From assembly GCF_009914755.1 (NCBI RefSeq), contig NC_060926.1: a stretch of DNA of 64,000 nucleotides; one strand, 5' to 3'. The stretch's first letter is position 1. Each line of letters starts with the position of its first letter. A program made the translations under genes and the position numbers. Positions 1 through 64,000 of this stretch are shown here, in pieces. The DNA is from the human T2T-CHM13v2.0 reference genome, Homo sapiens. The notes beneath the pieces were generated by a model, which saw nothing but the letters and a program-made list of their open reading frames with translations, was not told where the DNA came from and searched no databases.

Positions 1-120
1 TTAGAGAGTTTGACATCTGCTTCATGATCCAGGAATCAAATGGAGAATAGGATGAAGAAGGGGCAATGGGCATGTAACAAGTCTTAACATGTCTTTGAAG
101 CCCACACAAAACATTTCTGC

Positions 121-241
121 TTTATTTATTTATTTATTTATTGGTTTTTTTCTTTTTTTTATTATTACTATACTTTAAGTTTTAGAGTACATGTGCACAA
201 CGTGTAGGTTTGTTACATATGTATACATGTGCCATGTTGGT
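121..241 (-). mobile_element. Short L1PA 3'-end fragment (L1PA4-7-like) inserted in an old MLT1-like LTR
   Basis: T-rich tail followed by TATACTTTAAGTTTTAGAGTACATGTGCACAACGTG...GTGCCATGTTGGT, the reverse complement of the L1PA 3' terminus. Flanks resemble MLT1 (GAAATGTGGTCTTTATT). Confidence 0.85.
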
Positions 242-2714
242 AAGAGGAGCCTGAGAAATGTGGTCTTTATTCAGCTTATCATATGCCCAGCTAAAAACTA
301 GATGTTGTATTCTGAAGGAAGAAAAGGAAGAATAGGTATTAGCTTAGTCACTTCACTATGCCTAAACCAAAGTACTGAGTACATAAGCATTCATCAGAGT
401 GAAATATCCTCTCATCCTAGAACCTTTTTATTGAATTGGGCTGTTTCAAAGGGTTACATGTTGGAAAGATAAGGTATTAACCTAAGTGTCCAAAATTGTT
501 TTGCTGTAATGTCTTTCTTAGTTTATTATCAAATCTTCAGAGATAATTTCCTTTTTCTTCAATATAGGGGAGCTGGCTTTTTCGTGCAATGGCTTTGAAA
601 TACCTCTACTCTCCCTAGAAGTAAAAAGGCACAAAAATGATGATATATTCATTGTCTTTCCTATTTTCTCATCAGTGTAACTCATGCTTCCATTGCTTGC
701 AGCCAACAGATGTCACTGTTTCTGGCTAAAACAGACACACACAATCTAAAAATTCTTTGAACAAAAAGAGAGTCTAAGACACATAAGCATCTTAAAATTG
801 ACAAAAGAAAAAGTGAGTGGAACCTACTACACAATTTGCATGGCACAAGGATCCTCCTCTTCTTGTGCCCAAGAAGTACAGTTTTGGTGAGAAAGCCCAG
901 TGACAGAAAATCAAAAAATGAGAAACAGGAGTCAGGCCTTAATGAGCAGTCCATCAGAAAGTGATGTAATGGGGGCATAGAGTGAGAAAAGGCATTCAGC
1001 ACAGGCAAGATGAAGATGGAACAAGTGTGAGATTAATAGAAATAAATGAAACACATAAGGGAGTCAAGGAAATCTGAAATGAATTGTGAGTCTTGGGCAT
1101 GATTTCCAGAGGGACAGGAGGAGGGTGATGAGGGGCCTTGAGGGTCAGCCGGCACATATTTAGTCAGTTATAATAAGGGAAAATTGCTTCCTCATTACAA
1201 GGCTAGAAAGGATGTTGATAAATTTTTCTCCCTTTTAGATAACTGCACAGAAGTTATAATTGGTATGAGGAAGCATGGGCAGCACGGTTCAGTCCCTTGC
1301 TCAACAGGAAAACCCTAGGGGCATGTGCCAAGCTGGATGATAATGACAGCTGTGACTATCAAATCATGCAGCTGGCCTTTCAGAGGAGACGGGGGTCGAC
1401 CCCAGAGACAAACTGGTTATGTCTAGGTCTCCAAGGAGAGGAGTGAGGAACTCTTTTCCTGAAATGACCATAAAAATGACAAGTTTATTTAACAGGTATG
1501 GAGAAGGTGAAAGGAGCTATATGTAGTGGGATATTTTTAAATACAAAGTTATTCTTTCAGAGGAGATCAGGAACATGATTCCTGGGGACTTGACATTGTA
1601 TTTAATAAGAAGTTCACTAGTTTTAGATAAATATCTTATTTTCTTGTCTACTCTGATTGTATGAAATGAAGAATCAAAATGAGACTCTCTTTTCTCAGAT
1701 GTCCACAAATTTTCATAACAAACACAAACAAATGAAGATCTTAAGAATAAAACCCAAGACCTTTGTTATTTGGGAGTTATCTGGGTGCTGTCTTAGAAAA
1801 ATCTTCGCATCATAAGAAAACTTCAAAAATGTTGACAGAAATGTCCTTTTGGCTTTATGATAATTTGTCTAAATTATTTGTGACAGTTTATATAATATGC
1901 TTTCAACATTTTACAAAGTAAACTGCAGGCTCACATGTGTATGATGTTCATACAGAAACCACCCTGGTTTGTTGGTGCATTTACAGATTTAGACCTAGAT
2001 TATCAGTCTTACAGGAGCTGAACTGATCCCAATAGGTTGTTTTCCCAGATTATGCTAATAGCTGAACATCTGGAAAAAGAGTCAAAAAGAAAATATTTCA
2101 CCTTTTAGAGATGATAATATAAGCCACAGTTTTTTTAGTCATATAACACATTAGTTTTAAAGATAAAACTTGGGACTGCATTCCTGGTGATATGTGTGTC
2201 TGTCTACACTGTACATGGCAGTACATCACTTTTTAAGGGTATAGAAATGAGCCATTGTAGGTCTCAAATGCTTAACACTAATGCTATTAGACTTGGTAAA
2301 TCTTTACAGGACTCATAAAATAATATTTCTTATGCAGAAATCTGTTAGCGTCCCTGAACATTCAGGGAATAATAGAACTTCAGTTCCTGTGGCTTTCCAG
2401 TAAGCTTAAAATCAAATGTTTACTTCGTCTAGATTCATGGTTACTCTCTGAGCAGACATTCTACACTGGAGTAAGACAGTCTCTCTACATTACAAAATTA
2501 TTTATTGCTTCTAAAAATTGAGAACCAATTTGTTATAATCTGTTCTTTTACAGATCCTCACATGAATACTTGAAACTCTGAAGTGATATTGTTTCCAACA
2601 GATTTGCCTCTCTGCGAATACTAAAATTATTTTAGGTAACTTGGTAGAGTACAGTAGCTTCCTTGCTATTTCTCTTTGATGAAGCTAGGGATTAACAAAT
2701 GCCATTGTTCCTTG

Positions 2715-3140
2715 TCACAGACATTTACTGAAGATCTGCTTTGGCTGGACATACCATTATGCTCCACTACTGTATGGTGAGGTACAGTACATGTTTCCTT
2801 TCTAAGGGCGGGGGAGGCTTACAATCTTCTGGGGGAGATGGGAATGTGCATAAAGGGTAATCACAATGACAAACAGCATTTGTAAGGAGCCCCTTGAGAG
2901 GTGCAGGAAACCATAAGAAACAGAGGCCACTCAGAACTGGAAGTGAAGCTGGAGTCCATAAAGAACTCAAAGAGAGTCTAGAATTTAACCTAAGTCTTGA
3001 AGCAAAATAGGGCTTTGACAGATGGTTGAGTAAAAATAAAAATAAAAATAATAAATGGCCATTTTAAGACCATCTGAGCTAAGCAGGAGAATGGAATGTG
3101 CCAGCCAAATGCCAGGAATGATGAAGAGTTATTCTTGAGA
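2715..3140 (-). mobile_element. Degenerate L2 fragment
   Basis: ACAGACATTTACTGAAG and downstream purine-rich motifs typical of antisense L2. Boundaries approximate. Confidence 0.45.
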
Positions 3141-3177
3141 TGGTCTATAGGACATGTCTTTGGGATCTGAGAACATT

Positions 3178-3207
3178 AAAACAAACAAAGAAACAAACAA
3201 ACAAACA
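3178..3207. repeat. (AAAC)n microsatellite
   Basis: AAAACAAACAAAGAAACAAACAAACAAACA read directly. Confidence 0.85.
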
Positions 3208-4954
3208 GTTTGCCTCATTTAAGAGTGTCAAACAGAGTTAGAAGAAAGGGATGTTGTCTGTGTTTGTGGCTTGGGAAGACTGAAACTGCTTCCTGAAGGA
3301 GCTGCAATGCTCAGCATAGAATGTGATGCAAGGTATATTAAAGCAGGCAGCAGAGACTAAGAGAGAAGCCATCAAGCCCGATCCTTAAGAAGTTTCCCTA
3401 TCACAGATATATAAGTGTGAGTAGACTGCATATTGAGGAGCTCACTGGCTCTTTTTGACATATGTCAGTTCATGCAAAAAGTCTTCACACCCACTAAATT
3501 CCATATCAAAAAAGGCTTGGTTTTGGAATGTTTGATTATTATGGTACGTTATTTTCTGCCAAAGCAATGTTAATTGTCAGAAATATAGGAATCAAATCTC
3601 TATTCAAGTCAGTAAGACCAGCTCTTATACAAGAAGCTCAAGGTGTAGCTTGATTTCATTTTTATTAATTGACTTAGCAGCAGAAATAATGATGAATTTA
3701 GTGGCATCTAAATGAGAACATTTTAAGGCCATTGAATAAGAAAAATTTCAACAGTATATTTTCAATGAAGCGTTTGATTTCACTTACAAAATCATCTCAC
3801 CTCACAGAATTGTATTTCATTAGCAGTTATTACTGATCAATTAATTCTTAGAAAAGGGACATAAAATAGCAGAACCAGAGGCATTCTCACATAAACTCTC
3901 TGGCAGTTTCTTTGTCCATGTGAATCATCATCTTGCTCAGGAATTAGCACAGATACTGCTGGGGCAAAAGGCAATAAAATGACCTGTCTATGAGCTTAAG
4001 GATGCATTCAAATAAGGCAGGGAGCTACTTGACTCCACATGAAAGTGGGTTGAGATTCAGACTTTTAAGAATGAGTTATATGATTCATTGTGCACTTACT
4101 AGAGAGCCAAAGAAAATCCATCATAGAAACTAAGTGCAAAAGTAAGTCTTCTTGTGTCTTACAAAATTTTCTTCTTGACAAGGCCTATGAATTATACAAT
4201 TAACACTAAAAAGCTTGCAAATAATGGCAAAAAAATTCTTAACATATGAACACAAATAAATAATATTTTAATCTTTAATTCATTTAAAGATTTTTTTAAT
4301 ACTATAGGAACATTGAAACATACAAAACATTGTGTCAATTGCTTTTGGTAATACAAGATTACATAAAAGCCAGCCACATCCTAAAACCAAACTACTGTGT
4401 GATTAGCAGAAATGCTAGTAGAATTGGGTTTAGCTCCTACCTTCCTTTTCGAATTGCTAATGCTATTCTTTGCCACTCATTTTCCTGAATATTCCCAGGC
4501 TATTTTTGAATCCCTTTATTTTTTAAATTGTTCCTAAATCATCAATTTTATTTCTCCTTCTTTAGGGGATTCAAGTTCTGCCCATGCTTTTGTGCCAATC
4601 TCAATCTTCACTTCCTCAATGAAACTTTTCAGATGCTCCAACCTGTTGTCTTTCCTACTTCCTCAACACCATTTATTTAGTTAACTTTAATAATCTATAA
4701 ATTGCTTTACCTGTTTACTTACTGGTTCATCTGAAAATAAGTGAATGCTTTACCATCTACATGTCCAATGCTTTAAAGCAATTGGGAAATAGTAATTGTC
4801 ATTGTTTCCCTATTTTGAACACAGTAATGTAATTCAAAATTGTTTTGTATTAAAAAAGAAAACACAAAGAAACCTTAAGCTAATTCCATTTATATCAACA
4901 TAATCCAGTCCCTTTCTCAATAGAGAAAAATAAAACAGATTAAATTTTGTCTTC

Positions 4955-5055
4955 ATTTTTTATTTATTTAATTTTTAGAGAGATAGGGTCTCTCTCTGTC
5001 ACTTAGGCTGGAGTGCAGTGGTGTGTGATCATGACTTACTACAGCCTCGACCTCC
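4955..5055 (-). mobile_element. 5'-truncated AluJ/FLAM-type fragment
   Basis: T-rich tail, then GAGATAGGGTCTCTCTCTGTCACTTAGGCTGGAGTGCAGTGG...CAGCCTCGACCTCC. Possible TSD ATTTTGT at 4944-4950 and 5056-5062. Confidence 0.85.
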
Positions 5056-5120
5056 ATTTTGTTTGTAAAATATCATTTAAAACATATGTGAAAATCAACA
5101 CATGGCTTGTCATTCTATAG

Positions 5121-5335
5121 CAAGGGGTGGCAAACTACAGCCCCGTGAACCAAATCCAAACTACCATCTACTTTTTGTAAATAAAGTTCTGTTGGAACCA
5201 TACCCCACCTATTCATCTACTGGTCTGTGGCTGTTTTTGTGCCACAACATTAGAGTGGGGTAGAGGCAACAGAGACTGTACAGTCTGCAAAGCCTGTTTG
5301 CAATATGGTGATTTATAGTTTGCTGACCCTTTTTC
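5121..5335. mobile_element. MER58A-like hAT-Charlie DNA transposon
   Basis: Starts CAAGGGGTGGCAAACTACAGCCC, contains TTGTAAATAAAGTTCTGTTGGAAC, ends AGTTTGCTGACCCT (terminal inverted-repeat pattern). Confidence 0.8.
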
Positions 5336-5394
5336 TAGAGCAAGGCAGAAAGCTACGGTACACATTTTAACCTTTGAAAGCCTACTTAAATGTC

Positions 5395-6415
5395 AGTGGC
5401 TAAATGTCATTGATGAACAAAAGGAAATAGGGATTGTGTAGAAATGGTTGACTCAAGGACTGTGGCAGGAACAATACAAGAGGAATCTGGAGCGTCATAT
5501 GGTGGCAGTAAATGAGGAAGTGCTCCATAAAGGATGTGAGCACAACAAAAAGGCACAGAAACTGACCTGAAAGAGCTCTCAATGTCCAGAACTGGAACAA
5601 TTTGGGGCAAAAAATAAATAACAACAGTATTGGAATATAATCCATAGAAAAAAATTAAAACCCATATAAATATATAATTAATACATGCATGGAAAATAGA
5701 ATATCACCATTAGAACACCATAATACTAACTGTTGCTGGAAAGATCCACCAATGAATGCTGAAATTCATGGGTGAAAATTTAAGAAGAAACAAGGTATTT
5801 GCAGAGTCTCAGGGTATCTTTCCCAAGATGTATCAATTTCAAATGAAAAAAATAATAAGAGTAAAGCAATCCAGTAGGCCATCACCTTAACCAAGTGGTT
5901 AAAGTTAACATCACCAGTAAAAAGACACATGAACATCAATTACCCCCTTGATATGATACATTGAGAAAGGCACATCGCCATTGTGGTATTCTTGCTAAAA
6001 ATGCAACTTAAATCTACTCATGAGAAAATATTAGGCAAACCCCCCAAACGTGATAGTCTACAAAATAAGTAAATAATACTCTCCAAAATGCCAAGGTCAT
6101 GAAAGAAAAAGGACAGAACTGTCACAGATTGGGGAATTCTAAGACACCACAAATAAATTCAATATAGGATCCTGTATTACATCCTGTAAGAGAAAGGGGA
6201 CATAGGGGAAACACTGGCAAAATATGTATAGAAAGTTTAGTTAATTGATAATATTGTTGCAATGTTTATTTCGTATTTTTGATCATCATGCTATAGTTAT
6301 ATAAAATATTACATAAACTAGGTAAAGGTTATGAGGTTTTATGCAGGAACTCTCTGTACTATTTTTTACAAATTTTCTCTAAGTCTAAAATTCTTTCAAA
6401 ATAAAAAAAATTGAA
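5395..6415 (+). mobile_element. L1MC-type 3' region
   Basis: Motifs GAGCTCTCAATGTCCAGAACTGGAACAATTTG and AAAGTTAACATCACCAGTAA, ending CTAAGTCTAAAATTCTTTCAAAATAAAA. Confidence 0.75.
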
Positions 6416-7769
6416 ATCATTACCAAAAAAGTGAAATTATTTTAAAGTAAAATATTTGAAAAAATAGGTTTAGAAAAGAAAAAGCATAACTTTCTGATTA
6501 AGGAAAATAGAAACTCAGAGTGCTTCCTTTCATAGTGACAATATTCCTAGCTAATAAATTTAGGTTAATAACATGATTTCTAGATGCTGAAGAGAACAAT
6601 TGTTGTAGCTGTTAAATTGTTTCTGGGTAAAACTAGTTTCCTTGACTTTCATATAGTCACAGAATTTTAGCTATGATAGTAAAAGCTCAGAATAGTAGAA
6701 GAAATCCTAATTGAGTTGAAGAGGAGGAGGGCCAGACAGGATTGCCCTTGTTCTGTTGGGTCCTCACAGCCAGATATTCAGCACATGTCCTGACTACCTT
6801 AGGACCACCTGGAGACCGAGTGGCAGGTAACAGGCTAGACTTTGAAGGTCGCGAGGTTTCCCCTTCCCTTTTTCTATAGAAGGGAAGTTTTGTCTTTCTT
6901 GTACACTGAGGAAGACTTGATTTCTGTGCGTAGATTATGAAAATCATTGTCATTATTTTGGAGGTATATCTTATATTGGAATAAGGAATACAGAAAGTGA
7001 GAATGTTCTATATGCTGAAAAAACAATTAAAAAAAGAAAAAAAAACTTCCTCTATTTCAAAGAATTAACTCTGATATAAACTAGATGGTTTTTATTAATA
7101 TATGGTAAATTTGGAAAATGTTTTAAGGTAAAACACATTATATTAATTTCAATCATTTGGCAAATATTCACTGAGAGTTTTTGTGTGCCCAACACTCTGT
7201 TAGCCATTACTGAAAATTTAAGCACATGATTCCTCAATGCATACAATCTTTGGAAGCAACAAATGAACTCACAAAAAATAAGAAAAATTAAATGAAAAAA
7301 TATGACGATGAATACAAATAGGAAGAGATATTCAGAAAGATTAAGATATCCGCTAAAGGGAGTGCTCAGTACTGATGTCATAGGGAACATTGGAGTTAGT
7401 CTGTTTCTTGAAAAGGATAATAATAACAATAATAACACCAAAATGTTGGCTTTATCATAAAGATTAAATAAGATACTGCAGAAAAAAAATAAGTCCTTTC
7501 CTTCAAAAATCCATGTTTTTTAAAAAGTTGCATATATACTAAAAAACTAAGAGTAAAAAATACCATTTTAATTTTATGAATCAAATATAAGAAAGTGTTC
7601 TTTAAATAAGACACAAAAGGCAAAGCCCTTAAAAGTAAAAAAGTATACATTGTACTAAATCACAAACTTTAAATTTGTCTGAATCCAAAAATTCCATAAC
7701 CATAGCTTACAAAATCAAATAACATACTGGGAAAAAAAACATAGGCAAAAAATTAGGATAAGAAAGATA

Positions 7770-8050
7770 TTTATTTGAGACAGGGTCTCACTCTCACCCA
7801 GGCTGGAGTGCAGTGGCATAATCATGGCTCACTGCAGCCTCAACCTCCAAGGCTCAAGTGATCCTCCTATCTCAGCCCACCAAAGTAGGCAGGACTATAG
7901 GTATGCACCACCACACCCAGCTAATTTTTTTTATTTTTAGTAGAGATGGGGTCTTTGTATTCTGTCTAGGCTGCTCTCAAATCCCTGGGCTCAAGCAATC
8001 CTCTTCTCTCAGCCTTTCAAGGTTACAGGCGTGAGCCACTGCATCCAGCC
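7770..8050 (-). mobile_element. AluJ
   Basis: Dimeric Alu in reverse complement with J-type motifs (GGCTCAAGTGATCCTCC, GGGCTCAAGCAATCC), ending GTGAGCCACTGCATCCAGCC. Confidence 0.93.
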
Positions 8051-8072
8051 AATAAATATTTAGAATCAAGAA

Positions 8073-8934
8073 TATAAATTACTTTGGGCAGTATGGCCAT
8101 TTTCATGATACTGATTCTTCCTATCCACGAACATGGAATGTTTTTCCATTTGTTTGTGTCCTCTCTTATTTCCTTGAGCAGTGGTTTGTAGTTCTCTTTG
8201 AAGAGATCCTTCACATTCCTTATTAGCTATATTCCCATGTATTTTATTCTCTTTGTAGCAGTTGTGAATGGGAGTTCATTCATGATTTGGCTCTCTGCTT
8301 GTCTATTGTTGCTGTAAAGAAATGCTTGTGATTTTTGCACATTGATTTTGTATCCTAAGACCTTGCCAAAGTTGCTTATCAGCTTAAGGAGTTTTTGGGC
8401 TGAGACGTTGGGGTTTTCTAAATATAAAATCATGTCATCTGCAAACAGAGACAACTTGACTTCCTCTCTTCCTCTTTGAATATCATTTATTTCTTTCTCT
8501 TTCCTAATTGCCCTGGCCAGAACTTCCAACACTATCTTGAACAGGAGTGGTGAGAGAGGTCATCCTCATCTTGTACCAGTTTTCAAAGGGAATGCTTCCA
8601 GCTTTTGCCCATTCAATATGATATTGGCTGTGGCTTTGTCATAAATAGCTCTTACTATTTTGAGATGATATGTTCCATCAATACCTATTTTATTGAGAAT
8701 TTTTAACATAAAGGGATATTGAATTTTATCAAAGGCCTTTTCTGCATCTATTGAGATAATTATATGGTTTTTGTCTTTAGTTCTGTTTATGTTGTGAATT
8801 ACATATGTTGATTTGTGTATGTTGAACCAACCTTGCATCACGGGGAAGCATCCAACTTGAGCGTGGCTGATAAGATTTTGGATGTGCTGCTGAATTTGGT
8901 TTGCCAGTATATTATTAAAGATGTTTGCATCAAT
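8073..8934 (-). mobile_element. Inverted 5' segment (ORF2 RT region) of a twin-primed older L1PA
   Basis: Minus-strand ORFs at 8023-8841 translate as ORF2 RT, including LFADDMILY. The segment ends exactly where the plus-strand segment resumes in L1 coordinates. Confidence 0.93.
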
Positions 8935-10494
8935 TTATAGATTCAATGCTATTTCCATCAAACTACCACTGACATTCTTTGCAGAACGAGGAAAAGCTAC
9001 TTTAAATTTCATATGGAATCAAAGAAGATCCCATATAGCCAAGACAATTCTTAGCAAAAAGAACAAAGCTGGAGGTGTCATGCTACCTGATTTCAAACTA
9101 TACTACAAGGCTACAGTAAGCAAAACAGCATGATACTGGTACCAAAACAGACATATAGACCAATGGAACAGAACAGAGACCTCAGAATTAGCACCACACA
9201 CCTACAACCATCTGTTCTTCAACAAACCTGACAAAAACAAGCAGTGGGGAAAGGATCTCCTACTCAATAAATGGTGCTGGGAAAACTGGCTAGCCATATG
9301 CAGAAAACTGAAACTAGACCCTTTCCTTCACATTATACAAAAATTAACTCAATATGGATTAAAGACTTAAATGTAAAACCCAAAACCATGAAAACCCTAG
9401 AAGAACACATAGTCAATACCATTCAGGATGTAGGTATGGGCAAAGACTTCATGATAAAAATGCCAAAAGCAATTGCAACAAAAGCCAAAATTGACAAATG
9501 GGATATAATTAAACTAAACAGCTTCTGAACAGCAAAAGAAACTATCATCAGAGTGAGCAGGCAACCTACAGAATGGGAGAAAATTTTTGCAATCTACCCA
9601 TCTGACAAAGGTCTAATATCCTAAATTTATAAGGAACCTAAACAAATTTACAAGAAAAAAAAAACATCAAAAAGTAGGCAAAGGATATAAAAAGATCCTT
9701 CTCAAAATAAGACATTTACACAGCCAACAAACATATGAAAAAAAGCTCAACATCACTGATCATTACAGAAATGCACATCAAAACCACAATGAGATACCAT
9801 CTCATGTCAGTCAGAATGGCGATTATTAAAAAGTCAAGATTTAGATGCTGGCCAGGCTGTGGAGAAATAGGAATGCTTTTACACTGTTGGTGGGAATGTA
9901 AATTAGTTCAACCATTGTGGAAGATAGTATGGCAATTCCTCAAGGAACTAGAATCAAAAATACCACTTGACCCAGCAATGTCACTGCTGGGTATATACTC
10001 AAAGGATTATAAATCATTCTGCTATAAAGCCACATGCACACGTATGTTTATTGCAGCACTACTTACAATAACAAAGTCATGGAACCAACCCAAATGCCCA
10101 TCAACAATAGACTGGTTAAACAAAATGTGGTACATATACACTGTGGAATACTATGCAGCCATAAAAAGGAATGAGAACATGTCCTTTTCAGGGACATGGA
10201 TGAAGCTAGAAGCCATCATTCTCAGCAAACTAACACAGGAACAGAAAACCAAACACCACATGGTCTCACTCATAAGTGGGAGTTGAACAATGAGAACACA
10301 TGGACACAGTGAGGGGAATAACATATACCAGGGCCTGTTGGAGGCTGGGGGACGTGAAGAGGGAACACAGAGGATGGGTCAACAGGTGCAGCAAACCACC
10401 ATGGCACACGTATACCTATGTAACAAACCTGCACATTCTGCACATGTATCCCAGAACCTAAAGTAAAATAAAATGAAAGTTAATTTAATTTATA
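8932..10494 (+). mobile_element. Non-inverted 3' segment of the same older L1PA (L1PA8A/L1PA10-like)
   Basis: ORF2 C-terminal translation ([18 protein letters not shown]), 3' UTR GGATGGGTCAACAGGTGCAGCAAACCACCATGGCAC, and an A-rich tail. TSD AAGAATA at 8068-8074 and 10495-10501. Confidence 0.93.
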
Positions 10495-11406
10495 AAGAAT
10501 ACATAAATAACTCAGAAGACCCATGAACTTAAATCAAAATAAAATTACATCATTATTATCCCGGCTCTACCTGAAATTTTAGCATTTCCTTTTATTATAA
10601 ATACAGTCAACAAACCAGAGTGGCTTGAATCATACCTGAGACTGTCAAGATTCAAATCTGTAGGTTGCAGACATCTAGAAATATTGTTTACATTCATCAC
10701 TTTCTCCAAATTACAGTACTGTGGATTCACCACTATATCTTACTGTTTAATGCATTAATTTTAAAAATGTTCCTATATTATAATTTGTTTTTACCTTTTT
10801 GGTATTTATATTTTAATATAATTGAGTTCCGTTGGAATCCTATGTATTTTATTACAAAAAATTTAAAATATACTCTGAGAAGGAATTCACTGGGTTCGCT
10901 GGGCTGCCAAAGGGTCCTATGGTACAAAAAAGGCTAACTACCCCTGACCATGTTGACAAGAATAGAACTTTACCAAAAATGGTGAGAGTAAACAGCTAGT
11001 ATCAAAATGCTGTGTATGCAATATGATATGACTTGTATGAGTTTTTACGAAAATCACACAAAATATCATATATTTTTCATGAAATCATATTCATGAATAA
11101 CAATCTATAAATATAAATGTGAGGAGACACACTAAATTTATGCCTCTATAGTTTTTGCTGCTGGGAATAGAGAGGTGAATAGGACATGAGAAGATGGACA
11201 AAATATTTCATATTTAGGCACAGTATGTTATTTCTTTTCTTTAGAAAAACAGGAAAAACTGCTGGCATTTTTAACAACTATAAATTCTGGGCCATGGGTA
11301 CAGTGGTGGTTGTGTGTTTCATTTTTTTTAATTCTCAAAATAAAAGTTGAATAAACGTGTATAAATCAATTCAAGGTAAGATACTGACTGTATAATAAAC
11401 ACTTCA

Positions 11407-12300
11407 GATGGGGAAAGATGGCCGAATAGGAACAGCTCCGATCTACAGCTCCCAGCGTGAGCGACGCAGAAGACGGGTGATTTCTGCATTTCCATCTGAG
11501 GTACCGGGTTCATCTCACTAGGGAGTGCCAGACAGTGGGCACAGGTCGGTGGGTGCGCGCACCGTGCGCGAGCCGAAGCAGGGTGAGGCATTGCCTCACT
11601 CGGGAAGCGCAAGGGGTCAGGGAGTTCCCTTTCCTAGTCAAAGAAAGGGGTGACAGACAGCACCTGGAAAATCGGGTCACTCCCACCCGAATACTGCGCT
11701 TTTCCGACGGGCTTAAAAAACGGCGCACCATGAGATTATATTCCACACCTGGCTCGGAGGGTCCTATGCCCACGGAGTCTCGCTGATTGCTAGCACAGCA
11801 GTCTGAGATCAAACTGCAAGGCGGCAGCCAGGCTGGGGGAGGGGCACCCGCCATTGCCCAGGCTTGCTTAGGTGAACAAAGCAGCAGGGAAGCTCGAACT
11901 GGGTGGCGCCCACCACAGCTCAAGGAAGCCTGCCTGCCTCTGTAGGCTCCACATCTGGGGGCAGGGCACAGACAAACAAAAAGACAGCAGTAACCTCTGC
12001 AGACTTAAATGTCCCTGTCTGACAGCTTTGAAGAGAGCAGTGGTTCTCCCAGTACGCAGCTGGAGAACTGAGAACGGGCAGACTGCCTCCTCAAGTGGGT
12101 CCCTGACCCCTCACCCTCGAGCAGCCTAACTGGGAGGCACCCCCAGCAGGGGCACACTGACACCTCACACGGCAGGGTACTCCAACAGACCTGCAGCTGA
12201 GGGTCCTGTCTGTTAGAAGGAAAACTAACAAACAGAAAGGACATCCACACCAAAAGGACATCACCATCATCAAAGACCAAAAGTAGATAAAACCACAAAG
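11407..12300 (+). promoter_or_regulatory. L1 5' UTR: CpG-rich internal sense promoter and antisense promoter; YY1 site at 11415-11424
   Basis: AAGATGGCCG YY1 motif and high CpG density against CpG-poor flanks. Promoter function is established for this family but not shown for this copy. Confidence 0.85.
11510..11854 (-). CDS. ORF0: L1 antisense ORF0, open for 114 codons
   Basis: ATG at 11854-11852, translating MAGAPPPAWLPPCSLISDCCASNQRDSVGIGPSEPG... which matches primate L1 ORF0p. No stop until 11512-11510. Confidence 0.65.
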   Translation of the reverse strand: MAGAPPPAWLPPCSLISDCCASNQRDSVGIGPSEPGVEYNLMVRRFLSPSEKRSIRVGVTRFSRCCLSPLSLTRKGNSLTPCASRVRQCLTLLRLAHGARTHRPVPTVWHSLVR

Positions 12301-13313
12301 ATGGGGAAAAAACAGAACAGAAAAACTGGAAACTCTAAAACACAGAGCGCCTCTCCTCCTCCAAAGGAATGCAGCTCCTCACCAGCAATGGAACAAAGCT
12401 GGACGGAGAATGACTTTGACGAGCTGAGAGAAGACGGCTTCAGACGATCAAATTACTCCGAGCTACGGGAGGACATTCAAACCAAAGGCAAAGAAGTTGA
12501 ATACTTTGAAAAAAATTTAGAAGAATGTATAACTAGAATAACCAATACAGAGAAGTGCTTAAAGGAGCTGATGGAGCTGAAAACCAAGGCTCGAGAACTA
12601 CGTGAAGAATGCAGAAGCCTCAAGAGCCGATTCGATCAACTGGAAGAAAGGGTATCAGTGATGGAAGATGAAATGAATGAAATGAGGTGAGAAGGGAACT
12701 TTAGAGAAAAAACAATAAAAAGAAACGAGCAAAGCCTCCAAGAAATATGGGACTATGAGAAAAGACCAAATCTATGTCTGATTGGTGTACCTGAAAGCGA
12801 CGGGGAGAATGGAACCAAGTTGGAAAACACTCTGCAGGATATTATCCAGGAGAACTTCCCCAATCTAGCAAGGCAGGCCAACATTCAGATTCAGGAAATA
12901 CAGAGAACGCCACAAAGATACTCCTCGAGAAGAGCAACTCCAAGACACATAATTGTCAGATTCACCAAAGTTGAAATGAAGGAAAAAATGTTAAGGGCAG
13001 CCAGAGAGAAATGTCGGGTTACCCTCAAAGGGAAGCCCATCAGACTAACAGTGGATCTCTCGGCAGAAACCCTACAAGCCAGAAGAGAGTGGGGGCCAAT
13101 ATTCAACATACTTAAAAGAATTTTCAACCCAGAATTTCATATCCAGCCAAACTAAGCTTCATAAGTGAAGGAGAAATAAAATACTTTACGGACAAGCAAA
13201 TGCTGAGAGATTTTGTCACCACCGGGCCTGCCCTAAAAGAGCTCCTGAAGGAAGCACTAAACATGGAAAGGAACAACCGGTACCAGCCGCTGCAAAATCA
13301 TGCCAATATGTAA
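12301..13313 (+). pseudogene. ORF1: L1 ORF1 (RNA-binding protein), disrupted
   Basis: Begins MGKKQNRKTGNSKTQSASPPPKE. Premature TGA at 12688-12690 (CGA>TGA) and a ~4-nt deletion frameshift near 13115. Native TAA at 13311-13313. Confidence 0.95.
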
Positions 13314-13376
13314 AGAGCATCGAGACTAGGAAGAAACTGCATCAACTAACGAGCAAAATAACCAGCTAACATCATC

Positions 13377-17197
<3,821 letters not shown>

Positions 17198-18058
17198 ACA
17201 ATGAGATCACATGGACACAGGAAGGGGAACATCACACTCTGGGGCCTGTTGTGGGGTGGGGGGAGGGGGGAGGGATAGCATTGGGAGATATACCTAATGC
17301 TAGATGACGAGTTAGTGGGTGCAGCGTGCCAGCGTGGCACATGTATACATATGTAACTAACCTGCACAATGTGCACATGTACCCTAAAACTTAAAGTATA
17401 ATAATAAAAGAAAAAATAAATAAATAAATAAAGTTTTATGGGAACACACACACAAAAAAAAACACTTCATAGCTTTCATGCATTTCTGTTAATGCTATCA
17501 AAAAGAAAGTATTTGGAAAGCAAAAGTGGAGAGAGTGAGCCTTCCAGGTGAGGAAAACCACATGAGTAAAGGCACATTCAAGATGAGTAGGTCAAGAGTT
17601 AATGAGATGTTAATAGTCTTTTGTAGCAATCATCCAAGCTGGAAGTGTTTCTATGACTTATTTGTGTTTCCGGTTCATGATCCAGAACATAAAGCCCTGA
17701 TTTCCCCATTACTGGGTATGCAGGTGAAACCAGCCCTGGGAGGGCTGGCAGCCCAGGGCCGACCTTGGTGATCTGGTGTTTACTGGATAACTGGGCTTTT
17801 TAGAGAGAAGTGTGCAAGTCTGGGCAGCACCACTGACTGACTGGGAGGAAGCTCTTAAAAAGGCTACCTTACCAAACTGGAGCACGCATACCTGAAAAGT
17901 TTCTGGATGAGGATGGAGAACCTTATTCAGAGATGGCCTAATCAAGATGAAATAAAGTAGGGAAGGCTTTGCATGAAAATCACCTGTTTTAATTATGTAA
18001 AAGTCAGGCACATGCAAGTTGTTAGTGGAAGTTCTAAATAACAGTTATTTCAGCTTAC

Positions 18059-18107
18059 TTTTTCTTCTTTTTCTTTTCTTTCTTTCTTTTTTTTTTTTTT
18101 TTTTTTT
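18059..18107. repeat. T-rich / poly(T) tract
   Basis: TTTTTCTTCTTTTTCTTTTCTTTCTTTC followed by a long T run. Confidence 0.85.
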
Positions 18108-20640
18108 GTAAGTTGTTTTCCAAAAAGGCATTCCAAAGAGTAGAGTTTTACAGTTAAATAAGTTAGGAAGTATTATATAATTTACTTCCTCTTGGAAAGT
18201 CACAATACATATTAGATATTAAAAGCTCTGAGGAGTCCTATTTTCTTTCTTCAACCCAGCATCTCCCAAACTGACTAGCATCTCATAAAAATTATGTTCT
18301 AAGATCCTTTTGGAAATACTAATGTTTCAAAACATCAAAACAACTTTAGCCATTTTTTGTCAGGGAGAAAAATTTCATAAATACCCGCTTCACACCTCAA
18401 GCATGACACTAAAAGATGATTACAAATATATTAGGTACATAAAGCTGAATGAATTTCCAAGGCAGCAGTTTACCTCATAGGTCTGATCATTGTCAAAAGT
18501 CTCTTTATGGTTTATGGTCCTGTCAGAAACCCTCAGTTCTCCCATATGTACATATATGGTACTCTTTCCCTCCCAGTTAATTATGCCATAAATAATTTCT
18601 TCTTATCTGCATATCAATTACAAGGTAATGAATGCCACTTCATATTATGTGAAATACAAATCAAGCTCTAGGCCCCGTGAGATAATTTTCTTGGCCAAAC
18701 TCCCAGGCCCTGTACTTGGTATGAACTTCAATTGTGTCTCTAGGATTAGTGAATGTTATGCTTCTAAGTGGTGATCTGTTTATTTCATGCCACATTTTCA
18801 AGCTGTCTTTTTCTCACATGTACCATTAAGCATTATATTGAGTTTTTTTTTAAGGTTTTCAATTCACTTTATTTTTGTAAAATTTCTCTATTCAAATTTA
18901 TCTCAATGTGCAATTTGCTCATACCTCATCTCTCTAGAGAGCTTTGAGGTTACTCTTTCCCTACAAGGTGCTTGCAGAAAAAAATAGCAGCTAAAATTCA
19001 CAAGTGGCAAAGGCATGTTTTCTTCTCCCCAATTTTTAACATGCTTGCTCCAATGAAAATAAAGTCTTGCTTGCAGATGTACCAAAGGAGACATCTCATT
19101 CATTGACTTTACTTTTTTATAAAGTCATACACCAGTGCCAATTCTTTTTGTATATGCTATGTAGTACAGGTTCTTCCTTCTTTATCTAAAATTTGGGGTA
19201 TCAATTTCACATTGGGAATTTATTTGAAATCAGTGAGAGAAATATTTCTATCTGAAAGATATTATATTTGAGATTGAGTCAGGCATCATACTGAGAAAAG
19301 GATCAAGGAAATATAACAACTGTTGAAAAACTGAAACTCAATGTGTAAAATATTATCAAACATGGAAGTAGAATACAGTGAAGGTGCACAATTGAAAAGA
19401 GCATTTTTCTTTGACAATTTAAACAGCTGTATCTGTATTTCAGTGCTGAAATCCTCTGTGCATTTGCTTAACAACAATGTCTTCCCATACCCATGCTTAA
19501 ATAATTTCCTTCTGAAGGATAAAAGATAGGCACTAAAAATTATATTTTTAACATTAAACTTGAATACTTTATCTTGAAATTTAAACCTCATGTGACTCAA
19601 AGGAATTTAAATTATTTTCTGAGATCTAGGACTTTCTTTTTGGTTATGAAACTCTTTGACCTTTTTTCCCATTGACACAAAATTATGAATTTAACAAAGA
19701 AAATCCACAACTCAAATCAACCAAGGTCTATGTAAATAAACTTTGCAAATAGTAGGATTTGAGACACCACATGTTTCTAACCACTTTATAAATCATACTT
19801 CTTGGCTGTTCAGAATATGGGAATCAGGGATTTTTTTAAATGAGAAGACAGTCTTAATTTCAGAGTCACTCTTTAAGGCTATATTTCACACCACGTTTTG
19901 AGACAGCACTTGGATTCTAACATGGGAGCCCAATGCAGCTGAGCCATGAATGACTGGCTTCTGAAATAAGCCAAATCAAGATAAAACATTGCAAAATGTA
20001 ACCCAGTGGATACCCCAAAGACATCACTGCAGGAAAAATACTTTTTTTAAAAAATTGAGGAACCACAGGTGTGACAGAAACTCATATTTTCACAGTTGAG
20101 CTCAACAGCATCGTTGTGGTTTTTGGTGCTCTCATTAAAACACATTGTTGAAAATATACGACTATTTTCATCTTCTCTTATCCTGTTTACACAGATTTCA
20201 GGCTCTAATTGTCTTTTACTCTCTTGAACTCATCAAGCAAACAGAGTTGGTATAGTTAGAAAACATACTTCTGTAGAGAGCACAGTAAGTTGTAAAGACT
20301 ATATTGTATTATTTCTCTTTCCTAGTAATGAAAATGAATTTTTTAAAATGTTGCTGGATTAATGAGTTTTGTTGTATCTATTTTCTTTTTATTGTATGCT
20401 TTTATGTTTTAATATTTAATGTAGTTCATTCAGTTATTCAGTGAATAATAGTCAAGGTTGTCCTTTTATTCATAACTTCAACATAATACATTTGCATTTC
20501 AAGTATTATACTTTATTATTTGTAAAAATCCATGACTTGCTTGTCAATTAGTATATTTGTGTGCTAGGAAATATACATATCTTTTAAATTGTGTACATTA
20601 ATTATACATATTCAAACACATTGATATTTAAAGAGAAATC

Positions 20641-21481
20641 TAGCTATTCTTATATCAGACAAAACAAACTTTAAAGCCACAGCAGTTTAAAAAGACAAAG
20701 AGGGACACTATATAATTATCAAAGGTCTTGTCCAACAGGAAAATATCATAATACTATAAATATATATGCATCTAACACTGGAGTTCCCAAATTTATAAAA
20801 CAATTACTACTAGACCTTAGAAATGAGAAAGACAACAACACGATAATAGTAGGGGACTTCAATACTCCACTGACAGCACTAAACAGGTCATCAAGACAGA
20901 AAGTCAACAAAGAAACAATGGATTTAAACTATAATCTAGAACAAATGAACTTAACAGGTATTTCCAGAACATTCTATGCAACAACTGCAGAATATACACT
21001 TCTCTTCATCAGCAGATGCAACTTTCTCCAAGATAGACCATATGATAGGCCACAAAACAAGTCTCAATAAATTTAAGAAAATTGATATTATATCAAGTAC
21101 TCTCTCAGACCACAGTGGAATAAAATTGGAAATCAACTCCAAAAGGAGCCTTCAAACCAATCAAGTACATGGAAATTAAAAACCTACTCTTGAATGACCA
21201 TTGGGTCAACAATGACATCAAAATGAAAATTTAAAAATTATTTGAACTGAACGATAATAGTGATACAACCTATCAAAACCTCTGGGATACAGCAAAGACA
21301 GTGCTAAGAAGAAAGTTCATAGCTTTACATGCCTACATCAAAAAGTCTGAAAGAGCACAAATAGTTAATATGAAGTCACACCTCAAGGAACTAGAGAAAT
21401 AAGAACAAACCAAACCCAAACTCTGCAGAAGAAAATAAATAACCAAGATCAGAGCAGACCTAAATAAAGTTGAAACAAAAA
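20641..21481 (+). mobile_element. Internal L1PB-like ORF2 endonuclease-region fragment with no 3' UTR
   Basis: TAGCTATTCTTATATCAGAC start. Translation includes FSKIDHMIGHKTSLNKFKKIDIISSTLSDHSGIKLEI. Stops at GAAACAAAAA. Confidence 0.88.
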
Positions 21482-21796
21482 TTTTCAACTTACTCTTGAT
21501 TTGTTGAGACGTTAAGGTACAGGGAAAATCTGAATACACCAATAATTTATGAGTAAAATTTCCAAAGGCACTTCAAAATTATAGGTAATTCAGAAGTATT
21601 ACTTCCTTTCCAGCAAATATTCTTCTAAAATGCATTTTTAATAGTACATTGCCTGATCTGAGTCTTTCAATATCTCTACTTACTCTTCATTTGAGACACT
21701 GAAAAGCAATAGCAGAGAATACAAATATTGCTAAGACATATGCCTGACTAACAACCATCAGGCTGGGAAATGTCTTCAGGATTTTAGCACAAGTCT

Positions 21797-21865
21797 TAGA
21801 ACAACACAGACATAATTCAGAAAGTGAAGTAGAACAACACAGACATAATTCAGAAAGTGAAGTAG
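21797..21865. repeat. Perfect 33-bp tandem duplication
   Basis: TAGAACAACACAGACATAATTCAGAAAGTGAAG at 21797-21829 and 21830-21862, followed by TAG. Confidence 0.97.
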
Positions 21866-22099
21866 GAAACACTTTGTATCTGGCAAGGCATCATGGGGAA
21901 TCAAATTACTCAAGGCTAGCTGTATCACTGGAAAGAGAAGAAAGTGCAATGAGAGGCCTAGATAGCTCCATTCTGTGGGAGTCATAGTTATACCTAGCAG
22001 CCAGTCTCTTCTTCCCTCACATTCCCTGTGAAGGTAAATGATTTCATACTGACTTTTCTATTTTTGATGTTTTTAGTAAAAGACAATAGTGTTGATTTG

Positions 22100-22660
22100 A
22101 CATAATCAATTTCTTCTATTTGAGTTTGGGAAAATTACTTAACAATTTTAAATCTTGGCTTTTTTATCTAAAAAGTAGAAAAAAATGAATACTTATTCAT
22201 TTTTAAAGTCATTAGAAAGAGTAAATGAATCAATCCATATTACCATGATATATGGCATGCTGTCAATGCTTATAAAGTTTTATCTGTCATTGATTTCCAA
22301 AAATAACATTAACCTCTTTGAGACTGTCTTTTTTTATTCAGTAAAATGAAGATCATACTGCCAACTTATATATTATTTTGTAGACCGAATGAGCCAATAT
22401 ATTGTTAAACATTTGGCATAGTGCCTAGCATGTAGTAAGTGCTCAAAAAAGGTAAGTTCTTTTCTCCTCTCTAAATCAATCCTATAGTCTAACTTTAGCT
22501 CTGCGGTACCAAGATTCACATAGCTCCACTGGTGCTGCCAGCCACTGATGGGCAGGCGAACTGCTTCAGCCATTCTTGGAGGTTCTTTCCCAGGTTCTGA
22601 AATGGGTACATAAAATGTGCTTTACAAGGTTGTTCTGAGGATCAAATGTGCACTAAGTAA
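22100..22660 (+). mobile_element. Cluster of MIR fragments
   Basis: MIR core and 3' motifs, e.g. CAGTAAAATGAAGAT, GCATAGTGCCTAGCATGTAGTAAGTGCTCAA and GGTTGTTCTGAGGATCAAATG. Confidence 0.7.
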
Positions 22661-25300
22661 CAGGTAAAATTAAATAATATATAATTATAAATTTGTTTGA
22701 AAGAAGAGGCAAAGAGATGGTGCACGCGAAAGCAATAAGGCCTAATCATCCACAGAAAACAAATGTTGAAGAAATTTAAAGTTCTCTGACTTATTAAATA
22801 GATCAAGCTTCCCAGAATCCACTTCTCTCTTTTAGACTTTTCTTCCTTTATTCTGAGCAGAAGCATGGCCAGGCCCCCTCTGTCCCTTCGGACATTGCAA
22901 TCCCACCTGCAAGGTGTTTTTGGATTAACCCTAAACACTTCAAAAAGAAAGACAAAGTGGAGCTAATTTGAAGAAATATGAAGAAAAAGAGGCCGATTCT
23001 TGTTCTAACTTGAGAATTTTCAAAATGCAAAGTGGACCAATATCGGATATTTTTAATGAGTCCTAATTATAAATACATTTGTGTAGCACAATTTAATTTA
23101 TTGGAAGAACTAATTTTATTCAATCTTTTTTTAATGTGAAAGCAAAATCTCCAATATGTTGCCATAACACAATAAATATAATTTTCCAAGCCAGAAACCA
23201 TGGCAACAGTTTTTAATAATAGAATATGATTGGCTGCATATGAAAAAATAAAACCACACTCTAAATAATTAAACTGTTTCTCAATATAAAATGATAATAT
23301 CTCAAGCATTTTCCTGTTTTTATGTGTTCAATGTGATACACTGTTTCAGTCTGCTGGGAAACCTATAATTACCAGACTGTCTTTTCATGTAATACATTCT
23401 TTTTGTCACTAATCCATGAATTAAAATGATATTTCAAAGAAAATAACCTGTCTGAAAAAGAGAAACCTGAGAATTAGGTCCTTTAGAATGAATTCTTTTT
23501 ATATTGGTTCACCCAGTTGAATGTATTTTCTTTATGATTTTGGAGGAAAGTTTTTTTTTGTCATTTTTAAAAGGGGTCAGTTCAAGAATACTGGTTTAAA
23601 TCAGATGTCTATCAATTTGGCCTCACATATATGTATTCATATATTTCAGGACACCAAACAAACAGGCAAAAGCTTTTCATTGACACAATGTCTGCCCATG
23701 TAACAAAAATCTGTGGAGAAAGGAAGTTTTAATTCAAATATCCAGATGTCTAGCTTGCCAATGGGCATTTGGCATCACTACAACAAAACATGTGCATGGC
23801 TAAAATTGTTCTCTTCTCCACTGCATCGTATGGCAGGACCTTCCCAAAAGCTTGGTGGAATTATTTTACCAAGTTCCAAGAAAGAATTCAAACCATATTC
23901 CCTATATGCTGTTGAAATGACTTGTGGAACAAAGTTATAGGAATACATAAATAGATAAGTGACTGGTTAACAATAAACAAATGGCTAATTCATGCACATG
24001 AAAGATTTAGGCAGTGATATTCACACATATGGCACTGCTAAATGAAAAAGACATTTCTGTATCTAAAAATAGTATCAGTACCAGAACTAGTGAATAATGT
24101 TTTATTTTTCCAAAGGTCAACAGGATATTACTTAGTCTGCCAAATTATAATAGCTAGAGCCCAGTCATTAGTGGCAAAGTCAGGAACAGCAGTAATGATT
24201 TTGACCCTAGAAATTTCAATCCTACTTTCAATGAGTTAATCAGAAGAAGTCATATACCTCTCTGAAATGCTTTAAATATGACATATTTGAGTTATTCTTC
24301 AGAATATATTTATCAAACATGTGTGCTGTTAATAAATATTTATGGGGGCATAAAAGTATATTCACATATTTCTCAACATGTTGTGATCTATCTTGTATCT
24401 CAGCATAGTTTCTGTTGTATGATAGAATGTTTAATTTTAATAAGGGTGCTGACCTAGCCAGTAAAATCAATCTTTTTGTCAAGATTACCAGAACTTTTTA
24501 GGAAGATAAATAAATACATGGTTGCTTTTAAAAAGAGTTCTCTTTGATACTTCCAATTGTTTCAGATAATCCTAACTTTCCCTTATTGCTTATTTATATT
24601 AGAAACACACAGTTAAGACCTATTTCGAAGTAATTATATATTGCACTTCCTTTATATGACTTATTTAGTTAGTATCTACTAGCAACTCAACTTGTCCCAT
24701 AGAAAAGAGGGAAATTTGCATTTAAAAAGCTAGAGAAGCTGTCTGAATGTTACCATGAGCTAGCCACAAAAGAAGAAGAAATGTTACTGGATCTGCATTT
24801 TACTGCCTGGTACTTGACACATCAAGTGTCAACTGGAACCAAATCAAAAATCTTATGTATGTGCATTTCTAGTAAGACTGCTTTCTGGTAGACAAATGAG
24901 AGAATACTGATTTGACATTGCAACTTCCCTAATCATTCTAGCTTTAGTTATAAAAATACAGCAAAGAATATAGCTAATCCACCCCTTCTGTCACACAGTC
25001 ACTTTGAGTTTAACCAGGGAAATCCCAAAGTTTGTCCTTTGAAACTCAAAGACTTTAAAGGTTTCAATACTACAGAGGAAAAACATTCATTTAGGATGAA
25101 TTTCAACTTTTACCTTTCACAATTATTTTTTGTTGAAATGTTACTTTTAGAGTACCATTGAAAATTTTATTTTTTACCAATTCCTTACGTCTGTTTGAAA
25201 CATGATTTCTTAGTAATATTGTTTAGAGGTCATTCCACATACAATTGCAGAGCTGAAAAAATCCTTGGAGATACATCTAAAAAAATCTTTCATTCATTTT

Positions 25301-25486
25301 TAAGTTATTATGGAGTTATTGTGATAGTTATTATGGAGTTATTGTGATAGTTATTATGGAGTTTTAGACATATTGATAAAATGGACATGTTTAGACATAC
25401 TTTACCAATATAACTGTCTAATAACATATTGGTAAAATATATCTAAGTTATTACGGAGTTATTATGTTTTAGACATATTGGTAAAA
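25301..25486. repeat. Complex local patchwork repeat (direct and inverted copies of short local motifs)
   Basis: 23-bp unit AGTTATTATGGAGTTATTGTGAT about 2.6 times, repeated TTTAGACATATTG(A/G)TAAAA, and an inverted copy TTTACCAATAT. Confidence 0.9.
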
Positions 25487-28400
25487 GTCTTACAACGAAA
25501 GTATAAAAACATCAAGTGAAAAGTTTATTACTCCACTTTTAAAGAACAGTAGGAAAACATTTTGTAATTATTTAAAGAAATTAAAATATTTACATAATCA
25601 AATAAATTAAAATCTTTAATTGTATGTTTAAAGAACTGGTTTTAAAAGGATAAGCTTATCATCCATTAGAAAAGTACACTTCTGTTGTGCATTTTTGTAT
25701 CTGAAAATATAAGAATATAAATAGCAATCTCATATTTTTCAATATGTGTAACTTTTAAGTTACCTATACACATATTATATTTGAAATAACTTCAAGAATG
25801 TTACTTAGGTGTTGTCTTTTTACAATAGTGAATACTAACTTGGAAAACTGTAAATTTATTTTTCTCTCTTTCCTATCTATAACCAGTTTTAAGTGAGAAA
25901 TCATTCTTAGAATCCATACTTTAAAGTAGCAAAGAAGGGAAAGTTATAAAATACTTTGGGGGTTAAAATCTGTATCCTGATCAGTAAATTTTATGACCCA
26001 AAGTGAGTCCCCTGTGGTATCATTTATTATAGCTAAAATGATTGGAACTGGGGGTCCATGACACTATTACCTGTTTCTGTAGATTTATTGAAAATTAGCA
26101 ATTCCATTTATATCTATGAGATTTCAGGGATTACACAGTTATAGACTAGAAAATTGATAGATTTATGAGTCTAGTGAATCTAGTTGTACCGACTAATACA
26201 GCGAAAGAGAAAATTTAGAGGTTTGTACTCCTAAAGGAGTTAACCTTTGGATAAGGAAACATTTTTCAAGTAGAATATGAGAAATTATTGAATCCATAAA
26301 TTGTCACTGCTGCAAAGTAAAAAAGAGAGAGAGAGGAAAAAAAAAAAAAAACCAACAGCACAAGTTCAGCTTTTACATGAAAAATAATGAAAAGCAAAAG
26401 ATACCAAAAACAAATAGTACTATCATTTGGTTTGCTAATAAAGTGGCTCGTAGGGTTATTTATTACTCGAGTGTAATACCTCTTGGTTCTAGCTTTTCTT
26501 TTGGGCTGCCTTGCTTCAAATGGTATGAAAGGACTTGTGGAGATTTGTAATCATAGATTCCACATCACATATCCCTCCTAACCCTTAGCACTCACTGCCC
26601 CTGGCACAAATTGGACATACAATTAATAGTTCTTGTTTGTTGTTAACAATCAAATACATACATATTGTCTGCCTCTGATTTATGCTAATAACAGGAATAC
26701 CAGCTCAGTTTTCAAAATATCGTATGGATATGGTCTGTCTTCTAATAATATGGAACTTAACAATATCTTCTTTTGTTGTAGAAAATAGAAACAGTGATCA
26801 TTTGCTTTATGTCTTTCTAATTTTATTAGGCATAAAGTTTTATTAAATTATAGTCTAATGACACATACTAGTGAAATTATTTACTACATTGTTCCCTGTT
26901 TAATTATTATTTTCTTACACCAAAAATTACATATGTATAAGTACCTTATAGCAGAGCTATTTAACTTGTGCACATAGTAAGGATATACTGGTTGTTGGCA
27001 GCTACCATTTGTTTCGATGGTTCTGAACCCATGTTGAATCAATGATTAAGGATTTTAAAAACTCATTCCCATTTTAAAGTGTATTGCAGGAGTTCCAAAT
27101 AAATATAAGGCATAATTTCCTATCTTTGAAAACTTTAAAGTTTTTTTTAAATGAAAACACATTTACACACACACACACATGAAATGGGCTTGAAAAAAGT
27201 AATAGATATAATTCAGGACATCACCTGGAGGTGGAGCAGATATCCTGAAACTAATGGATTTGAGTTAGGTCTTGAAAGATAAGGAGGTTTTCTTAAATAA
27301 AGTTCAGTGACGGGAATGTTTCAAGCAGTGGGAACTCCTAGCTTAATGTGTAGTGGTCATAAAGAACAAATGTCATTTGTTTTTTCCTTTTGGCTTTGTG
27401 AATGGAGAATAACTGATAGAAATTAATATTGGATAATCAAAGAGAAACTTTTCAGTTGTTAATAGCATTCCTCTAGTTATCAACCTGATGGCCAAAATGC
27501 CTATAGAAAAATTTAGACAAATCTTTTTAATCATTTCTAACCACTGTCACAAAACAATGTTGCAAGTGCAAAATTTAAACAAGATACATCTAATTATATT
27601 CTCCTACGACACAACCTTTTTTCTATTGCAAGTAAAAAGTTAAACTAACGTATTCAGGCTTGGTTTTTTTTTTTTTAGCATTTCTATACCTTACAAAATT
27701 CTTTTTAGATTGAAATGGAGAGTTAACAAATGACAGCATGTAGGAAAAAGTAGAAATGAATTCTCCAGTTCCATAAATATCTTTGTGAAGCAAAGTCCAC
27801 ATAATTTTTTTCATTAAAATTCACAACATGAAGGCCAACTTTTGTTTTTTCAGCAACAGATGAAAATTGTTTTCTAAGGTCTTTGCATGCTAGCATTTAG
27901 CCTTTTCCTTGGTCTAATACTAAGTAACAGCCCCGTATTAAGCAATTTTAAACCAGGTATTCGATTTAAGACAGACATGTCAAATTTTGTAGTAAATGAA
28001 ATAGATATTTAATGACACTTAATGTGCAGTGATACAGCATAATATAGATGGTTTGGCTTGGAAGAGACTTGCAAATATTATGGCATTGGAGCAGAGCAGC
28101 TGAAAGCTTAGCATAAGTCCATAAGATATTCAGCTACAGAAAGATTTCATAAGAGAAAGATCAAGAAAAATAATACATTTACTTGAGAATGTGAAAATTA
28201 CCTTGGAACATTTGCTATTTGCATTCTATCTTGGAATATGCCAAGGTGTTTGTAGCTTAAGTTTTTTATTCCTTATGCTTATTGAAAGTTCTTACGTTTC
28301 AAGAGAATAAATACTTACTTCTGGGTAAGCATACTTCTGAATTTAGAAAAACATATACGATTACTCTAAATAACCATTAGAATATAACTTAACAGTATGT

Positions 28401-29006
28401 GTATGACCCTGTAATAAAATATGCTATATCTTATGTAGTTAGCTGAGTTGTATTCTTTGTAACTGAAAGTAAATAGATAATATATGTTTGTGTATATACA
28501 TGTAATATGGAGCATATAATAAAACATAAAAACCATTAATGATTATATCAATCACCAATAGCCACTGTTACTAATATGAATGTGTTTCCTTACGGTATTT
28601 TATTTATATACAGATAGCTTATTTTGCTCTGACAAAAGGAATTGTAAAATATTCTGGAGATGCTCACATGGGTTTACAACAACCTCTATATCCTTAATCA
28701 AAGAACAGTTTTATTCTTTACGACAACATCCTTCTAGAGGGAGTGAATACAAAATGAAACAGTGAGATCTTGCCCAGCAGGTAAGATCAACTACAAATAT
28801 GCTAACAAATAAGAGCAGGAGATGTTTCTTGAAACGAGGGACAGGCAGCTAAAGAGGTAAATATAGAGGAACATATCTGTTGTTTGGACTAAATAGGGAT
28901 TGGACGATAAGCAATTTAATGGAGAAAATGTTTAAATCTGAAAAGGTGTCATGAACAGACTATACTTATTGAGAAGAAAGTCCCTTATCCAATCTGATTG
29001 GGATAA

Positions 29007-29360
<354 letters not shown>

Positions 29361-30479
29361 TTTTCTTTTTTTTAAAGTGAGGGGTGAGGGACAGAAAAGA
29401 AAGGAAGAAGGAAGAGAAGGTGACAGTGGAGCCAGGAGATAGCAGAACATCATATTACAATTTGTAACCTTCTCTATAATTTTTCACATCCAGTAATACA
29501 GCCATTGCCTCTACCCCTGCCCACCTAAGTCTTCAACATAGACTTTTAGAAAACACAACTATTTTCTGTGAATGGGTTTCTTGTAGAAACCAGTGAAGGC
29601 ATTGAGATTTGAGTCAAGGTGATGCAAAGCAAAAGGCTGAAAACAAGTACGAAGAAGTAAGGTGCAGTCTCAAAGACAGCAAACATGCTATCTGGCTTCT
29701 GGAGTCCCATAGGACCGTAGACACAAGGTTTAGGTTAAGTTCAACTGGGTTTCTGAGGGTCAGGGTGACCCATATGAATACAGATTATGTATTTATACTG
29801 AGTCATATCTTATGTTCATAAAACATATCTCCCTCATCATTAACATTTTAGCAACATTTTGTTTTAATTGGCTATATAATATCATTGTGCTAAAGTATTA
29901 CAGCTTTTGCATCTAACCTGTTACTTGTTTCCAGTTTTTGCTATTTAAACAAAACTGTCAACAGTACTTGTACATAAACTAGGCAAGCAAGTCCTATTAC
30001 CTTGTTAGGTGGAAAAATTAAATGTTTACAAATTAAGATATACATTGTTAAATCTCTTTATAAGGATTTGTATTAATTTTCACTGGCAGCATCCAGGTAT
30101 AGATTTATCTGTTTCATTATACGATTGCCAGCACAGAGTATTACATTTTAATGATATTTTACTCTTTTAACATTTAAAATATTATGTATAGGGATTTATT
30201 TAAGATACTTTATAATGGTTTCTGCCCTCACATTTTTACATGGGAGTTAGGAGTCATTGGAGCAAATCTGAAGAAGTCAGTAAAACTGATCATTTGAGCC
30301 AGGAATTGGTCAGTAACCAGTTAAGGGTTAAGGCATATCTATTACTTTTGTATTATATAAACTTGAGTTTCTTATCTTTCTGAGAGAATATAGATATTTA
30401 GTAGGGGTCTCAAAAATAGACTGAGATAGGGAAAAATGGTTTACTGATAAATGAGATATAGTGCAATATCAACACGGAA

Positions 30480-30655
30480 CTTCTGTCCCTTTCACTCGGT
30501 GAGGACTCAGGTAATGGCATCATTTTTGATGCAGAGAGAGAGCCCTCTCTAGATACTGAATCTGCTGACTCTTTGATCTTGGACTTCTCAGACTCCAGAA
30601 CTGTGTGTAATACATTTCTGTTGCTTGTTATAGCAACCCAAATGACTAAAATATG
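30480..30655 (+). mobile_element. MLT1A-like MaLR LTR 3' part
   Basis: GAATCTGCTGACTCTTTGATCTTGGACTTCTCAGACTCCAGAACTGTG...GTTATAGCAACCCAAATGACTAAAATA. Confidence 0.75.
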
Positions 30656-31596
30656 AGCTGAGATGCTAATATAACAAATAGCTAGGCAAATTGCTTACTG
30701 ATTTAAATCAGTTAGATCAAAAAGAACATGCATTCCACCAGGTGCCATTATTTTTAGAAACCAGTTATCACGGGGAACAAAGAGGCAAGGTAAACTAAGT
30801 GACTCTGAAATCAGGGCAAGCTAGAAAAATAAACTATGGGAAACAGGTAAGACATAATTTCCGTTTCTAGGGGAGTGATAGAAGACCAAGAAATGTCCCA
30901 CAGGGGCCACTGGAAGAGCCAAGGCAGTATTGATCATTCTGGTGCTAGTGGTTCCAACCAGACCAATAGTAGGCCTTCTACAAAACTGGCATCTCGGGGA
31001 AGAGATTATGTGAATATTCAGAAGAGTCAAAGGACCACTTCTAGGCTATGGAGCCTCCTTCTATCTATAATTCTCTCCTAAGCTGTTTGTTCAGTATCAG
31101 ATGGAAATCAGATGCAATGTGGGCCCCCTGCTTCAGGGTTTAATCAGTTTGGATGTAGCCAAGTTCACCTGGTAATAAACTCCCAGGTGGCTGCCATAAG
31201 AAGCTACATAGGACATTGTGACATAGAAATTATAAACATCAGTGTGTCTGAGAGTGAAGAACCTGCTTTCAAGTTGTACACAACTTGGAAGCTAATCCCC
31301 AACTCTTTTGCTTATAATGCACAAAGCGAAGAGAGGAAAGAGAAACATTCACTTTGAGTACACTCTTAGCAGGACACCAGACAGTTTAGACTATAAGGAA
31401 AATAGAGGATAAGAGAGCAAAAGAAGAAAGGAGGGAAAATAATAGTTTTCTCTAGGCTGGGGACACATAAGATATTGTCCCTTTGTTTTATTGGTAGGAT
31501 GGCATGAATAGTAACCATTTACCTATACCTTGTATACCCTCTCAGAACGTCAACAGAAAGCAGATAAATCAAAAGGCAGATACAGCTTTTGGTAAG

Positions 31597-31783
31597 ATTT
31601 ATTTTATTTTAAATTGACAATAATTTTATATATTTGTGGAGTATAGAGTAATATTTTGATACATGTGTACATTGTGGAACGATCAAATCAGAATAATTAG
31701 CATATCCATCACCTCAAATATTTATCATTTATTGTGGTTAGAACATTTAAAATCTCTTTTAGCTATTTTGAAATATACAATAT
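31597..31783 (-). mobile_element. L1MA-type 3' end fragment
   Basis: GATCAAATCAGAATAATTAGCATATCCATCACCTCAAATATTTATCATTT...GCTATTTTGAAATATACAATA. Confidence 0.8.
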
Positions 31784-31795
31784 AGAGAAGAATAT

Positions 31796-32122
31796 GGCCA
31801 GGCATGGTGGCTCATGCCCGTAATCCCAGCATTTTGAGAGGCCGAGGCAGGAGGAGCACTTGAGGTCAGGAGTTCGAGACCAGCCTGGCCAACATGGTGA
31901 AATCCCGTCTCTACTAAAAATACAAAAATTAGCTGGGTTTGATGGCGCATGCCTGTAGTCCCAGCTACTTGGAAGGCTGAGGAGGGAGAATTGCTTGAAC
32001 CCGGGAGGCAGAGATTGCAGTGAGCTGAGAAGCTGAGATTGCACCACTGCACTCTAGCTCTAGCCCGGGCAACAGAGTAAGACTCCGTCTCGAAAAAAAA
32101 GAAAAAAAAAAAGAGAGAGAGA
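31796..32122 (+). mobile_element. AluS (Sx/Sz-like)
   Basis: Full dimer from GGCCAGGCATGGTGGCTCA to an A/AG tail. TSD core AAGAATAT on both sides. Confidence 0.95.
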
Positions 32123-33436
32123 AAAGAATATATCTGAATATATATATTCAGATAAAAATCTACAAATAAGTTTTTCCATTTTAGCTTTTTGTAAACAGTA
32201 GGCAATGAAATTAGAAACTCTCATTTTGCACATGAAAATACATCCCTCATTTTCAAGGCTCAGCACTGAGGATATGGTGAAGAAAAGATAGACTCCACTT
32301 TTCAGCCTAGGTATCTTGTTGGGCAATCTGTATGGATCACAAAGCAACCAGCATGTACAAGGAAAGACAGAAATGTTTGAATGTATTGATTATCCTAATA
32401 TCTGCTTTGCATCATTTTTGTTCATTTCTGGAACTAATTACCAGTGGTTCTTAACATTCCAAGATAAGAAAAGATGATATGATGTGTTTTAGTCATAAAC
32501 CACTGAGCATTTCATATTCAGTTGAATCTAAAATTGGGTAATACCTATATCTCTTAAAGAAATTACATTATTTCTAAAGGGTTAAACTCGTAATCCATAA
32601 ATAGAAGTTTGTATATGTAAAAACTGCTTCCAAAGGCAGTAAGATGAAATTATTTCTCTTTCATCTGCTTTCTGTCTTTATCTCTTTTGTCCATGCTCTC
32701 TGACAGGCAGTGCATGTGCCCTTACTCCCTAGTGACTTAAATATATTTTTATAAGTTTAAAACAAATACATTGCTGAAGGACATTCTCTAACTGCACATA
32801 TATACTTATATGGGCAATTCATGGCTGTGAGGTCAGTCTTTTTCTTTTATCAATATTTTAGAGCCACCATAGCCAAAATAACTAATGGCATGAAAAGCTA
32901 TTAATCTGCTCGCTAAGATGATAAGCTACCTTAAGACAAAGTTAAAATATATGCTTCTCCTTTATTTTGATTAATCAGCAAGTATGCCTTCTTTTCATTT
33001 ATCTCTCTCATTCATTTGTAACAAATTAAGCTCAGTTAGAAGTTGGAAACATTTCAAAGGTATTCATTCTTTAGAATAATGATAGAGGACCTATTCTGTA
33101 AAAAAAAAAAAATGTTTGGGAAAATTAATCTCCCCTATTCACTAATATTGTATTGGAATTTTCTGAGTGACATGTGTGACTACAAAAACTGATGCATAAC
33201 AGTGTTCTATCCTTGCTAAGCATATGTGGAGACACATCTTTGGCTCACAACTCTGGATATCCTTCCAGATTCTGGGATATAATCCCTGCCTCCACACAGT
33301 TTATATTCTAATATAAAAAAGTAGAGAATTGTAAGAAAAATTAGACTAAAGAGTAAGAGGAGAGAAACAAAAAGTTTGAAATGGGATAATTAAGGTGGGA
33401 GACAGAATGAAATTACGGCAGAGGGGTAGCTGAGAT

Positions 33437-33642
33437 CAAGGGGTGTGCTGGAGCAAGTTCGAATAGGGTTACACAGCCTTACTGTTAAATTTTCAGGAAT
33501 TTTGTGAACGCCTTTTTGAACTTTTGTATCTTAAAGTTAGCCATGGTAGGAGCATTTACACCATAGAAATCAGTAAATGCTACAAATCAGGACTCTTCTA
33601 CCCCCAGAGAGCGGGTTGTTAAACATTTACCAACACATCACT
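33437..33642. mobile_element. MER63A-like hAT DNA transposon
   Basis: GGTGTGCTGGAG...CTGTTAAATTTTCAGGAATTTTG...GTTGTTAAACATTTACCAACACATCACT, with inverted ends. Confidence 0.75.
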
Positions 33643-33667
33643 ACCCAAAGCACTAGGGTTTCACAGG

Positions 33668-34027
33668 TATATTAGTTCGTTCTCACGCTGCTTGTAAAGA
33701 CATACCTGAGACTGAGTAATTCATAAAGGAAAGAGGTTTAATGGATTCACAGTTCCACATGGCTGGTGAGACCTCACAATCATGGTGGAAGGTAAAGGAA
33801 GAGCAAAGACACGTCTTACATGACAGCAAGGAAGAGGGCATGTGCAGGGGAACTCCCCTTTATAAAACCATCAGATCTCATGAAACTTACTGACTATCAC
33901 GAGAACAGCATGGGAAAAACCTGCCCTCATTATTCAGTTACCTCCCACTGGCTCCCTCCCACAACATGTGGGGATTATTATAATTCACGGTGAGATCTGG
34001 GTGGGGACACAGAGCCAAACCATATCA
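33668..34027 (-). mobile_element. THE1 (B/C-like) MaLR solo LTR
   Basis: Ends GGGTGGGGACACAGAGCCAAACCATATCA, the reverse complement of the THE1 start. 5-bp TSD ACAGG/ATAGG. Confidence 0.93.
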
Positions 34028-34999
34028 ATAGGCATAGTAACATAGATTACAAATTCGATGGGAAACTATTAAGACAGTTGTGTGCATGGCAATAAAAATA
34101 TCTTTTCTGACTACTTCATTAAGAGCAGACCATGAGGACAGTGGGGTGGGGGGCGGGAGGCAGGAAGGGAGCAAGAGTGGAAACATAGAATCCCTTTAGA
34201 AAGTTTTTGTAGTTGTCACTAAAAAATTCCCCAGCTCTGTGGAGCCAGAACCTCCCAGTCTTCTGGTTATTCATAAATGAAGAATCTTTTAGCAGATTTA
34301 TATGACTTCGGTCAGAGTTGTCTGAAAGTAGGCATCTGATAGTAATGGCATGAATCCAAAAAATCTACGGCCGAAGATGACTAAGAAAACTCATACGTCT
34401 TATTTTAAGGTATTGGTACAGTCAGTTTGTTAATTGCTATGAGACATTAGCCCACTGCTAAGCTTTGGGTCACAAAATAATTGCTTTAAATGTATGTTTG
34501 CTCTTGATGAAATGTTAATATACTCCAATGCTAAATTTTGTCCCCAAACTCCAAAAAGAAACACTCATACTTTCTGAAAATGGAGACTAGAAGGGAGGGG
34601 GAAACAAGGAGGAAGACTAGTTTCTGAAATTGCCTTCAAGATTCTCATGTTCTTCTCCCTGAACTGCTCCTTCAGGTAAAGAGGAAAAAAAGGTGTAAAG
34701 GAGATGATTATGGAAAAATAACTTCTTCCAAAAAAAGCCTCTGAGAATTGAAGCCATCCAAAGAACCAAAGAAATTCTTCCTCCTGCACTACTACCTCAA
34801 GCATAAATGGTGTTTGATTAAAACATTGTCTGTTTAATGTAGCAGTCTATTAGCTATTGGACCCTGTTTATATCACCAAGCTAAATACACTAAGCCTACT
34901 TGTGATAACGAGTAACTTAGAATATGTAATGTTTTGCTATTTTTTTGTTTTGTTTTTATATTCTAACAGGTGCTAATATTTTTCTGAAAAAATATATTT

Positions 35000-37900
35000 T
35001 TAAGTAATCATTTTATTTACAGTATAACATACATACCAGCTCAATAATTATTCACCCATTCTAAGTAGCTTCAAATTAAAAAAAATATATTAGCAGCATC
35101 TCAGAAAGTCTCACTTTCCACTCTGTCACTAACCCCTCCAAAAGTAATCACTGCCTTAACTTATAACGTTCAAAATCATGTTGTTGCGTGTAGCAATATA
35201 ACATCTTTTATTCTTATTGTTTTATAATAATATACTGTAAAAATATTCCATACTGTATTTAAATAAGTTATTTAATTATCCTGTTAAGTTACTTCCTGTA
35301 TTTACCTCTTATGAATAATACAGCTGTGAACATTCTTTTAAAGATTTTTTGATGAACTACTACGTATATTTCCTTTGGACATATATCCAGGAGTGGAACT
35401 GGTGTGTCAAAGTGTACACATGATAAACTTTAGTATATATTGCTAAGGTTAAAGCTGGTTACAAGAGTGATTTCAATAGTGTTTTGCCATTTGGGCTCCA
35501 CTGCGGTGTAAAAAAATCCCAGTGTGCCAAATTCTTATGATATTTGGTACTGTAAGTCCTTTAATTGCAATGCTATTCTGATGTATATATAATGGTTATT
35601 TATTTGCAATTTAAAGTTTTATCTCCCTGATGACAAATAAGAATAAGTTATTTTTCCTATATTTATTGGCTATGTAGATATCTTCCTTTATAAGGTGACA
35701 TTTTAAGTTGTTTAACAATTTTTCTATTGGGTGATCTTTCTTTTTTTACTGATTTAAGTTTTTCATCATTTTAAAAAAATGAGTCCTTTATCCTATCTCT
35801 GTGAGTTAAACGTTCACTATTTTAAGGGTGTTGTTCAATAAACAGAAAGTCTTAATAGTAAATGTAGCACAATTAATCTTTTTTTTCCTCTTTACAGCTA
35901 GTATTTTTGTGTCCTGTTTAAAAAAAACCTTGTATACCTCAAAGTCATGATGATACTCTGTTGTGTTTTTTTATAGAAGGTTGATTGGTTTCTCTTTCAC
36001 AGATCACTGATCCAGTTAGAAATCATATGTCTTTACGGTATGAAATATAAGTCAAGGTTAGTATATGAAATTTTATACTTCAGTAAATTGTATCATTTTA
36101 TTTCATTTACAATTATTTATGGCTGGTATATAAAAATAAAATTTATTTTTGTATATATATGTATGTATGTGTGTATATATATATTATCTAATGATCTTAA
36201 CATTATTTCTAATAGCTTGTCTCTAAATACTTTTATATTTCTATGGGCATAATCATATTATCTCCAGATAGTTAAATTCTTCCTTTTCTAATACTTATGC
36301 TTTTCTTTTACTTGCTTTATTGCAATGACTAGAACCTGTACCGCCATATTGAATAGAATTGGTAGCATAGGCATCTTTGTCTCATTCCACATCTCCAAGG
36401 AAAATTTGTTGACAACTCACGAATAGGCAGATGTTTTTATGGGCTTGCATATTTGTTTGTTTTGGAAAATATTCTTAAGATATTAAAGAAGTTCACTTCT
36501 ATTAATAATTTGTTTAGCATTTTTCATAATGCATGGGTGTTGAATTTTATCAAAAGTTTTATAGTATTTATTGGGTTTATCTTAAGATATATCTCTTTCT
36601 ATGCCATCAAGGTAGGGTTTACATTTATTGATTTTCAAATGTTAATTCAGTCTTTAATTCCTAGAATAAAATCTCTTTTGAATATTTTATCTTTCCTTTA
36701 CATCACTGGATTTGATTTAACTCAGGTTATGGTATAAAGGTTATGATGGTCTTTTAAAACATTGACAAGTTTTGCCTCTCTTTTATTTGTATCCTGAAAG
36801 CATTTGTTCAATATTGGAGCTATTTCTTTTTTAAGCGGTTGGAAGAATTCATTAGTGAAAACATTTAGCTTGACATTTTCTTTATTGGAAGGCTTTTAAT
36901 AATGTATTAAATATTTTTATAGATACAACTATTCCAATTTTCTATTTCTTCTTTTGTCAGTTTTGTTAATATGTGTTCTACCTTCAGGAAATTGTCTACT
37001 GCTCTGCATTTTTAAATTCATTGCTACAAATTTGTAATGTTTTCTTATTATATTTTTATGTTTGTATAATCTATTGTGGTTAGCCTTTTTCATTTCTTAC
37101 TTTGGTAAATTGTACCTTTTCTCTTTTTTTCCTTGAACAGATTGATTAGATGATGATTAATTTTATTAATATTTTTAATGAACTAGCTTTTGGATTTGTG
37201 CTTTCCTCTGCTATATGTTTGATATGTGTTTCATTATTTTCTGTTCTTATTTTTATGATTTCCTTTATTCTAATTTCCTCAGTTTTGAATATTGTGTGTC
37301 TCCATTTTCTTGAGATAATTGGATAAATTTTAACCTTTCCTCTCCAACATATGAGCTTAAAGTAATAAATTTCTCCCTAAGCCCAGTATTAGTTACATTC
37401 TACAAGTTCAATCTGCTTGATTTTCACTATTGTTCAGCTCAAAATATTTATCAATTTATAATGTAGTCTTAGACCTTTGTGTTACTGCAGAAATGTCATT
37501 TTAAATTTCTAAACATTTTTTAATTTTCTAGTTAACTTTTCAGATTTTTTAGAAAACATACTTCAAATTATTTCATTGCTTTGAAATTTTAGGGACCTGT
37601 TTTATGACCCAGCATATCGGTAAATTGGTGAGTATTGGTAAATATTTTATATACACATGAAAAATACGTGCCCTGTCAGTTAATACAGTTATGTTAAAGT
37701 CTACCATTATCATTTTGAATATGTTTATCTATAACCATATAAAAATATTAAAATATGCATTACTATATAAAAATGTAAGTATACTACCTTTCTTATATAG
37801 CAACTGTTACCTTTTTCTGTTTTTTCTTTATCATTTCTACATTTATATTTTATGTGTAGCATATGTTGTGTTTTACCTTTTCATCTATCCTGACAATTTT

Positions 37901-38290
37901 TTAATTGGGGTTTATTCTCCATTTATTTATAATGCAATTAATGACATATTTAGTTTAATATCCCACCATCTTAATATTTGCTTTCTCTTTTTCCCACCTG
38001 ATCAGTTCCTTTATTTTCCTTTCACCTACTTTTGGGTTAAATTCCCTACTCTCAGCCTGAAAAGCTCCCTTTACTATTTCTTTGAGTATGAGTTTGCCAA
38101 TGAAAAATCTCTATCAGTTTTTCTTTATGTGAACATGTCTTCATTACACCATCACTTTTAAAGCATATTTTCACTGTGTATAGAATGGCATAGTATGTGT
38201 ATAGATTAACAATTACTTTATTTCAGCACTTTAAAGGTGTCATTTCATTGTTTACTGGTTTCTAATCTTTCCTCTGTGATTCTTTCCTCT
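35000..38290 (-). mobile_element. Ancient L1M (ME/MC-like), highly diverged
   Basis: T-rich antisense ORF2 and 3' motifs (CCAGGAGTGGAACTG, TTGAATAGAATTGGTAG...GGCATCTTTGTCT, GGTTGGAAGAATTCATTAGTGAAA). Boundaries approximate. Confidence 0.75.
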
Positions 38291-38975
38291 CTAGGATCTT
38301 AACCTGAATAGCTCTCCACCATCTCCAAGTAGATGGTTATCATATTTCATCCATCTTTCCTAGCTACTTGCGGCAGAAGCATTGTCTGCCACAAGCATGG
38401 GTGCCCCTAAGTGGAAGTCTCCAAAGTAACCATTCACTTACTTTAAAAATGGGCCCCTTAAGGAACTTAAGTATAATGTTTTGATTGTCAGGAAATACAC
38501 ACTAAGCCAGCAACTCAGAGAGGATACAATCTGGGCTTCCACATTACTTCTAATTCCTTGTATTGTATCATAACTAATGTATGTCTATCATTTCTTAAAG
38601 ATCATATAAAGTTTGTGAAAAAATAAAATTAATAAAATACCATGTTTGCTCATTGAGTTTTAGAAAATTTTTTAGAAACATTTAAAACAACTTTTTTAAA
38701 TGCTTAATTAAATGGAGAGTTTTAAATGTACTTAATAAAGATATCTTTTTTCTGACATATACAAGTATGTAAGGAATAAGACTGACTTGAAGCATCACAG
38801 TGACATAACAAATATAAATTTGGAAGTATATTATTATGCAAAAAAGAAGTCACTTGATGTTAATTAAATCTGGAACAAATTTAGTATCATGCTTAGTGAC
38901 CAAGTCATGGCTCTTCACTTTCAGGCGAATATAACTCATACAATTAAGAAAAAAATTCTAGGCTTCAAAAGTGTA

Positions 38976-39465
38976 TGTAACAGTCAGGATCCCAAAAGGA
39001 AAGAAACGGTACACTTAAATTATAGTAAACCAAGAATGAGTTATTTACAAAGACACTCTGTGTGAGTAAAGGAGAACCAAAAGGAATAGTGCAGTAATCT
39101 AACATGAGTAGCTGCGAGGCTGCTGTAACTCTTTATAACTAAAGAGACAAAGAGAGAAAGGAAACATTACCAGAACTAGAAGAAAAAAGGTATACACAGA
39201 AAATCACTTTGGAAGGAACAATAATATTAGTTGGACGATCACAACTGAATCCAAGAAAATCCTGTAGGGAAAGAGCTAGCAAAATAAATACCCAGAATAC
39301 CCTGACATGAATCCCCTTTCTTCTTTCTAAGCCCCCATTAACCAAACCTAACCAGACATCAGAGAATGTGGAAAACCACTGTTTGGGTGGATACCAGGTT
39401 AATCTCTCTGGGAAAGGAGCAAAGCAAGGTAGAGAAAGGTGGAGAGTGGCAGCTATCTGGAGCAA
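38976..39465. mobile_element. Ancient LTR (ERVL/MaLR-like)
   Basis: TGTAACAGTCAGGATCCCAAAAGGAAAGAAACGGTACACTTAAA...TTATTTACAAAG start motif. Family uncertain. Confidence 0.5.
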
Positions 39466-41586
39466 AAAGACCTGGAATTTCTGTTCGCTATCATATCTTT
39501 ACCTCCTTTACCTCCTTCTGCATGTTTAATTATTATGTACTAAAATATAATTTCAAATCAATTAGGCTTTGGATATTTAGGCAGATTTCATTCAGATAGA
39601 TGATGAGTATTTAATTCTACAGTAAGTACACATTTGTATCTTGTGCATATAAAATATCAGGAATGAGGTTTTGGGGACAGTCAAGGGACACAGATCCATC
39701 AGAAAGATCCCTCAGAAGGTTCTACTCCAATAGTTATGGAAATAAAATGGCATAATTAGTTCATCTGGGAACATTTTTGAATCTTTAAAAAATCACATGG
39801 CATTGCAATTCCCTATAAGGAAAACTAGATTAAAGAAACCAGTAATTAAAATAGAGAACTTCAGATGTATTTAATGGAGATGTTCTTTACTAAAATACTA
39901 GGAATAATATTGGCTTGAAGCATTACAGTGATTTAAGAAATAAGAAGTAGGAAGCATGGAGCTGGCTAAGGTACAATATTTATAGACAGTTTTTGGATGT
40001 AAATCAAAACTCTACCAGGAAGGTTTAGAAAGGAATGGATACTTTATTAGGTAAGGTTCAATCTACAACTGTGAGTCAATTGAAAGTTAATAGCAGCTTT
40101 GTTAAAGGTCATAGATAAATGGCTGCTGTAGTTTTAATGAATATTTTATTCATGTCACCTTTAAATTAGTTAAATTTTGAAAGAATAATGAAGTAATGCC
40201 AAAGGCTCCTTCCAGGATCATTGAAAGTGTAATTTAATTTTAAGGCTTTAGAACAAGTTTCAAAGTCTGATACAAGGCTTTTAAGTTTGTGGAGTCTTTT
40301 TTCTTTTTACCATTTATTGCATGTTAAAATTTGCTTTTTAAAATATATGTTTTGCAACAATAATATAGCAGAAATAGCAGGGAATTTACAATAATGTATG
40401 ACTTGTTTTGAACCCCAAATTCATTAGTTATTACCTTAGCAAAACTGGAGAAAAATCATTTAATTTCTTTGAGCCTCACTTTTGTCTTCTGAGAAATGGG
40501 AAATACTAGAATTTCAGGGGATTAATTAAGGTTTTCTATTAATATCCTCTGCAGATTTGTCTTGGTAAGAATAGAGCTTCTTTTATGTGATTCAACAGCT
40601 AGCAAATCTAATAAAATAAAGAGACACACCTAGGTAATTTTCTTTGTAAACAGTATAATTTGAGCATTACAAAACTGAAGCTCATGAATTGTGAAGGTCA
40701 ATTATAGAGAAAAGAATATGTAACAGTTGCAGTCAGAAGAGAGACTGGAAATAGAATTTTTACATGAGACCCTCAGATAGTTAGAAGAGGAAACCTAAAC
40801 AAAAGAGGTATGTATCTGGCAAGACTAGCCTCAGAGTCATGGCTCAGAAACAGGCGTCAAGGATGAGAAAATGGAAAAACAAGATGAAGGAAAAGGAGGT
40901 AGGTCAATGGACCAAGATGCTGGGGAATCCAGTTTATTTAAGTACATGGAGGACACCTGCCTTGGATCATTTGAAAAGTCCAGGTGAGCACTCAGGCCGT
41001 GCAGTCTTTAAAAGGCTTTATGAGCCTCTGAAATCATTCTCCCTTTTTAAATAACAAAATGCCCTAAAGAGCAATGAAAGTATGGAATGTTACCAATGCT
41101 TTCCTTAGAAATCAGTTACTGAAGCTTTATTAGATAAAGCTTGTAAAGCATTCTGGGATCAGAAAATAATAATTTAAGTAATTGAAAATTTTCTTGTTAG
41201 TTGGCCACAAACTATTGGCCATTTCTTAAAATCAGTAAATGTCTTTTAAAAGCTAACTTTTCAGACAAAATATGAACTGCTATATAATTGCTTGACCACT
41301 TTACAACCAAACCCATAGCACAAAAATCTGATAGAAATTGACTTAGTCACAAAACCATAACTGCTTGTGTTCATTTTTCTGAAGTGTTAGTGAATTATTA
41401 TTCAAAAATACATTATACATAAAATGAATTTGTTTTCAATTTATAATTAATTGCCTTTGGAATTACCAGACAAGCAGGGAACTAATTAATGATTTCTTAA
41501 TGGACTTCGTCTAAGGCAAGCTAGTTCCAAATTGCAAAGTCCTTTTACAAAAGAGCATAATTAATGTTTGCATAACTATTTAGAGA

Positions 41587-42570
41587 TTCATTTGTTCATT
41601 CAACAAATGTTTATTTGCACTTTACTCTGTTCCCAACCTTATTTTAGGAAATATGAATAGAGCAGTAAATTAACATGCCTGACCTTATGGTGCTTACATT
41701 CCTGTGGAAAAAAAACCAACTGATTAAAACAAAAAATCTAAACAAATAATGTACAAGATAAATTCAGGTGGAAATTAGTGGAAAAAAAACAAGTGAGAAG
41801 ATACAAAATAAGGGTATGGTATTTTAGATAATGGAGTTAGAAAAGGCCTCTCTGAAGAGATGCTTTTTAGTAGAATCTTGAATAAAAAGAGAAAGCATGC
41901 CCTACAGATCTCTGGAGAAAAAGCATTTAGGGAAGAAGGAATGGCAAGTGCGAAGGGCCTGAGGTAGGAAGTTGTCTGATGTGTTCAAGGAAGAGGAATG
42001 AAGCTTATTTAGCTAAGGTAAGTGGGTAGCCAGAAACCAAATAATAAGGGCCTTGTAAACCTTTAAAGGGTTTTGTGCAGGGGGGTGTTGAAATTTGTCT
42101 TATGTTTTCACAAAATTAAGTTTTTACTGGGACAAAATACAGTAAGGAGACAGGAAGCCAATTAGGAAGTAAGAGGTCCATTAGCTAGCACACAACAGTT
42201 TTGGACAAAGGTGATGGTCATGTAACTTAGGGAAGTAGCAGTGGAGGCAATGATGATGACTTGGATTTGTATATATTTTAAGGAGTGGAATGGGCTAATG
42301 ATGGATGGGATGAGGTTATGAGAAGGACAATGGAATTAGAAATGACTTCCATTTTTTGCATTTAAAATAGAGTAAAATTATTTTGAGATGGATTGTGCTG
42401 GGGGCAGCTAAAATTTGGGGAAGAAAATAAAGATTTCAATTGTAGAATACCTTAAGTTTAAGATGCCTATTAATCATCCAACACAAAGAAGTGAAATGGA
42501 CACTTGCATATGCACAATAGAAGTTTAGGAAAAATAGCAAAGCAAATGATCTTTGGTCTACAGATGAAGC
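41587..42570 (-). mobile_element. L2 fragment
   Basis: TTCATTTGTTCATTCAACAAATGTTTATT (reverse complement of the L2 3' end), AGGCCTCTCTGAAGAG and AAGTGCGAAGGGCCTGAGGTAGGA. Confidence 0.85.
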
Positions 42571-42919
42571 CTATTGTCTACCTTATAATTTGAAATTACT
42601 GGAAATTTTCTGAAGATACTCATATCCATTCTCTTGATCATGAAATCTATGGGGATCCTTAAAGTATGTTTCTCCAGAGTATAGCCTATGGCAGTAATTG
42701 CTCTTAAGATACAACCTCAGTGTGTTTCTGATTATTCCAAAAATGGTGGCAGATAGTCCCAATCTTTAGGAAATCTGCCCACAAGAAAGGAAAACCTAAA
42801 ATGGAAAAAAGTACAAGTTGGATGCTTTCCTAGGACAAAGCTGAGAACAGATGAAAACTGTTTTCTCTGAAAACAGATTTGCTTCTAAACCTGAACTCTG
42901 ATAGGATACACTTTTGGCT

Positions 42920-43035
42920 ATCCACATTTACACTAGCCACCTTTCGAGGGCTCAGCAGCCCCCTGTTGAAAGTGGCTACCATATTGGACAGCACAGATAT
43001 AGAACACTCTATCTTCAGGAAAATGTATTGCAAAT
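42920..43035. mobile_element. MER3-like hAT-Charlie fragment
   Basis: AGTGGCTACCATATTGGACAGCACAGATATAGAACA. Confidence 0.75.
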
Positions 43036-43339
43036 TAATGAACAGGATTGTTTGAGCTTTTGTTCTTAAATACCAAATTATAAGTGAGGAACTCATTCAA
43101 ATGAAAACGGAGAATTTTTTCTCTGCTGTCTTCAGTCCTGTTTTATTCTTTATTAGTACTGGATAAAGGTCTTTTCTGTGAGAATGTTCAAAGCCAAACC
43201 TGAATCCTTCTTTGCAAAAGAAGATTGATATACTCAATCAGTTCTGAAAAAGACTGTAAACTGTGGAGTGTTCATTTTTGTGGTAATCTTTCACTGTTTG
43301 TCAGTTTTCTTCCTTTCACTCCCTTTAATTAAATTATGT

Positions 43340-44000
43340 GACTTGTGTTGGTCTTTGAAACTTGAGGTGTGTCATTTTCTGGAGGAAACGTCAACTGCTG
43401 GAGCAGGGTTTGCCATGTTACTTTCTCTCTGCCACATTACCTGCCAATGTGGTAAAAGCTCTATGAAATGTGGTCCTTGAGGGAGGACAATGAGGAACAG
43501 AGCATAGTCCACATAGAACAGACAGGTAGAATGAGTGAGAAATAACTTTGCTATTTATATTGATCAGCTATTGTTAAATAAGGGTGCAAGAACAAAGAAC
43601 CCCAAATTTTTAGTGGTCTACAATAACAACCGCTTATTTTTCTCTCATGTTACATGATGGTTTGGGTCAGCCCCAAATCTGAATCTCTACTTTAGAAGTA
43701 CTCTCCATCCAAGGATGTAGACTTAGGAAGCAGCCCCTGTTTTGCCCTAATGCTAACGAGAAAAGAGGGTGAAACCATGCAATGACCATTAAAGTGTCTG
43801 TTTTAATGTGATATTCGTCATGCCCATTCATGTTCCCTTGGCAAAAGCAAAACAAAGAGTTTTGCCCCATGGCAATGGGGTAGGAATATACACTATTCTA
43901 CAAGGAGGCACTACAAGTCACACAGAAACCAATGGGGAAGGACGATCTGAGCTGAAGGAGAGCAAATAATTGGAAATACTAATATAATCTATATAACCTA
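43340..44000. mobile_element. Old MLT1 LTR fragments (two pieces)
   Basis: GAATGAGTGAGAAATAACTTTG, and a second piece with CCCAAATTTTTAGTGGTCTACAATAACAACCGCTTATTTTTCTCTCATGTTACATG. Confidence 0.6.
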
Positions 44001-47000
44001 CTGTTTGTTTCTTCATCATCACATAGTCCATCTTTTCTAATGCAATTAACTACCTCGGATAGAAAGGATCTATCAATGTATCAATTAAAAGTTATTTATT
44101 AATTACTTATGGTCTAACAAACATAGATGTTGGAAAATTCTAAATGCCTGCACTTACGCTAACAGGAAGTGTAAATACATTTCTGTCAAGCTAAATTCAA
44201 CCTTATTTCCAGTAGGTCTAGAAATAATAATGTATTAAAAGGTCAATGGAATAACTTAGTAAACATTACTTAGCACATAATAAGATGCCTGAAATTGTGA
44301 GTAATGTTTGTTGGATGAATGAATGTAAATGAAATTAGTAAGCTTTGTGATACCCATTACTAATGTATTACATTTCAATTTGGTTAGGAATAAATCATCT
44401 CATTATTAAGAATGCTTAAAACCAATACATTGTCCTCCCTTTCTAATGAAGACCTAGGTTAATTACCAGTCTGTCAAAAGACAATGTGATACTCTAGAGA
44501 GTATTATAGAAAATTGACTAGTAGAGCTAGGAACCAACCTGCGAAATCATGTGACAGTGAGAAATTAATGTGTGCCATTTGTACATTACAGGCAGAAGTT
44601 TAGAAATAATTAAATGGCAAAAATCAAGTAAAATCTTCAAAATTGGCTAGTTACATGGGATTCCATTGAATTCATCAAAATGACTTATTTAGTAAGCCAC
44701 ATTCCCACTATGTGCAGTCTCCACTCTCCATTCCCAAATTTGGTCTGTATCAAACCAGAAAGATTGTATTCACTCAAACATTTGTTCATTTAAGAAATCA
44801 AGTACTGACTACTTATTGTATATCAGGCCCTGTGGATAAATGAGAGATTCATAGGTCCATTGCTCTTGTCTTCGTGAGCTTCCACACAAGACAGCCAGAA
44901 TATTGTTCTATTTTTGATGTTGAAGGCAAAATATTTTATATACTTTCAAATGAAAAGTAGAGTTTTAATTAATCCACAAAAAATGGTATAAGAATTATAT
45001 TCAACAAAACCAAATGAGTTGGAGTCTCAGCATGTCATGTCTTCCATTTTGTAGGGCATAAATTTTAAAACCAAAGCGAATCCCCATTGGTCTTATGCTT
45101 TTCAAGTTCCAAGGTGCCATTTCAACTACTAAAAAATTATGTGAACTTTTCTACATGTCCACATTAAAAACAGTAAAGCTAGCTTTACTATTAGCTCAAA
45201 ACAAAAGGTGGACTGAATAAAATGCATAAATCAAACATCAAAGGGACAAATACATCAATGAGATAAGCAAAATAAAGCAGGATGATGGCAATTTGTTGAA
45301 AATCTGTTATGCTGTTTAATGTGCAGACAATTTGGGTCTTATTGTTTTAACTGTTTATACACATGAATTGCTAAATATTAAGAACAAATCCAAAGGATAG
45401 CACCAAAGTTTAGCCTATTTATGTTAACCTAATCACACACAAATTCTAGCCACTGATATATATTTTACAACTCCATTTATCTAGTGTTCAGTTCTCTGGA
45501 TTTGTGGTTTATAAAACCATTTGCTTTATAAGGCTCTCTTGCCAGCTCCAGTACATTTTTATATAAAAGACAACATATATTAAAATGTAGTAAACATGTC
45601 TATGAATTTTGATTTACATGATTGAAGATTTCAGAGTTGTGTAAATGAGGGTTCATACACTATAACTGCTTACAAAAGAAAATACTTTTTTTCATAGAAA
45701 ATACTCCAACACATATTCCTGGGTGTTCAAAATCATCACATTCATTCAGTGTTGAACAAAAGTATGATTTAACAGAAGGAGTATGTAAATCAAATTCACA
45801 AGACCTGAATTTCTCTTCAAGCATAATTAGAAATATTTTTATTAAGTTACAGTTCCCTAATTTCTAAAGTAGGGAAAATAGGGTGAAATATGGATAAGGA
45901 CATATAGGTGGACATACACAATGTGCTACAAGTTCAGATGTAAACCCAGGTAAATATAAAGTGGATATTCTCATTATCATAAAATGAACATATGTGAGAG
46001 CAAGGTTGTTAGGAATGGAACTTAAAATTAAAATGTGTACATAGAAACACTGAGTTTGAACATAAAGCAATTATCTACAAGGTAAGAACATCACTTTAAA
46101 AAGAGCTGTTCATTTGATTCTTTTGAGTGTGTATAGAAAGCTCAGGTTGAAGAAAACACTTTTAAGGATTTACTTTGAGGAGTTTTCTGTTTTTTGAATT
46201 AAGTTTTGAGTGAACTGTGTAATTCTTTCTCCTGGATGAACCTCACTCAAAAATAGAGAAACTTCTATGAAATATAGCATAATTTTAGCCTACTTGGTTC
46301 ACAGATTACAGAAAACCAGGACATTCTTTTTCCTGGAATTCCTTAAAAATTGGGTCCACATGAAACTAGAGTCTCTTCTGGAGGAGCAAATCAGAAATAT
46401 GAGAATGAAAGTACATTTAACAGTTTTCCTGCATCTTCTGGTCTCTCTTCATCTCATGTTTCAAATGTTATGGAAACATTGAGGTATCTTAAGGTCCAGA
46501 TTTGGTACAATGGCTTGCTGTATATTTAATTTATCAATCATTTAAAAGATCAAACGAGCAGACTAATGTATCTCTGTACATTTTGAAGCGACTAAATTTT
46601 AAACTTTCGGCAAATACATGTGGACATAAATTAAATGTCACATGATATAATCTTTGCCAAGTACTCAGTGTGTGTAGATATCTAAGAAGCAACACACGAT
46701 ATTTAAGAAGCATAAACACAGAATTTAATAAAAAGAAAGCTGCAGAACTCTGTTAAATAAGATATTGCCTTAGTTTTTTAATTCCATGGTATCAATTATT
46801 CAATTTTATACTTCTCTTAGCATTTTTACTGCTAAAACCACTATCCAGAGTTACTATAATTCATTTTCCCAGATTTGAAAGTCATATGAAATTCAATTTA
46901 GTAAGGGCTTAATCAGAATAAAAAAAATAGGTTTGGACATTTAGTTTTTTTATCCCCTATACTTTGACAACTACTCTCCAATCCTTTCTACTAACACACA

Positions 47001-47003
47001 GGT

Positions 47004-47029
47004 ACACACACACACACACACACACACAC
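47004..47029. repeat. (AC)13 microsatellite
   Basis: Read directly. Confidence 0.95.
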
Positions 47030-48500
47030 TCCCAAGCTAAAACTAAGTAAAGTTGTTATGCCAAAAAATGGGACATTAACACTATCCAAAATATATTTAT
47101 TAAGATATTTATTAAGCATAAAGGGGAAAAATAATAATAAAGTAGGGAAATTTGCCCTCAAGTAATCAAAGTTGGCATTACCTGTAATGAATATATCTAT
47201 ATATCTATCTATGTGAGAAAGAAGCACATTGGGAAAATATGGGATAAATTTGCAGAATGTAGGCAAAAGATATTTGATAATTTTAGAACATTTTAATAAC
47301 AGCAATGAGATATAATTTACCTATCATAAAACTCACAATTTAAAAATATACAATTGAGTGGTTATTAGAATGTTCCCAGAATTGTGCAACCATCACCACT
47401 CTAATTTTCCTATTTTTTATCACCCCATTAGCAGTTACGCTCCATTCAACCCCTAACAATCCAAGTCTACTTTCTGTCTGATGGATTTATTTATTCTGGA
47501 CCTTTAATATAAGTAGATTAATACAACATGTGGTCTTTTGTGACTGGATTCTTTCACTGAGCACAGTGTTTTCAAGGTTCCTCTATGGTGCAGCGTGTAT
47601 CCTTCATTCATTTACTTTATTGCAGAATAATATTCAATTGCATAGATAAACCACATTTTGTTCATTTAGCAGTTGATGGACATTTGGATTTCTTCAATTT
47701 TGGGGAGAGGGGCTCTTTATATTTGTTTCATTTCACTTTGGTATGTACCTAGAATTTGAATAACTACATTATAATATTCTACATTTTATATTTAGAGAAC
47801 CTGAAAAACTGTTTTCCAAAGTGGCAACATACATCATTTTACATTGGCAACAGCAATGTCTGAGGGTTCCAGTTACGCCACATCCTTGCCAATACTTCGC
47901 TATTGTCTTTTAAAAATTGTAGCCATACTAATGGGCACAAAACAGTATCTCACTGTGATTTTGATTTGCATTTTTCTACTAACTAATGATGTTCACATCA
48001 TTCTGTAGGCTTGTTTTCCATTTGTATATCTTCTTTGGAAAATGTCTATTCAAATTCTTGACTCATTTTTTAAGTGAATTATTCGTCTTCTTATTGTGAA
48101 GTTATAAAATTTCTTGATACATTCTGAATACAAGAGAATATTGTTTGCAATATTATCAGAATTGCAAACATTTTCTCCCATTCTTTGAATTGCCTTTTAA
48201 CTTTTCTTAATGTTGCCCTTTAAAGCAAAAATAATAATCATAATTGTAATGAAGTTCAATTTATTTATTTTGTGTCACTTGCAATTGTGGTTCATAACTA
48301 AGAAACTATTGCCTAAACTAAAATCATAAAGATTTACTCCTCTAATTTCTTATAAGATTTTTATAGTTTTAACTCTTACATGTAGGTCTATGCCCCATTT
48401 TTAGTTACTTTTTATATAGTATGAGGTGGGTGTTCAGCTTCATTCTTTGTAGTATAGCTATTCAGCTGTCCAATCACCATTGGTCAAAAACACTATTCTT

Positions 48501-49216
48501 TTTTTTTTTATTATTATACTTTTAAGTTTTAGGGTACATGAGCACATTGTGCAGGTTAGTTACATATGTATACATGTGCCATGCTGGTGCGCTGCACCCA
48601 CTAACTCGTCATCTAGCATTAGGTATATCTCCCAATGCTACCCCTACCCCCTCCCCCCACCCCACAACAGGCCCCAGAGTGTGATGTTCCCCTTCCTGTG
48701 TCCATGTGATCTCATTGTTCAATTCCCACCTATGAGTGAGAATATGCGGTGTTTGGTTTTTTGTTCTTGCGATAGGTTACTGAGAATGATGATTTCCAAT
48801 TTCATCCATGTCCCTACAAAGGACACAAACTCATCATTTTTTATGGCTGCATAGTATTCCATGGTGTATATGTGCCACATTTTCTTAATCCAGTCTATCA
48901 TTGTTGGACATTTGGGTAAAACCACAATGAGATACCATCTCACACCAGTTAGAACGGCTATCATTAAAAAGTCAGGAAACAACAGGTGCTGGAGAGGATG
49001 TGGAGAAATGGGAACACTTTTACACTGTTGGTGGGACTGTAAACTAGTTCAACCATTGCGGAAGTCAGTGTGGCGATTCCTCAGGGATCTAGAACTAGAA
49101 ATACCATTTGACCCAGCCATCCCATTACTGGGTATATACCCAAAGGACTATAAATCATGCTGCTATAAAGACACATGCACATGTATGTTTATTGCGGCAT
49201 TATTCACGATAGCAAA
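48501..49216 (-). mobile_element. Twin-primed, 5'-truncated L1PA2 (48501-48917 minus; inverted part 48918-49216 plus)
   Basis: Poly(T) and L1PA2 3' UTR, orientation switch at TTTGGGT|AAAACCACAATG, and 16-bp TSD CAAAAACACTATTCTT at 48485-48500 and 49213-49228. Confidence 0.96.
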
Positions 49217-49460
49217 AACACTATTCTTGCATGCACTGAATTGCCTTGGTATCCTTGACCAAAAATGTAGGGTTTTTGTTTGGATTCTCAATTCTTAGCC
49301 ATTGAAAAGTGTTCATTCTTAGGCCAGTATTATCATGGTTATAGTATATGGTATAGTACCATGGTTATAGATAGTTTTGAAATCTGGAAGCATAAGTCTT
49401 CTAACATTGGTCTCTTTCAGGATTGCTTAGGCTATTCTGGTCCCTTCCCTTTCCCCTATT

Positions 49461-49762
49461 AATTTTTTAATTAATTTTTTTGAGGCAAGGTTATGCTCTA
49501 TCACCCAGGCTGGAGTACCGTGGTACAATCTCGGCTCACTGCAACTCCGCCTCCTGGGTTCAAGAGATTCTCCTGCCTCTGCCTCCTGAGTAGCTGGGAA
49601 TACAGACACACACCATCACACCCAGCTAATTTTTGTAATTTTAGTAGACATGGGGTTTCACCATGTTGGCCAGGCTGGTCTTGAACTCCTGACCTCAGGT
49701 GATCCACCCACCTTGGCCTCCTAAAATGTTGGGATTACCGGTGCGAGCCACTATGCACAGCC
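49461..49762 (-). mobile_element. AluS (Sx-like)
   Basis: Full reverse-complement dimer with GGCCAGGCTGGTCTTGAACTCCTGACCTCAGGTGATCC. Confidence 0.93.
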
Positions 49763-49774
49763 ACATTTCCCTAT

Positions 49775-51914
49775 TTATTTTGTTTTATTATTTTAATTTT
49801 TTTCCATAAGTTATTGGGGTACAGGCGGTATCTGGTTACATGAGTAAGTTCTTTAGTGGTGATTTGGGAGATTTTGATGCACCCATAATCTAAGCAGTAT
49901 ACACTGCACCATATCTGTAGTCTTTTATCCCTTACCCCTCCCGCTCTTTCCCCCCAAGTACCTACAGTCCATTGTATCATTCATATGCTTCTCTGTCCTC
50001 ATAGCTTAGCTCCCACATATCAGTGAGAACATATGATGCTTGGTTTTCCATTCCTGAGTTACTTCACTTAGAATAATAGTCTCCAACCTTATCCAGGTCA
50101 CTGCAAATGCTGTTAATTCATTCCTTTCTATGGCTGCGTAGTATTCCATCATACATATATACCATAGTTTATCCACTTGTTGATTGATGGGCATTTGAGT
50201 CAGTTCCACAATTTTGCAATTGCGAATTGTGCTGCTATAAACATGCACATGCAAGTATCTTCTTCAAACAATGACTACTTTTCTTCTGGGTGGATATCCA
50301 GTAGTGGGATTGCTGGATCAAATCGTAGTTCTACCTTTAGTTCTTTAAGGAATCTCCACACTGTTTTCTATAGTGGCTGTACTAGTTTACATTCCCATCA
50401 GCAGTGTAGAAGTGTTGCCTGTTTGCTGCATCCATGCCAACATCTACTTTTTTTTTTTTTTTATGGCCATTCTTGCAGGAGTAAGTTGGTATTGCATGGT
50501 GGTTTTGATTTGCATTTCCCTGATCATTAGTGATGTTGAGCATTTTTTTCATATGTTTACTGTCCATTTGTATATCTTATTTTAAGAATTGTCTATTTAT
50601 GTCTTTAGCCCACTTTTTGATGGGATTGTTTGTTTTTATCTTCCTGATTTGAGTACATTGTAGATTCTGGATATTAGTCCTTTGTCAGATGTATAGATTG
50701 TGAAGATTTTCTCCCACTCTGTGGTTTGACTGTTTACTCTGCTGACTGTTACTTTTGCCATGGAAAAGCACTTTAGTTTCATTAGGTCCTAGCTATTTAT
50801 CTTTGTTTTTCTTTTTAAGTTTTGGAATACATGTGCTGAACATGCAAGTTTGTTACATAGTAATACATGTGCCATGATGGTTTGCTGCACCTATCAACCC
50901 AGTATCTAGGTTTTAAGCTCCTCATGCATTAGGTATTTGTTCTAATGCTCTCCCTTCTGTTTCCTCCCACCCCCCCCAACAGGCCCTGGTGTGTGATGTT
51001 CCCCTCAATGTGTCTATGCGTGCTCATTGTTCAACTCCCAGTTATGAGTGAGAACATGTGACGTTTGGTTTATTGTTCCTGTGTTAGTTTGCTGAGGATG
51101 ACGGTTTCCAGCTTCATCCATGTCCCTGCAAAGGACATGAACTCATTCTTTTTTATGGCTGCATAGTATTCCATGGTGTATATGTGCCACATTTTCTTTA
51201 TACAGTCTATCATTGACACGTGTTCGGGTTCATTCCAAGTCTTTGCTATTGTTAATAGTGCTGCAATAAACATACGTGTGCATGTGTCTTTATAGTAGAA
51301 TGATTTATAATCCTTTGGATATATACCCAGTAATGAGATTGCTGAGTCAAATAGTATTTCTGGTTCTAGATCCTTGAGGAGTCACCACACTGTCTTCCAC
51401 AATGGTTGAACTAATTTACACTCACAACAACAACGTAAAAGTATTCCTATTTCTCCGCATCCTCACCAGCATCTGTTGTTTCCAGATTTTTCAATGATCG
51501 CCATTCTAACTGATGTGAGATGGTAACTCATTATGGTTTTGATTTGCATTTTTCTAATGACCAGCGATGATGAGCATTTTTTCATATGTTTGTTGGCCAT
51601 ATAAATGTCTTCTTTTGAGAAGTGTCTGTTCATATCCTTCACCCACTTTTTAATGGGGTTGTTTAACGTCGGAAAAACTCTTCTAGACATTGGCTTAGGC
51701 AAGGATTTATGACCAGGAAGCCAAACCAAATGCAATAAAAGCAAAGATAAGCTTAAACAAATTTATTTTTGTTTTTAATTGCATTTGCTTTTGGGTTCTT
51801 GGTCATGAAATCCTTGCCTAAGCCAATGTCTAGAAGGTTTTTTCCAATGTTTTCTTCTAGAATTTTTTTTTGGTTTCAGGTCCTAGGTTTAGGTCTTTAG
51901 TCCATCTTGAGTTT
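49775..51914 (-). mobile_element. L1PB1-like 3' fragment, interrupted by L1PA8
   Basis: TTTCCATAAGTTATTGGGGTACAGG...ATGAGTAAGTTCTTTAGTGGTGATTT 3' end. Resumes at 51761 after the insertion. Confidence 0.9.
50811..51664 (-). mobile_element. L1PA8-like 5'-truncated insertion inside the L1PB
   Basis: CTAGGTTTTAAGCTCCTCATGCATTAGGTATTTGTTCTAATGC 3' UTR motif. TSD ATTTAT(C/T)TTTGTTTTT at 50795-50810 and 51761-51776. Confidence 0.92.
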
Positions 51915-52348
51915 AATTTAGATTCAGCTTCCCAATTTTGGTACATACAGCAGATATGATTTTGAAACAGATTGCATTAAATTTGTTTACCAAGTTGAGG
52001 AGTATTGCTATCTTTACAAACATTAAGTCTTCCAATCCATTAATTAGGAATTGTTTTATTCAATTATTCTTTTTTCTTTCTCCAATATTTTGTAGAATTT
52101 TGTATATGAATCTTACACTTCTTTTATTTCTTATTTTTTGGTGTTACTGTAAATTGAATTATTTCTATAATTTTATTTTTAGATTGTTCATTTCTATTGT
52201 ATAAATATATACTGATTGTTATATATTAGTTTTTATCCAGAAAACTTCCTGAATCATTAATAAGCTCTAATAATTTATTTTGGATTCCACAGGATTTTCT
52301 ATGCACAAAATATATCATTGGCAAGGAGAAATAATTTTACCTCTTTTC

Positions 52349-52737
52349 TGACATGGTTTGGACTTGTGTTCCTGTCCAAATCTCATGTCAAATTGTAATC
52401 CCCAATGTTGGAGCTGGGGCCTCGTGGGAGATGATGAGATCATGATGGCAGATTTCCCCCCTTGGTGCTCTTCTCCTGACAGAGTTCTCACGAGATCTAG
52501 TTGATTAAAAGTGTGTGGCACTTCCCCCACCTTCCTCCTGCTCCAGCCACGTGAAGACAACTGCTTCTGCTTTGTCTTTAACCATGAGTAAAAGTTTCCT
52601 GAGGCCTCCCCAGGTTGCCAGCCAGCATCATGCTTCCTGGACAGCCTATGGAACTGTGAGCCAATTAAACCTATTTTCTTTATAAATTACCCAGTCTTAG
52701 ATATTTCCTTATAGCAATGTGAGAATAAACTAAAACA
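52349..52737 (+). mobile_element. MSTA-like MaLR solo LTR
   Basis: TGACATGGTTTGG start, ends GAGAATAAACTAAAACA. 5-bp TSD TTTTC. Confidence 0.92.
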
Positions 52738-52940
52738 TTTTCCAATCTGCATGCCTTTTCTTTTTCTTTCCTAATTGCTCTAGCTAGGACCTCCAGTATA
52801 ATGCTGAATAGAAGTGGTAAGAGAAGACATCCTTGTCTGGTGCGCATCTTAGCAGGAAGCATTCATTTTTTCACTGTTAAGTATGATTTTAACTGCATGT
52901 TTTTGTAGATACTTTTTTTTTTATTAGGTTGAGGGTGTTC

Positions 52941-54067
52941 TGTATTTTGGATATGGGGATGGGGTAAGAAGGAACTGGAAGCCCCAGGAGGTGGGGAGAA
53001 TGAAAGAAAGAGAAATATGGGATGAAGTAGGGAAAGGGGAAGGTAAGTCAGGGTTATCCCATGGTCCCTCTGGAATTGAGGTCAGTTGATCCTTGCCTGG
53101 CATGGACATAGAGTTCATCCTTTAGGTAGTTACTGCCTTGACAAGGACAGAGCATGGGCCTGATGGACCACTGAAGCAGGAGGGTGATGCAGGAGGGTGA
53201 TGAAGTAGGAGGGAAAAGGAAGAGCAGTGTAGACAGAGGCAATGGGGAGTCTGAGGATGGTAGAACTTGTGGGTCCTCAAAAAAAAGCACATAATGCTAA
53301 AGGTTGGGAAACTGAGGGACAAAACTGGCATCTCCTAGTTCTTGCCAGTATCGGCTCAGGAGGCCCAGCTCTGCCTTGGCTCCCCTGGACTGCAGAGCCG
53401 AGACATGTAAGTGAGCTGTGGTTGGGAGCCATGGTGAACATCCAGGCCTCACAAAACAGCACTGAGGGATGGGCTGAGATCTTGGCTGCATTATGTTGGG
53501 GAGCTGGGAGGAATATGGCAGGTGGGGTGAGAAGCCCCTGGGAAAAGCTTCAGAGTGTGACAAGGAGGGGTGGCATGGGTCATAGCAAAGGTGCAGAGTT
53601 AGACAGCATCAGCCCAGGTTTCAGCCTCAGACAAGAGATGGGACTGAAAGGGTTCCTGCTTCTTTCTGTCCTTTCATAGGTTGGCCAACACCTAAGCAGC
53701 TCCCTATTTGCGTGTAACTGCTTCCTCCAGCCACATGGTAATGCCTTGTTTATGACCTGGTAGTCTAAAGAGCAAGGTGTTTTAGAGTAAGACATATGTG
53801 GAAGCTACCTCAGATGTTATCAGATTCTTCTGTCCTTCCTTCGACCCTTTCAAAAAGCACATGAGGAAACTGAGGTCCATAAAAGCCATTGGAATGGCAA
53901 AGGGAGAGAGAAGGTGGAATCCGCTTTTATTCAATTCTGCATTAAATAATGTCCTTAATTACTAAAGTGAAGTTCTGCTATGTCTGATGGGGAAGAGGCA
54001 TCTTGGCCATCATACAGACACAGGAAGGACCTGGAATCTTGATTATTGCCCACAAGGGAGGATACTC
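52941..54067. other. GC-rich non-repeat DNA segment inserted into L1MB ORF2
   Basis: Host L1 reads ...ATTAGGTTGAGGGTGTTC | TCTTCTATTTGCAGTGTGGTAAGTGTTTTATCAT... when the segment is removed. Abrupt GC shift, and no LTR termini, poly(A) or TSD. Confidence 0.8.
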
Positions 54068-56815
54068 TCTTCTATTTGCAGTGTGGTAAGTGTTTTATCA
54101 TAAAAGGGTGTTGGCTTTTGTAAAATGATTTTTCTACATCTACTTGGATGGTCATGTCATGTTTATCTTTTATTCTAATAATATGATGTATCATAATGAT
54201 TGGTGTTTGGGTGTTATCCAACATTTTATTTCTTGGATAAATCCCACTGAATTATTGTAGGTAATCCTTTTTATTAACATATGTTGCTGGATTTGGTTGC
54301 CTAGTATTGTGAGGATTTAGGTATCTGTATTTAAAAGGGATATTGGTCTATACTGGTCTTTTATTTTCAAGTGAAATCTTTTTATAGTTTTAGTATCTGA
54401 ATAATTCTGACCTTATAGAATTAGTAGATAAATGCTCTCACCTCTTCTTTTTTTTGTAAGCATTTGTGAAAGATTGATGATAATTCTTTTTGAATGTTTG
54501 GTATAATTTACTAGTGAAGCCATCTGGGACAGTATTTGTGTGTATGTGTAAAGTTTTTTAATCGCTAATATAACCTCCTTATTTGTAAGTCTATTCAGAT
54601 GATCTGTTTCTTCTTGAGTCAGTTTCAAGTGTCTATGTCATCCTAGAAATATTTCCATTTCATATATATTAACTTTTTGCATAAAATTGTTCAGAGTATT
54701 TCCTTCTAATCCTTTTTATTTTTTGTAAAAGCAGTAGTAATGCCCTATCATTCTTGATTTTAGTAATTTAAGTCCTCTCTTTTTGCCTTATCAGATCACT
54801 CTAGCTAAATGTTTCTCAATTTTGTTGATCTTTTCCAAGAACCAACTTTTCCAAAAGTTTTCTCTATTGTTTTTCTATCGCTTTTTTCATTTATTTATAC
54901 CTTAATCTTTATTATTTTTTTCTTCCTTTTTACTTGGAGTTCAGTTTTCTCTTCTTTTTCAAGTTTCTTGGTCAAACGTTTAGGTTACTGATTTGAAATC
55001 TTTTTATCTTTTAAAATAGTCATTTACCACTATTTTTGTAATTCTATAAATACCTCTTTAGCTGTGACCCATAAGTTTTGGTCTATTATGTTTTCATTTT
55101 AATTTGTCTCAAAGTGTCTTCTAATTTTTCTCATGGATCTTTTCAACCCCATAGTTATTTAGAAGTGTGTGGTCTAAATTTTATATACTTATGAATTTTT
55201 AAAATTTCATTGTCATTGATTTCAAATTTAATTTCATTGTGGTTGGAGAAAATACTTGACATAATTTTAATTTGTTAAAATGTATTCAAGCTATTTTAAG
55301 GCCTCATATATGGTCTATGATAGACAACATTCCATGGAAACATATGAAGAATTTGTATTCTACTGTTATTGGGTGGAGTGTTATAGAGATGTCTGTTACA
55401 TATAGTTTGTTTATAGTGTTATGTGAGTGTTCTGTCTCCTTGATGATCATTTGCCTAATTGTTGTATCCATTATTAAAAGTGGAGTATTGACTTTTCTAA
55501 GAATTTTTGTTACACTGTCTATTTCTCTCTTCAATTCTAGCAGTGTTTGCCTCATGAAGTTTGGGGCTCTTTTGTTAGGTGTGTAGATACGTTTACAATT
55601 GTTAAGACTTTCAATTCTATTGTCATTTTTTACTTTATTTTTATGCATTTTTTTAGTGGTTGCCCTAGTCATTGCAAGTAACATCATAATTTATAAAAGT
55701 ATAATTCCGATTAAAACCAATTGCTTATAATAATATACAAAAACTTTGCTCCTGTATATCCATTTTCTCCCCACTCCTTTGTGTTATTGTCGTACAAATT
55801 AAATCTTTATACATTGTACGCCCAGCAATACATATTTTTAATTATTGCTTTATGAAGCTGTCTTGTAAATCATATAGAACAAAAAAAAGGTTTACAAACA
55901 AAAAAGGATTACAAAAAGTTGGTTTTATAATTACCTATTAAGCTATTTTACAAGTACTCTTTATTTCTTTCTGTGTACTTTTTAATTATCTATTGTCATT
56001 TCATTTTAGCCTTTGGTATTTATGATAGGATATGTCTTCTAAGGATTAATTCTCTGTTTTTTTTAATCTAGTAATGTCTAATTATAATTTTCATATTTAA
56101 TGGATAGCTTTTTTCGATATAAAATAATTGGTTGGCAGTCATTTTCTTATAGCACTTTAAATATATCCTCCCACTACCTTCTGGTCTCTATGGTAGCTAC
56201 CAAGGATTTAACAGTTAATCAAGTAAATAGCCTTGTATACTATGAATCATGTTTCTTTCACTGCTCTTAAGATTCTCAGTCTTTCACTTTTAACAACCTA
56301 CAATGTGTCTAAAGATAGATTTCTTTGTTTGTCCTACTTGGAGTTCACTGAGCTTCTTGAGTAGGTAGATTAATGTTTTTATTGAATTTGGAACATTGTC
56401 AGCCATTATTTCTTCAAATATTCTTTTTGTCCTTTCATTTGTCTTCTCTTTCTGGGGTATTCCTTATATGTATGTTGGTATACATAATAGCACTTCACAG
56501 GTTCTGAAGCTCTGTTTATTCTTCTCTTTTTCTTTATTCTTTTCTCTTTATTTTCAAAATGTATATTTGACCTCTTTTGAAGTTAATTTACTCTTTCTTC
56601 TACCAACTCAAGTCTGCTGTTGAATCCTTCTGGTGAAACTTACAATTCAGTTATTGTATTTTTCCACATCAATAATTCTATTTGATTTCTTTTCACAATT
56701 TTTATTTTTAGTGATATTCTCTGGTGAAATAGTACTTGTACTTTATTTTTTTATACATGGTTTCCTTTAGATTTTTAAAAACTTATTTGTAGTAGCTGGT
56801 TTAGTCTTTATCTTA

Positions 56816-57342
56816 TGTGATATGCAGAATAATGACTCTCCAAAGAAGTCCATTTCTTAATCATTGAAATCTGTGAATATGCTACACTACATGGCTAAAA
56901 GGAGTTTACAGGATTATTAAATTAATGGACCTTGAGACTGGGAGATTATTCTGTATTCTCTGGGCATTCCTAATTCAATCACATGAATCTTTACAAGCAG
57001 AGAAACTTTCCTGTCTTTAGTCAGAAAGAGATGCAACTACGCAAGAAGAGATGGAGAGATTCAAAGTGAGAAAAATTCAATCTTTTATTTCAAGCCATGA
57101 AGAGGGAATAATAAGACAATGATCTAAGAAACACATAGGTGGCCTTTAGAAGCCAGAAAAGGCAAGGAAATAAATCATGCCCTATAGATTCCAGAAAGGA
57201 AGTCAGTCCTGCTGACTCCTAGATTTTAGCCCAGTGATCCAGTTGAATTTCTGAGCTGCAAAAGTGTAGGATAATAAGTTTATATTGTTTTAAGCTACTA
57301 GTTTTTGGTAATTTGATATGGCATCAAAAGAAAAATAACACA
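56816..57342 (+). mobile_element. MLT1D/E-like MaLR solo LTR
   Basis: TGTGATATGCAGAATAATG start, GACCTTGAGACTGGGAGATTAT, ends AATAACACA. 5-bp TSD TCTTA. Confidence 0.9.
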
Positions 57343-57459
57343 TCTTATAAATCCAACATCCAAGTTTTCTCAGAAACACTTTCTCTTGATTGCTTTTTCC
57401 TGTGTATGGGCCATACTTTCCTATATCTTTATGCATCTCACAACTTTTTTTGAAAATTG

Positions 57460-58133
57460 CGACACAGGATCTTTCCTGATCACTTTTGCCAGCTGGAGAC
57501 AACTGGGTGGCAACACCCTTGCCCTGCCTCAGCCCATGGCTTCAGGGGTGGCTCAGCCCCACTGCAATTTCTGTCATCTGGAGCAGCGGCCCTCCCCTGG
57601 TGAATGGCAGAGGGCCAAGCACACATTTGGTGAGACCAGAGCTCTTGTCCCATGTCCAAGAAGAATGAGGATACACTGACAATCAAAGAGTGAGGAAGGC
57701 AGAGAATAATTTTATTGAACAATGACACAGCTCTCAGCAAAGAGGGGATGCAAGGGAGATCCTCCACCTGGAGTAGGGTGGTTTCTCTCCCAGGGTGACT
57801 GAGTCTTGGGCTTTTATGGGTTCAGTATAGGGGAACACATGCTGATTTGTTTGTGAGTATGCAAAGAAAGGCTAACGCAAAGGCACCACTCAAAGGTGGG
57901 CATGGCAGTGTAGAAAACCAATTAGGAAAGGGTAGGTATATGTAAAATAGGTGAAGGATGGGGATCAATCAGAGGAAAGCATGACAAATGGGAAGAAACA
58001 TTCTCAATCTGGTCCCAGGATTTGACTTGTAGCTTGGCTTTCAGGCTTTAAATTGTCTTTGGCTTAGAGGTAAGGTTTCAACAGGGACCCACCCCTATCT
58101 GCCTAGGCATTTGACTGCCTACTGTCACTATCA
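57460..58133 (-). mobile_element. ERV1 solo LTR (LTR27/LTR28/MER52-related)
   Basis: Reverse complement starts TGATAGTGACAGTAGGCAGTCAAATGCCTAGGCAGATAGGGG. 4-bp TSD ATTG/ACTG; host L1 GAAAACTGGAC is restored on removal. Confidence 0.85.
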
Positions 58134-60084
58134 ACTGGACATTTCAATATAATATGAACAACTCTGGAAATGAGATCCCCTGTCCAGGATTTGTTGTATT
58201 ATTGTTTTTAATCAGCTTTGTTTTCTTTTGTTGTTTTTTGTTTATTTGGTGACTTTCCTGAACTAAGTATGCAAAGTTTGTATTCCTTGTTGTGTGCAGT
58301 CATGAAGGTCTCTGGTTAGCTCAATGTTCAGCTAATGATTGTACAGAAATTTTCTTAAATACCTTAAATCACTAAATCTTCCTCCCTTTGTCAAAAGGCC
58401 TGTGTGTGCTTTGGGGCACAGCTTCAATTCTCCATTAATTTACTTTTGACCTTCACTTACAAGGTCCCAAGGATGGCCAGAGGTGAAAGACTAGGGCTCT
58501 CTCAGGTCTTTCCTTAGCATGTACACAGCCCTACACCTGTGCAACACTTATGTGTGCACCTGGTATTCCAGATTCTTAGCAACAAGTAGGAACTTTGCAA
58601 AGTCTCCTATTGACATTTGATTCTACAGATTTAAAAAAAATAAATGTTTCACAACTTATTTGCCTCAACTGGTATCATCACCTCTGCAGCAACAGTGTTA
58701 GGAAACTGCTGCTGATTGTTTCAGCAAATGCCCTAGAGATACAATTCTCTAGAGACGGAGCATCTTGAGGAACTTCAAATCTGGACTTCCCCTTCCAGGG
58801 GCTGCTATTCGGCTGGTTTTCAAGGATACCACTGAATTATTACAAAAGGGATGAAAATGAGGCAAACTGAAATACCGTGAAACTCCTTGTACTAAGTTTC
58901 AGTCATTTTTTAATAAACCCTCTTCAGATTTTGCAAAGTTAGCTTATTTTGAAAATTCTGAAAAAGCTGATTTTGACAAATTTTGCTAGTGTTTTTATTG
59001 CTTTTATTTAGAAGTCATTTTTCAGAGTTCTTTACTGTTATGGGAGTTCTGCCCCTTTAGTGCTGTTTTTTCTAATTTATGTCAGTCTAAGTTGTTATAA
59101 AATAAAGAATTAAAATACATATACAATCACAGATACAAATAATGATACTTGGGGAAGAAAATATCAAAATCTTATCCATGAAATAACTACTTTTATATTC
59201 ATCGGGCTTATCTCCAAATATAACTTTAGGACACTTTATACTGAGTTTTTATCTTATTTTTCATCTTTGGCCTTAAGTGTAATTAAGTATACCTATGAAT
59301 ACTTAAGTCAGTGAAGTATAATTTAAGTGTGCATGTTAGTAAAGCTGATAAACATCCCATAAAATTATTTTGCAACAGAAATATGTAGGAAATCAGAGAT
59401 CTGATTCTGTTATTTCCATTTAAAATTTGTATTTTATATATCTCTTTTGTAAGTTTTATATGAAAGGACAAAAGATACGTTAAATTTGTTTATTGATTCT
59501 CTTTGATCTTCCTAAATTTCTAACATGTAACATTTTACTGTCTTGAATGCCTATCGTTTTTAGAAAACATGATTATTCTTATCACTAAGAATGATTAATA
59601 ATAATACTTTACTATTTATGCTTCAAGAATTATAAAAAAGAAGTAATTATTTTAAAAGATAAAAAATCTTTATTCATTAGGGAAGTTGCCCAAGCAAAAG
59701 GGAATTTCAGATGAATTCTCATATAGGGAGAAAATGACTCTTTTACAGTACATCCTATTTCACTTCATCATGTTTATCTTTGATCAAATGTTGTTACTGC
59801 ATATTCCTTAAGGGAACCAAAAAACTTCAATGTTTTACATTTTATGCAGCCAAACCTGTCTGAAGAGAAATCTTGGGAAAAGAAAAACCAGTCTCAAGAG
59901 CAGCTGCTCAAATGATGCCTAATTAAATTTTCACGCACATGTTAAAAGGATATGTTAATACTTTGTGTGCACTCAGTGAGCTTTGTAAAGCAACTTAGAC
60001 AATCAGAATTTATAAAGTATTGAGGAATGCCTCTAAATTCTACCTGCTGCTGCTCTAAGTGCTATGGTGGTAATAGCTCATGCA

Positions 60085-60525
60085 CTGATGCTCAACCTGG
60101 GTGCACACTGGGACTACGTGGGCAGCTTTACAAAAAACAATTCTAACGCCCAGGTTTAATCCATTCATCAGAGTTTGAATTAATGGATACTGGATATAGA
60201 ATATGATTTGGGTATCAGGATCTTAATAGCTCCCCAAGTGATTCTAGGATGTATCAAAATTTATCTACAACAGTAATTCTTAAACTTTGCTGTGTATGTG
60301 AATCAACTAAGATCTTGTCGAAATGCAGATTCTGATCTAGTAGGGCTGCACTGGGTCCCGAGAATCTGCATTTCTTTTTTTTTATTTTGTTATGATTATA
60401 CTTTCAGTTTTAGGGTACATGTGCACAACGTGCAGGTTTGTTACATATGTATCTGTATTTCTTACAAGGTCCCAGGTAATGCCAAAGACGGTGGTGCTTG
60501 GAGCACACTTTGCATAACAAGATAC
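60085..60525. mobile_element. MER5B-like plus MER5A-like hAT-Charlie elements
   Basis: AGCTCCCCAAGTGATTCTA and AAATGCAGATTCTGATCTAGTAGG...GAGAATCTGCATTTCT. Confidence 0.8.
60377..60450 (-). mobile_element. Tiny (~75 bp) L1PA 3'-end insertion inside MER5A
   Basis: TATACTTTCAGTTTTAGGGTACATGTGCACAACGTGCAGGTTTGTTACATATGT flanked by TSD ATCTG(C/T)ATTTCTT at 60364-60376 and 60451-60463. Confidence 0.92.
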
Positions 60526-62158
60526 TTACAGAAATTAGAACCACCACCAAAAATAATGGCCATAAATAAAAGCTACTCATTCCTGTTGAATAATATTCAA
60601 AGTACATTTTAGATTGGTTTCAGAAAAAAAGGAGAGAACAGTAAATTCTACTAAAGTACTCTTTCCTCCTCCTCCACAGACTTTTTTTGCTAAGATTCAA
60701 ATTATTGCAAAAACATACCTGTCCTTTGAACATAGTTTAGGAAACCTCACTTTCCAAAATGAGTTTTTCAGTTCTTTCTTTTAATTTCTCTTAAATTTTA
60801 TGCAGTTCAATACTAAAGTTTCTTTAGTTTTTGCCACTGTAAATTTTATAAGGGAAGAGCTGTATTTCATATTTCTTGAGCAAAGATTAAGGTCATACAA
60901 GCTTCAAGGAATACTTGCTAAATAGTGTTCAAATATATTTCAAATATTATACAGACATTAAAAGCACTTGGCTTAAGAGACGTTGCAGGAAAAATGAATG
61001 GGTTGGTTATATATGCTACTACTGAATTTATACAACTTGTATGTGATTGAAATCCTATGCTATACTTCTTACAAAAATAGTCTCATTATGGTACCAGTTA
61101 CCTGTTGAAATTTTTGTCAAGGTTTCTTGGCCATTAAGTATGTATATAATACACATCCTGTGCTGGCTTCATACTTGAAAACCAAGGCATTGGAAAAGCT
61201 GTGATGTACTCTCAAATCCTCTTGCATCCATTAATTGAGACATAAAATTCTCTTTTCTGACCTTCATGTTTTTAGATTTTGCACCTTGACTTTATTAAAA
61301 TTCAAATAATCCTGAGGGGGGAACATTTCTAAAATGTATTAATAGTAGTCTATCTGTTAAGTGTGAATGAAAAATTTGAGATACAGTTTGATACAAGTGT
61401 AAGAATACAAAACAAAGAGCTCAAAGTATAATTTTGTACATCGCAATTTCAGAGACCAAATGTCCCCAAATTGACTCTTGTAATGTTAATTAGAGCTCCT
61501 ATTTGAACATCAGCTCAGAATAAACTAACTTTACTCTATTAATGTAGTTAGAATTTGCTTAGTGCCCGCTATATGCACAGCTCTGTATGGCAATTACAAT
61601 AAAATAAAAATTTTCTTCAAAGAAAAAATTGCACTAAAATTAAAAGGTAAAATGATAGAAAGTAAGATAATGACTTTATCAACACTAGGCAAAGTTATTG
61701 TACAAGGTGTGTTATAAAGATAATTATGTATCTCTTTGAAATTAAAACAATACTGTTTCTACTTCATTTCCAAAGCAGAAATATCCATGTCAATGAGGAT
61801 GACATTGATCCCCAATCCCAGTAGAAGCATTCAAGTCTAATCACATTTATGAGGTATTTAATATTTTTATATATGCCTTATTTTGCAATATGTTGTCTTT
61901 ACTTTTTTAACTATGCAAAGTATTTACATTAAACTTCCTGTAAATGTCAATTTAATAAAGCTGATACAATCAACCCATTCTAAAACAATTTCCAGATCAT
62001 ACTCAGCTTGATTCTTCTTTGAGCTTGTCTTTTTTTTTGTGGGGGGTCATTTGAAAAATCAATTTAATATGTTGTTCACTGTTCAAAGCATTTTGGGATC
62101 TAACTCCAGAGAGGATATTTTGAATGGCAAATGCCAGTCCATTGAGATTAGACTGAAC

Positions 62159-62803
62159 TTTTTTTTAAATTTTAGTTTCAGAGATGCATATGCAGGTTTG
62201 TTCTGTAAATACACTGCATGTTGGGGTTTGGTATACAGACTATTGCATCACCCAGGTAATAAGAACAGTACCCAATAGATAGTTTTTTGATCCTCACCCT
62301 CCTCCCACCCTCTCCCTCAAAGCAGGCCCTGTTGTCTATTTTTCCTTCTTTGTGTTCATGGGTACCCAGTGTTTAGCTCCCACTTATAAGTGAGAACATG
62401 CAGTGTTTTTTTTTTCCTATTTCTGCATTAGTTTGCTTAAGATAATGGCCTCCAGCTCCATCCATGTTGCTGCAAAGGACATTATCTTGTTCTTTTTATG
62501 GCTACATAGTATTCCTTGGTGTATAATACTACATTTTCTTCATCCAATCTACTATTGATGGGCATTTAGGTTGATTCTGTTTTTGCTATTGTGAATAGTG
62601 CTGCAATAAATATACACATGCATGTGTCTTTATGGTAGAATGATTTATATTCCTTTGGGTATATATCCAATAATGGAATTGCTGGGTCAAATGGTAGTTC
62701 TGTTTTAAGTTCTTTGAGAAATCTTCAAACCACTTTCTACACCGGCTGAACTAATTTACATTCTTGCTAGCAGTATATAAGTGTTCCCCTTTCTCCACAG
62801 CCC
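62159..62803 (-). mobile_element. L1PA15/16-like 3' fragment
   Basis: CATCACCCAGGTAATAAGAACAGTACCCAATAG...GTTTAGCTCCCACTTATAAGTGAGAACATG...GTTCTTTGAGAAATCTTCAAAC. Confidence 0.9.
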
Positions 62804-63543
62804 TTTTTGAGTTTTTTAATTGAAAATGTCTACAACTCAAAAAGTCAGAAGAAACTGAAAGCAAAAATCCCAGAAACTATATACACAAAAACAGGATCTA
62901 AACATATACACAGTCGATAAGAAAGGCAGAGCCTCAGAAAGTTCTTGATAAAAAAAGTACACCTGTAAAACCATTGCCACAATCAAGATAGAAAGTATTT
63001 CTATTTTTATCCATTATAGTCCATTTTTCCTTCTGCCTCTGAGCCCGGCAACAGATCCCCTTTTGGTTTCCAATATATTAATTTGCATTTTCTAGAATTT
63101 CATCATACATTTGTCAAAATTTGTCACATTATACATTTTAAATGAATTATTCTTCAATAAAATAGGTCATTCTTTATTAAAATTGATCAAATATAATGAG
63201 ATAGGTTATTTAAAGTTCAAAAAGTTTGAGCCTCTTAAAATCCTGTTCAGAGGCCCCTGATGTCATCTACATCTTTCTATCTCATCTCTCTTTTCCAAGA
63301 GTAAAGAATGCCTTTAAAAAGGCATTGATGAACTCTAGAAAGATGACTTTTCTTGCCTTAGGAGCCAGCAGAGTCCTCAAGGGATACATAGTTATTGTGG
63401 TTATCCTCAAGTTAACTTTTTCCTCCTGTCTACCTCTATGTACTTATTCAATGTAACTATGAGTGACAAGAAAGTGTCTTTAACTTTGACTTGTTCATCA
63501 ACCTGGAAGATCAAACATACACCAAAGTCTTCCCACACTAAAA

Positions 63544-63545
<2 letters not shown>

Positions 63546-63578
<33 letters not shown>
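63546..63578. repeat. (AC)16 microsatellite
   Basis: Read directly. Confidence 0.95.
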
Positions 63579-63582
<4 letters not shown>

Positions 63583-64000
63583 CGAGATGAAAGATAACTT
63601 CTCTAATTTAAGAATCCACTTATTAATAATCAAAGGAAAGTACTATTCAAGTCATGGTTAAGAAATTAGGGCTTTCTGGTTCTTGTCATGCTTACAAGTA
63701 GTGTCATGACATCAGAAGTCATTTCCTTGCATTTTTTTTTCTACTGATACAAAAGGTTTTATTGAGCAATTGAAGATAGTACCTCTAGCTAGCCCTATTT
63801 AGAATACAATCATCTCAATTCTTTCATTGAGAAGGTAATTTGCTTTGGAATGATGTACTATAGTACTATCAGACATGGTAGAAGAAAAATTAAGGTCATC
63901 CAAAGCATTTTAGAATTCCAGTAAGCAGCATCTTTAAAGGGTCTGTGGGACTGTAGGTATAATTTGTGCAGGAAATGGTCCTAAATGGTAAGCAAATCCA

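What the first reader, a model, noticed from the sequence alone, without database searches (positions are those of the whole stretch)
52941..54067. ~1.1 kb GC-rich 'foreign' segment inserted into an ancient L1 without poly(A), TSD or LTR ends
Seen: the antisense L1MB ORF2 breaks at ...GTTGAGGGTGTTC (52940) and resumes colinearly at TCTTCTATT...GTTTTATCAT (~54068). The intervening DNA matches no repeat I recognise. It is much more GC-rich than its flank: hand counts give 31/60 at 53041-53100 and 40/60 at 53341-53400, against 15/60 at 54121-54180. It carries MIR-like GGAAACTGAGG motifs and intron/exon-like signals. Inference: this is a piece of a distant GC-rich locus (DNA or unspliced pre-mRNA) captured at a double-strand break, i.e. 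a templated insertion or small non-retrotransposed duplication younger than the host L1. It would have imported potential splice and regulatory sequence.
Basis: partly seen in the sequence, partly recalled or inferred. Interest (0 to 1): 0.8.

Follow-up and report, generated by a model that had tools for sequence, protein, structure and literature searches.

The report
Ancient ADD2 intron copy inside L1
A 1.1-kb piece of an intron of the beta-adducin gene was copied long ago into an old L1 element 13 Mb away on the same chromosome, most likely as a patch at a DNA break; this is a known kind of event, and nothing shows that the copy does anything today.

Summary
Window 52941-54067 is a 48.8% GC block that splits one antisense L1 (flanks 28-36% GC) inside its reverse-transcriptase region. 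The L1 shows at most a 1-bp net gain or loss at the site.

The block has exactly one other copy, at chr2:70,715,735-70,716,836 (minus strand). Identity is 69% by BLAST and 73.6% by MAFFT, and the match covers bases 16-1117 of 1127.

That copy lies in unique, GC-rich DNA in an intron of ADD2 (beta-adducin). It is in the gene's sense orientation, about 230 bp upstream of the exon for residues 65-106.

An equal-length piece of the neighbouring L1 gave 5433 candidate copies at the same divergence, so the search can see a repeat family of this age. The block has no target-site duplication, poly(A), terminal repeats or real MIR homology.

Best reading: a fixed, ancient templated insertion of the endonuclease-independent "class 2" type, copied from the ADD2 intron and roughly as old as the host L1. 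Whether the template was DNA or pre-mRNA is unresolved.

It is a new example of a known kind, of modest interest.

The parts
52739..52940 (-). Left part of the host L1 (antisense on the + strand; ORF2 reverse-transcriptase region), ending at the left junction
   Evidence: BLAST to three other L1 copies in the window (70-77% identity over 84-87 nt) and the MAFFT alignment through to 52940. The matching position in a younger L1 lies inside Pfam RVT_1.
52941..54067 (+). The inserted block: a copy of ADD2 (beta-adducin) intronic DNA, read in the gene's sense direction on the + strand. It is 48.8% GC. BLAST homology to the donor runs 52956-54057. The outer 15 and 10 nt are too decayed to assign.
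   Evidence: 69% BLAST, 73.6% MAFFT identity, K2P 0.334. It is the only other genomic copy. Junction placement is ambiguous by 2-3 nt (flank ...GTTC / block end ...ACTC; block start T / flank T), read.
53172..53224 (+). Short tandem expansion (3 units of 13-16 nt spacing, TGAWGYAGGAGGG-type) inside the block. It falls in a 36-nt gap in the donor copy, so it probably arose after insertion.
   Evidence: the repeat finder family D2 and the 36-column gap in the donor row of alignment A1.
54068..55194 (-). Right part of the same host L1, resuming colinearly at the right junction
   Evidence: (65.9% over 337 nt to the younger L1). The genome search of this 1127-nt stretch gave 5433 candidates. 40 were scored, and the long hits are 67-72% identical.

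Best explanation
An old L1 element suffered a chromosome break inside its reverse-transcriptase region. The break was closed with a 1.1-kb patch copied from an intron of ADD2, 13 Mb away on the same chromosome arm. The donor stayed intact.

The patch is not a transposable element and did not come in through the L1 endonuclease route. It has no target-site duplication, no poly(A) and no TTTT/A-type target. That makes it a fixed, ancient counterpart of the 'class 2' templated sequence insertions described in human cells and populations.

The event is about as old as the host L1. The copy and its donor are as diverged as the L1 is from its own relatives, and more diverged than the 394-nt repeat that landed in the same L1 later.

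Shown: the colinear split, the single donor, its location and orientation in ADD2, the absence of mobile-element hallmarks, and the AT-ward decay of the copy.

Inferred: that the site was a double-strand break, the date, and the template. I lean slightly (about 55:45) to copying from DNA in cis rather than from a cDNA of unspliced ADD2 pre-mRNA. A random donor would fall within 13 Mb only about 0.8% of the time, and ADD2 is, as I recall, mainly a brain and red-cell gene rather than a germline one.
For: - Single donor. Whole-genome search with the block gives 2 of 2 scored candidates: itself and C2:70715735-70716836(-), at 69% identity over query 16-1117/1127. The reciprocal search with the donor copy gives the same two places. 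The 3' third alone also gives those two, at 74%.
- Pattern searches. A 28-nt block and a 33-place pattern, each allowing up to 3 mismatches, occur only at these two loci. Reversed-pattern controls gave 0.
- Sensitivity control. The adjacent L1 stretch of equal length gives 5433 candidates, with long hits at 67-72% identity.
- Extent of homology. It stops at the block and does not enter the L1 flanks. 50 kb around the donor shares nothing else with the window except ~300-nt hits (55 rows in all, top 40 viewed) that pile onto the same four window loci, which I read as Alu (label recalled).
- Donor is native to its locus. Its 298-nt upstream and 229-nt downstream flanks have no other genomic match. 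GC is 48-65% across about 2.7 kb there.
- Gene identity. The exon about 230 nt downstream translates to 42 residues matching PDB 8iah chain 3 'Beta-adducin' residues 65-106, E 7.5e-22. Two Aldolase_II exons lie further down the same strand.
- No TSD. The longest word shared by the two junction windows is 5 nt, which 1450 of 2000 shuffles reach.
- No terminal repeats. No terminal inverted or direct repeats were found.
- No poly(A). None lies at either end, and the target is GTTC|TCTT rather than TTTT/A (read).
- Substitution asymmetry. The window copy has A/T where the donor has G/C at 151 sites, against 73 the other way. This is expected for GC-rich DNA decaying in a 28% GC neighbourhood.
- Class definition. 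The class 2 TSIP definition, and intronic sequence among the TSIP donors in general, come from PMC5110952 (parts 1-3 of 4 read: the whole article text and about the first 31 references).
Against: - No outgroup genome was available. The empty site and the greater age of the donor are therefore inferred, not seen.
- At about 30% divergence a short TSD or a short A-tail could have eroded. A gapped, degenerate repeat can be forced across the junctions (TTCTGTATTT at 52938-52947 against TTCTATTT at 54070-54077).
- No curated repeat library could be consulted.
- The block (1127 nt) is longer than the experimental TSIs quoted in PMC5110952 (73-414 nt).
- The outer 15 and 10 nt are not assignable, so microhomology or filler at the junctions cannot be read.
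Confidence: 0.8

Rival explanations
1. L1-machinery retro-insertion (class 1 type). A fragment of unspliced ADD2 pre-mRNA was reverse-transcribed at an L1-endonuclease nick, and its poly(A) tail and TSD have since eroded.
For: The donor is transcribed (intronic) DNA and the copy is colinear and unpermuted. PMC5110952 describes L1 ORF2 acting in trans on intronic RNA. A gapped, degenerate 8-10-nt repeat can be forced across the junctions (read).
Against: No A-rich or T-rich tract lies at either end of the block. The T-run at 52914-52923 is 17 nt outside the junction and aligns to L1 sequence. No AATAAA/ATTAAA lies within 30 nt of either end. The target GTTC|TCTT is not TTTT/A. The exact-word test finds no TSD. 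The 394-nt repeat inserted 200 nt away in the same L1 still shows its 5-nt TSD, but it is younger, so this is only a partial control.
Confidence: 0.08
2. Both copies belong to a very low-copy ancient transposable element or other repeat family of which only two members remain detectable in human.
For: The two copies share both ends to within about 15 nt, as TE copies would. No repeat library could be consulted. Families with pairwise identity below about 65% would escape these searches.
Against: Only 2 loci were found in 3.1 Gb by five searches. The same tool returns thousands of candidates for the neighbouring L1 and the 394-nt repeat at 67-81% identity. There are no terminal inverted or direct repeats, TSD or poly(A). 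No Rfam family matches either copy. The second copy sits seamlessly in unique DNA of matching composition.
Confidence: 0.07
3. The direction is reversed, or a third and now lost source gave rise to both copies. On this reading the ADD2-intron copy is itself an insertion.
For: Nothing in a two-copy comparison roots the event. The donor's ancestry was not checked in outgroups.
Against: The window copy is demonstrably derived because it splits an L1. No third copy exists. The ADD2 copy has unique flanks of the same composition and no boundary marks. The 2:1 excess of A/T in the window copy at differing sites fits a GC-rich origin.
Confidence: 0.03
4. The two L1 flanks are separate insertions and the block is ancestral local DNA between them. 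Alternatively, the block entered by reverse-transcriptase template switching while the L1 itself was integrating.
For: None beyond the general possibility.
Against: The flanks abut to within 1 bp on a reference L1 and share one orientation. The ADD2 fragment is antisense to the L1, so a switch between two sense RNAs cannot give it. A return to the same base is also implausible.
Confidence: 0.01

Closest known systems
Class 2 templated sequence insertions / TSIPs (Onozawa and Aplan; PMC5110952, parts 1-3 of 4 read: all of the article text)
   Same: The sequence is copied from a distant locus with the donor left intact. Intronic DNA is among the TSIP donors the paper lists. There is no TSD, no poly(A) and no L1-endonuclease target. 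It is interpreted as a patch at a double-strand break.
   Different: This one is ancient and presumably fixed rather than polymorphic. At 1127 nt it is longer than the 73-414-nt experimental events quoted there. Its donor is in cis, 13 Mb away, whereas the experimental donors showed no chromosomal preference. The junction fine structure (microhomology, filler) is no longer readable.
Class 1 TSIPs and other L1-mediated retrocopies of non-L1 RNA
   Same: A non-repeat, transcribed sequence is copied to a new place.
   Different: TSD, poly(A) tail with upstream signal, and the TTTT/A target were all looked for here and not found.
Segmental duplication (recalled definition: at least 1 kb and at least 90% identity)
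   Same: Intrachromosomal, non-TE duplicated DNA just over 1 kb long.
   Different: Identity is 69-74%, far below the threshold. The copy is a clean insertion into a repeat rather than a block with extended flanks.
Solo LTR / ordinary TE insertion, as exemplified by the 394-nt element at 52345-52738 in the same L1
   Same: Both interrupt the same L1 colinearly.
   Different: The 394-nt element has TG...CA ends and a TTTTC duplication. It has 8643 genomic candidates, with full-length hits at 76-81%. The 1.1-kb block has none of these.

Membership tests
Class 2 templated sequence insertion | [quoted passage not shown] | tested here: met
   One donor at C2:70715735-70716836, 13.06 Mb away, still present. 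Homology is limited to the block.
Class 2 templated sequence insertion | No duplication of recipient sequence of 5 bp or more at the junctions | tested here: met
   The longest shared word is 5 nt (TATTT or GGATA), not placed as a TSD, and 1450 of 2000 shuffles reach that length. Caveat: about 30% divergence could hide a short TSD.
Class 2 templated sequence insertion | No poly(A) tract and no nearby polyadenylation signal | tested here: met
   Read from then on both strands. The only T-run (52914-52923) is L1 sequence 17 nt outside the junction.
Class 2 templated sequence insertion | End-joining marks: microhomology, microdeletion, non-templated bases | tested here: inconclusive
   Net change in the L1 is at most 1 bp. 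There are 2-3 nt of junction ambiguity. 15 and 10 nt at the ends are not assignable to donor or filler.
Class 2 templated sequence insertion | RNA (cDNA) origin of the patch | not testable with these tools
   The donor is intronic and in sense orientation, which allows but does not show an RNA template.
Class 2 templated sequence insertion | Polymorphic among humans (the 'P' of TSIP) | not tested
   Only one human assembly is held. The divergence (K2P 0.334) implies an old and presumably fixed event.
Transposable element (any class) | Multiple dispersed copies | tested here: not met
   2 loci in the genome. The controls gave 5433 and 8643 candidates.
Transposable element (any class) | Terminal inverted or long terminal repeats, poly(A) tail, TSD | tested here: not met
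   and reading.
Transposable element (any class) | Match to a curated consensus (Dfam/Repbase) | not testable with these tools
   No repeat library is on hand. Rfam gave nothing for either copy.
MIR SINE | Homology to MIR beyond the core motif | tested here: not met
   An nhmmer profile of 30 genomic MIR copies matches only 15 nt (window) and 13 nt (donor), E 0.02 and 0.43.
Segmental duplication | At least 90% identity over at least 1 kb (definition recalled) | tested here: not met
   69% by BLAST and 73.6% by MAFFT over about 1.1 kb.

The most novel reading that the evidence does not exclude
The copy carried a working module out of the ADD2 intron, and part of it is still under constraint in both places. 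Three observations point that way.

- One 28-nt block is identical in both copies. About 0.05 such runs are expected at 73.6% identity over 1056 aligned sites (my estimate).
- The last 53 nt are 87% identical.
- A polypyrimidine-AG ... GT pair that looks like a small cassette exon is kept in both.

If this is right, a break-repair patch duplicated a splice or regulatory element into a gene desert some 70-110 million years ago.
Probability: 0.05. Interest if true: 0.5.

Novelty: new member of a known kind. Interest (0 to 1): 0.3.

Why it matters
Templated insertions without L1 hallmarks are known mainly from cell-culture breaks and from young human polymorphisms. This case is a clean, datable, fixed example. 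It has a single identifiable donor in cis, and its boundaries are defined by a colinear L1.

Such cases can calibrate how often break-repair patches, rather than transposons, add kilobase-scale DNA to mammalian genomes. They can also explain 'unannotated' GC-rich islands inside old repeats. For annotation, the result means this block should not be taken for a new repeat family or a gene fragment.

Tried and rejected
- **MIR content.** The GGAAACTGAGG motifs suggested a MIR inside the block, and by eye another one upstream of the donor. A profile from 30 genomic MIR copies matched only 12-15 nt, and the donor's upstream flank has no other genomic match. Rejected.
- **Structured RNA.** Rfam with permissive thresholds on 52500-54500 gave only two sub-threshold chance hits (E 0.66 and 0.87). 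The donor locus gave none.
- **Direct Pfam proof of L1 on the flanks.** Three open fragments of the decayed host L1 gave no RVT_1 hit, only sub-threshold chance matches. An earlier attempt failed on stop codons. The younger L1 in the window served as a proxy instead.
- **Larger paralogous region.** 50 kb around the donor against the window showed only this block plus ~300-nt hits (top 40 of 55 rows viewed) that I read as Alu.
- **Circular-DNA intermediate.** The copy is colinear with the donor and not permuted, so this is disfavoured.
- **Template switching during L1 integration.** Rejected on orientation and on the exact return to the same position.
- **Literature.** No paper in the library holds both 'ADD2' and 'templated insertion'. 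That one search is the only basis for saying I found no prior description.
- **Pattern search.** A 33-place version was run in its place.

Full report
**What is there.**

Both flanks align, in reverse orientation, to a younger L1 elsewhere in the window. The left flank reaches 52843<->15339 and the right flank starts at 54093<->15217. Without the block, the host has 122 bases between these anchors and the younger L1 has 121. One L1 was therefore split with at most a 1-bp net change. A five-sequence alignment shows the same thing at base level: the host reads GTTC|TCTTCTATT where another copy reads GTTCACTTCTATT.

The younger L1 carries a 696-residue open frame whose residues 233-489 match Pfam RVT_1. 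The junction maps to about residue 340, inside the reverse-transcriptase region. Short open fragments of the decayed host L1 did not reach Pfam significance themselves. The subfamily name L1MB could not be tested.

**Where the block came from.** The whole T2T genome could be searched. With the block as query, the first look produced two candidates and both were scored. They were the block itself and chr2:70,715,735-70,716,836 on the minus strand, at 69% identity over query bases 16-1117 of 1127.

- The reciprocal search with that second copy returned the same two places.
- The 3' third alone returned the same two (74%).
- A 28-nt block shared by both copies, and a 33-place pattern, each allowing three mismatches, occur only at these two loci. 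Reversed-pattern controls gave zero.
- BLAST with 300 nt of flank added shows that the homology covers window 52956-54057 and does not enter the L1 (alignment).

**Controls for sensitivity.** The adjacent 1127 nt of L1 gave 5433 first-look candidates. 40 were scored, and the long hits are 67-72% identical. The 394-nt element at 52345-52738 gave 8643 candidates. 40 were scored, and the 39 non-self hits are 76-81% identical and nearly full-length. The tool therefore does see repeat families at the divergence in question, and the block is not one.

**The donor locus.** In the orientation of the block, the second copy is followed after about 230 nt by a 3' splice site and an open exon. That exon's 42 residues match PDB 8iah chain 3, 'Beta-adducin', residues 65-106 (E 7.5e-22). 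Two exons matching Pfam Aldolase_II lie 12-17 kb further along the same strand. The donor is therefore an ADD2 intron, and the block reads in the gene's sense direction. That direction is antisense to the host L1.

The donor's 298-nt upstream and 229-nt downstream flanks have no other match in the genome. G+C is 48-65% for about 2.7 kb around it. The sequence is thus native in composition and context at ADD2 and foreign in the window. Comparing 50 kb around the donor with the whole window found no other shared DNA, apart from ~300-nt hits (55 rows in all, top 40 viewed) stacked on the same four window loci, which I read as Alu (label recalled).

**What it is not.**
- There is no target-site duplication. 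The longest word shared by the two junction windows is 5 nt, and 1450 of 2000 shuffles do as well.
- There are no terminal inverted or long direct repeats.
- There is no poly(A) or poly(T) at either end. The T-run at 52914-52923 is L1 sequence 17 nt outside the junction.
- The target GTTC|TCTT is not the TTTT/A site of L1 endonuclease (read).
- The GGAAACTGAGG motifs are not MIR elements. A profile of 30 genomic MIR copies matches only 13-15 nt.
- Rfam finds nothing.

By contrast, the 394-nt element 200 nt to the left in the same L1 still shows TG...CA ends and a TTTTC duplication. By recall it is a MaLR-type solo LTR. It serves as a within-locus example of what a real TE insertion looks like, although it is younger.

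**Age and direction.** Over 1056 aligned sites the two copies are 73.6% identical (166 transitions, 113 transversions, K2P 0.334). Identity is fairly even along the length, at 0.63-0.87 per 100 columns. Half of 0.334 per lineage, at an assumed 1.5-2.5 x 10^-9 substitutions per site per year, gives very roughly 70-110 million years. This is an inference, not a measurement.

On the same tool's scale, the block-donor pair (69%) is as diverged as the host L1 is from its relatives (67-72%). It is more diverged than the 394-nt repeat (76-81%). The order of events is therefore L1 first, then the block not long after, then the 394-nt repeat.

At differing sites the window copy has A/T against donor G/C 151 times, and the reverse 73 times. 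This fits GC-rich DNA relaxing in an AT-rich neighbourhood, and so fits the direction ADD2 to window.

**Mechanism.** The anatomy fits the 'class 2' templated sequence insertions of Onozawa and Aplan (PMC5110952; parts 1-3 of 4 read, covering the whole article text). In these, a patch copied from a distant locus closes a double-strand break. They lack a TSD, a poly(A) and an endonuclease target site. The paper lists intronic sequence among the donors of TSIPs in general.

Those authors favour a cDNA patch made from RNA, while allowing polymerase template switching. Here the template cannot be read from the sequence. I lean slightly to DNA copied in cis for two reasons. The donor lies 13.06 Mb away on the same arm, and a random donor would fall that close about 0.8% of the time (26 Mb of 3117 Mb, my estimate). 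ADD2 is also, by recall, not a germline-expressed gene.

A circular intermediate is disfavoured because the copy is not permuted. Template switching during L1 integration is excluded by the opposite orientation and by the exact return to the same position.

**Limits.**
- No other mammalian genome and no repeat library were available. The empty site, the donor's greater age and the absence of a curated family are not directly shown.
- The outermost 15 and 10 nt of the block cannot be assigned.
- Notes from earlier stages were closed.
- One literature search found no paper that mentions both ADD2 and templated insertion. I make no wider claim about print.

**Verdict.** This is a well-defined, ancient example of a known kind of event. 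There is no evidence of present function, and interest is modest.

Noticed in passing
window 52345-52738 (+): A 394-nt repeat inserted in the same L1, with TG...CA ends and a 5-nt TTTTC duplication. It has 8643 genomic candidates, with near full-length hits at 76-81% identity. By recall it looks like a MaLR (THE1/MST-type) solo LTR, but the name was not tested.
   Followed up: partly
window 53494-53521 and 54005-54057: A 28-nt stretch is identical between the block and its ADD2 donor. About 0.05 such runs are expected at 73.6% identity. The last 53 aligned nt are 87% identical, above the 63-78% seen elsewhere. This could be chance or shared constraint.
   Followed up: no
window 53659-53745; L002 about 1900-1815 (- strand): A pyrimidine tract plus AG, followed about 60 nt later by G|GT, is kept in both copies and looks like a small cassette exon in the ADD2 intron. 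Seen by eye only; no splice scoring or transcript data were used.
   Followed up: no
window 53172-53224: A short tandem expansion of an AGGAGGG-containing unit is present in the window copy. It corresponds to a 36-nt gap in the donor, so it probably arose after insertion.
   Followed up: partly
window 14225-16315 (+): A much younger L1 with a 696-residue uninterrupted stretch of ORF2, including a complete RVT_1 domain. It was used here only as a ruler for the old L1.
   Followed up: partly
G000:C9:119293200-119293781 (+): The strongest Aldolase_II match in the genome (140 bits, profile 3-182 in one piece) carries two in-frame stops. It looks like an intronless, broken copy of an Aldolase_II-family gene, that is, a processed pseudogene. 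Not examined.
   Followed up: no
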